From positions 23,126,001 to 23,190,000 of the forward strand of contig OZ249437.1 of NCBI GenBank assembly GCA_965235115.1: DNA of 64,000 bases, read 5' to 3'. Positions 1-64,000 of the stretch are shown piece after piece. Under the pieces are notes generated by a model. That model searched no databases and was not told the DNA's origin. It saw only the letters and a list, made by a program, of their open reading frames with translations. The first letter of the stretch is position 1, and each line of letters starts with the position of its first letter. Source of the stretch: Laetmonice hystrix. Lineage: Eukaryota. A program made the translations under genes and the position numbers.

Positions 1-741
1 TAGTACTTGGACCTAGTCTCTAGGATCAGTTCCCCCGTTTTAGGTACTCTCAATTTTTAGTTACTCTCACTCTCAGCTCGATACAAGTGACAGTTAAAAA
101 AGTGTGTGGCCCCAGAACCTGATTCCTCCGTGATCATCTCAGGTGCACTCGGTCACTGGAATAGCTCACAATATACCGAGTATTTTGACCCAAGCTTCTG
201 ATTCGCGATTCTCTGTGGCAGTCTAAGCATAAATCAAGTATTACTTGAAAACTATCGTGATATGTATCGTATCGTTTGTTGTATCGTATCGTGGCACGAG
301 TGTATCGTTTCAGCCCTACTAAATCCCATGAAAGAAAGGATCACCTAACTTTTTGTCACAAATTTCGTGCCCCCCAAAAAATTCGTGGACAAGTTAATTA
401 CCACGGGGATCTAAATGGGCAGTAAATTTGAAATCTTCAGATGTAATTTACAATCCTAACTACAGCTGACCACAACTTCATCTCGACCACAAATCACAGA
501 CATTACCATGGGGATGACCTTTATACCTGACCTACTTAACCTGGTCACATGATCCAGATCTAGCAGGAATAAACTGGGTCAGATCCCACGGCAGGTTGGC
601 CCACCTTGGTGGCGGTACCTGGATCCTCTCACCTGACACAGATTTAATCAGGTTGACAGACGCTGCAGTCTGTCCGACTCCCGAGTCCACATAATATACA
701 GGTATGTCGGCGTACCATGTTATACTCATCAATCATCACGA

Positions 742-2077
742 TACACCTTCCCCCTGGCCAGGTACACCTCGCCAGGTACACCTTCCCCCTGGCCAGGTAC
801 ACCTCCCTGTCCAGGTACACCTCCCTGTCCAGGTACACCTCCCCCCTGGCCAGGTACACCTCCCTGTCCAGGTACACCTCCCCCCCGGCCAGGTACACCT
901 CCCTGTCCAGGTACACCTCCCCCCCCGGCCAGGTACACCTCCCCCCTGGCCAGGTACACCTCCCCCTGGCCAGGTACCCCCCCCTGGCCAAGTACACCTC
1001 CCCCTGGCCAGGTACACCTCCCCCCTGGCCAGGTACACCTCCCTGTCCAGGTACACCTCCCTGTCCAGGTACACCTCCCCCCTGGCCAGGTACACCTCCC
1101 TGTCCAGGTACACCTCCCCCCCGGCCAGGTACACCTCCCCCCTGGCCAGGTACACCTCCCCCTGGCCAGGTACCCCCCCTGGCCAAGTACACCTCCCCCT
1201 GGCCAGGTAAACCTTCCCCCTGGCCAGGTACACCTTCCCCCTGGCCAGGTACACCTCCCCCTGGCCAGGTACACCTCTTCCTGGCCAGGTACACCTCCCC
1301 CTGGCCAGGTACACCTCCCCCTGGCCAGGTACACCTCTTCCTGGCCAGGTACACCTCCCCCCTGGCCAGGTACACCTCCCCCTGGCCAGGTACACCTCTC
1401 CCTGGCCAGGTACACCTCCCCCTCGCCCGGGCAGGTACACCTTCCCCCTGGCCAGGTACACCTCCCCCTGGCCAGGTACACCTCCCCCTGGCCAGGTACA
1501 CCTCTCCCTGGCCAGGTACACCTCCCCCTGGCCAGGTACACCTCCCCCTGGCCAGGTACACCTCCCCCCTGGTCAGGTACACCTTCCCCCTGACCAGGTA
1601 CCCCCCTGGCCAGGTACACCTCCCCCTGGCCAGGTACACCTCTCCCTGGCCAGGTACACCTTCCCCTGGCCAGGTACCCCGCCCCTGGCCAGGTACGCCT
1701 CCCCCTGGCCAGGTACACCTTCCCCCTGACCAGGTACCCTCCCCCTCGCCCGGCCAGGTACACCTCCCCCTGGCCAGGTACACCTTCCCCCTGGCCAGGT
1801 ACACCTCCCCCTGGCCAGGTACACCTTCCCCCTGTCCAGGTACACCTCCCCCTGGCCAGGTACCCCCCCCCCTGGCCAGGTACACCTTCCCCCTGGCCAG
1901 GTACACCTCTCCCTGGCCAGGTACACCTCCCCCTGGCCAGGTACACCTTCCCCCTGACCAGGTACCCCCCTGGCCAGGTACACCTTCCCCCTCGCCAGGT
2001 ACAACTCCCCCTGGCCAGGTACCCCCCTGGCCAGGTACACCTTCCCCCTGACCAGGTACCCTCCCCCTGGCCAGGTA
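742..2077. repeat. Minisatellite, about 20-bp unit CCAGGTACACCTCCCCCTGG
   Basis: Dozens of variant units; source of the six-frame ORFs here. Confidence 0.97.
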
Positions 2078-2582
2078 AGCTACCAATCGTCAATGACATT
2101 CATCTGGTTGTGTTTTACTTGGCTCATTTTGTTTTTACTGACTGACATACATCTGTAACCGAGGCCGTGGAAGATCCTACAGAAGTCACTCAAAAAGTTC
2201 GTATGTTATCTTCACAAGGTCGGCCTTGGGTCTGGGTGAATCAAAGTGTGTTCTGTCAGGAACTGCCACGATTAAAACTAGTGCTTTTCCTTGCCTCCTT
2301 ACGTGACATGGGGCGAAAACGTACAAGATTGTCGTTGGAATGTCGCTGGATCGTCGTTGGAATGCGAACGACAGTATGCGTCCATTCCTGAGGGACAGAC
2401 TCACACGGCCGCCTGCAGGGAGAGAGAAGGCGGGTGGGGTGATGGCCTTATCCCGGGCTCAAAGAAAACCCCCACCAGGAAATGGGATTCCCGCTTTTTT
2501 TATGGATCTATCAGCATTCTGGCGGCGCGCTGCTGAAATCTAAACTGTGGTGAAGGTGAACGGAGCATCATTATATACCATC

Positions 2583-3654
2583 CATCTGCCCACAGTGTGT
2601 GTCTACAAACCGCCAGACACAGACTTGTCATCTGCCCACAGTATGTGTCTACAGCCCACAGTGTGTGTCTACAAACGGCCAGACACAGACTTGTCATCTG
2701 CCCACAGTGTGTGTCTACAAACCGCCAGACACAGACTTGTCATCTGCCCACAGTGTGTGTCTACAAACCGCCAGACACAGACTTGTCATCTGCCCACAGT
2801 GTGTGTCTACAAACCGCCAGACACAGACTTGTCATCTGCCCACAGTGTGTGTCTACAAACCGCCAGACACAGGCTTGTCATCTGCCCACAGTGTGTGTCT
2901 ACAAACCGCCAGACACAGACTTGTCATCTGCCCACAGTGTGTGTCTACAAACCGCCAGACACAGACTTGTCATCTGCCCACAGTGTGTGTCTACAAACCG
3001 CCAGACACAGACTTGTCATCTGCCCACAGTGTGTGTCTACAAACCGCCAGACACAGACTTGTCATCTGACCACAGTATGTGTCTACAAACCGCCAGACAC
3101 AGACTTGTCATCTGCCCACAGTATGTGTCTACAAACCGCCAGACACAGACTTGTCATCTGCCCACAGTGTGTGTCTACAAACCGCCACACACAGACTTGT
3201 CATCTGCCCACAGTGTGTGTCTACAAACTGCCAGGCACAGACTTGTCATCTGCCCACAGTCTACAAACCGCCAGACACAGACTTGTCATCTGCCCACAGT
3301 GTGTGTCTACAAACTGCCAGACACAGACTTGTCATCTGCCCACAGTGTGTGTCTACAAACCGCCAGACACAGACTTGTCATCTGCCCACAGTGTGTGTCT
3401 ACAAACCGCCAGACACAGACTTGTCATCTGCCCACAGTATGTGTCTACAAACCGCCAGACACAGACTTGTCATCTGCCCACAGTGTGTGTCTACAAACCG
3501 CCAGACACAGACTTGTCATCTGCCCACAGTGTGTGTCTACAAACCGCCAGACACAGACTTGTCATCTGCCCACAGTATGTGTCTACAAACCGCCAGACAC
3601 AGACTTGTCATCTGACCACAGTGTGTGTCTACAAACTGCCAGACACAGACTTGT
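2583..3654. repeat. Minisatellite, 46-bp unit, about 23 copies
   Basis: CTGCCCACAGTGTGTGTCTACAAACCGCCAGACACAGACTTGTCAT; period measured 2701 to 2747. Confidence 0.97.
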
Positions 3655-3697
3655 CTGTCTCCCGATACCCACCGGTCATCACCCCACGGTAATGTGA

Positions 3698-3884
3698 GGG
3701 TTAGGGGCAGGAGGTTAGTTGTTAGGGCAGGGGGTTAGGGGGCAGTGGTTAGGGGCAGAGCAGGGGGTTAGGGGGCAGTGGTTAGAGGCAGAGCAGGGGG
3801 TAGTGGTTATGGGGCAGTGGTTAGGGGCAGTGGTTAGGGGTTAGTGGTTAGGGGCAGTGGTTAAGGTAGGGGCAGGGGGCAGGG
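3698..3884. repeat. G-rich degenerate repeat containing TTAGGG (GGTTAGGGGCAGT)n
   Basis: Visible directly in the sequence. Confidence 0.85.
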
Positions 3885-4792
3885 ATGAGGATGAGATTTG
3901 TTTGAGGTTTGGGTCAGTATTAGTATTTTAGAAGTATATTTCTTTCGAAAAGGATTCCGTGTAAGCCCTGGTTTCCCCCTACCATGGTTTTGATTTTTGA
4001 TTCATCTTTGAGCTCGTATAGGAATGACTAAATGGGGTCATTTTAAGGGGGTCATTTTAAGTTGACAGGTTGATCTGTTATAACGTGTTTAATTCTCCAG
4101 CACAGAGACTTGATGCTCAGTCTGTAGTAATCTCCAAGCAGAGGTACACCCGCTTCCGCTCTCTGCATGGGAGTGTGACTGTAGACTGATATTGGACGCC
4201 AATGATGTGGTTCTCAATGATTATAATATGGATCTCCACTCGGGTGAGGTATTCCATCGTAACGACTAAAAGCTCCATCAGAAACCTAAACCTATAGGTC
4301 ATCCTCGTCCATGAATTCCTCAAGTTCCACGGACGGTTGCAGGATTGAGATCCTTGGAGCACTGATGACCTTGTCTGGCAGGAGCACCTGCTCCAGCGTT
4401 CCTGGGGGTGGGTGAGGTGGGGGTGGAGCTGGGGGCACGGGGCGGACATTGACTGTGCGGACATACAGCCAGGCACACAGGGGTATAGCTAGGGGGTATA
4501 CTCTAGGCTTGCCTGCTTTATACCAAAGGGTACAGACTGATCTAGCCTATAGAATAAACCGAGTATATTCTGTGCTAGCCAAGGTTACCCAAGGTCTGGG
4601 GGGATTTAATCTGGGCTGTTACACCGGGCCGGGGCCTGGGGGAGCGGGGGCGGTGGGGGGAGCGGGGGGAGCGGGGGCGGGGGGGGGGGGCAGGGGTGGA
4701 CCCTTATTCAATCATTACCCACGTGCACCCACCTCAATCCAATTCCAAGTCCATTACAGCTGGTCTCGATGAGACAGGTTCCATCTGGGCAT

Positions 4793-5440
4793 GCCAATAG
4801 TGACCACTGCCCACTTCCCTTGCTGCCCGACCGTCTCTCATCTTCTCCCTCCCCCTCCTCCTTACGGCTGCCACAGACAGTCTCCTTCTCCTGCCCTCCG
4901 TATCATCCCTGACAGCCAATAGTGACCACTGCCCACTTCCCTTGCCGCCCGACCGTCTCTCATCCTCTCCCTCCCCCCTCCTCCTCCTTACGGCTGCCAC
5001 AGACAGTCTCCTTCTCCTGCCCTCCGTATCATCCCTGACAGCCAATAGTGACCACTGCCCACTTCCCTTGCCGCCCGACCGTCTCTCATCCTCTCCCTCC
5101 CCCCTCCTCCTCCTTACGGCTGCCACAGACAGTCTCCTTCTCCTGCCCTCCGTATCATCCCTGACAGCCAATAGTGACCACTGCCCACTTCCCTTGCTGC
5201 CCGACCGTCTCTCATCCTCTCCCTCCCTCCTCCTTACGGCTGCCACAGACAGTCTCTCCCTCCCCCTCCTCCTTACGGCTGCCACAGACAGTCTCCTTCT
5301 CCTGCCCTCCGTATCATCCCTGACAGCCAATAGTGACCACTGCCCACTTCCCTTGCTGCCCGACCGTCTCTCATCCTCTCCCTCCTCCTCCTTACGGCTG
5401 TCTCCTTCTCCTGCCCTCCATATTATCCCTGACAGCCGCC
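4793..5440. repeat. Tandem repeat, about 122-159-bp unit, about 5 copies, CT-rich
   Basis: GCCAAT anchors at 4793, 4915, 5041, 5167, 5326. Confidence 0.92.
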
Positions 5441-6103
5441 TCATCCTGACCACCTTTCCTGCCGTGATTCCTCGTGCAGAAGACAATTCGCCAGAGGAAC
5501 TGACTTGGCATGTAGAGAATCGTTCGGACAGAAACGTTCTGTACTGCATGATGACGATATCATAATGAGGGCAAGAATCACAAACAAATTGAATGACTTA
5601 ATCCGACGGTTTGGCAGCTTTGTGACAGTGTCAGAAATGCCGCTTCTGTTGAATAGATTTATGTAAATTGGGGGGGGGGGGGGGTTCTTAAACCATTAAA
5701 TAAGGTTTCTATTATAATCTAGTGTGGTTTCCATTCAAGGTCCAATGAATATGTAGGACTAGGCCAGGGCGTTGATTTACCAGTACGGTATATGAAAGTC
5801 GTGGGTTGAGTCAGTCAGTCGCTCTCAGACCCGCATCAATAGTTCCAGTCCACCGTAATCCTGTCACACTCACAGCTGCTTCAGGGAAAAAAGTGCCGAG
5901 TCAGCAGGAGCCCCCCCCCCCGCCACCCCCTGCTACCCCCACCCCCACCCCCGAGTCTGACAACCATCTCCGACCACCCATCGACTCATCTACCCGACTC
6001 CTCCGACACCGCCCTCGTTTTATAATCACCACCTTTATTTATATCAATAAAGATCATTTCTGAAATTCATTTTATTTTTTTCTTTTAATTTCCAATGGAC
6101 TGG

Positions 6104-6712
6104 ACATGACAGAATATCTGACAGGCTAAACAAATAAACAAGTTGATGCTGAGTAAGATGGGAAACATGACAGAATATCTGACAGGCCAAACAAATGAAC
6201 AAGTTGATGCTAAGTATGATGGGAAACATGACAGAATATCTGACAGGCGAAACAAATGAACAAGTTGATGCTGAGTAAGATGGGAAACATGACAGAATAT
6301 CTGACAGGCCAAACAAATGAACAAGTTGATGCTAAGTAAGATGGGAAACATGACAGAATATCTGGCAGACTAAACAAATGAACAAGTTGATGCTGAGTCA
6401 GATGGGAAACATGACAGAATATCTGACAGGCCAAACAAATGAACAAGTTGATGCTGAGTAAGATGGGAAAGATGACAGAATATCTGACAGGCCAAACAAA
6501 TGAACAAGTTGATGCTGAGTCAGATGAGAAACATGACAGAATATCTGACAGTCCAAACAAATGAACAAGTTGATGCTGAGTAAGATGGGAAACATGACAG
6601 AATATCTGACAGGCCAAACAAATGAACAAGTTGATGCTGAGTCAGATGGGAAACATGACATAATATCTGACAGGCCAAACAAATGAACAAGTTGATGCTG
6701 AGTCAGATGGGA
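6104..6712. repeat. Minisatellite, 61-bp unit, about 10 copies
   Basis: ACATGACAG anchors at 6104, 6165, 6226. Confidence 0.95.
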
Positions 6713-7393
6713 CAGAACAACGCAGTTGGGTAACCTTCTCTCTGTATCTGCCCTGAACCACATAGATAACCTCTCTCATTGATATCTGATCTCTGGCCTA
6801 CAAACCTTGTCTCTCTCACGCCCCGTCATTTCTAACCGACCTTCACCTATAACACAACAGATAACCAACCCTGCTTCATGTTTGAACCATCTCTATGTTA
6901 TATCCACACCATCTCAAAGTTGAATGACACCAATTTCGTTTCGTATACATTGACTGGGGAAATTTTTACTCCGCCATGGTGACGTCACAGATATCATACA
7001 GATAGATGTCTACCTGTCCTTGACCCAGATCTTGACTGCGATATCGGCCAGCACCCGGGTATAAATCACCCCCACCTCCTCATCACCCCTCACCGGTGAT
7101 AACTCGGCTCAAGGTGTCAATTAGTATGTGATTATAATCTCAACCACGAGCACCATACGCTCACACGTGTACAACATGACATGACATAACATGACATGAC
7201 TGACAACAAACGTTATCAACTTCAAACGGTTCATCTCCGGCGGGTTGGTGAGGAGGCCAGGTATACGGCGGGAGGCGGGAGTGGCGGAGGCGGGGAGGTG
7301 TCAGTCTCCGTACGTTTGTCACTATCAGATCCCCCCCCCCCCCCGACCGTGTCGCCATGACGCCAACCCCCTGAATCCGACTATTTCATTAAT

Positions 7394-8087
7394 CATTATC
7401 ACCTCCGTAGTTAGGAATACTGTTTGTCTACCTGGTAACTCCGCTATATGACACCTCTATATCATGTACCATCTCTATCTCGGTACAGACAGAATATCAT
7501 GTACATTATCACCGCCGTAGTTAGGAATACTGTTTCTCTACCTGGTAACTCCGCTATATGACATACCCGCACCTCTATATCATGTACCATCTCTATCTCG
7601 GTACAGACAGAATATCATGTACATTATCACCGCCGTAGTTAGGAATACTGTTTCTCTACCTGGTAACTCCGCTATATGACATACCCGCACCTCTATATCA
7701 TGTACCATCTCTATCTCGGTACAGACAGAATATCATGTACATTATCACCGCCGTAGTTAGGAATACTGTTTCTCTACCTGCTAACTCCGCTATATGACAT
7801 ACCCGCACCTCTATATCATGTACCATCTCTATCTCGGTACAGACAGAATATCATGTACATTATCACCGCCGTAGTTAGGAATACTGTTTCTCTACCTGGT
7901 AACTCCGCTATATGACATACCCGCACCTCTATATCATGTACCATCTCTGTCTCGGTACAGACAGAATATCATGTACATTATCACCTCCGTAGTTAGGAAT
8001 ACTGTTTCTCTACCTGCTAACTCCGCTATATGACATACCCGCACCTCTATATCATGTACCATCTCTGTCTCGGTACAGACAGAATAT
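7394..8087. repeat. Tandem repeat, 118-bp unit, about 6 copies
   Basis: CCGTAG anchors at 7515, 7633, 7751. Confidence 0.95.
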
Positions 8088-8544
8088 GCTTCAAATAAAA
8101 CTGGAGATGTGGAATATGGAATAAAAATGGGAAAATAAAATTATGAACTGGATTAAGACAAGTCTGCATCACGGGGAAGCCTACACTGAAGCCAGATCTT
8201 TTTGAACTTTTATATAGGGAACCTGTAGCCTCTCTATAACGTACCCCTTGACATAAAACAAACTCACACCACATATCCTATGTCACATGCTCCCAGGTCT
8301 AATTGTTTTTCCAGTTGGTTATAAAAGCCGTGTGATAGACTTGTTTGGACTGGAGTTTATTGTACCTTAATGAAGATGAATCACCACTCGATATGATAAT
8401 TACCTACATGTCAATCTGACTACATTCCTGGACGCGGAGAGATATAACCAGGATGTCTGATTATTGAAATTTTGTGACTTTAATTAACTCATATCAAAAT
8501 AAACATTTCTTCCTAATGCGTCCAAGATTTCTGACAACATGTGA

Positions 8545-8720
8545 TCCGATCTTAGATTGCAATATACACATGAACTGTGGCGGCGTGTTCACGCCCTGTC
8601 TGACAGCTCCTCCCGGGGTGTCACTGCACACATGTTGTTTGATTTCCACAAGGCCTTTGATGCCGGACAAGTGATTGACGAGAAACCTGTCAACACAATC
8701 CTACAAAAAGACCAGTGGAT
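8545..8720 (+). pseudogene. Possible decayed LINE reverse transcriptase fragment (..THELWRRVHALSDSSSRGVTAHMLFDFHKAFD..)
   Basis: FDFxKAFD resembles the LINE RT DFxKAFD motif; bounded by stops; downstream RT motifs not recognisable. Confidence 0.3.
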
Positions 8721-9103
8721 ACTTTAGATGAAGAATTAAGTCTTTATGTTCTTAAATAGACCCTGTAATACGACCCCCAGGCTTCAAGTCCTCAGAAAGT
8801 CAGCAACATGGTATTTCTGGGTTTGGGGCTAACCTAAAGTGACACAGGAGCTCAGGGTGCTGAAACCAAGCATATATTCAGGTTTGAAGCGAGCAATGTG
8901 CCCGGCTAGAATCCACCTTTAGATGAGGACCACATGTAGGTCGTCAGCTACTCAAACTCTATCTAAACATTTCACCACAGGCGGTAGGCAGACCTGGGAC
9001 ACCTCGAGACCCAGCCCTGAAATATCCTCTCATAAATCGGCATGGACATAATGTATCTTTAACTGTCTTTTTCTGAATAACAATGATTGACTTTTAGTAT
9101 TTT

Positions 9104-9381
9104 CACAATTGGTTGTTTCATGGCACTGTGTACCGTCCACAATTGGTTGTTTCATGGCACTGTGTACCATCCACAATTGGTTGTTTCATGGCACTGTGTA
9201 CCATCCACAATTGGTTGTTTCATGGCACTGTGTACCGTCCACAATTGGTTGTTTCATGGCACTGTGTACCATCCACAATTGGTTGTTTCATGGCACTGTG
9301 TACCGTCCACAATTGGTTGTTTCATGGCACTGTGTACCATCCACAATTGGTTGTTTCATGGCGCTGTGTACCATCCACAAT
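9104..9381. repeat. Minisatellite, 34-bp unit, about 8 copies
   Basis: CACAATTGGTTGTTTCATGGCACTGTGTACCATC. Confidence 0.95.
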
Positions 9382-10150
9382 TATTATTATTATATGACTG
9401 GAATATTTCTATTGAGGAACACACACCCGGAACGCGCCAGCTCTGCCAACACCGGGATTAGTGTCACATTTTGCCCCCAGGTGGCTGCCCGATTGATCAG
9501 CGTCCGATTCCATGTTCTCATCATTGAGTCGTCTTTATATAACACTCCGAGGGTATGTATGACATATATATATCTGAGGTACAGTCTTATTATACTTAAC
9601 GTAAACCGACCACCCATGTGTAGGTGGTGAATGAGTTAATCCTACCCCAGAAATCGGCGTCTATCAATGATAAATGTAGACAGGAGAGTTAACAACCCAA
9701 TAACGCACCCATCCTCCACCTCGACCTGCCGCCGTGTTACGCAGGGAGAGGGAGAGAGAGAGCAATCAATAGAAAATGCACCTTCATCTCCTTTACAAGT
9801 CTAATTAGATTTCGGCCTTGTCCAAGATGTGGACAAATTGGTGGCAGGGGAGAAAGGGTGCGGCGGGTTGGGTCTCAAGTACCGGCGTGGCATCGATCTA
9901 GTTGGTCTTGAGGTGTTTGGGAGTGGGTATGGACAGTTGGTCCAGAGGTAGGTACGCACTCTGCCATGGGCAGGGTGGGGCGGGGTGGGGTGGGGTGTGG
10001 CGGGGTCGGGTGGGGGTTGGGGCGGGCAAGGTGGGGGGTTGGGTGGCTGAGGTCATTGGACATAGAATGGTAGGATCACGATGGAATGGCGTCTATCAGT
10101 CAGTGTACTGGCACGATGGTTCACCTAGAATATCCCCTCGCTGAGACTGG

Positions 10151-10812
10151 GTAGTGGGGGTGGTCCTGGTACTGGATGGTAGTGGTCCTGGTACTGGATG
10201 GTGGCCCTGATATTGGATGGTGGTCCCCATACTGGTTGGTAGTGGTCCTGGTACTGGATGGTGGTCCTGGTATTGGATGGTGGTCCTGATATTGGATGGT
10301 GGTCCTGATATTGGATGGTGGTCCTGATATTGGATGGTGGTCCTGATACTGGTTGGTAGTGGTCCTGGTACTGGATGGTGGCCCTGATATTAGATGGTGG
10401 TCCCCATACTGGTTGGTAGTGGTCCTGGTACTGGATGGTGGTCCTGGTACTGGATGGTGGTCCTGATATTGGATGCTGGTCCTGATATTGGATGGTGGTC
10501 CTGATACTGGTTGGTAGTGGTCCTGGTACTGGATGGTGGTCCTGATACTGGTTAGTAGTGGTCCTGGTACTGGATGGTGGTACTGATACTGGTTGGTAGT
10601 GGTCCTGGTTTCTGGATGGTGGTCCTGATATAGGACTGGTCTTAAATCCGGTCCTAGGACCGTTAGTGCAACGAGCCCCTGGTCCTGGTGCAGCCAGTCC
10701 TGGTCCTGGTCCTGGTGCAGCCAGTCCTGGTCCTGGTGCAGCCAGTCCTGGTTCTGGTCCTGGTGCAGCCAGTTCTGGTTCTGGTCCTAGTCCTGGTGCT
10801 GCCACCAGCCCT
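10151..10812. repeat. Two adjacent minisatellites sharing the core GGTCCTGGT (10151-10631; 10678-10812)
   Basis: TGGTCCTG(G/A)TA(C/T)TGG(A/T)TGG variants, then CCTGGTCCTGGTGCAGCCAGT variants. Confidence 0.92.
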
Positions 10813-11602
10813 GCACAGGATTGACGCCACACCAGGACCGCCCGACTGATCATTTCCGTGCCGCTGGTCCTAGTCCATGCGACTGAACACTGACTAACAC
10901 ACCGCGTGCTCCTCTACTTAATCCAGACAAACAATTGGATATTACAAGTGGCATGGCCAGCCCGCAACAAGGCTGTTTGTGTGGCGCTAATCTGCTGGTG
11001 CATTACCACCAGAACAGCTGTAGTAGCCTTGAGGCACGGCTGGAGACAGACCGTGCTATATAGACAGTAGTAACCAGTCAATATCACTATTACAGCCCCA
11101 GTCGCAATGATACCCACTCTAGTATAATAACCCACCGGTTTTTACGGCTAAAGTACACGCATTCAATATCTTTGAATTATTTTGACCAGAGGGGAGAGCA
11201 ATAAACATGTCGAGGCAATAACACCGTGGGATGGAAGAACACTTCACTGCCCCGTAATACCCCCAGTCATGGGGTGATATCCCTTGGCTAGAGGGGTACG
11301 TAGGGCCAGCGAGGGGTTGATACTGTAAGGTGGCAACTGTTGAGTCAACATTATTTCATTCCCATACCACGGTAAAACAATGACGGCGCCTTTCAAGCAT
11401 GACCGACGACTACAATATCTACGTAATCACAACGCTGGAAATAACGGGTGGATTATTCACTGATAAAAAATACATTATTACAGCATAATGTAACTTATAT
11501 TGGCGCCAGTGTCACCATTTTCACTGTCAATATCTGTGCCGCCCACAACCCTTTGAAGAGGTCACCGAGGCATATCATGGCTCAGATAAAGGAGAGAAAC
11601 TC

Positions 11603-11749
11603 NNNNNNNNNNNNNNNNNNNNNNNNNNNNNNNNNNNNNNNNNNNNNNNNNNNNNNNNNNNNNNNNNNNNNNNNNNNNNNNNNNNNNNNNNNNNNNNNNN
11701 NNNNNNNNNNNNNNNNNNNNNNNNNNNNNNNNNNNNNNNNNNNNNNNNN
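11603..11749. other. Assembly gap (147 N)
   Basis: Run of N. Confidence 1.
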
Positions 11750-12514
11750 GATGGTCCATGGTCTCTTACATCAGGGGAGACCTGCTAGTTTGGACTGACT
11801 CCAGGAAGTCTGAGACCGGAGGTCATCCCCCCCCCCCCTCCCTTCCAGCGCTGCCGGCGGTCAGTGAGACTCCTCCATTGATTGCTCACGGAGATCTGAC
11901 CGTCCCAAGTATACAGCTCGGCCCACATCAAAGGCCTCCTGTTGGTATTGACTCTCAGTCTGTGTCACCCGACTCTCTTGTTTCTCTGGCTGAGCCGCTC
12001 AAGGCCGCTCTGTGATGATCAGGACTGAATGACTCTGTACGGAGGCTGTCACCAAGGATTGCCGGTAGTTTCCTTCATCCCCGTCACAGTACTACACAGT
12101 CGCAGGGTTTCCGCCAGAAAATAATTAATGGGGGGGACGGGGGGCCCTCCCCCAGAAATTTGTTTTTCATGAACTCCGGAGATGCGTTTTCCTGGCCTCT
12201 CAGAGCGAGAATAGCTTAAAAGAAACACTGCTCTGCAGATTTATGGGGGGGGGGGGGGATATCCCCCTCATGTCCCAATCATGGGGGGGATAAATCCCCC
12301 CCGTCCCCCCCCTCTGGCGGATGCCCCCACCTCGGCCAGGCGATCAGCTGTGATTTGTGGTAGGGAGAATTGTCAAAACATCCATTTCATGGAGAGAAAA
12401 ATAAAGAGGTAACGAGGAAATGGATGGATAAATGGATAGTGACCGAGAGAGACACAGAGAGACCGTGGACTAATTATTGAGTCGATTATCCGAATCGGCC
12501 TGCCGGTTTACTGG

Positions 12515-14012
12515 AAACCAGCACAGAGAGGGAGGTTTGCCCACATACTGTAGCTAAACCAGCACAGAGAGGGAGGTATGCCCACGTATACTGTAGCTAA
12601 ACCAGCACAGAGAGGGAGGTATGCCCACATACTGTAGCTAAACCAGCACAGAGAGGGAGGTATGCCCACATACTGTAGCTAAACCAGCACAGAGAGGGAG
12701 GTTTGCCCACATACTGTAGCTAAACCAGCACAGAGAGGGAGGTTTGCCCACATACTGTAGCTAAACCAGCACAGAGAGGGAGGTATGCTCACATACTGTA
12801 GCTAAACCAGCACAGAGAGGGAGGTATGCCCACATACTGTAGCTAAACCAGCACAGAGAGGGAGGTATGCCCACATACTGTAGCTAAACCAGCACAGAGA
12901 GGGAGGTATGCCCACATACTGTAGCTAAACCAGCACAGAGAGGGAGGTATGCCCACATACTGTAGCTAAACCAGCACAGAGAGGGAGGTATGCCCACATA
13001 CTGTAGCTAAACCAGCACAGAGAGGGAGGTATGCCCACATACTTTAGCTAAACAGAGAGGGAGGTTTGCCCACATACTGTAGCTAAACCAGCACAGAGAG
13101 GGAGGTTTGCCCACATACTGTAGCTAAACCAGCACAGAGAGGGAGGTATGCTCACATACTGTAGCTAAACCAGCACAGAAAGGGAGGTATGCCCACATAC
13201 TGTAGCTAAACCAGCACAGAGAGGGAGGTATGCCCACATACTGTAGCTAAACCAGCACAGAGAGGGAGGTATGCCCACATACTGTAGCTAAACCAGCACA
13301 GAGAGGGAGGTATGCCCACATACTGTAGCTAAACCAGCACAGAGAGGGAGGTATGCCCACATACTGTAGCTAAACCAGCACAGAGAGGGAGGTATGCCCA
13401 CATACTTTAGCTAAACCAGCACAGAGAGGGAGGTATGCCCACATACTGTAGCTAAACCAGCACAGAGAGGGGGTATGCCCACATACTGTAGCTAAACCAG
13501 CACAGAGAGGGAGGTATGCCCACATACTGTAGCTAAACCAGCACAGAGAGGGAGGTATGCCCACATACTGTAGCTAAACCAGCACAGAGAGGGAGGTTTG
13601 CCCACATACTGTAGCTAAACCAGCACAGAGAGGGAGGTATACCCACATACTTTAGCTAAACCAGCACAGAGAGGGAGGTATGCCCACATACTGTAGCTAA
13701 ACCAGCACAGAGAGGGAGGTATGCCCACATACTGTAGCTAAACCAGCACAGAGAGGGAGGTATGCCCACATACTGTAGCTAAACCAGCACAGAGAGGGAG
13801 GTTTGCCCACATACTGTAGCTAAACCAGCACAGAGAGGGAGGTTTGCCCACATACCAGCACTGAGAGGGAGGTATGCCCACATACTGTAGCTAAACCAGC
13901 ACAGAGAGGGAGGTATGCCCACATACTGTAGCTAAACCAGCACAGAGAGGGAGGTTTGCCCACATACTGTAGCTAATCCAGCACAGAGAGGGAGGTTTGT
14001 CCACATAGCTAA
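12515..14012. repeat. Minisatellite, 41-bp unit, about 36 copies
   Basis: AAACCAGCACAGAGAGGGAGGTATGCCCACATACTGTAGCT. Confidence 0.97.
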
Positions 14013-14236
14013 ATTTACACCTCATCCGTACTCACTTCAATACACAGGTACATAACTACTCAACGCTCCACTCGGTACCGGAAATCCACTGTCCTGGAAA
14101 CTGTTAGTCTACCACTGTACTGGAAACTGTTACTTTACCACTGTTCTGGAAACAGGCCTCTAAAGTCTACCACTGTTCTGAAACTGGCCTGTTTGTCTTG
14201 TCTCGGGATGCCTGGAAGGAGTGCTGCATTTTGCCC

Positions 14237-14424
14237 TGTGTTGAGCATCAGTTTCATAGTTTTTAATCCACTACGCACATTGATAGTGTATATGACGTTG
14301 TGTTGAGCATCAGTTTCATGGTTTTTAATCCACTACGCACATTGCTAGTGTATATGACGTTGTGTTGAGCATCAGTTTCATGGTTTTTAATCCACTACGC
14401 ACATTGCTAGTGTATATGACGTTG
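14237..14424. repeat. 62-bp unit x3
   Basis: TGTGTTGAG anchors at 14237, 14299, 14361. Confidence 0.9.
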
Positions 14425-15019
14425 TAATGTTGTGGTTCGACACGTTATCTACTGCTACATTCTGACTTACATTCTGCCATGATTTGTGTCAGCTATCTCC
14501 ATCAGTTGTTTACTGTCCCTTTCATATGTCATGTTTTGACTCATGTTTCTCTGTGTATTTATGCGGCTGAATTCTAGTCCGTTTGGTACCACAGCCTTGT
14601 CCTAAGATTGTGGGATAGACCAGCGGAGAGGTAGGTCCTACATGGGTACGTTATGAATCCTGACTCGCTCTCAGTGCGTTAGTTCTGTACGTCTATACGG
14701 CGGCCTTCCGTCGTTTGTCTACAAGACCGCACGGATCACACATAAAATCGGCATTTAAAAAAGGGTTAGTCATCTACCAAAGAGGAACTTTATGTGTAAA
14801 CTACTGCCATTCACTATCATCCTCCCTGGCTTCCATACCTTGGATCGCTGAGACAATGTAAAATACTACCACATGGGAATAAAGAAAACAGGGACGGTAA
14901 AAACTGTGATAAATGAACTGTATGATGTGAAAACGGTCGATGATCTGTAACATGGAATCTGTAACTGCTTCATATCCTGGTATGGTGGAAACCAACGAGT
15001 GAACAAAATCTGTACTTAC

Positions 15020-15078
15020 CAATAATTTTGATCATTTTCTTCTTCTCATCCAGCATAATATTTTCCATTTTTAGATCC
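15020..15078 (-). CDS. 59-nt internal exon encoding a Ser/Thr kinase catalytic loop, (R)DLKMENIMLDEKKKMIKII(D); CAMK/AMPK-related, HUNK-like
   Basis: Branch-like CTAAT, polypyrimidine tract TTCTCTCTTTCTTTCCACAG, donor G|GTAAGT; phase 2 start completes the R of HRD, phase 1 end begins the D of DFG; DLKxEN signature. Confidence 0.88.
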
Positions 15079-16308
15079 CTGTGGAAAGAAAGAGAGAAAC
15101 GTGATTAGAAAAAACCGTCTTGACGTCATTTCACAATACATTTACCTATAAACCTATTGCTGGAACACATGCAAGCCAAGCTAGGACAAGGTCGATGATA
15201 TGAAAGAAGTGTTCCATGACAAATTTAAACCATTTCAGCCGGAATCCCTGCCACATGTTCCTATCATGTGTAACATGTTTACGTGCACGTTTCTCCGCAG
15301 TGCATGCCCCACCAGTCATGTTGTTCACTCAACAGAGATGACAAGAAAATGTAGGAGAAAGAAAAGAGAGTGTACCAACCAACAGGCCTGGACGAACGAG
15401 ATAAACTATCTTGTGCTCAGAGATAATAGTTACTCTGATAATATTAAAATTGCACAATGTGCAGTTTCCATATGAGGAATTGTTTTGCCTGTCTGGTAGG
15501 AGTACAGGACGGGACGTGGGTGTTACCCCCCACCCCTCCTCCAGTGGGGTCAAACTGAAGTTATTATTTAAACTAGATCACCAAGCGCAGAACGTCAGCA
15601 GACAGGCGGTAACAGTAAAAGATGCCAGTTCACTCAACTGATCCTCAATTTCCATCATACCTTGTCAACCGTGTATGTTTGTAGGTCTAGGTCTGCGGCA
15701 CGAACTGTCAATCCCTTTCTCAAGGATGTAAAAACAGGACTATGATATCGTATAATTATATGTGAACCCTCATGGCTCAAATATCAGGAATACCACTGAT
15801 ACCGTGTTGGCGCCTCGGAACTTGATCAATCTATACAATACCAGCCATGCTAGCAGAGACATCAAACCTGAGGGGCATCGAAAAAAGTAACCTTAGAAAT
15901 TAGGACAAATTTCGTAACATGTTTAAACAGGCCAGTCTCAGAAATAAGTGCACAAATAAAACAGTTTGTAGGCCCTGAGGAGGCCATAGGTGCCACAAAA
16001 TAATGGTTTGTACATGTACTTGATACCGGAGGCAATTGGTGCCACAAAATTATGCCACAAAATTATTTGTTACAGAATACCGGAGGCTAAAGGTGCCCGG
16101 TACAATGAGTAGAGTGTCTATGGTAAAAACTCCGGGAAATCTGGGGGGGTCCAAACTAAAGATCTATCACTAGTCCTCGGTCCAACCCTAACTCTAACCT
16201 CTAGTTCCGGTCACCAAACGTCCCCAAAATACACACACCAATCCTAACTCTAACCTCTAGTTCCGGTCACCAAACGTCCCCAAAATACACACACCAATCC
16301 TATCCATG

Positions 16309-16920
16309 TATGTTAGAACGGGACAGTGTGGCTATGTTAGAACGGGACAGTGTGGCTACCGGTATGTTAGAACGGGACAGTGTGGCTACCGGTATGTTAG
16401 AACGGGACAGTGTGGCTACCGGTATGTTAGAACGGGACAGTGTGGCTATGTTAGAACGGGACAGTGTGGCTACCGGTATGTTAGAACGGGACAGTGTGGC
16501 TATGTTAGAACGGGACAGTGTGGCTATGTTAGAACGGGACAGTGTGGCTAGGTTAGAACGGGACAGTGTGGCTATGTTAGAACGGGACAGTGTGGCTATG
16601 TTAGAACGGGACAGTGTGGCTAGGTTAGAACGGGACAGTGTGGCTAGGTTAGAACGGGACAGGGACAGTGTGGCTAGGTTAGAACGGGACAGGGACAGTG
16701 TGGCTATGTTAGAACGGGACAGCGTGGCTATGTTAGAACGGGACAGCGTGGCTAGGTTAGAACGGGACAGTGTGGCTAGGTTAGAACGGGACAGCGTGGC
16801 TAGGTTAGAACGGGACAGTGTGGCTATGTATGTTAGAACGGGACAGTGTGGCTATGTTAGAACGGCACAGTGTGGCTGTGTTAGAACGGGACAGTGTGGC
16901 TATGCTAGAACGGGACACTG
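16309..16920. repeat. Minisatellite, 24-bp unit with 30-bp variants
   Basis: TATGTTAGAACGGGACAGTGTGGC. Confidence 0.96.
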
Positions 16921-17335
16921 CATAGAATGGAGTTGAAGGATCAGGGTCAGTCTGGAGGGTCGTAACGAGGCGGTAACAGACGTTGTACCAGGCACACGTA
17001 AGACACGTGTTACCCTCGTCATTGTCCTCTGATTACCTCCCATACAGACACAGTGTTTCACCAAATCACACTTGTATTCTGGACTGCCACGTGCAGCCCT
17101 GGGGGTGGGGTTGGGGGCTCGCAAACACAATGTACAAGGAACTATTTATACTATCTTTTAACTCTGCCCTCGCCTTTCGTCATCGACTGTTTGCACCAAG
17201 CACTGCGAACAATTAAACTTTTTCTCCGATAACATTTCATGCCTGTTATATACCAGTAAATATTACATATTGTTACGGTGCTTTCGCTCGAGCAATGCGG
17301 AATATATTGGTGGTAATTTTATCAATTACCGCTAC

Positions 17336-17521
17336 AGAATCTGAGACCGTTTGGTACGAGCGGACAGGGTTCCAGAATCTGAGACCGTTTGGTACGAGCG
17401 GACAGGGTTCCAGAACCTGAGATCGTTTGGTACGAGCGGACAGGGTTCCAGAACCTGAGATCGTTTGGTACGAGCGGACAGGGTTCCAGAATCTGAGATC
17501 GTTTGGTACGAGCGGACAGGG
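17336..17521. repeat. 38-bp unit x5
   Basis: AGAATCTGAGACCGTTTGGTACGAGCGGACAGGGTTCC. Confidence 0.93.
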
Positions 17522-18894
17522 TGAATATCATAACGTTTTATTTTCATACACATGACAGGCTGCTTTCTTTCTCCACTGACTCTCTCGTGACCCTGGTGTA
17601 TGTAACAAACTATATGATTGATGGCCAACATTTCTTTTAGACTCGATACATTTTGCAACCGGATGAAACCGCTAATCAGGACATTGAATAGTCCCTCGAG
17701 CGGGTGGGTCCCACGTCCGGGACCAGAGGTTTCTAAGAAACTCTTTGATTGTGATTACGACACAGAAATTGTTCAATGAACAAAAATGGCTGAATGTGAC
17801 ACTGCGATCTTTGGTCCGATCATTGTTTTCACCGTTAGATGTCGCTACCAGTACACATGACGATAAAATATCTCAGTATTTTTAACTTTACACGTGTCTG
17901 CCGGACTATAACGGGGTGACCATACAAATACCGGGGCGAGGGGGCCGGAAGTTTTCGAAATAAATATTTTTGTAGCGAAAATGGTTTAAATAAATAAATT
18001 GCTACAAGGGACAGTGGAAATGAGTCCTCAAATGATTTTCTTTCCGCCCATATATTTCCAGCCCATCCCGCTATGATAAAAAAGTTTCCCCACGTCCCCT
18101 GTGCAATAAAGAATAAATTGCCATGCAAAAATAGCCCCCCCCCTAAACATTTAACACTGACCCCCTCCCCACTAACTCGCTGACTGCCATCAGCCCGCCG
18201 ACATGGGTTGGAAGTGTCCCCACTACTCCTACCACCCGGACATGTCACGACATGTCTCACCCTGGACCATTGACAATCAGTGATATAAAACACACCCAGC
18301 CACAGCTGCCAAACTGCCCCAACTCGGCTGTTTAAACTGAACCCTTTCCCTCTTTAAACCATTGTTTGGGCACAATTCAGCGTTAACATGCAGCATTAAC
18401 CAACAAATTAAATCCATTGTTTTCATCTGAATTTCTCCTGTTTTTCTCCAGGTGCCAGGATTTCTTGACAGCTATAACCCCGAAAGAATTCCAATTACTA
18501 CAACATCTGCAGGTTGGCTTACGGCAACTACAAAACAATTCCTGCCGCATCTAGCAACACGGTCGAGCGTTAAACAACCTGGTCTACATCAAGTTTGGGT
18601 GGCGTCGGTCCAGGCATTTTTAGGAAAATTGGACGCAACGCATGCGAGTCGAGGGGAACGAACAAGTCCGCCCGAATGACTCGCTCTGAGGGAATGTAAG
18701 TTATGGAAAATGAGGAAAACCAGGATAAAAGTGGACAGGTCTGCTGTGTTCGGGACCTGATCTAAGGAAAGCCATGTGTGTAGGGGCGTGGCGGTGACGG
18801 CGGTTAGGTGTCAGTCAACGTGTCCAACAAAGTCAAGTAACGACACAACTTTAATTACTCACTCCACTTCAGTCTCTTGATCCGCGCTCACACC

Positions 18895-20360
18895 CCGTCC
18901 ATACCCCGTCACTACGTCCTTATCACAGTCCGTCCATACCCCGTCACTACGTCCTTATCACAGTCCGTCCATACCCCGTCACTGCGTCCTTATCACAGTC
19001 CGTCCATACCCTAACCCGTCACTACGTCCTTATCACAGTCCGTCCATACCCCGTCACTGCGTCCTTATCACAGTCCGTCCATACCCTAACCCGTCACTAC
19101 GTCCTTATCACAGTCCGTCCATACCCCGTCACTGCGTCCTTATCACAGTCCGTCCATACCCCGTCACTACGTCCTTATCACAGTCCGTCCATACCCCGTC
19201 ACTACGTCCTTATCACAGTCCGTCCATACCCCGTCACTACGTCCTTATCACAGTCCGTCCATACCCCGTCACTACGTCCTTATCACAGTCCGTCCATACC
19301 CCGTCACTACGTCCATATCACAGTCCGTCCATATCCTACCCCGTCACTACGTCCTTATCACAGTCCGTCCATACCCCGTCACTACGTCCTTATCACCGTC
19401 CGTCCATACCCTAACCCGTCACTACGTCCTTATCACAGTCCGTCCATACCCCGTCACTACGTCCTTATCACAGTCCGTCCATACCCCGTCACTACGTCCT
19501 TATCACAGTCCGTCCATACCCCGTCACTACGTCCTTATCACAGTCCGTCCATACCCCGTCACTACGTCCTTATCACAGTCCGTCCATACCCCGTCACTAC
19601 GTCCTTATCACAGTCCGTCCATACCCGTCACTACGTCCTTATCACAGTCCGTTCATACCATAACCCGTCACTACGTCCTTATCACAGTCTGACCATACTA
19701 GGTCCTTATTACCGTCCGTCCATACCCTAACCCGTCACTACGTCCTTATCACAGTCCGTCCATACCCCGTCACTACGTCCTTATCACAGTCCGTCCATAC
19801 CATAACCCGTCACTACGTCCTTATCACAGTCCGTCCATACCCCGTCACTACGTCCTTATCACAGTCCGTCCATACCCCGCCACTACGTCCTTATCACAGT
19901 CCGCCCATACCCCGTCACTACGTCCTTATCACAGTCTGTACATACCCCGTCACTACGTCCTTATCACAGTCCGTCCATACCATAACCCGTCACTGCGTCC
20001 TTATCACAGTCTGACCATACCCGTCACTACGTCCTTATCACAGTCCGTCCATACCCCGTCACTACGTCCTTATCACAGTCCGTCCATACCCCGTCACTAC
20101 GTCCTTATCACAGTCCGTCCATACCCCGTCACTACGTCCTTATCACAGTCCGTCCATACCCCGTCACTACGTCCTTATCACAGTCCGTCCATACCCCGTC
20201 ACTACGTCCTTATCACAGTCCGTCCATACCCCGTCACTACGTCCTTATCACAGTCCGTCCATACCCCGTCACTACGTCCTTATCACAGTCCGTCCATACC
20301 CCATCACTACGTCCTTATCACAGTCCGTCCATACCCCGTCACTACGTCCTTATCACAGTC
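18895..20360. repeat. Minisatellite, 35-bp unit (39-bp variant), about 41 copies
   Basis: CCGTCCATACCCCGTCACTACGTCCTTATCACAGT. Confidence 0.97.
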
Positions 20361-23300
20361 TCCCCCAATATCCCCGTCACCCATTCTCTATGTCCAAATC
20401 CTCTATCACCCCCTATCACAGCAACACCCCCCCCTTCCTCTATCACGTAAATGCCCCAGAGAATGTTCACTGGGGTCACACGGATGCCGGAACCCCAGCT
20501 CCCCACCCTTTCCGGCCGAATGTGATACCTGAACGTGCCCCGACAAGACACCCCGACACCCCACTATTACACCCTGAAGCTGATACCCTCAATGTATGTT
20601 TTTAAGTGGGATTCCTTGATAGCTTCACCCGGTGGAGGAGCGCACCGTGCGAGGGTCAGCGTCAGCTGGAGAGGGAAGGCGAGTTCCCGGTAGCGACACC
20701 TGCTCACCTGGATGTTCAACCCCTCCGCATGGCCCGACTCGGCCCCACCACCAGCTGATGACGGCCCGTGAGCCAAGCGGGGCCCAGGGCTGTCTCAACC
20801 AATCCGGGGTCACGTAGCATGTGACCTCGTCTGGTCGCGACGTGAGTCAGCCACCACGTGGTAATGTTTACAAACATAGGAGTCATGTGACCCGTGCCTG
20901 CCGCCTGCGGGCAGTGGTGGCTGCGACTGCCGGTAGGTGTCACTCTATGTCGAGAGCCGTTCTGACCGGATCACACTCGGCAGCGACAGCCACACGACGT
21001 CATTACGAAACTTCTGGTCAAACCAGAGATGTTCAAGGTGACTTTCACATCTTTGCTGTAAATGGTACTCCACATTTGATAACATTAAAAGTACTGACAC
21101 AAAGCTTTTCGTTTGACGCCACTGACTTGATGGGGACAAAATTATCTGTACCCCCGCCTCCCTACCCCTGCTATCAACGCCGAGCCCCCTTGTAACTCCA
21201 CCACCACGATCCAGCGTGCAAAGGACGTTTAAAAACGTTTTAAGAACGTTATAATGTAGGAATAAAACGTCTTTATAACGTTTGTGTCAGCCAGGATGGT
21301 CATATTTCATTGGCACCCGGGGCAGACCCGTAACATCACCGTCACGAGGGTCAAGGTCACATCCAGAGCTCTCCTACCACTGTCTACCCCACCCCACCCC
21401 ACCCCACCCCACCCCACACCACCCCACCCACACCCCCATCAACATCCTAACTTGGAAGGGCAGTAGTCATTTTATTGATGTTATCACAATGGTTTGGAAA
21501 GCAAACTGAGCCAACAGCCAAGTAAACCAAAACAAACGGGCAGGCCTCCATTATACATCATATCCTACCCCCTCCCCACCCTACCCCCGCCCCATACCCC
21601 CACCCCATACCCCCATCCATCCATCCATCATGAAAATGCTGATAACACCCCGTGGCAACAACTGCCCTTGGAATATGACAGATAGAATTCATAGATACAC
21701 ACCACCCTGGATCCAGAGTGTACAGGGCTGAGCAGTCCAGGCTCGAGTAGGTCCTGGCTGTAATGTGAGTGACCCCATTAACTTCATGATCATTATAAAT
21801 CTTTGGAAATGATAACAGGGCGCTTGGCTAGACATACACGATAGCCATCATAGGTGGTGTGGGAAACGTTCCCTATACACATCTCTATGTGTGTACTTCT
21901 CCCAATGAAACATCCAAGGTCCTTACCCCAGAGAAACCAGAGAAAGCCTACACCTAGCATGACAATTGCCGACACCTAGCCCCAATGTTTGTGGCCATCG
22001 TGTTGTCAAAGGACCTCTTTGGACATGGTTGAAAACTCAGGCAATTGCCAAGCATTTCAAAGCTAAGCTTCCCCCCCCCCCCACCCCCCACCCCCCACCC
22101 CCCAGCTACTTTCACGGGACGCAGTGCCCTGATACTAGCTGTAGTGGGCTGACTCCAGTAGAGTGTTTGATGTGACCATCTGCCGGTACACGAGCCTCAC
22201 CTTCCTGGCGGTCTCGGATAGAAAGGCCAGGGTGGGGTTTGATGAAAGTGGAACATGAAGATGTGGACTTGCTAACCACAGCGACATCTGCCGAAAGAAG
22301 ACACCGGCGGCTGGGGCGTACGACATGGGACCTTTTCTTTGGTTTAAGAGGGACAGTCGTACTGGTGGGGCCAGCTTCAACTGGAGTGAAGCCGGCCATG
22401 GTAGGAGAGAAACGGAGCAAGTATGTAGATGGGGACCTGCCCTAACCGCAGTATCCAGGGTAGCTGAGCTCAGCCTATACGTAAACACACCAACTCCAGA
22501 ATAGCTATTATATAGAACCTGCTCTATTCACAGGATTCAGGCTTTCTCCACTTAACATGTGTGGTTATCGTGAACTGTGAGTTCTGAACGACCGCACACA
22601 AAGTCTAACTTACCAAGTAAGAACACCACAATGGTCCTCTTGAAAGACAGTCCTGAGTATGGACTGAAGCGTGACAGTTAAATATAGACACTCCAGTCTC
22701 TGCAGGCTTTCAGGGGAGACAACCTATCCACTACCTACCAAGTACCTAAGCTGTTTGAAAAGCGTTGCAAACTTCCAAGGTGTTTTAACAAATACTTTAA
22801 CGAGTTTAAGTAGTCTAGCTGTGGCTAATCCTGTCGTGAGGAGGACGGGAGGGTGTGTGATTTACATAATCTCTCTTTACGTCAGGTTCTCTCCCATCAG
22901 ACCCGTCAAGAATCTTCACATTCACTCAGTCACAATCTCGCTATTAGTCAAACTTGTGTAACAGGCCCAATCTATAGTGGAACAGATCGGGCCCAACAAC
23001 TGCTACAAAACCTTTATAATGGCCCCGTGTAAGACATCAAAACTGTTAAACAAGCCGAGTCTAGGCATACCTAAACCTCATACAGATACTCTGTGCCTTG
23101 ATGAAATTATTGTTAACTGGCAAGAATTCCAGAAGTGTGAACCCAAACATCAAAGATTGCACTTTTCTTCCTCCAGATGTTTCTGATTTCTAATATCATA
23201 ACCGACAGGGTTGATACGACGGAGGTATTCTTCATACAGGTAACAAAATGTGGTTTACAGCAACAAGAATCTTTTCCTCCAGAGCTGAAGTAAACTAAAA

Positions 23301-23414
23301 ATGACAGGTTGGATTTATAAAGGTCCCGGTCAATCATAGAATAGAGCGAGGACTAGGTGGGGGAGCATATCTAAATCATCCCCTCGTGTCGGCACGAGTG
23401 TGTGTGTGTAACTA

Positions 23415-24460
23415 GGGATCAAGACGGAGGATAAGGATGGAGGATCATGAAGGGATGCAGGATAAGGATCAAGGATGAAGGGAGGAAGGATGAAGGATAA
23501 GGATCAAGGGATGCAGGATAAGGATCAAGGGTGAAGGGATGCAGGATAAGGATCAAGGATGAAGGGAGGAAGGATAAGGATGAAGGGATGCAGGATAAGG
23601 ATCAAGGATGAAGGGAGGAAGGATAAGGATCAAGGATGAAGGGATGCAGGATAAGGATCAAGGGATGGAGGATAAGGATCAGGGATGAAGGATACGGATC
23701 AAGGATGAAGGGATGCAGGATAAGGATCAAGGATGAAGGGATGCAGGATACGGATCAAGGATGAAGGGATGCAGGATAAGGATCAAGGATGCAGGATAAG
23801 GATCAAGGGTGAAGGGATGCAGGATAAGGATCAAGGGTGAAGGGATGCAGGATAAGGATCAAGGATGAAGGGAGGAAGGATAAGGATCAATGAGGAAGGG
23901 AGGAAGGATAAGGATCAAGGGATGCAGGATAAGGATCAAGGATGAAGGGACGCAGGATAAGGATCAAGGGAGGAAGGATAAGGATCAAGGATGAAGGGAC
24001 GCAGGATAAGGATCAAGGGCCGGGATAAATGGACGAAGGGTAAGGATCAATAACTGGGGGATACAGACTAATGGTAAATATGAACAGACGGAGGATAAGG
24101 ACCTATGAGTTGGGTGTTACGGGCCGGGGGTGGATAAGGACCTATGAGTTGGGTATTACGGGCCGGGGGGTGGATAAGGACCTATCAGTCGGGTGTTATG
24201 GGCCGGGGGTGGATAAGGACCTATGAGTCTGGTGTTACGGGCCGGCGGCGGGGTGGTGGATAAGGACCTATGAGTCGGGTGTTACGGGCCGGGGGCGGGG
24301 TGGTGGATAAGGACCTATGAGTCGGGTGTTACGGGCCGGGGGTGGATAAGGACCTATGAGTCGGGCGTTACGGGCCGGGGGGGGGGGTGGATAAGGACCT
24401 ATGAGTTGGGTGTTACGGGCCGGGGGGTGGATAAGGACCTATGAGCCGACTGTTACCGGG
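23415..24460. repeat. Two adjacent purine-rich arrays sharing the core GGATAAGGA (23415-24050; 24093-24460)
   Basis: GGATAAGGATCAAGG... modules, then GGATAAGGACCTATGAG...GGGCCGGGGG units. Confidence 0.92.
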
Positions 24461-24955
24461 GGGGGGGGGGGGTAGAGAACGTGAGTCATGTCTCAGAGAC
24501 GCCACCTCGCTCGGTACTGGAGGACCCGGGTTGGTGGAGAACCAGCAGATGGAGGAGGACATGATGGGGTCATGGAGGATCAGTCGCCGGAGGAAAGCTG
24601 ACCCTGGAGGAGGCAGCAGCTGTTCCTCCAGTATGTAGGTAGACCTGTGGTGTAAACCACAGGATCTAGGGCAGTCCGTACGGGCTGTGATCACGGGACG
24701 GTGTATGTCGGTCCCAGATCGTAAATCTTCTCTACTACGACACTTCCAATCACAGCCATGTCACTTATACTCAACATTTAACCTCATTCAAATCAGGTCC
24801 CGCTGGTGGTCATGGCTGACCTTTAAATTAGAGGTCATCCCCCCTGTACCCGTACCCTATACCCCATCCTGGTCACTGCAGCAGGTGCGCGGCGGGGATG
24901 GGGTGGGGGGTGAAATGCCTGCCACTGTTATTAATTTTAAAATCTTCCTTCTTAA

Positions 24956-25154
24956 AGTGCAACTGACATCACATAGGTAACTTTACTGATCTAGATAGAT
25001 CACTTTGAGTTGTACCCGTATCCCTGATAGGTTTTCTGAGAAGTCCTCTCAATTTAGAAAAATATTGAAAATTCGAATCTCGCGCCACATCACAGTCTCA
25101 CTCCTGCCTATTCTTTACCATTGCCCCTGATGACGTCAGCAGGGGAATTGGTCT
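24956..25154. mobile_element. Possible TTAA-flanked (Kolobok-like) MITE, about 200 bp
   Basis: TTAA at 24952-24955 and 25155-25158; AG...CT termini but only about 6/10 TIR identity. Confidence 0.25.
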
Positions 25155-26421
25155 TTAAAACGGCTTACATACAGTTCATATTCTTGTACAATAACCGCTT
25201 CTTTAAGTTAAACAACAACAAATTACATGTATTATCAGGATCTGGCACTAAATTTTATGTAAATTTTGATGTCAGTTGGACTTTAACTACTTGTTTCCCC
25301 CACACCAACATTTATTGTCGTGGTTTGAAGTACAAAATTCTCTTCCGAATTACACCAAGCGACGTTGTTTTCAACACGCACCTGATTTTATTTTATGAAA
25401 TGTACTTAAAACGCTGCAAGTCGAATCGCTTAGTATCCTGCGTGAGATGTGGCGCCTCATCCCATGTGGCACCGGGGGAAAGTAAGCTGAACTCTGTCAA
25501 TAAATCTTCAGAAAAAAGTCACCTTCTTCATAGCCCATAATTATCCTTCAATAGTTTGTATTTTTTTATAACATTAAAGCCAACACGGCGGTAGTAAACC
25601 AGTCGGTATCACGCCAAGATTACCATGGACATGCGAACCTTGTGACAAATGAACTGTAAACGAATTTTTATAAAGTTCATCTTCAATGTTCTGTCTTCCT
25701 ATTTTTTCCTATTTTATTACTAGATTATAAAACACCTGACGTGTAACGTGTCTAGGTTGTGTTTTCAGTAACCCCACCAGAGGTGAGCCATGTAGACTGT
25801 ATGAACACATGTCTACAAATGTCAATATGTTGGTTACAATGGAGACAGGTTTGTAGACAGCTCCAGTTTTTACTGATGACCTCAGGGTTGGGTCGAACCG
25901 TTACCGCCCGCCGATCTATCCCATAGATCAACGCGCCGACGACTGGGGTAGGTCGCCATGGTAACATCACCGTGATACTAGGGGGTAAAACAAAAATCTA
26001 TCAATAATTCTAATATCAAACGTAACCCTAACCGTAACCCTAACCCCGGTCTCTGAACCTCGGTAAATACGTACCTCTCCCTAGCCCTGCCACTAACCCT
26101 AACCCTAACTCCTGGGTTCGTACAATGTTAGCACGGGGAAGTAAGTACCCAGCCCGGCCTTGGTGCATGAAACCAGAGCAGGACTGAGGCTGATGTAAGC
26201 TTACAGACACCCCAATGATTCGCTGACTCTCAGTGGAGCTGGGGGTGGCGGGTGATCTCTCTACCCCAGGGTTGTCTGTCAGCTCGGAGCACCCCCTGAC
26301 CGCTGCCCTAGTCTTCACAACATCAAGCACCTCTTTGAGAACCCCTTACGTTCATCACGTACCCCTGTACCCCCTCTCCCACACCCTCCTCCTCCACCCC
26401 CGGCTGAGGGCCAGGAGTCAC

Positions 26422-27976
26422 CCCGACCCTAACCTAGGCCCTGATCCTTACCACCTCAATGTGTACACTTCTTACAACCAAGTATTACACCTTGTTAAAC
26501 ATCCCAACCCTAACCTAGGCCCTGATCCTTACCACCTCAATGTGTACACTTCTTACAACCAAGTATTACACCTTGTTAAACATCCCAACCCTAACCTAGG
26601 CCCTGATCCTTGCCATCTCAATGTGTACACTTCTTACAACCAAGTATTACACGTTGTTAAACGTCCCGACCCTAACCTAGGCCCTGATCCTTACCACCTC
26701 AATGTGTACACTTCTTACAACCAAGTATTACACGTTGTTTAACATCCCGACCCTAACCTAGGCCCTGATCCTTACCACCTCAATGTGTACACTTCTTACA
26801 ACCAAGTATTACACGTTGTTAAACATCCCGACCCTAACCTAGGCCCTGATCCTTACCACCTCAATGTGTACACTTCTTACAACCAAGTATTACACCTTGT
26901 TAAACATCCCGACCCTAACCTAGGCCCTGATCCTTACCACCTCAATGTGCATACTTCTTACAACCAAGTATTAAACGTTGTTAAACATCCCGACCCTAAC
27001 CTAGGCCCTGATCCTTACCACCTCAATGTGTACACTTCTTACAACCAAGTATTACACCTTGTTAAACATCCCGACCCTAACCTAGGCCCTGATCCTTACC
27101 ACCTCAATGTGTATACTTCTTACAACCAAGTATTACACGTTGTTAAACATCCCAACCCTAACCTAGGCCCTGATCCTTACCACCTCAATGTGTACACTTC
27201 TTACAACCAAGTATTACACGTTGTTAAACGTCCCGACCCTAACCCAGGCCCTGATCCTTACCATCTCAATGTGTATACTTCTTACAACCAAGTATTACAC
27301 GTTGTTAAACATCCCGACCCTAACCTAGGCCCTGATCCTTACCACCTCAATGTGTATACTTCTTACAACCAAGTACATGTATTACACGTTGTTAAACGTC
27401 CCGACCCTAACCTAGGCCCTGATCCTTACCACCTCAATGTGTACACTTCTTACAACCAAGTATTACACGTTGTTAAACGTCCCGACCCTAACCTAGGCCC
27501 TGATCCTTACCACCTCAATGTGTACACTTCTTACAACCAAGTATTACACATTGTTAAACATCCCGACCCTAACCTAGGCCCTGATCCTTACCATCTCAAT
27601 GTGTACACTTCTTACAACCAAGTATTACACGTTGTTAAACGTCCCGACCCTAACCTAGGCCCTGATCCTTACCACCTCAATGTGTATACTTCTTACAACC
27701 AAGTATTACACGTTGTTAAACATCCCGACCCTAACCTAGGCCCTGATCCTTACCACCTCAATGTGTACACTTCTTACAACCAAGTATTACACGTTGTTAA
27801 ACATCCCGACCCTAACCTAGGCCCTGATCCTTACCACCTCAATGTGTACACTTCTTACAACCAAGTATTACACGTTGTTAAACATCCCGACCCTAACCAA
27901 GTATTACACGTTGTTTAACATCCCGACCCTAACCTAGGCCCTGATCCTTACCACCTCAATGTGTACACTTCTTACA
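26422..27976. repeat. Minisatellite, 81-bp unit, about 19 copies
   Basis: CCCGACCCTAACCTAGGCCCTGATCCTTACCACCTCAATGTGTACACTTCTTACAACCAAGTATTACACGTTGTTAAACAT. Confidence 0.97.
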
Positions 27977-28844
27977 AACTCGTTGTTACAACCAAGTATT
28001 ACACGTTGTTTAACATCATCAAGCAAGTGTCTTCTTCCCTGACACATGACACCGATTGGTTCTGGCACATTGCAGGCGAGAAGAAACACATAACGTTAGC
28101 CAGAACACTTCCGACAGCACCGATTAAAGTACGGACGAGCTCTTTCCAGGCTAAGCTATATCTGTATCCAGTATTCTCAATTCCAATCCGAGAGATTAAA
28201 CGTTTTTGTTCAGATGAAAAAAAATCTATTTTAAAATGATCTGCGATGAGCAGAGAAGCGAAATAAAGGTTTTTTTATTTCGAGTGGAGCAAACGTCGGC
28301 AGTCCGCCACGTCGGTGACAGGGTGACAGGTTCACCACTGTTTGTCCTAAGATCACAACCCTCTCAGTCTGCCAGCCAACCCAGACCAACCCACCGTCTG
28401 TTTTCTTGGGGCTCATGGCACCTTTTTATTTTAATTTCCTTCCTTTTTATAGAGTCACGGAACCCTTGTGTCTATGTGAACTGTGTGCACCGACCTAGAA
28501 ACGGTGGCCGGGATGATGGCTGGGGATCACGTCTAGCGTCAGACTGTGAACGTCTCACAGATCTGAGCGAATCCTCCGGACTGAAAGACAACCCGCAATG
28601 TAACAGTCCAAGTGTCCTCTGGTAATCTTCTCCCCATTCAAAACAAAAAAAAACTGCACGGACAATAGTATACGGTGTTGTCTACATGTAAGTATGTCGG
28701 TGTGAGATGTTGAAGCAACTGTCGTGGTGATAGATGAGGGAGGGATGCCCTGGAGTTTACCCTCTCCAGGGGGGGTCCCTCCCGGCGACGGCCGTATCTA
28801 TAATACAGATATCAATGTGAAATGGTTCACACCTTCTCATATAA

Positions 28845-29845
28845 CATCCATCTCAATCCCCCACCGAGGATCTAACCATGGTCCTCAACATTAGGTGTCC
28901 CGTTCATGGTCCTCAACATTAGGGTGTCCCATCCATCCATCTCAATCCCCCACCGAGGATCTAACCTCATCTCAACCGAGATGGTCCTCAACATTAGGGT
29001 GTCCCATCCATCCATCTCAATCCCCCACCGAGGATCTAACCTAACCTCAACCGAGATGTTCATGGTCCTCAACATTAGGATGTCCCATCCATCCATCTCA
29101 ATCCCCCACCGAGGATCTAACCTCATCTCAACCGAGATGTTCATGGTCCTCAACATTAGGGTGTCCCGCTCATGGTCCTCAACATTAGGGTGTCCCATCC
29201 ATCCATCTCAATCCCCCACCGAGGATCCAACCATGGTCCTCAACATTAGGTGTCCCGCTCATGGTCCTCAACATTAGGGTGTCCCATCCATCCATCTCAA
29301 TCCCCCACCGAGGATCTAACCTAACCTCAACCGAGATGTTCATGGTCCTCAACATTAGGGTGTCCCATCCATCCATCTCAATCCCCCACCGAGGATCTAA
29401 CCTAACCTCAACCGAGATGGTCCTCAACATTAGGATGTCCCATCCATCCATCTCAATCCCCCACCGAGGATCTAACCATGGTCCTCAACATTAGGGTGTC
29501 CCGCTCATGGTCCTCAACATTAGGTGTCCCATCCATCCATCTCAATCCCCCACCGAGGATCCAACGTAACATCAACCGAGATGATCCTCAACATTAGGGT
29601 GTCCCATGGTCCTCAGAAAGGGACATCAAGCTGTCCCGCTCATAGTCCTCAGAAAGAGACATCAAGTTGTCCCGCTCGTGGTCCTCAGAAAGGGACATCA
29701 AGCTGTCCCGCTCATGGTCCTCAGAAAGGGACATCACGGTGTCCCGCTCGTGGTCCTCAGAAAGGGACATCAAGTTGTCCCGCTCATGGTCCTCAGACAG
29801 GGACATCACGGTGTCCCGCTCGTGGTCCTCAGAAAGGGACATCAA
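28845..29845. repeat. Modular composite array (28845-29605) grading into a 36-bp array (29606-29845)
   Basis: Shuffled modules ATGGTCCTCAACATTAGGGTGTCC / CATCCATCTCAATCCCCCACCGAGGATCTAACC / TCAACCGAGAT; the second array shares GTCCCGCTCATGGTCCTCA. Confidence 0.92.
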
Positions 29846-31178
29846 GGATTCATCGATTGCAGAGCTATTTTATTGGTACTCCACTGAAGTGGTACACATT
29901 ATGGTGGTCTCAGGAGTCGAGATGAATCACGAGTGTAATAGAAGGACTCGTTCCGTTCAGTTTAACTGTTTGCTACATGTTTTAGATGATAAGTCACGAT
30001 CATTTAAATCAGTAGAGTAAGGGGACATCACCAAACACCTGACAGTGAGAACACCCTCCCAACCTTCTCAGACATGAACTAAACCGACAACTGCTTACAC
30101 TCATCTTTTTATCTGCGGGAAAAGAAACTTGCGAAAGTTTTATGAAGCTAAAGATAAAATTAGCAAGGTGAGAGCCTCTAAACGAGTGGCCTTTTTGCTA
30201 GATTTATTTGTGCGAGTTTTTGTGTTATAATTGAACCCTTACAGCTGTGAGTGTAAGAGAGGGATCGAAAGGTCGGAGACGATGACATACTCGACAGATC
30301 CCTCCTGGCTCTGCCTCGACGAATCCCTTTCAAACATACCACTTACAACTCCACTTTTTTCATCTTTTTTTCTCTCTCCTTCCCCCTCCTCCTTGGTTTT
30401 TTTCTCGCATATGTTTTTCCCTATGGGTGTACACGCTGTACACGTGGAGTGGTGAGCCCGGGATATGTAAAGAAGTGCAAGTTTTGATAGAGTTACAGCC
30501 TGGGCTAATTATGTTGCATCTCATTACAAGACCGACTTGTGTAGCGGGGGTTGATGTCAACACCCCCACCAGGCCACCCCAGCGTTCATTTCTACACCCT
30601 GACCCGACCGGGTCACCAATTGTCACGGCGAAATGACATTTCTGTTGACGCTTTCAACGGCACCCAATGAAAACCACGTGGCTGCTACCGCCCCCCGCGC
30701 TCTCAAATCTCAAACATACCCCCCCCCCCCCCCCTTCTCACTGTCAAAGGACGTCGGTAGCTCTGCTCAGATATAAAATACGTAATCTATAACTAAGTCT
30801 GGCGCTAAAAGGGGCGGGAATGACAGACAGAGAGAGACAGGGAGACAGGGACAGAGAGGGAATGAGGCAGGTTTAGAGAGAGAGAGGACAGACAGAGAGA
30901 GCGAGAGAGAGAACGGCGGACTTTGACGACTTTGCCGACATTGTGACTGTGTGGGGTGACCCTCCCGGCCGGCGTTCTACCATGACACCCCATACCCTCC
31001 TCAATGGTTATAAGCTCGGGGTAAATAGATACCATTGAGAAACTGCTCTCCCTGCCAGTCAACTTGACACCAGCTAAATGACTAAGCCCTCAGAAGAGTT
31101 TTAGCATGGAACAGAAAGAAGTTGGCAAGATCTTGACAAGTCGGCCACGGAAAGAATGACCATGAATCAGGTCAGCAC

Positions 31179-31430
31179 ACTTGGATCTTTTAACATCAAA
31201 TATCAATAATAAATACTTGGATCTTTTAACATCAAATACCGATAATAAATACTTGGGTCTTTTAACATCAAATACCAATAATAAACACTTGGGTCTTTTA
31301 ACATCAAATACCGAAAATAAACACTTGGGTCTTTTAACATCACATACCGATAATAAATACTTGGATCTTTTAACATCAAATACCGATAATAAATACTTGG
31401 ATCTTTTAACATCAAATACCGATAATAAAT
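31179..31430. repeat. 36-bp unit, about 7 copies
   Basis: ACTTGGATCTTTTAACATCAAATACCGATAATAAAT. Confidence 0.93.
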
Positions 31431-31631
31431 GAAAGGATCTAAGAGACGATGAGTCTGTTGTGTCCAATCGGCTTTCAGAGTGTCACTTCCCCCTGCCGGA
31501 TTGTACTGAAACTGGGGCTAGTCTGACTAAACTGTCGTTGTTAGCGTACCTAACGGTGAATGGAAACCCCGTCGTTAATTATGTCGTTATTAACGAGGTA
31601 CCTAGCGAGGTTTCTGGACTGTGTGCATTGT

Positions 31632-31827
31632 ACACGACACTGGCTTCTTTTGTGGCCTGTGACACGACACTGCCTTATTTTGTGACCTGTGACACGACAC
31701 TGCCTTGTTTTGTGACCTGTGACACGACACTGTCTTATTTTGTGACCTGTGACACGACACTGTCTTATTTTGTGACCTGTGACACGACACTGTCTTATTT
31801 TGTGACCTGTGGCCTTGTTTTGTGACC
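31632..31827. repeat. 30-bp unit, about 6 copies
   Basis: TGTGACCTGTGACACGACACTGTCTTATTT. Confidence 0.92.
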
Positions 31828-32385
31828 GGGATGACGTTAAGACAAGGAATGCCTTGTGGAGTTTTACGGACTGGAACGGTCAGTTTGAGCTCCGAGCAGT
31901 GCCTGCCCACCTCACCGGACCCTGGGGCTGACCAAAGGTAACCAGTTCACACGGGCACAGGTTAATGAGTGACCACCCACCGACCACCTCACACTGCCCC
32001 TGGTGATAAGTAGGCCAAGGTCAAGGACACACCCATCCAATAAAACATTGCCAGAGGAACACAACTCTATACACACACAATGTTCATAGTCACTCTCCAG
32101 GGCATCGGAAATTTACGAATGGAAAAACTTTAACTGATCTGTCACTGAGTACCAAGTCTGGGAACTGTCTGTCTCTATCCTGGTTGTTGTCAATCCAACC
32201 CCCCCCCCCCCCCAAGTCCAACCTTTCTGCTCAAAAATCAACCAAACTGTCCTTCTGATTACAGGCATTCATTATTGGTGGCCGAAGTCTGTTTTGTTGG
32301 TGGTCCATGAGGGGGTACAACCCCAGACCCGCACTCCTACAATACTGGAGGAGGAGCGAGCTGAGAACCTGGGTGGAGAACGTCA

Positions 32386-33444
32386 ACATAACTCAAGTAT
32401 CTAATCACAGCCTCTACCGGTACACTCGACATAACTCAAGTATCTAATCAGGGCCTCACCGGTACACTCGACATAACTCAAGTATCTAATCAGGGCCTCT
32501 ACCGGTACACTCGACATAACTCAAGTATCTAATCAGCGCCTCTACCGGTACACTCGACATAACTCAAGTATCTAATCAGAGTCTCACCGGTACACTCGAC
32601 ATAACTCAAGTATCTAATCAGGGCCTCTACCGGTACACTCGACATAACCCAAGTATCTAATAAGGGCCTCTACCGGTACACTCGACATAACTCAAGTATC
32701 TAATCAGAGTCTCACCGGTACACTCGACATAACTCAAGTATCTAATCAGGGCCTCTACCGGTACACTCGACATAACTCTTGTATCTAGTCACAGCCTCTA
32801 CAGGTACACTCGACATAACTCAAGTATCTAATCAGGGCCTCTACCGGTACACTCGACATAACTCTTGTATCTAGTCACAGCCTCTACCGGTACACTCGAC
32901 ATAACTCAAGTATCTAATCATGGCCTCTGCCGGTACACTCAACATAACACAAGTATCTAATCAGGGCCTCTGCCGGTACACTCAACATAACTCAAGTATC
33001 TAATCAGGGCCTCTGCCGGTACACTCGACATAACTCAAGTATCTAATCATGGCCTCTACCGGTACACTCGACATAACTCAAGTATCTAATCAGGGCCTCT
33101 GCCGGTACACTCGACATAACTCAAGTATCTAATCAGGACCTCTACCGGTACACTCGACATAACTCAAGTATCTAATCAAGGTCTCTACCGGTACACTCGA
33201 CATAACTCAAGTATCTAATCAGGGTCTCTACCGGTACACTCGACATAACTCAAGTATCTAATCAGAGCATCTGCCGGTACATTCGACATAACTCAAGTAT
33301 CTAATCAGGGTCTCTACCGGTACCCTCGACATAACTCAAGTATTTAATCAGGGCCTCTACCGGTACACTCGACATAACTCAAGTATCTAATCAGGGTCTC
33401 TACCGGTACACTCGACATAACTCAAGTATCTAATCAGGGCCTCA
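32386..33444. repeat. Minisatellite, 43-bp unit, about 25 copies
   Basis: ACATAACTCAAGTATCTAATCAGGGCCTCTACCGGTACACTCG. Confidence 0.96.
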
Positions 33445-35501
33445 CTCCCGAGTTCTGTGAGAGTCATCAGAACGGGGCGGGGTTATAGGACCAGGAGCAG
33501 GTACTCTACCGGACCCGATCATCACGCCCTCTACCGGTACACCAACTCCTGAGTTCTGTGCTCGCCATCAGTCTGTGGATGGGTTTCACTTGGTTGGCCC
33601 GTTTCACGGTGTTTTATAGGTGAGAAATTTATAATACTCGCCAAGGCCCGAGGCGTGACCCCACACTGCTGTGGGGGTCAGCAACGCCAGAAGTGAAATT
33701 CCATGCTGATATAAAGAGGTTGTATAGAGTTCTCACCTGGCCTGCACAGCTGGGCTGAGAGGATCAAGGCCTACGTCAGCCATGACAAGGTTCTGTCAGT
33801 CCATTATGTTTGGAGACCCCCTGCAGGGTTCGGATCTCCTGTCTACACACCCTACGCCCTGCCACACACCACCAATACAAACCACTTGATGTGTCGTTGA
33901 TGTGACTCTATCTCAGGTGTAGCTGACTTCAAACCCGGCCACCATGGACCAATAAAACGTTTCTACTTGATCAATTCCTGTCCACAGGGCTAGCAGAGAT
34001 ACCTGCACATAACCCACCTGGAATCACCATGCCAATCAACCTGACCAGGTGATCTATTCACCTGGAAACTGTCGCATTGTGTCTGGTGTAGGGATCAATC
34101 ATTACTGTTTGTCTGTGCAAGGGCAGGGTGATGCCCTTGTCTATTGTCCGTCATGAATTGTTTGGGTTGCTCACTCGCTATGGTTTACTCTTATTGAAAT
34201 AGTCATAACACTTCGGCACACTAAGACTCAACCCGCGAGAATCCGCCGGCCCTCACTGAGGCTCTATACAACCCGCGGGTACCCGCGGCCTTCAGTGAGG
34301 TTCCATATCACCCGCGGCAGGTATCCTCGCATACATTGTATGAACTATGTTTGATAACAACGCTACCTGAACGTTGGTATTTGGTATAACGTCCCGGACT
34401 GGAACCGTTCTTATACGCTATAACTACTTCTGTCGGCTGGGACACTCGGTGAGTGAAAGGCAGTAAATAGTCGCCCATAAAGTAGGCCCTCTGGCAGTGG
34501 TTTTTTTGTTGTTGTTGTTTTTTTTGGGGGGTACGATGTCCTTTTAATATCACAGTTGAGTTCCCCCACGTCGGTACGACATGTACGTTACTCAAGTCTC
34601 GTAGCGTTACGTATTTATGATTGTAATGATGATAAATGATTTCATACCATCATCACGTCACTATACATACAACACATTGTGGCCCCTACCGGCATACATA
34701 TACAACTGTGGCTGGTCTGGGGCATTCAATAGTGACTCGTCTGAATTTATGTCAGTCATGTTAAAAGTCTAAACTCTTATATTATCAACGATCTGAGGCT
34801 GTAGGTGGAATTTTCTTTCGTTTTCTTATTTTTTACTTTTAACAATCTGTTGCATATGATTCTCCCTGATCGAGAATGAGGATAGGGAACCCTATTATTT
34901 CCTTTCGGCGTTATGCCAAGTGCCAGTTTTAGCTTCAGTCGGTTTCAGAAAAACTCGAGTATTTACAGCATGATCTATATAAATTTAAACGGTTTATCGT
35001 AAAAAAAACTTGACTTTGAGAGTCTGAAAGAACTGTGTGCGATCCACAATACCACAAATACCACCAAGTCGAAGTAAACCTATATAACTCCTAATAAATT
35101 CTAACATGCAAATGAATGCCAAGATGCCATAAAAAGAGATGATGCGGCACCTGGGACAAGGTGGGACAAGGTGGTGATAAGGTGTCAAAGAGATTCTCTG
35201 TCCTCAACTGGGACAACCCTTGCGGCGGCGCCTGCCTGTAGACCCCCCCCCCCCCCCCCACACACACACCAACTCTGGACCTTCACCTCACACTATCGCA
35301 AGCCATGACCGCTCAGCCTAAATAAATAAAACGTTTTTTTTTCTCCGAAAATTGTCCTCTTATACAGGGATTTTTCTTCTTGAAACGAAACAGGGCCAGG
35401 AAGCTTTAAAGGCGATAAACTGTTTGTGTTTGCGATGGTTAGAATTCAAAATATCAGGCGGTGTGCTGGGTGAGAGTTGGTGTTCACTTTGAGGTGACGA
35501 C

Positions 35502-36717
35502 GGTCGGTCGGTGGGCCGGTCGGTGGGTCGGTCGGTGGGTCGGTCGGTGGGCCGGTCGGTGGGTCGGTCGGTGGGCCGGTCGGTGGGCCGGTCGGTGGGC
35601 CGGTCGGTGGGCCGGTCGGTGGGTCGGTCGGTGGGCCAGTCGGTGGTCCGGTCGGTGGGCCAGTCGGTGGGCCGGTCAGTTGGTCGGCCGGTCGGTGGGC
35701 CGGTCGGTGGGCCGGTCGGTGGGCCGGTCGGTGGGCCGGTCGGTGGGCCGGTCGGTGAGTCAGTCGATGGGCCGGTCAGTTGGTCGGTCGGTGGGCCGGT
35801 CGGTGGGCCGGTCGGTGAGTCAGTCGATGGGCCGGTCAGTTGGTCGGTCGGTGGGCCGGTCGGTGAGTCAGTCGATGGGCCGGTCAGTTGGTCGGTCGGT
35901 GGGCCGGTCGGTGGGCCGGTCGGTGAGTCAGTCGATGGGCCGGTCAGTTGGTCGGTCGGTGGGCCGGTCGGTGAGTCAGTCGGTGGGCCGGTCGGTGGGC
36001 CGGTCGGTGGGCCGGTCGGTGGGCCGGTCGGTGGGTCAGTCGATGGGCCAGTCGATGGGCCGGTCAGTTGGTCGGTCGGTGGGCCGGTCGGTGAGTCAGT
36101 CGATGGGCCAGTCGGTGGGCCGGTCAGTTGGTCGGTCGGTGGGCCGGTCGGTGGGCCAGTCGGTGGTCCGGTCGGTGGGCCGGTCGGTGGGCCGGTCGGT
36201 GGGCCGGTCGGTGGGTCGGTCGGTGGGCCAGTCGGTGGTCCGGTCGGTGGGCCAGTCGGTGGGCCGGTCAGTTGGTCGGCCGGTCGGTGGGCCGGTCGGT
36301 GGGCCGGTCGGTGGGCCAGTCGATGGGCCGGTCGGTGGGCCAGTCGGTGGCCGGTCAGTTGGTCGGTCGGTGGGCCGGTCGGTGGGCCGGTCGGTGGGCC
36401 GGTCGGTGGTCCGGTCGGTGGGCCAGTCGGTGGCCGGTCAGTTGGTCGGTCGGTGGGCCGGTCGGTGGGCCGGTCGGTGGGCCAGTCGGTGGGCCGGTCC
36501 GTAGACAGGATGGTCTGTAGACAGGCCGGCCGGTAGACAGGTTGGTCCGTAGACAGGTCGGTCCGTAGACAGGCCGGTCTGTAGACAGGTCGGTCCGTAG
36601 ACAGGCCGGTCCGTAGACTGGCCGGTCCGTAGACTGGCCGGTCCGTAGACAGGCCGGCCGGTAGACAGACCGGTCTGTATACAGGCCGGTCCGTAGACAG
36701 GCCGGTCCGTAGACAGC
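35502..36717. repeat. CpG-rich 12-bp array (GGCCGGTCGGTG) grading into an about 16-bp array (GGCCGGTCCGTAGACA)
   Basis: Transition near 36496-36500. Confidence 0.96.
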
Positions 36718-37934
36718 CCCCCCCCCCCCCGACCCCAGGCCGTGAGGTACCGACAGTCTGCCGGCCGTGGACCGGGAGAGAGATCTCAAGGTATACCTCC
36801 CTCCCAGGTCTTTACTACCGTGTCAAGTGCTAACGTCACCGTCAATACACTATACAAACATACCTTAGGCTAGGCTCACACACAACAACTTGTTTAGATG
36901 GGGCAAAATGGTGCAATGCTGGTCAACCGTATCCTCAGAAAAAAAAAAAAAAAAAACAGAAAAGGAGGCTTCACAGGCGGCGTGTCTGCACCATTCAATA
37001 GTACCGCTGCCCCCCCCCCCCCCCGCCATCGTAGATTCCTGTGTGGGTTACCTACCCGAATCAACCGTTCTCGACCTCTATTTGAAATCATGTATCCGTA
37101 ATCGAAGATACACTTGGAGTATTAAACAGATATCTTTTAACAGACTACGGGGACTAAATAAAAGTAAATGTATCCCAAAGTTTTATTTGTAAGGAAGTCC
37201 CTGTGTATAGTACAAACTCCTGTGGCTGTCAAGAGATTACAACAGGTCATGAGAAGCTGTCCCCATACACAGCGTGTTAGAGAAGTGCCGGTGGCGACAC
37301 CCAGCGGCCAGGTCAGGTGGTAGGTACTCTGTGACAATGACCTCAGTGGGTCAGTTAATGAAGACACGGAGCCCAAACCACTCTGACCCCTGGAGCAGTC
37401 ACTGATCACTGCTCCACTGACCGTCAGAACTACTTTGAGGGAAATATGGCTACATCTCAGCTCATGTCCAACACATGCACCTCAAAAAGTAACCCACACC
37501 AGCCTGAAGGTGTGGCGCACTAAACCTTCTGCCCTCTCTCCAGGTATTTTAGCCTACAGAACGGCAAATGGTGCATAAACTGGGTGTGAAGATATGGCCT
37601 GCAGGCTGGCCACAGTCTGCCGGTTTACGGCCAATAAATCCAGGTCAATGTCCACTTTTTCCTAACCGTCAAGCTAAATGGAGGTCATCTACACAGCACT
37701 CAGAAGTCATTAGTGTGAAAGTCAAACAGTAAACGGTCACTTTTTTATGAACTGGTAGCCGTGAACAGCCCACTGAGTAAATGTTGATGGTCTGAGAGGG
37801 CACACGGTGGTGCAATATGATGGAAACGTTTCCGTATTTCACGGGCACAAGCCGGGAGGACAGCGGCATTTATCTAGATATGAGAAGAACTGCTGGCCAA
37901 TTTCTGGCCACCTCGCTGTGCTAGGTTAAACAGG

Positions 37935-38886
37935 GAGGGCGCAGACCTTGGCCTTGCCATGTAAACCCTGTGCTGTCAGTCAGGGTGCAGACCTTTGCTG
38001 TGCCATGTAAACCCTGTGCTGTCAGTGAGGGCGCAGAACTTGGCCTTGCCATGTAAACCCTGTGCTGTCAGTGGGGGCGCAGACCTTGGCTGTGCCATGG
38101 AAACCCTGTGCTGTCAGTGGGGGCGCAGACCTTGGCCTTGCCATGTAAACCTGTGCGGTCAGTGAGGGCACATACCTTGGCTGTGCCATGTAAACCCTGT
38201 GCTCTCAGTCAGGGTGCAGACCTCGGCTGTGCCACGTTAAACTTGTGCTGCTAGTGAGGGCGCAGACCTTAGTTGTGCCATGTCAACCCTGTGCTGTCAG
38301 TGGGGGCGCAGACCTTGGCTGTGCCATGTAAACCCTGTGCTGTCAGTGGGGGCGCAGACCTTGGCTGTGCCATGTAAACCCTGTGCTGTCATTGGGGGCG
38401 CAGACCTTGGCTGTGCCATGTAAACCCTGTGCTGTCATTGGGGGGCAGACATTGGCTGTGCCATGTAAACCCTGTGCTGTCATTGGGGGGGGGCAGACAT
38501 TGGCTGTGCCATGTAAACCCTGTGCTGTCAGTGAGGGCGCAGACCTTGGATGTGCCATGTAAACCCTGTGCTGTCAGTGAGAGCGCAGACCTTGGCTGTG
38601 CCATGTAAACCCTGTGCTGTCATTGGGGGGGGGGGGGCAGACCTTGGATGTGCCATGTAAACCCTGTGCTGTCAGTGAGAGCGCAGACCTTGGCTGTGCC
38701 AGGGAAACCCTGTGCTGTCAGTGAGGGCGCAGACCTTGGCTGTGCCAGGGAAACCCTGTGCTGTCAGTGGGGGGGGGGGCAGACCTTAGTTGTGCCATGT
38801 AAACCCTGTGTAAACCCTGTGCTGTCAGTGAGGGCGCAGACCTTGGCTGTGCCATGTAAACCCTGTGCTGTCAGTGAGGGCGCAGG
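37935..38886. repeat. Minisatellite, 46-bp unit, about 20 copies
   Basis: GCAGACCTTGGCTGTGCCATGTAAACCCTGTGCTGTCAGTGAGGGC. Confidence 0.95.
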
Positions 38887-39536
38887 TCCTCTGATAGCAG
38901 GCCGACTGGGGGACCCGTTATGACGCTGGCTGTTGCTACCAGTAGTGTGTTTGCCCTGTGCGAGGGGACACCTCCATCGCCTCCATGGAGGCCCTCCACG
39001 CGTCCCCCTGCCTCCTCCTACTCCTCCTGCTTCTGCTCCTCCTCCATCAACAACGGCCGACCCGCGCTACCTCCAACACCTGCCTCCATGAGCTTGAATA
39101 AAAAAAAAAAAAAAACCGGCAGCGAGGATGGATGAGTTGAGATCCATGGAGCTGTTCTCTGGCTCGGCTCAGAGCGACTTTTACTTTGTTTACACATGCT
39201 TTAGTTGTTGATGCTGCAGCCGCTCGCATTTATTCATCTTTTTCATTAAAAAAAATTGAAGGAGAAAAGAAGACTAGAACTGCAGCGTGATCATGGACGT
39301 TTTCTGGCCCGTCTGGCATGACGCTTTTATTGATTTTGACAGGTCATCCTCCTCTCCTCCACCTCCAATATCCATTTTGAGATCTAAACGAATTTGTATT
39401 GATCTTACAGACTATAAATTATGAGGGAAGAAAAAATGGCATTTCTGATTTTCTTCGAACTGCTCTCCTGCTGTGGACAAGCTCTCTGGTTTGCTCCTTA
39501 TCGTACCAGCGGCACCAAATACTGAGTCAGGGTTGT

Positions 39537-40287
39537 TGTGCAGCCAGAGTTCTAGCACTGGGGTCTTGTAAAATTTGTTGTGCAGCCAGTGGCGGACACA
39601 GTTCTAGCACCAGGGTCTTGTAAAATTTGCTGTGCAGCCAGTGGCGGACACAGTTCTAGCACCAAGGTCTTGTAAAATTTGCTGTGCAGCCAGTGGCGGA
39701 CACAGTTCTAGTACCAGGGTCTTGTAAAATTTGCTGTGCAGCCAGTGGCGGACACAGTTCTAGCACCAAGGTCTTGTAAAATTTGTTGTGCAGCCAGTGG
39801 CGGACACAGTTCTAGCACCAAGGTCTTGTAAAATTTGCTGTGCAGCCAGTGGCGGACACAGTTCTAGCACCAAGGTCTTGTAAAATTTGCTGTGCAGCCA
39901 GTGGCGGACACAGTTCTAGTACCAGGGTCTTGTAAAATTTGCTGTGCAGCCAGTGGCGGACACAGTTCTAGCACTAGGGTCTTGTAAAATTTGTTGTGCA
40001 GCCAGTGGCGGACACAGTTCTAGCACCAGGGTCTTGTAAAATTTGTTGTGCAGCCAGTGGCGGACACAGTTCTAGCACCAGGGTCTTGTAAAATTTGTTG
40101 TGCAGCCAGTGGCGGACACAGTTCTAGCACCAGGGTCTTGTAAAATTTGTTGTGCCGCCAGTGGCGGGCACAGTTCTAGCACCAGGGTCTTGTAAAATTT
40201 GTTGTGCAGCCAGTGGCGGACACAGTTCTAGCACCAGGGTCTTGTAAAATTTGTTGTGCAGCCAGTGGCGGGCACAGTTCTAGCACC
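39537..40287. repeat. Minisatellite, 52-bp unit, about 14 copies
   Basis: GTTCTAGC anchors at 39601 and 39653. Confidence 0.96.
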
Positions 40288-41180
40288 GCCTCCATGTAGA
40301 ACATGTAGATCAAGACCAGCAAACGTGTGTTCTTTGCAACCTCTGAACGTTTAATTCATGACAACATTTCACTTTAAGAGAGGATCCCTTGTGACCTGGT
40401 AATCTCAGACGGAGAGCAGGTGTGAGAGGTGAGGTAGGGGTTGTATGAGGTAGAGGTGAGTGTGTCACCCTCAACCCATCTCTGACCTACCTCCCACGCC
40501 TTACTCCGCCACACGCCCGCATACAAACACACATATGCCTCAAGTTTGGACATTTGAACTCGCTTTGCTTGGATTAAAGTTTTGCACTCGGGATCAGGGG
40601 GTATGGTAACAGTGGGGGTGATGTTCGCAGACCTCAGATAAGGGTCAAGACAGCAGGGCGGGGGTATAGGAGGGGAGGGTGTTTCAGAAGCCCCTGGCAC
40701 TGATGATCTAGGTCCCTAGGTCCGTCCGGAGGTTGGCCCCACGGGCACTTGGTTGTGTTTAGTTGTCCAGCCAAGCTTGCAGTTCAACTGGTCAGTTCCT
40801 TCTCCTCTCCCAATATTCTCACGTTCCGCATTCCCCCAGCTGATAATGCCAACAATCACGTCTCCTTCCCAGCGCTGGAATCCGACATCTCGGTGTCCTT
40901 ACCCCCCAGGCCGAGGTCGGAGAGGATGGAGTCCAGTCTTGTGTATACCGGGTAGACAAACATACACCCAGCCGGCCGGTCAGGTCCTGGCGGGTCGGTC
41001 CTGATCGGTCCTGGCGGGTCGGTCCTGATCGGTCCTGGTCCTGATCGGGCTCACCGTGGAGGAGAAGGTCCTGGCGAGGTCAGTGGTGGCTGTTATCTCA
41101 GGAAGTCCTCCAGGCACCAGCGACTGGCAAGCTTCCACCCTCCAGGTCCACCTCCATCTGCTCCTCTCAGACCTACCCTG

Positions 41181-41331
41181 CATACGGGGTTCGATCCCAC
41201 ATACTGGGTTCGATCCGACATACTGGGTTCAATCCCATATACGGGCTTCGATCCCACATACGGTGTTCGATCCCATATACGGGGTTCGATCCCACATACG
41301 GTGTTCGATCCCACATACGGGGTTCGATCCC
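41181..41331 (+). repeat. 19-bp tandem repeat x8, each unit carrying a Pol III B-box-like motif (G)GTTCGATCCC
   Basis: CATACGGGGTTCGATCCCA; 7 of 8 units match GTTCRATCC. Confidence 0.85.
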
Positions 41332-41959
41332 AGGAGGGGACCAGAGAACTTTTCTGTTTCCGGACATTCTGGAGGTGAACTGGGTTACGCCAGGGTTACG
41401 CCTGGGTTACGCCAGGGTCACGCCTGGACTACGCCTGGGTTACCCCTCGGTTACGCCTGATGCCCCTACACAGTGGAGATAGATTCTATTCTCTAGAAAA
41501 AAAAACACACATATGTCCACAGGGGCGGGTTCAGGATTTTGGTAAGAGGGGGTTGGTTAGGAGGGAAATTTTGCTAAGGGGATGGGAGATTATGCCCCTA
41601 ATCCATGGGGTTGATTCGAGAGGTACTTCCACTGCCATCAGAAAACATGTTATGAAAACAAGCCCGATTCCTTCCATGTGAGTGGAGCCCCGGTCTGTGG
41701 TAAATGTCCTGTTTTCATTCACTGACCCTTGTCTGGGTGAGAACACCTCAAACCGCTAGATCCTCCCGGCACTGATAACTGTGTCAGATGGGATTCAGGC
41801 AGCCAGCCATGTGAGACCCATCTGTGCGGAGATCGCCGCTAGATTCCAGGCACCAGCTGATAGGGCTGGTGTGGAGGATTCAGTCCGTGGCCTATTACTC
41901 TATCTCAAACCGTAACACCACTGACACAACATCCCAATCAGACACCAACCCCACCAATA

Positions 41960-42194
41960 TAACACATGGGGCATCGGTGCTAACACAGTGGGACTCGATG
42001 TTAACACATGGGGCATGGTGCTAACACAGTGGGACTCGATGTAACACATGAGGCATTGGTGCTAACACAGTGGGACTCGATGCTAACACATGGGGCATCG
42101 GTGCTAACACAGTGGGACTCGATGCTAACACATGGGGCATGGTGCTAACACATTGGGACTCGATGCTAACACATAGGGCATCGGTGCTAACACA
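41960..42194. repeat. About 42-bp unit, about 6 copies
   Basis: TAACACATGGGGCATCGGTGCTAACACAGTGGGACTCGATGC. Confidence 0.9.
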
Positions 42195-42275
42195 CTGGAC
42201 ATAAGGGATAACACATGGGACTACAATCACTCCATCCTTCTTGAGTTGGATCCAAGAACTCTACACACACTGTAC

Positions 42276-42964
42276 AAATATACATGTTCACTGGGACACC
42301 AAACATACATGTTCACTGGGACACCAAACATACATGTTCACTGGGACACCAAACATACATGTTCACTGGGACACCAAACATACATGTTCACTGGGACACC
42401 AAACATACATGTTCACTGGGACACCAAACATACATGTTCACTGGGACACCAAACATACATGTTCACTGGGACACCAAACATACATGTTCACTGGGACACC
42501 AAACATACATGCTCACTGGGACACCAAACATACATGTTCACTGGGACACCAAACATACATGTTCACTGGGACACCAAATATACATGTTCACTGGGACACC
42601 AAACATACATGTTCACCGGGACACCAAATATACATGTTCACTGGGACACCAAATATACATGTTCACCGGGACACCAAATATACATGTTCACTGGGACACC
42701 AAACATACATGTTCACCGGGACACCAAATATACATGTTCACTGGGACATATACATGTTCACTGGAACACCAAATATACATGTTCACTGGAACACCAAATA
42801 TACATGTTCACTGGGACACCAAATATACATGTTCAGTGGGACACCAAATATACATGTTTACCGGGACACCAAATATACATGTTCACTAGGACACCAAACA
42901 TACATGTTCACTGGGACATATACATGTTCACTGGAACACCAAATATACATGTTCACTGGGACAC
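42276..42964. repeat. Minisatellite, 25-bp unit, about 27 copies
   Basis: ATACATGTTCACTGGGACACCAAAC. Confidence 0.97.
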
Positions 42965-44105
42965 TGTCCCACCCATTGTGTGACTAACCTCTCCACTTAT
43001 TAACCAACCATTCATCATTAAGGAACTCAATCCTATCCATTTAACTCCTGTACATTCCTCATGGTCTCCCAAACCATGTCCTACCCCCCTCGACAGGGTG
43101 TGCTTCTTCACCCTCCAGCACCTGATCTCACCCTATATTTATCCCAATTTACCCGTCTTAAGGAAGTCAATAGTAGATCTGTTTGTCAGTCTCTCGGACT
43201 GCCGCCCGTGGCCCTCCTTAAGGAGGGTTGACCACTCCCCGGCTCTCCTTAAAGAGGGCTGACGTTGTGGGAGGTAACTGCTGTCTCTCCCGACAGGTGT
43301 AACTATTGTCAGGTAAGTGGTCAGTGGTCAGACTGACCGGAGGGATGACCAGGTTAATTAGTGGGGGGGGGGGGGTTGTCATAGGGGAGGGGGGGTGGCG
43401 CAGATGGCGAGGCCGTGGGACGGGAGACATGAAGGACCACAACTGACCACACACGCCCACCTTTAAATTTCGAAAATAAGCGACTTTTGAGAACTTTGCG
43501 TACCATATAATTTCCACAATGCCCCTCTATCATGTCATCTCTGCATCTGGTTTTATTTAACAATTTGTTGATAATTACAACATTAAATGTCATGTATTTT
43601 GCGGTCTGCTGTCTCTACCCTTCTCCCCCCTCCCCCCATCTAAACTTCTCTCAACATCTCCACCACCTCCTCACAACCACTGCTGGCCTCGTCGCCTGCC
43701 GACTACTCGACACGACATAACATATTAAAAAGTCCATCACCCAGTGTCAATTTATATAAGAAACTGATACACATGGCATAGATCCATGGAATTAGTAACT
43801 TACATGTACCATTAAGACAAGAAAAATACATATAAAGACTTCCGCTTCCGTTTTTAGCACGAGTGTGGACAAGTTCATGATATACCACCGAGCGAGCCTT
43901 ACCTTAGTCATTAATTCAATGTTCATTAAAACACAGACCGCAGACATTTAAAAACTGACAATTAACGGTAATATTTATGAGTTAGACTTTGGTGAACTGA
44001 GTTGATTTAGATTCATTTTTTACCTAAAATGGCGTGACTGTTGCTGGAAGGCCACTTGCTCCACAAGTTCACAACGACAGCCACGACAGCACTAGGTTGC
44101 CAACC

Positions 44106-44598
44106 AACTCCACAACTCGTAGAACAGATTCTGACGACAAACTCCACAACTCGTAGAACAGATTCACCACGGTTGGTGGAAGTCTGACGACAAACTCCAC
44201 AACTCGTAGAACAGATTCACCACGGTTGGTGGAAGTCTGACGACAAACTCCACAACTCGTAGAACAGATTCACCACGGTTGGTGGAAGTCTGACGACAAA
44301 CTCCACAACTCGTAGAACAGATTCACCACGGTTGGTGGAAGTCTGACGACAAACTCCACAACTCGTAGAACAGATTCACCACGGTTGGTGGAAGTCTGAC
44401 GACAAACTCCACAACTCGTAGAACTGATTCACCACGGTTGGTGGAAGTCTGACGACAAACTCCACAACTCGTAGAACAGATTCACCACGGTTGGTGGAAG
44501 TCTGACGACAAACTCCACAACTCGTAGAACAGATTCACCACGGTTGGTGGAAGTCTGACGACAAACTCCACAACTCGTAGAACAGATTCACTACGGTT
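44106..44598. repeat. Minisatellite, 53-bp unit, about 9 copies
   Basis: AACTCCACAACTCGTAGAACAGATTCACCACGGTTGGTGGAAGTCTGACGACA. Confidence 0.96.
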
Positions 44599-47500
44599 GT
44601 TCGGGCACATTTAATCAGTGTTTTTACCAAACTGACTTTATGTTGTTTGCATTACGAGTCCAACCTGAACTTCCCGTATACGTCTGTACTTGTCTCTGGC
44701 GGTCCTACAAATGTCTTTTCTATGCTTGCTCGTTTTTACGGTATTAAACAAGCAACAATCATGAGGAGACTGGTTTGTCAGAGGTAGCTGTAGGCTGATT
44801 GTTACTGTGACGACGTCTATATGGTACTAGCTCGTACGATAAAACTAGTCTCAGCTAGCTCGTCTCTGACCAGGTTAGGATGACTTTATGATGGTTACGA
44901 TGAGTGTATCCTGCTGATTGAGCTCTAGCACGGCAAGGACGGGTACACTAACTACAGGCTGATGCTAACACACCCTAGACTGTCGGCTGATAGAGTGATA
45001 GCTGCCTGGCATACAGCCAGCAGATAACTGAACTGTGGGGAAATTGCCTATTGAGTCCATTGCCAAGATATAGGCGGGCTAAACTGTCATTTTGTATACT
45101 TCACATTAACTCAAATCTCCACCACACTACATGTGTATTTGTATACATTTTACATAAGGGCATAATTTATATAAACTAAAACCTCACAGCTATTAAACAG
45201 GGTCGGATATATTTGTAAAAGACGAGCTGGTTTCCCGCCGTATTATATCCAAAACTACGAAGGGCGTTGACGCTTACATCAGCTGTGGCATGCTCTACCC
45301 CTCTCCAACCCCCTACCCCCGTGTTTTCGGTTTTCTCATGGCCAGCCTTAATTTAAAAGATATAAATTTTCTACTCGGAAAGGTTTCCTTTGGTGTAATG
45401 ACAGCCCTAGAGAGAACCTGGGGCCGGTTTCACAGTCACAAGGCAAGCCACGGGCCTAACTTTGGACCATGAAAGGACTGTGCAGCGAACCTGCACAATA
45501 TGGGTTTCTTAGTGCCACTTGTGCCGGGTCTTAGCTAGGTCACTGGCTCAAAAGACAGTCGGTGTCATCCCGTCTCCGGTGTGCGCAATCCGATCCTTAC
45601 ACAGGCCAATCCCCAAATATGGTCAGAAAAATGACGTCACATGTAAACAAATACACGTTGAAGGGCCAGGCACACACGCCAAGCGAGGAGACAGTCACAA
45701 TGGTGGAGCAGAAGGGGAAAGTCACCTATCCAACTGGACATCCAGTGATGGGATATCTGATGGGGCAGGCCCGTAATTTCCATCAAATTATTGAGGGAGC
45801 TAGATAATTTCCATTGAATTATTGAGGGGGCTCGACGAACAGATCCAAGATTCTCCCTGGTAGGCCTAAAGTAGGATAATTATTAGGCCTACTGGCAACA
45901 CTAAAAATATTGGAAGGGGGAGGGCGCTTGTGTCTCAATTAACTACAATGATAGCGGCATTCATTATAGGCCTAACTATTGTCTGAAAATGATACAAGTT
46001 CCAGGATATACTTTCTGTCCTGAATCGGCACCTTGTCCGGATTGCTTCGGCAGAATAGGGTCTCCAAGGGGGTTATGGAGGGCAACCATTCGGCGTGTGG
46101 GTCCAACGGGTGCGCTGCCCCCCCCCCCCCCCCCCCCCACACACACAATCCAAAATCCCATGAGGTCCACGTCAGGGACAACATACTATAACCTAAACTC
46201 TAGAATATGCCTACTGATAGGCCTAAGCAGACCCCCTGGTTCCCTCGAGGATATAGCATGACCCCCATTTCTAATCTGTGAACTTGGGACATGTCATTCA
46301 CAACCCCCCCCCCCCCGCCCGCCCCAACCAATTTTATCATTTGCTGCCTACGTGTAACGATTTACGTGCAGTGTTCCCAGATGCCAGGAACACGCGAATT
46401 TGGAACTTTAGTTTTCAATTTTTCTGGAGTAGGCCTTACCGACCCCCCTCGAGGTTTCGCCCCTTCGACGCTATTATGATCCGCATTTCAATATCTTAGA
46501 ACTTGTCATTCACAACCCCCCCCCCACAACCAACCAATTTGATCTTCCGCTGCCTACGTGTAACGATTTACAGTGTATTTGCTTTTTTTTCGTTTAGAGG
46601 TGAGAGGTCCCAAATCCCATAAAACGCCCCCCCCCCCTGCCCCATGAAAAATGCTGGCTACGCGCCTGAGCAGCTGTATAGCCTACGTTGTAGCCAATGG
46701 CAGCGATACTGCCGGTTCTCTGCCATTTTCGACACTGCCCACTAGGCCTACTACCGGGCTTAAGCCACCTCTGTGGCAGTCTCAACTTTCCGGTCTTAAT
46801 TGGGGTCTTAGGCCGCGGGATTGACCACAAAGAAACGCTTGTGCATGGACACGGATCAGTGCGTGGCTCGTACCGGGTCCTAACTGCGACTAAGAAACCG
46901 GCCCCTGGACAGACGAGCACTCACAGGACACATAATGTCAGTCGGGTTAATTAGATCCAACATTTGTTCTAAATGAACTCAGCCAAACCTGCGAGTTTCT
47001 CTCTACACCGGAGAAATAGGCCAGCTTTGCCGTGGGCACAGCGCCTACAAACTTCATATTTCACCCATGCTGTCGGTCCAAAAACCGCCTGTTACATCGG
47101 CCTGGCATTGGAAGATGACAGAAGATCCGAGACAAGTCTATGAATGTCATTGACATACACATGTACCTGAGTGGGCCGACTCGGCCTTTTCCCACGATCA
47201 CCGTCCAGATTTTACCAGACCCAACCACAGCTAGACTTGATGGGATACCAGAGTATGGCTTACATAGCCATATACTGTACGACATCAGAGATGGATCCTG
47301 TATTCTTGTCACTGCTACACCTGAAACTAATGTATCATAGAGGGATGGCTGAGTATGTGTCAACTGACCAAACCTTATGTTTAATTAGGTCGATTACGAC
47401 TTTCTTACTAAGACCAAACTGACACTAATTAAGACGTAATCGATGCCGACATTTGTAAACAGCTGCTGTAGATCTGACAGATTTTAACCGACGCTATAAT

Positions 47501-47715
47501 ATAGAGGAAGACCTGATCGGAAAACTACTGCATTACTTGTCAATTTGTCGCAAACATCGGCACATTTTGTACTGAGCTATAGCTTCACGCCGCTGGAGTG
47601 GGTCGAGTTGTTTATGTGTTTGGCCTGTGGTCCTGAGTCAAGCAATAATCACCTCACTCTCTCCACTACCCATGCTAACATCGCCACCAAATTTCGTAGA
47701 AACAACAATATTATA

Positions 47716-47945
47716 CAGATTTTTATCCCTAATCCTAACCTTCTTATCCCTAATCCTAACCGTCTTATCCCTAATCTTAACCTTCTTATCCCTAATCCTA
47801 TCCCTAATCTGAGCTGTACACCTCCCTAAGAACTTATCCCTATCCCTTTCTCTGCCCCAATCCTAACCCTAACCGGTACCTCGACGCGAACCCTATCTCT
47901 ATCCCTAACCCTATGTCTCTGCCCCTACCCCATCTCTATCCCGAG
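47716..47945. repeat. Degenerate CCCTAA/CCTAAC-containing repeat
   Basis: TTATCCCTAATCCTAACC variants. Confidence 0.8.
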
Positions 47946-49592
47946 TTAACTAACTTGATGGTTAAAATATCGAATATAGGCACAACCAATGAATGAGACC
48001 AGTTCTTTTTTCAACCATCTGTTTTTAGACTGTATACTTACAGTTAAAAATCTATTCCTAATTAAAAGAATAAAATTCAGGAATTCCTTTTGGAACTTAA
48101 AAAAAAAAAGAGTCGGAATAATAGCGGCAATAACCATAAACCGGTGGTAGCACAGACCCTGCTGGGCTCAGGTTTTAAATGGAGGCCTCCCAGATGGGGC
48201 ATGATGTCATGCATGAAATAAGTCAAAAGTTAACTCTCTTAAAGGTAAACATGACAAATTAGGAGGTGGTCCTTAAAGAGGTACTTCATTTGTTGGATAG
48301 AAACAGTTGAGAATCCTTCCCAGCTCTACTCGAGCCGTACAAGTTTCTCTGGCCAGCATCACGTCGCCTGCCGACAAAGTGTGAATTAAAATAATTGATT
48401 TGGCGCTTGAGCAGATTTTGATTTAGCCTGAGGATGAAATAGAAGATCACACGGTTTGAGCTGAGAACTGTAGCTGACACTGGGGTCGGGGTGTTCTCTG
48501 AGGGACTGCCTGGGATGGTGAACGTTAAGTAAATAGGTCACAGGACCATGGTAAAACACGCCAGCCTCCGGGCCGGACAACAACCACAGCCAGAGGTAAA
48601 CCTCATTTCAAACATAATACAAGTTATACCTTCACAGTGCCTAACAACTCATAACGTGTCACGACCCTGAACATTCCTTTAATGGCCACATCTCGGTACA
48701 CGTTACCAGTGGCAGCTGAACCTATCACCCCTGAAATTACCACAGGTCGACTGGCAGAACCTTCACCCAGGTATTACATCAGTGGGGACCGTCTGTGTGC
48801 ACCTGGCTACGATTTGTTTTGAGATGAAACGAGAGCATGCAGTCATCACCCAGACGATTGCTTACAAACGGTGCACTGTACGTGACCCCAGGTGGGCTGT
48901 GGACACAGGGAAGTACTGACAACACCTGTACCATGTACCTGTGTATATTAAGATGCTTCAAGTGGACGCACTGACCGCAAGTAGTCCTTATCAATGGGTC
49001 CAAGTACCGGTCAGCACGGCCCGTATCGGGGTCTAGTGGTCAATATCATAACGGCATACGTACATACCTAGGTACACATTTACCTATAGCTGTATGTACT
49101 GACAGGGATCCACAACCCGGCCCCAATCCCACTCCAACACCTAGGTATGTATCATCAAGTATAATTTAATGTTTTCTATATTTTATTCTTAATCTGTTTT
49201 ATTCTTAATATTTCGTGTTTCCACGTTTGGTGGATCTGTATGTATGTATCTTCTCTGCAGCATGCAGAGGCCACACACAGGTCAGAAATATGTAGACCTA
49301 TCTCTATTTTAATCTTGGGAGGATGTGGAGTGGATATACGGTGGCTCAACGGAAAATCCCCAGCATGAGATCCCTGGTCCCCTAACACCTACCCCAGTCC
49401 TTATATGGTAGGGACATCAACTGACCAGTGGTCACCTCTGACGTGATTCCACGTATTTTGGGGGTCGGTCGCTGGTCCTCCCTTTGCCCCTCCAGATAAG
49501 GGCATGATCTGGGAAACCACACCCCCCTCTCACCGTGGGCAGCACGTGGGTGCAGGGCAGGGTTCATACTTGACCATGCACTGTACCCACAG

Positions 49593-49600
49593 TATATAAG
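49593..49600 (+). promoter_or_regulatory. TATA box in LTR (TATATAAG); copy at 57522-57529
   Basis: Canonical motif at about 55% of LTR length, upstream of a splice donor and an ATTAAA. Confidence 0.65.
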
Positions 49601-49721
49601 TCCCACAAAATCCTACCCAGGGAGATAGACCATAGAACAGATAGACACACATAGATACGATACATAGGAGACACACAGTCACCATCACCATCCACGTCAG
49701 CCACCAGCCACTCCACTCCTC

Positions 49722-49729
49722 CGGTAAGT
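49722..49729 (+). promoter_or_regulatory. 5' splice donor CG|GTAAGT in LTR (intron would start at 49724; copy at 57653)
   Basis: Perfect GTAAGT consensus about 130 nt downstream of the TATA box; no ATG between TATA and donor. Confidence 0.55.
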
Positions 49730-49799
49730 CAGCTTCTCACATTGTTGACGGTCACACTTGTACTGGGCATTTATACAACCTCTCGTAAGCTCTACTCGT

Positions 49800-49805
49800 A
49801 TTAAA
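49800..49805 (+). terminator. Putative poly(A) signal ATTAAA in LTR (functional copy would be 57729-57734)
   Basis: Second most common poly(A) hexamer, downstream of TATA, followed by T-rich sequence. Confidence 0.4.
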
Positions 49806-49937
49806 TTATTCTCTCTAACTCACGGATCCTACGTTATTATTCCCCTCCTATTATTAATTGTGTCGTTCCCGCTTGCTCACGCTAGTCTCCCCCCACAACA
49901 CGAAACCACCCATACACCGGTTAAGCGGGACGACAGT

Positions 49938-49946
49938 TGGTGGAGA
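49938..49946 (+). promoter_or_regulatory. Primer binding site TGGTGGAGA, tRNA-Ala type
   Basis: Starts after a 2-nt spacer (GT) following the LTR's ACA end; complementary to ...UCUCCA-CCA, the 3' end of metazoan tRNA-Ala. Confidence 0.75.
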
Positions 49947-49987
49947 GCAACCCGGGTATTCGACTCCCAGAACATATTCAAAATTTT

Positions 49988-51382
49988 ATGTCAAAAACCA
50001 TTTCCACCCCCAGTACGAGTAGACCCGATACTGCATGTCCAGCACATGCTACGAGGTCCAGAAAGCCGGAGTTAGCTGGAAAGTGGTCTGTGTCGGCTAG
50101 ACAGGTGACTGATCCTCCTCCATCTACTCCATCTACTCCATCTCCGCCTCCATCTCCACTGCCTCCATCACCACCTCTTGAAAGAATGGCTGAACAACCC
50201 GCCTGCCCGCCCTACACACAAACCTTTAACGGCTACTCAAGCAAGGATGGAGAAAATTTCATAGACAATTTTGACACTTACTGCAGCCACTACAACTGCA
50301 CGGCTGAAGACAAAACAAATCTTGTGTCTCTGTCGTTGACGGAGTTGGCCAGGGACTGGCTCAAATCATTTCTTCAGAGAGACGTTGCTTATGGTACTGA
50401 GGAGGCCAAGTGGGAGGCCCTAAAACGTGAATTTGGGGAAAGGTTTAGGCCTTCAGCAGACGATGTGCTCTTAGGGGAGCGCGCACTGGCCAGTCGGACA
50501 CAGTTGCCTAACGAGCAAGTAACGGCCTATATAGATATCATGCAGCTTGCTGCCCGCCACTGCCCAGAAGTAACCGAGCCTCAATTAGTGCGGCTCATAC
50601 TTGGAGGACTACGGCCAGAGATTAGGTCTCTGGTCATGACGCAACGCCCCCAGACTGTGGCCGATCTATATACAGCATCAGCCAACTGTAGCACACACAG
50701 CTACAGTGGCCCCGTGACCCAGGCGGCACCCCTGAACTTGAGACCGGCAGCCCCACCCTTCACCACCCAGTCAGCAGCCCCACCCTTCACCACCCAGTCA
50801 GCGGTTACATCATCACCCTCATCAACGGCCAGACTACCAGCACCCTCAGCCCTGCACTCCATCAGTAACCTACTGTATGGACAAACAACAACAGACGTCA
50901 CACCAGTAGATTTCACCCCATCCCAGCAGGACCAAACATCATCAGCTCTACAGAGATTGACAGAAATGATGGAGAAATTAACAACAGCAGTCAACACACA
51001 AGTCAATAGCCATCAACACAACAGCCATCAACACTCCTACAGATCGACATCGCCATCACACAATAGAAACCCACCGCGCTACCATCAGAGGGGAAGATCG
51101 CCCTCACCCAGGTCATCAGACAACAGTTACTGTGGCAACTGTGGAAACACCGGTTGCAGAGGTAGGCCCAACTGTCGCGCCATGAGTATGACTTGTCATC
51201 ATTGTGGCAGGTTAGGACATGTAATTTCTATGTGCAGGAGTAGGAAGAGTGGCATGCCTAGGCAAACATCCCTCAGGTACACCCCTCCCAGCCGTGGCAG
51301 AGCAAATGTTCAGTTTATGGCACCATCACACACCCAAAATAACCAGTATACTACCCAGCGCCACCCCTCACACTGGCATTGA
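49988..51382 (+). CDS. gag: Gag (464 aa from ATG 49988; 398 aa from alternative ATG 50186): capsid-like domain plus tandem zinc knuckles
   Basis: Retrotransposon capsid-like segment LTELARDWL...WEALKREFGERF...LILGGLRPEIRSLV; knuckles CGNCGNTGCRGRPNC and CHHCGRLGHVISMC; ends at TGA 51380-51382. Confidence 0.92.
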   Translation: MSKTISTPSTSRPDTACPAHATRSRKPELAGKWSVSARQVTDPPPSTPSTPSPPPSPLPPSPPLERMAEQPACPPYTQTFNGYSSKDGENFIDNFDTYCSHYNCTAEDKTNLVSLSLTELARDWLKSFLQRDVAYGTEEAKWEALKREFGERFRPSADDVLLGERALASRTQLPNEQVTAYIDIMQLAARHCPEVTEPQLVRLILGGLRPEIRSLVMTQRPQTVADLYTASANCSTHSYSGPVTQAAPLNLRPAAPPFTTQSAAPPFTTQSAVTSSPSSTARLPAPSALHSISNLLYGQTTTDVTPVDFTPSQQDQTSSALQRLTEMMEKLTTAVNTQVNSHQHNSHQHSYRSTSPSHNRNPPRYHQRGRSPSPRSSDNSYCGNCGNTGCRGRPNCRAMSMTCHHCGRLGHVISMCRSRKSGMPRQTSLRYTPPSRGRANVQFMAPSHTQNNQYTTQRHPSHWH

Positions 51383-54300
51383 TGTGGCTCATCTGTTCAC
51401 AATAGGGTTCATTTGAACAGGGAGAATACCACAGATAGTTTGCTGGCAAAGAAGTTATTCAATGATTATGAAAGAATAGATCAAGTCAAAACGTTATTTT
51501 CCTCTAAAGACTCCAACCTTTCAAAATCTTCAGACATTATATACAGTTCTCAAACCAATCAGTCAGTTGTCAAACAAATACAACCCAAGGCTAGGTTAAC
51601 CCCATCTCAAAACAAGAAAATAAATAGTGCTACTTTGAGAATTTCATCCAATCAGGACACTAATACAGATTTATCAGATTCAGATCATAAAGAAATAACA
51701 GTACCACACATCATGCAAGTCAATTCTAACACAGATAGCGAGTTTGGTAATCTTATCAGACTCAAGGTAGGCAACATTTCAACCCTTGCATTGGTTGATT
51801 CAGGTGCACGTGTCTCATGCATATCAAATAATTTCTTACGCAATATGCCTACAACACCAAAACAATTAATGCCTTTATTTGATGCTGTCGTTGGTGTTGG
51901 TGGTGAAGAACATAAAGTTCTTAGTTGCATTGAATTAAAGTTAAACATTCAAGGCTATCTTGTTACCCAGACCTTCCATGTTTTGGAGGGACATCATTCC
52001 GTTATCTTAGGATTGGATTTCCTCAATAGGTACAATATACAACTGAACTTTGAAGAAGGTAGCATGATTTTTCCAACAGGGAAATGTATACCTCTTCAGC
52101 ATCCACCACGACGGACAACAGTGGCTAGGACTGTTAGTACTATCCATATATTGCCAAGGTCACAACGCACAATAACAGTTGCTTTTTCTAAACCTCAACA
52201 CAGCCTTATCTATATGGAACCAGTATTTTCACTTCAGGAATTCCACCCAGATTTAGTTGTACCTCCAACTGTGGATGATCCCAAGGGACGCTTTACACAG
52301 TGTAAACTTTTAAATCACTCAGACAATTTAATTATTCTTCCAAAATTCACAGCTATTGGATTAGCGTCTACCTTATTCCAACCTGAAATATTATACAATA
52401 GTGAGGATGCCTTCAACGATGAGCTCTCAGGCCTTGATTATAAGGGAATGACTGAGTCTCAACTCCCAAAGCAAGACATTGATTTTGATGTCTCAAACTC
52501 CAACCTATCTCCTGAAAGCAAATCAGAGCTTTTAGAATTTTTAAAGGCACATAGAAAGGCATTTGCAGTTGACATCAGTGAGTTGGGAACAGTGAAGGTA
52601 GCACCCCATACGATAGACACAGGAGATTCACCTCCTGTCTCGCAACGGTTCTACAGAGCCAATCCAATCGTCAGGGAGGAAATAGATAAACAGATTGACC
52701 TACTTTTAAAACACAACGTTATTGAACCTTCCACCTCCATGTGGAGATCTCCTATTGTTATGGTTCGAAAAAGTGACTCTTCCTACCGTTTTGCCATTGA
52801 CTTTCGTAAACTAAACCAAGTTACTAAGAAAATTTCGTTTCCCTTAGCTCGAGTCGAGGATGTTTGGGATTCTATTGGCCAACGGAAGAGTGCTATTTAT
52901 AGCCTTCTGGATTTAAATTCGGGATTCTGGCAGGTAAAGCTCGATCCAGCAACAAAACACAAAACAGGATTCGTTACCCAACATCGCCAATTTCAATTTC
53001 GCAAGTTACCATTCGGTTTGTGCAATGCCCCAGCTACTTTTCAGAAAACCATGACTGAAGTGCTTGGAGATACTCTCTATGACTGTGCCTTCGTCTACGT
53101 CGATGACATAATCGTCCACTCGCCTGACTTTAAAACACATTTAAAAGACCTTGAACGAGTTTTCAAACGCCTTGAAGAAGCTGGTATAACTCTGAAACCG
53201 AGTAAATGCAAATTTGGTGAAGATTCTGTCAAATATCTAGGTCACATTCTATCAAAGGATGGAATTCGCCCAAACCCAGACAAAATCAGAATTGTTAAAG
53301 ATTTTGTTACACCTACCAATCCTCGCCATGTCAGAAAATTTCTAGGCTTATGCAATTATTATAGGCGATTCATAAAAGATTTTGGGAAACTTCGTGCACC
53401 ATTGAATGATCTCTTGATCAAGAACACACCATTCAGCTGGACAGAAGAGTGTGCCCACTCCTTCCAGACACTGAAAGATAGACTGACAGGCCCAGTTATG
53501 TTATGTTTCCCTGACCCCACACGTAAGTACACCATTACCTGTGACGCCAGTGGCACTGGCCTAGGTTTTATTTTATCTCAGCAGGACAAACATGGTATTG
53601 ACCGTGTACTGGCCTATGGTGGCAGATCACTAAGACGTGATGAGAAAGCATATTCCATCACTGAACGTGAAGGATTAGCAGTGATTGAAGGAATCAGAGA
53701 ATACAGGACATATTTAATCGGATCTGATTTTGATATTGTTACCGACCACAAGGCTTTGACCTACATAAAAGCAAATGAAGGAGGCACTGGCAGATTAGCC
53801 AGATGGGCTCTAGAACTTGCGGGATACAATTATAATGTTGTTTTCCGTAAGGGCGCTGAAAATGTTAATGCAGATGTTCTTTCACGTACTGATGACATCA
53901 CTACAGACATTAAAGCAAAACTATCCCATTCCGTTGCATGTCAAACTGATTCTTTCCAACCTGGAGAGATGGAAACCGTTAATGTTGATGAAATTATTCA
54001 TCCACACTTAGCTGCTCTGAGTGAACATCTTTTTCAACCAGATCCTATGCCTAACCTATCAACTCAAATTGCTGCCATAGACATCAATGCAGAAATTGAT
54101 GCACAAGAACAAACCCAGTTACAACTCACTTCTGAAGCCGATATAAAAAGGCAACAACAAACGGGAAAAACAGGAAAGATTCTAAACTATCTTCTGACCA
54201 ATCAAAACAAACCAGAAGGCTACACAGACGCCAATCTAGCCAAGTTTAAGGTACAAGATGGTCTATTGTATCATCAACTGTATCTTGGTGTAGATCCTAC

Positions 54301-55777
54301 AGGCACAGAAATAATTAAATTACAGTTAGTTATACCAGAAGAAGGAAAAGTCTCTCCTGGAGACTTAAGATCTAGTGTTATGGAACACTATCACAACAAT
54401 CTCTTGGGGGGATGTCATCAAGGTTTTGACAGAACCTATGATGCCATAAGGCGAAAGTATTTTTGGTTCAATATGTATACCCATGTTCAGGATTTGGTCA
54501 ACAGTTGTGCCAGTTGCCAACAAGCAAAGACCCACAGACACTCTCGACCAGCACCTCTCAAGCCCATGCCCATTGTTGGTCGTTTTGAACGATGGCATAT
54601 TGATTTCTTGGGTCCACTTCGCGAAAGTTCTGGCAACCATAAATACATCCTTTTAATAGTTGATTCATTTTCACGTTGGCCAGAAGCCTTTCCACTTGAG
54701 TCAAGTGATGCAAAAACAGTTGCAAGGGTATTGTATGAAGAAATATTCACCCGCTATGGCGCTCCAAAAACTCTTGTATCAGATAGAGGAAAACAATTCC
54801 TATCCATGCTTGTGGCTTCTTTGTGTGAACTTTTCAAAGTTAAACGTATTCACACATCCCCTTACCACCCACAAACGAATGCAACCTGTGAACGTTTTAA
54901 TGCAGTAATTGCACAAGGATTGAGAGCATATGTGGACACAACTCAATCAGATTGGCATACATATTTGCCAGGAATTCTCATGAGCTACCGTGCAACACCA
55001 GCTGCTCGATCAACAGGAATGTCCCCATTCTATACACTCTTTGGTGAAGATATGTCTCTTCCCATTGACAGAATAGTGGAACCTAAACCGAATCTTCCCA
55101 CAACTGTACAGAATTACTTGACAAAAACACTGGGACACATCCGTCGAATCCATGAACTTGCAAAAAGTAACATTGAGAAACATCAAACTCAGTACAAAAG
55201 TTACTATGATAAAGATACAGAGCCTCCACGATTCAAAGTCAACCAATTGGTGTGGCTTAGAGACCAGAAGGTCCCAGTTGGTTTGTCTTCCAAACTGCAC
55301 AAACCATGGAAAGGACCGTACTATATAGAACAGGTCCATGACAATAATACGTACACTCTGCGTAACATGTCATCCCACAAACCATTACCAAATCGTCAGA
55401 ATGGTAACAGGCTGAAACCATGTGTTACTTCAGAACCTCCACCTGAGACAATGGAACCTGACAATAACCAGACCCCTCCACAGTCAAATACCACAACTGT
55501 ACCCCCAAACATTCTGAGTGACCCAACTTCCAATGTAACACATGATGTTATGAATGATCCTAATCCACCCAAACCAATTAAGATCCTTAAAGCAGGATAT
55601 CAAAATGGGAAAAAGGTTTATAAAGTTCGATTAGAAGGACAGTCACCACAATGGCTGCTTCCAAACGATGTTCCACCAAACATGATAGCAGATTTTCATG
55701 CTAAGTTCACAAACACTGGGAAAGCGAAAAAGTTCAAACAGAAATCCTTGTTACAGGAATGTAGAGTTTCACAATAA
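51383..55777 (+). CDS. pol: Pol polyprotein (protease, RT, RNase H, integrase, chromo-like tail), same frame as gag
   Basis: LVDSGA (Asp codon at 51797) and ILGLDFL; IDFRKLN, LDLNSGFWQ, LPFGLCNAPATFQ, YVDD (53096-53107); CDASG, TDHKAL, ADVLSR; integrase H..H..C..C, IDFLGP, SDRGKQF, CERFN, WKGPY. Open from the codon after the gag TGA to TAA 55775-55777. Confidence 0.97.
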   Translation, partial: CGSSVHNRVHLNRENTTDSLLAKKLFNDYERIDQVKTLFSSKDSNLSKSSDIIYSSQTNQSVVKQIQPKARLTPSQNKKINSATLRISSNQDTNTDLSDSDHKEITVPHIMQVNSNTDSEFGNLIRLKVGNISTLALVDSGARVSCISNNFLRNMPTTPKQLMPLFDAVVGVGGEEHKVLSCIELKLNIQGYLVTQTFHVLEGHHSVILGLDFLNRYNIQLNFEEGSMIFPTGKCIPLQHPPRRTTVARTVSTIHILPRSQRTITVAFSKPQHSLIYMEPVFSLQEFHPDLVVPPTVDDPKGRFTQCKLLNHSDNLIILPKFTAIGLASTLFQPEILYNSEDAFNDELSGLDYKGMTESQLPKQDIDFDVSNSNLSPESKSELLEFLKAHRKAFAVDISELGTVKVAPHTIDTGDSPPVSQRFYRANPIVREEIDKQIDLLLKHNVIEPSTSMWRSPIVMVRKSDSSYRFAIDFRKLNQVTKKISFPLARVEDVWDSIGQRKSAIYSLLDLNSGFWQVKLDPATKHKTGFVTQHRQFQFRKLPFGLCNAPATFQKTMTEVLGDTLYDCAFVYVDDIIVHSPDFKTHLKDLERVFKRLEEAGITLKPSKCKFGEDSVKYLGHILSKDGIRPNPDKIRIVKDFVTPTNPRHVRKFLGLCNYYRRFIKDFGKLRAPLNDLLIKNTPFSWTEECAHSFQTLKDRLTGPVMLCFPDPTRKYTITCDASGTGLGFILSQQDKHGIDRVLAYGGRSLRRDEKAYSITEREGLAVIEGIREYRTYLIGSDFDIVTDHKALTYIKANEGGTGRLARWALELAGYNYNVVFRKGAENVNADVLSRTDDITTDIKAKLSHSVACQTDSFQPGEMETVNVDEIIHPHLAALSEHLFQPDPMPNLSTQIAAIDINAEIDAQEQTQLQLTSEADIKRQQQTGKTGKILNYLLTNQNKPEGYTDANLAKFKVQDGLLYHQLYLGVDPTGTEIIKLQLVIPEEGKVSPGDLRSSVMEHYHNNLLGGCHQGFDRTYDAIRRKYFWFNMYTHVQDLVNSCASCQQAKTHRHSRPAPLKPMPIVGRFERWHIDFLGPLRESSGNHKYILLIVDSFSRWPEAFPLESSDAKTVARVLYEEIFTRYGAPKTLVSDRGKQFLSMLVASLCELFKVKRIHTSPYHPQTNATCERFNAVIAQGLRAYVDTTQSDWHTYLPGILMSYRATPAARSTGMSPFYTLFGEDMSLPIDRIVEPKPNLPTTVQNYLTKTLGHIRRIHELAKSNIEKHQTQYKSYYDKDTEPPRFKVNQLVWLRDQKVPVGLSSKLHKPWKGPYYIEQVHDNNTYTLRNMSSHKPLPNRQNGNRLKPCVTSEPPPETMEPDNNQTPPQSNTTTVPPNILSDPTSNVTHDVMNDPNPPKPIKILKAGYQNGKKVYKVRLEGQSPQWLLPNDVPPNMIADFHAKFTNTGKAKKFKQKSLLQECRVSQ

Positions 55778-55835
55778 TTTGATAATAGTTCAGGCTAATT
55801 GAATGGCCCAGAATAATGATCCAAAAACATTATAA

Positions 55836-56507
55836 ATGGTAATGTGGATCGGCCTTCCTCATAACTGCACAAGGGAGAGGACTTGTAGAAAGTCAACACT
55901 CGAGACTAGTGGTGTAAGACGGAAATTTTTTTTCTCACCATTATCATTTTCAACAATTAGGGCTGGTTCCCTTCACAACATTGAAAACTCGTATTCCGCT
56001 TTCTTCTGCTCGCTCTCCAGAGTGGCCATCAGGGCCCATGATGGCACGACAGCCCACATCGTCATCGTCCCGCAGTCGAGGATTTTTATGGCTTTTGATT
56101 CTTTGTTTCTGTGGCTATACATGCAGCCTGGCAACCTCATTGGTATAGAATTTTGTGATAGGGATAAAAGTATCACAATACCGATTGTGTCAGTACCTTT
56201 TTGTCCCAAGTTCTATAATTTTACTGCTGCTAGCGTCTTAAAACAACTGGAAATCCAGGGTACTCTTCTCCCAAAGATTCTTATTACTTGGGATAACTTA
56301 AAGGTTACAAACTTGTTAACGGATGAGACCATTGAAATGCCAACTGTAATAACCATCTCACCCCTTTCTGCCTACCGCCTTAGGAAACTTGTTCGCTCAC
56401 CTTATGAGGCCCATTTCTTGATGGACCATGGGCGTAGATCCGTCTATATACCACTGTGTGCCCAACCATGTAATGCTATGTATCCTGAACTGCCACGTTC
56501 AACTTAG
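55836..56507 (+). CDS. Accessory ORF3 downstream of pol (223 codons open; likely real part from about 56088/56145), possibly a truncated env-like protein
   Basis: Open frame between pol and the 3' LTR. The C-terminal 120 aa (IEFCDRDKSITIPIVSVPFCP...ITWDNLKVTN...AYRLRKLVRSPY) read like a folded beta-rich domain and resemble, from memory only, the post-transmembrane tail of env-like ORFs in invertebrate Gypsy elements. Confidence 0.55.
   Translation: MVMWIGLPHNCTRERTCRKSTLETSGVRRKFFFSPLSFSTIRAGSLHNIENSYSAFFCSLSRVAIRAHDGTTAHIVIVPQSRIFMAFDSLFLWLYMQPGNLIGIEFCDRDKSITIPIVSVPFCPKFYNFTAASVLKQLEIQGTLLPKILITWDNLKVTNLLTDETIEMPTVITISPLSAYRLRKLVRSPYEAHFLMDHGRRSVYIPLCAQPCNAMYPELPRST
56038..56148 (+). CDS. 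Small hydrophobic Cys-rich ORF (36 aa, MMARQPTSSSSRSRGFLWLLILCFCGYTCSLATSLV); possible N-terminal membrane anchor of ORF3
   Basis: First ATGs after the strong acceptor at 56020; second ATG has A at -3 and G at +4; hydrophobic core GFLWLLILCFC; stop overlaps the start of the globular-looking part of ORF3 in the -1 frame. Confidence 0.4.
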   Translation: MMARQPTSSSSRSRGFLWLLILCFCGYTCSLATSLV

Positions 56508-57064
56508 ATAGTTTTAGGTTTTAAGGTATTTTAGCTTTTGTATTTGCCACTGTTGACGAGTCATATTTCAATTATGTGTAATGCGACAGAGGGTCTGCCT
56601 CTGGTATTTTGGTGTTGTTTTTTTTTCTTCTTCAAGTGTCACATTTATATTTTGTGACTTCTTCATGTGGACTCCTTACCTTTTGGACTGGACATATATC
56701 CACGACAAGTGTGTTTATTGATAATTTGTGTGCTTTTGTTTTCTTGGTGCAAACCTTTGACCAAGCAAGGTCATAACGAACAATGGACAATTCTCCGGTC
56801 GCATACGGACATTCGCCAGTTGCCAGCACAACTGTGAACCCTCGGTGGACTATGCCGACTCAAGGACTTCAGTTCCATTTATATAAATATTATTATTATT
56901 GTATCAATGTGTTGTTTTAGCTTCGGCTCGAAGCATGGAACATTTAATTTTTCTTGTGGACTTATAAAACTTTTAAAGGTCTATCTTCAGACCTCCTTTT
57001 CATCTGTGAAGGACACAGTGCAAGATAGTTTTAATGACTTTACGTTCGGAGACCGAACTTTTCT

Positions 57065-57078
57065 AACAACCGGAGTGA
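57065..57078 (+). other. Atypical polypurine-tract position (AACAACCGGAGTGA)
   Basis: Directly precedes the 3' LTR; only weakly purine-rich. Confidence 0.4.
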
Positions 57079-57864
57079 TATCATCAAGTATAATTTAATG
57101 TTTTCTATATTTTATTCTTAATCTGTTTTATTCTTAATATTTCGTGTTTCCACGTTTGGTGGATCTGTATGTATGTATCTTCTCTGCAGCATGCAGAGGC
57201 CACACACAGGTCAGAAATATGTAGACCTATCTCTATTTTAATCTTGGGAGGATGTGGAGTGGATATACGGTGGCTCAACGGAAAATCCCCAGCATGAGAT
57301 CCCTGGTCCCCTAACACCTACCCCAGTCCTTATATGGTAGGGACATCAACTGACCAGTGGTCACCTCTGACGTGATTCCACGTATTTTGGGGGTCGGTCG
57401 CTGGTCCTCCCTTTGCCCCTCCAGATAAGGGCATGATCTGGGAAACCACACCCCCCTCTCACCGTGGGCAGCACGTGGGTGCAGGGCAGGGTTCATACTT
57501 GACCATGCACTGTACCCACAGTATATAAGTCCCACAAAATCCTACCCAGGGAGATAGACCATAGAACAGATAGACACACATAGATACGATACATAGGAGA
57601 CACACAGTCACCATCACCATCCACGTCAGCCACCAGCCACTCCACTCCTCCGGTAAGTCAGCTTCTCACATTGTTGACGGTCACACTTGTACTGGGCATT
57701 TATACAACCTCTCGTAAGCTCTACTCGTATTAAATTATTCTCTCTAACTCACGGATCCTACGTTATTATTCCCCTCCTATTATTAATTGTGTCGTTCCCG
57801 CTTGCTCACGCTAGTCTCCCCCCACAACACGAAACCACCCATACACCGGTTAAGCGGGACGACA
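57079..57864 (+). repeat. 3' LTR
   Basis: Copy of 49150-49935, followed immediately by TSD TATG. Confidence 0.96.
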
Positions 57865-58190
57865 TATGCTACTCTGTACGGATCACTAAAACAGGACACA
57901 ATACTCACAGTCCACCCTCACCCTGCCCGCTGTTTGTCCCAACCCTCACCTTCAACCTCTCACCCTGCCGACCTCTGACCCTGTGACCTCACCCTGATTG
58001 TACGGGTTCAGCGGCAGGATCGTCACCCCACGCCGCACACATTGTACGGCTGGTTACCTCCGACTCTCATCCTTGACCAGCGGGCAGTCACTGTCCAGTC
58101 ACCTTGACCCCTCCCTCATGTCCTCTGGTACCAACTGACTGTCACCAACTGGGGTCTAACTAATTCACCTAGCGACAGGGGGTGGCCGGA

Positions 58191-60720
58191 CGTGATTGGG
58201 TCTCAGTGAGACCCATTGTTGATGTGTGGATCCTGTGTTTTTCTTTTGAAATGCACGGGCATCAGGGGTAACCCAATTACTTTGACAATGTCCCTAAAGA
58301 GAAAAGTTGTATAGTCCTCTACAGGAATCGAACCCAGGCCCTAAGATTACTGCACCCATTCGCATAGCATGTGATTGGGTCTCACAAAGACCCAGTGAGA
58401 CCCATTGTTGATGTGTGGATCCTGTGTGTGATTGGGTCTCACAAAGACCCAGTGAGACCCATTGTTGATGTGTGGATCCTGTGTGTGAATGGGTCTCACA
58501 AAGACCCAGTGAGACCCATTGTTGATGTGTGGATCCTGTGTGTGATTGGGTCTCACAAAGATCCAGTGAGACCCATTGTTGATGTGTGGATCCTTTGTGT
58601 GGATCCTGTGTGTGAATGGGTCTCACAAAGACCCAGTGAGACCCATTGTTGATGTGTGGATCCTGTGTGTGAATGGGTCTCACAAAGATCCAGTGAGACC
58701 CATTGTTGATGTGTGGATCCTGTGTGATTGGGTCTCACAAAGACCCAGTGAGACCCATTGTTGATGTGTGGATCCTGTGTGTTAATGGGTCTCACAAAGA
58801 CCCAGTGAGACCCATTGTTGATGTGTGGATCCTGTGTTTTTCTTTTGAAAATGCACGGGCATCAGGGGTAACCCAATTACTTTTGACAATGTCCCTAAAG
58901 AGAAAAGTTGTATAGTCCTCTACAGGAATCGAACCCAGGCCCTAAGATTACTGCACCCATTCGCATAGCATAAGGTGTCGACATCCATGCCCACTAGGCC
59001 ACCGCTACTCCCCTAATAAAGGAGCTTTGGTGGTCGAGCAGGACAATGGACCCTCCCCCCTACACACATCTTTTTTAAATGAGACGGAATCCATATTTTC
59101 CTAGTTAGAGCTACACATGATTTCTACCGAACATTGACTGTTAAGGTAATCCTGGCACTGGCGTAGACTGTATTTTTCTTTTGAAAATGCACGGGCATCA
59201 GGGGTAACCCAATTACTTTTGACAATGTCCCTAAAGAGAAAAGTTGTATAGTCCTCTACAGGAATCGAACCCAGGCCCTAAGATTACTGCACCCATTCGC
59301 ATAGCATAAGGTGTCGACATCCATGCCCACTAGGCCACCGCCACTCCCCTAATAAAGGAGCTTTGGTGGTCGAGCAGGACAATGGACCCTCCCCCCTACA
59401 CACATCTTTTTTAAATGAGACGGAATCCATATTTTCCTAGTTAGAGCTACACATGATTTCTACCGAACATTGACTGTTAAGGTAATCCTGGCACTGGCGT
59501 AGACTGTATTTTTCTTTTGAAAATGCACGGGCATCAGGGGTAACCCAATTACTTTTGACAATGTCCCTAAAGAGAAAAGTTGTATAGTCCTCTACAGGAA
59601 TCGAACCCAGGCCCTAAGATTACTGCACCCATTCGCATAGCAAGGTGTCGACATCCATGCCCACTAGGCCACCGCCACTCCCCTAATAAAGGAGCTTTGG
59701 TGGTCGAGCAGGACAATGGACCCTCCCCCCTACACACATCTTTTTTAAATGAGACGGAGTGATTGGGTCTCACAAAGATCCAGTGAGACCCATTGTTGAT
59801 GTGTGGATCCTCTGTGTGATTGGGTCTCAGTGAGACCCAGTGAGACCCATTGTTGATGTGTTGATCCTGTGTGTGATTGGATCTCACAAAGACCCAGTGA
59901 GACCCATTGTTGATGTGTGGATCCTGTGTGTGATTGGGTCTCACAAAGACCCAGTGAGACCCATTGTTGATGTGTGGATCCTGTGTGTGATTGGGTCCCA
60001 GTGAGACCCATTGTTGATGTGTGGATCCTGTGTGTGATTGGGTCTCACAAAGACCCAGTGAGACCCATTGTTGATGTGTGGATCCTGTGTGTGATTGGGT
60101 CTCACAAAGACCCAGTGAGATCTATTGTTGATGTGTGGATCCTGTGTTTTTCTTTTGAAATGCACGGGCATCAGGGGTAACCCAATTACTTTGACAATGT
60201 CCCTAAAGAGAAAGGTTGTATAGTCCTCTACAGGAATCGAACCCAGGCCCTAAGATTACTGCACCCATTCGCATAGCATAAGGTGTCGACATCGTGATTG
60301 GGTCTCAGTGAGACCCAGTGAGACCCATTGTTGATGTGTGGATCCTGTGTGTGATTGGGTCTCACAAAGACCCAGTGAGACCCATTGTTGATGTGTTGAT
60401 CCTGTGTGTGATTGGGTCTCACAAAGACCCAGTGAGACCCATTGTTGATGTGTGGATCCTGTGTGTGATTGGGTCTCAGTGAGACCCATTGTTGACGTGT
60501 GGATCCTGTGTGTGCATCCTGTGTGTGATTGGGTCTCACAAAGACCCAGTGAGACCCATTGTTGATGTGTGGATCCTGTGTGTGATTGGGTCTCACAAAG
60601 ACCCAGTGAGACCCATTGTCTGTGTGTGGATCCTGTGTGTGATTGGGTCTCACAAAGACCCAGTGAGACCCATTGTTGATGTGTGGATCCTCTGTGTGAT
60701 TGGGTCTCACATTGGGTCTC
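58191..60720. repeat. Composite array: 57-bp hairpin minisatellite interleaved with five SINE copies
   Basis: Unit GTGATTGGGTCTCACAAAGACCCAGTGAGACCCATTGTTGATGTGTGGATCCTGTGT; 336-bp tandem block at about 58838-59758. Confidence 0.92.
58838..59008 (-). mobile_element. tRNA-derived SINE-like element (about 170 bp), full copy; further copies at +336 and +672 bp, truncated copies at about 58238-58368 and 60148-60293
   Basis: Minus strand has A box TGGCCTAGTGG (58991-59001), B box GGTTCGATTCC (58925-58935) and an A-rich 3' end; the acceptor stem does not pair, so it is not a functional tRNA. Confidence 0.7.
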
Positions 60721-60873
60721 ACTGTGTCTGAAGCGAGAGTTTGGGTGTAATTGCAATGACCCTGCCGACAGTGAGCCGATCACACCAGGCGGCTGGAGAT
60801 GTCCCCCATCACCTGTCTGCTCCCTGAGGTGTTACCCTGGTCTGTCCTGATTCATGCTGTCCCACACCTTGAT

Positions 60874-62351
60874 CAGGGATGAAAGTGGCCAGCTGTAAAA
60901 TTTCCTGAAATTCTGACCGGGGGGGGGGGGGGGGAGCGGCGGGGGCCAATGTCCATAATTAATATTTGTTCATGCGCACATCCAAGGCTTACCCCCCCCC
61001 CCCCCTTAAAAAAAGTCAGGCTAGGAACAGCAGACAATCATGATCCAATAAGGCCTCCTAGCTATTATATATTATAGGGCCTAGCCCTCAGTATTTAGTC
61101 GCCACCCCCCCCCCACCCCCCCACCCCCCCCCCCCCTCAACCCCCCACCCCTGCAAATTTGCTGGATAGACTCCATCACTCATCAGTCCATGCCCCTGTT
61201 CAAGGCTGTTGCTTGCCTGTCACTCAGTCACAGTCAGTGCATGTCAACCTCTGCCTGGCTGTGCCGTCTCTCTCCAACATTGGAATCCAGTCGGCTTTTA
61301 GCGTCCAAAATGCAACCGATTACGTTGTCAAACAGCTTCCATGTGTTAGACTGACCACACAGGCTGTCCATCAGTCTTGACCCTCAGCAGTCACGACCCT
61401 CAGCGGCTCTCAGCCAAGCAACACAGTCGCTGAGTCGAGTGGTTCAGCCCGTGTGTCCATGTGCCACTCGTCTCATGTTGTTGTGAAAATTGTCACTTCC
61501 GGTCTTATCAGGACACCTGCACTGATCGACAAATGTAATGAAAAGTCCTGACAACCCCAAAACTTCAGTGAAAACCACTTACGTAATGCCACTATCCTCA
61601 AATTTATATGCAAGAACACATTATGAGAACTTACTGACATATATACTAGGCAGATTCATAGAACTAAATTGACCCAGTTTCCTGTGAGGAGTGACATGTG
61701 ATGGTGCATAGTTCGTCAGCCTAATCACTATCACCAACGCCGGGACTAGACAGACCGGTCTGTCTATACTATAGTCTCGTTCACTAAGTGAGCGCTCAGG
61801 CAAAACTCGCGCATGGATATGGCATAATGGCAAGCCTGAATCAACGGGCTTCGCAGCTGCCTGACCATCAATTTTGCCTGAAGTCATTACCTGAGGCGAG
61901 TCGCTCTCACCACAGCGACACGGGGCCGTGCCTGCCAGACGGGACAGACGCCACCGCGTGCCGGTAGAAGTCAGCTCACGCCGGCCGGTCTATGTGAGCG
62001 ATGTGACCACAGCTACAGGGACCAGCACCCCCGGCAGACCGGCCTATGCACGGTGGCACCCGTGACACTGAACGGGTTTGAGACACTCTAATATCCCCAT
62101 CTATAAACGAACTTTGGCAGGTAGATATATTGAGCTGCATGGTGTTAAAAAACGTCCTGGAAGGGGATATTGTTTCATTTGATATTAATTGCCCACCACA
62201 CAGTCCAGGGCAATACTTAGCCTTGGCTTAGGCCTACCTCTTTTGCCTATAGATCTAGGCCTATTTCCTTTTTTGGGTGTTATTTCTTGGGGGGGGGGGA
62301 TTTTTTCAAATTTCCTGATTTCAGGAAATTTCCTGAAAACTTTCATCCCTG
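60874..62351. mobile_element. Non-autonomous DNA transposon, 1478 bp, 13-bp TIR CAGGGATGAAAGT, 6-bp TSD CTTGAT (hAT-like)
   Basis: TIRs at 60874-60886 and 62339-62351; CTTGAT at 60868-60873 and 62352-62357; subterminal AAATTTCCTGAA motifs at both ends; no transposase ORF. Confidence 0.8.
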
Positions 62352-63096
62352 CTTGATGGTCGCCGCCCTGTGAGCTTGGACTCATCAACGAGTGACTGAT
62401 GGAGTCAGACAGTCAGAGGATGGCCCTCTCTCCATCCCTCTCTCCCCTTCCTCCCTCCCTTCCTCTCCTTCCTCTCCTCCCTCCTTGTATCCCTGTCCCT
62501 CCCCCTGGTCCCGGTCCCTCTCCCTTACCCCTATTTCATGGGAATTCTACCATGGGATATTAACCCTGAAAGACCCCCTCCCTCGTCCCGCCTACCCACG
62601 GCCCAGCGTCTGCCGAGACGCTGACTCCAGACAGGTAATGGGCATTAAGTATCTTATCATGACACCTGACATGCTAAGCATGTCACCGGGTGACATGGCT
62701 GATAAGACTCCGGAGGTAGCGGCTGGTAGCGGAACATCACACGCCCAGCCCCACCCCACCCCCACCCCCACCCCCCACCCCCCACCTCACACCAATGAGA
62801 CTAGACGGTTGCTCACACTGACTCTCAGCCTCAGCCGTGACTATCAATTATTAGTGGATTCTCATTTATTGGGGGGGGGGGGGCGTCCCCCCTTCATCCG
62901 CGGGCCCTCAACGGTACTTCCTCTGGTTACCAACCCTCAATGACACCACTATCACCTGGTACCCACACGCTATAACCTTTGACCCTGGGGCAATTAACTT
63001 GACCCTGCGGTGACCCTGGGGTCAGGTCACAAGGTTTGTACGTAGAGGAGAATGTAGGGAGATTTCCAATCCTAGTCTCTCGTTATGGCACCCGTG

Positions 63097-63346
63097 TTCC
63101 CGTATGCACCATCCCCTGCCTGGTCGTATTCCCGTGTGCACCATCTACTCTTCCCTGGTCATATTCCTGTGTGCACCATCCCTCCTCCCTGGTCATATTC
63201 CTGTGTGCACCATCCCTCCCCCTGGTCATATTCCCGTGTGCACCATCCCTCCTCCCTTGTCATATTCCTGTGTGCACCATCCCTCCTCCCTGGTCATATT
63301 CCTGTGTGCACCATCTCCTCCCTAGTCATATTCCCGTGTTCACCAT
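63097..63346. repeat. About 33-bp unit, about 7 copies
   Basis: GTGCACCATCCCTCCTCCCTGGTCATATTCCTGT. Confidence 0.9.
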
Positions 63347-63479
63347 CACCATCGTTGAGTGGAAACTTTAGCTGACTATCAAGTCCTCCTGTGACTCACG
63401 TCACCTCAGAGTGACACCTAACACCAACCTGACGTTGTGTTAAAAGGCAGCTCGGCAGAGGAATCAAAATACATTTTGT

Positions 63480-63670
63480 ACACTGAACAAAACCAGCATG
63501 CCGGTGTAATGGAAGGCAAGGAGCAATCATACTACACTGAACACCAGCATGCCGGTGTAATGGAAGGCAAGGAGCAATCATACTACACTGAACACCAGCA
63601 TGCCGGTGTAATGGAAGGCAAGGAGCAATCATACTACACTGAACACCAGCATGCCGGTGTAATGGAAGGC
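63480..63670. repeat. 51-bp unit, about 4 copies
   Basis: CCAGCATG anchors at 63493 and 63544. Confidence 0.92.
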
Positions 63671-64000
63671 AGGGAGGAGAGAAAAAACAAGGCACGAGGA
63701 CGGAGGAGAGGAGACAGGGGATTGCATGATGACAGCCCGGTAATTAACTCCAAGGTCCCCGGCAGGGGGCGCTCAATCCGCAGGCCTCACCAAACTCTAT
63801 TATAGGTGGCACGGAGATTAATAAGAACGAGTAAAAAAAGTGAACAAAATGGGTAGGAAAAACACCATCTGGCAAACATAAAAACGGTGCTGGGACAAAG
63901 TGACCAACAAGCTTATGATCGGCAGGTAGGATGGGAAAATCCCGAATTCATGTGATCTTAACAATGCCTTATAACAGACCACAGTGTGTTGCCCACACAA

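Follow-up and report, generated by a model that had tools for sequence, protein, structure and literature searches.

The window analysed here (the whole 64,000-nucleotide stretch of the Laetmonice hystrix assembly, contig OZ249437.1) contains an LTR retrotransposon of the Ty3/Gypsy type (Metaviridae), as judged from its LTRs, target-site duplication, gag gene and a pol gene with the order PR-RT-RH-IN; all features described below lie on the forward strand. The 5′ LTR (49150-49935; 786 nt) begins with TA rather than TG, and is preceded by a 4-bp target-site duplication (49146-49149) that is repeated at 57865-57868, after the 3′ LTR (57079-57864). The insertion is a very recent one, with the two LTRs identical at 786/786 positions, and the ‘empty-site’ joint (49145-57865) is present in two runs of one sample. 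A candidate, consensus-like splice donor sits within the LTR (49724-49729), which could serve env or, under a rival reading weighed below, pol; a primer-binding-site-like stretch with a TGG start is found at 49938-49955.

The gag gene runs from its first in-frame ATG to a UGA (49988-51382), with Pfam matches to Retrotrans_gag, Ty3_capsid and zf-CCHC, the CCHC zinc knuckle being encoded at 51194-51235. The pol frame (51383-55777) comprises a spacer, protease (catalytic Asp codon at 51797), reverse transcriptase (RT), RNase H and integrase, with its first in-frame ATG at 51713-51715, 28 codons ahead of the catalytic Asp; thus, by Pfam, capsid and zinc knuckle lie upstream of the UGA and all of the enzymatic domains downstream, the aspartyl protease also being confirmed by an Atlas look-up. 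At the C-terminus of Pol, a structure model (pLDDT 79) combined with Foldseek suggests a chromodomain-like fold (55574-55705): Foldseek ranks chromodomains or chromo-fold proteins highest, with a best E of 0.017 and no row reaching E ≤ 0.001, HP1 came up in a profile search at no better than E 0.53, and Pfam gave no match. Beyond pol, ORF3 (55836-56507) is what is left of an F-type env: it corresponds to the C-terminal end of an env with a Baculo_F match, and lacks ~1.96 kb near position 56139 relative to another copy of the family. When three other family copies were aligned end to end, two carried the same ~1.96-kb gap and one an ORF3 of 878 codons; the latter had no Pfam match of its own, but shares 48.5% identity with the Baculo_F-positive ORF3 of a sister family. 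With this ORF3, a relative of F or gB fusogens, the element qualifies as errantivirus-type (env-carrying Gypsy), and its features (Ty3/Gypsy, F-type env, a tentative chromodomain-like fold after the integrase) fit those given, in the sections of PMC13524379 that we consulted, for an ‘ancient errantivirus’ clade with chromodomains that is described from Cnidaria, Mollusca and Annelida; the likeness is one of features. Neither the main text nor the seven supplements of that paper mention readthrough or frameshifting.

The junction between the two genes is formed by a single stop codon. The gag frame (49925-51382) closes with TGA at 51380-51382, and the 1464-codon pol frame begins at the next base in an unchanged frame, as the original prediction had it; its further statements, that the UGA falls shortly after the zinc knuckle (48 codons past it, as measured here) and is followed by 110 stop-free codons up to the ATG at 51713, were likewise borne out. 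Over 124 codons, the other two frames carry 6 and 12 stops, and the chance of finding none is ~1e-4 given the local composition.

A hairpin adjoining the UGA had also been proposed as a stimulator of readthrough. Its arms do lie where they were placed, with a significance that, taken alone, is only modest (folding z of -2.68, reached by 2/200 shuffles, with the hairpin boundaries as first drawn; -1.92 for 51380-51436; +0.19 for the 101-nt window 51380-51480). The part of it that is conserved across the clade is the upper stem alone (51391-51399 with 51414-51422, together the stem-loop 51391-51422, our proposed stimulator in place of the stem that touches the stop), which starts after an 8-nt spacer (51383-51390). 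The first five bases of this spacer can pair with 51429-51433, and the resulting TGTGG/CCACA lower stem, next to the UGA, is found only in the window family and its sister family, where it shows a compensatory change; it would presumably have to be opened by a ribosome positioned at the stop. The conserved stem of the window is the weakest that we tested (-6.8 kcal/mol, z -1.9; z -0.5 in a 45-nt scan), and its UGA-U context is without the G at +4 seen in the clade.

Two other routes past the UGA were considered and rejected. Reinitiation at the ATG that overlaps the stop (TGATG) fails because in neither UGA-U family does this ATG share the frame of pol, and selenocysteine recoding, which calls for UGA together with a SECIS element, is at odds with the use of UAG by 20/24 relatives; an Rfam search of 49000-58000 gave no relevant match. 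The junction is also covered by contigs of one sample (two runs), and none of the differences listed falls on the stop; this sample may be the source of the assembly, and we do not count it as support.

Within the window family the junction is fixed, with TGA in 13/13 genomic copies. The stretch from 51380 to 51433 is unchanged in 12 of these, and the sole change in the thirteenth retains a G-U pair. Indels between stop and protease occur in two copies (net -21 and -48 nt), both being multiples of three.

To place the junction in a wider setting, we searched the genome with the protease (91 matches), reading 30 returned loci and 40 stretches around matches. From 98 own-genome loci screened, 63 distinct places align to the junction and fall into 21 ‘types’, a type being defined by its junction (types L045 and L047, for example, have nearly the same RT). 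The junction codon is TAG in 44 of these places, TGA in 16 and a sense codon in three, such that a stop is present in 60/63; the exceptions are two CAG codons, both belonging to one rearranged copy, and a TAT in a copy that has no gag. A metagenome scan added seven loci from three assemblies, and all five of the contigs that include the junction have gag, stop and pol in one frame with the same stem; these contigs probably derive from other host species, because they are distant in the tree. Relatives with this layout, from genome and metagenome together, share about 46-77% RT identity. Four database Pol proteins start with the peptide that the hairpin would encode, whilst a search of viral contigs found no relative. 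Amongst 24 representatives the stop context is UAG-G in 20 and UGA in four (the window included), so that the signal of the clade is mostly UAG-G, with UGA-U (window family and sister) and UGA-A as variants.

A genome-wide count of the pattern gave 87 matches, compared to 46 with a 7-nt spacer and 20 for the reversed pattern; this count is inflated by two unrelated repeats and served only for finding candidates. Fourteen of the pattern loci were fetched, of which seven showed a gag with a CCHC knuckle that is closed by the stop, and two had the stem with no recognised gag; the remaining five, without the full stem, had neither gag nor pol. In RT trees built by a quick method and by FastTree (midpoint root; L088 and L089 left out for their short RT matches), a single branch, supported at 97 and 98, contains all 20 readthrough rows. 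The layout is thus restricted to a single clade, and was found in none of 20 further Gypsy loci taken from an RT search: 14 of those have gag overlapping pol in a different frame, two are continuous and four uninformative. A slippery-like heptamer (relaxed pattern) is present in 12/12 of the overlapping-frame loci examined; neighbouring Gypsy lineages mostly use frameshift layouts. The one exception nested in the readthrough branch is L063, in which the frame is continuous and the signal missing; it is degenerate (fragmented, with a duplicated gag and the protease motif deleted), and loss in a lineage is here indistinguishable from deletion in a dead copy. Amongst database proteins, from which multi-stretch entries were excluded as probable chimeric gene models, 55 of 150 matches were examined and one zinc knuckle-protease fusion was seen, lying outside the readthrough branch.

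Aligned from the stop without gaps, the junctions share an 8-nt spacer followed by a GCCUG…CAGGC-type stem, which starts exactly 8 nt past the stop in all 22 aligned types. RNAalifold recovers this stem unaided, with two-sided changes in 7/9 pairs; for a 10-pair helix, 89% of cells are paired and 8/10 pairs have two-sided changes, a score reached by 0/500 shuffles, compared to 25-44% of cells paired when the helix is slid. The rows of this alignment were trimmed to the hairpin ends, which favours structure, and the counts of junction types are not independent because the families are related. A fairer test is the untrimmed folding scan of 22 representatives, in which the mean z is -2.98 at +8, with 16/22 scoring below -2; at offsets of ≤-20 and ≥+12 the mean stays within -0.49 to +0.41. 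A covariance model built on 22 rows recovered six loci that had been kept out of it, among them four new types, at E ≤ 0.0024; over 42 sources it gave nothing below E 0.8 in other Gypsy lineages, and its next matches were to a tandem repeat of the window (E ≥ 0.016). The five basal pairs are conserved in sequence as well as in pairing. We saw no sign of a pseudoknot, in that complementarity between loop and downstream sequence was no better than in shuffles for 23/23 (p ≥ 0.34), and tests for pairing of the spacer were negative across the set. For L053, an unconstrained fold leaves the stem ambiguous between lengths of 48 nt (P 0.52) and 26 nt.

The same stretch also appears to be read as protein. 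Stem-loop lengths of 20, 26, 29, 32, 38, 41 and 50 nt are equal modulo 3 in 21/22 cases, and the frame from stop to protease is open in every representative across spacers of very different length; these three-base steps and the open frame suggest that the sequence directly 3′ of the stop is translated. Within the arms, Pro codons are CCT in 19/20 (background 25%) and Arg codons AGG in 21/21 (background 21%), and Pro is exchanged for Ser, His or Leu where pairing is retained; such fixation of codons, along with amino acid changes that keep the pairing, points to selection on the RNA rather than on the peptide.

Since the stop is shared across the clade and always stands 8 nt before a conserved hairpin, its readthrough by ribosomes is very probably programmed, and we put the probability of programmed, stem-stimulated readthrough of the gag stop, in the window family and its clade, at about 0.87. 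From these patterns of sequence we infer translation through the stop, its efficiency and the stimulatory role of the stem. The ~1929-residue Gag-Pol that had been predicted to arise by UGA recoding is likewise supported at this level, by the fixed TGA of the family and by the same covarying-stem layout in distant families and other assemblies. In the model that we propose, full-length element RNA would be translated from the gag start, with most ribosomes terminating at the gag stop to release Gag, and a minority inserting an amino acid there and entering pol, to give a Gag-Pol that the protease would then cleave. With the stop in the A site, the stem-loop, which begins at +12, would occupy the mRNA entrance of the ribosome and may shift the contest in favour of a near-cognate tRNA over release factor, an effect demonstrated for murine leukaemia virus. 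The outcome would be Gag in excess over Pol, through a signal presumably inherited across this one Gypsy clade.

Several other explanations of the junction have to be set against this model. That the stop is a private nonsense mutation, or an assembly error, in a single gag-pol ORF has a vanishingly small probability: continuous gag-pol frames do exist at three other loci, but nothing within the window family supports the idea, and the presence of the stop in every family copy and clade-wide refutes it. We consider it quite improbable that Pol is made separately, as it is in foamy viruses, either from a spliced RNA that joins the LTR donor to an acceptor or from an internal promoter, with translation starting at the Met before the protease. 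Candidate parts for this are present in the window (donor 49724; a pyrimidine tract with an acceptor-like AG, 51490-51509; then ATG 51713, the first ATG to follow the acceptor), a Met stands 21-31 codons ahead of the catalytic Asp in 13/24 junction types, the window included, and likewise in P0001, and the portion of PMC2194720 consulted describes a minor junction promoter in Tca2. Against this, in 9/24 types no Met precedes the active site, 2/13 family copies lack the acceptor AG, and separate production does not account for gag and pol sharing a frame, for a spacer that is free of stops, for length changes in steps of three bases or for the fixed distance of the stem; the Met near the protease may instead mark a protease cleavage site.

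A different use of splicing, in which the TAG-G of the clade would be a 3′ splice site that joins pol in frame to an upstream gag exon, strikes us as highly improbable. YAG/G is the acceptor consensus, TAGG is found in 20/24 representatives and a few have pyrimidine-rich upstream bases; however, the four with TGA, including the window, have a triplet there that is no acceptor, yet keep the stem in its position, and upstream pyrimidine content is at background (0.49), with 0.65 reached in only 3/20. It is also conceivable, if unlikely, that ribosomes get past the stop of the gag-pol RNA by virtue of its context or of distant elements, with the stem performing some other job (packaging, dimerisation or RNA export). 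That the basal five pairs are fixed in sequence and not in pairing alone, that the signal is kept in derivatives without pol, and that the flanking sequence of Tca2 was insufficient (PMC2194720, as far as consulted) would all suit such a role, but a packaging signal would not need to start at exactly 8 nt in 22/22 aligned types, which is the spacing of known stimulators.

Readthrough of a stop between gag and pol is itself known, from the material consulted, in gammaretroviruses, Tca2, Tj1 and Tosmo, and it is to the stimulator of murine leukaemia virus (MLV), with its 8-nt spacer and stem at +12 (PMC13517186, section 4.1.1; PMC3159437), that we would liken the present junction most closely in geometry. 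As described in the relevant sections of those two papers, MoMLV shares with the clade a stop between zinc knuckle and protease, UAG-G (in most families), an 8-nt spacer that is often G-rich at its 5′ end, and a helix from +12 in a structure that is also protein-coding. It differs in that the hairpin of the clade is a simple one, in many cases interrupted after five pairs by a 1x1 mismatch, and gives no sign of a pseudoknot, and in that the window element is Ty3/Gypsy rather than Retroviridae, uses UGA-U and has a 110-codon spacer ahead of the protease region. In terms of the type III (MLV-type) class, the window therefore has the 8-nt spacer and +12 helix, and lacks UAG-G and an H-type pseudoknot.

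The original prediction, in which Metaviridae mostly use a frameshift or a single fused ORF, needs a correction, in that Gypsy elements of the readthrough type are already known in fungi: the fission-yeast Ty3/Gypsy elements Tj1, Tosmo1-3 and Tcry1 have gag-UGA-pol in one frame, and transposition of Tj1 requires the stop (PMC4600332, bioRxiv 2022.12.06.519325), whilst readthrough has been proposed for rice RIRE2 (PMC2754532), in each case going by the parts of the source consulted. The signal in those fungal elements is an 8-nt context, GAA-UGA-CU, with no downstream stem described in the same parts. Stems 7-12 nt past the stop, with compensatory changes, are also reported (PMC3159437, sections consulted) for alphaviruses, the tobravirus group and Drosophila kelch, with loops of mostly ~100-270 nt and mostly UGA-C, in contrast to the compact hairpin of 20-50 nt seen here. 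In the accessible part of PMC2194720, Tca2 of Candida albicans has a gag-UGA-pol junction in which 8 nt, rich in purines, separate the stop from a structure further 3′; it is a single element for which clade-wide covariation is not described, and its junction gave no readthrough in an S. cerevisiae reporter. By analogy, this precedent suggests that such a junction may not suffice for readthrough. Tca2 is a Copia-type element. The gag-pol recoding survey of Gao et al. 2003 reportedly lists a few stop-separated elements. Our literature search, conducted outside subscription papers and Repbase, did not turn up any account of this signal for Gypsy elements of animals.

Taking these comparisons together, we offer as an evenly balanced proposition that an old env- and chromodomain-bearing lineage of animal Gypsy elements has its own structure-driven signal, having reached the MLV geometry independently and with a plain hairpin. 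At the ribosome entrance, its near-invariant five-pair base would then be recognised by its particular sequence or shape instead of acting as a mere barrier, with switches between UAG and UGA tolerated; among retrotransposon clades of metazoans, this one would be the first for which a conserved and covarying structure that drives readthrough has been described. The way in which RNA structures 3′ of a stop favour readthrough is still open: a 2026 review states, in the sections consulted, that no readthrough stimulator has yet been analysed on the ribosome, and never mentions retrotransposons, Gypsy or Metaviridae (PMC13517186). With over 20 naturally occurring variants of a compact hairpin, all at one fixed spacing and some behind UAG, others behind UGA, the clade offers a ready panel for reporter and structural tests. 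Annotation is affected as well: an element of this kind may be taken for a defective copy, and gene callers place the start of Pol at an internal codon.

A fragmented relative, L063 (C2:39470449-39480448), is nested inside the readthrough branch of the reverse transcriptase (RT) tree; its gag is tandemly duplicated, its gag-pol frame is continuous, and no readthrough signal (stop plus hairpin) was found at its gag-pol junction. The loci L152 and L062 are almost identical in RT, yet gag and pol run on in a single frame in only one of them, the other showing a frameshift layout; this difference is probably a private indel. At L045 and L047, RT is again nearly identical but the junction hairpins (41 and 38 nt) are clearly different, a contrast which suggests recombination between families.

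The stop and hairpin are also found intact in derivatives at four loci (L131-L134, on C2, C10, C4 and C11 respectively) that have no pol match nearby; a CCHC gag terminates at the stop in two of the four, and gag was not recognised in the other two.

Among the loci compared for env (L125, L127 and L128), two have the same internal gap as the window copy. All three gapped copies are young and retain an open frame for the C-terminal domain of env (55836-56507 in the window copy); near 55961 lies a strong acceptor-like tract. The recently spread lineage seems to be this env-truncated form.

The LTR (49150-49935 in the window) starts with TA, rather than TG, in every copy with a readable end, and target-site duplications are 4 bp. 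Minisatellite arrays, with units of ~12-81 nt, are dense in the window at 1-46000 and 58200-61000.
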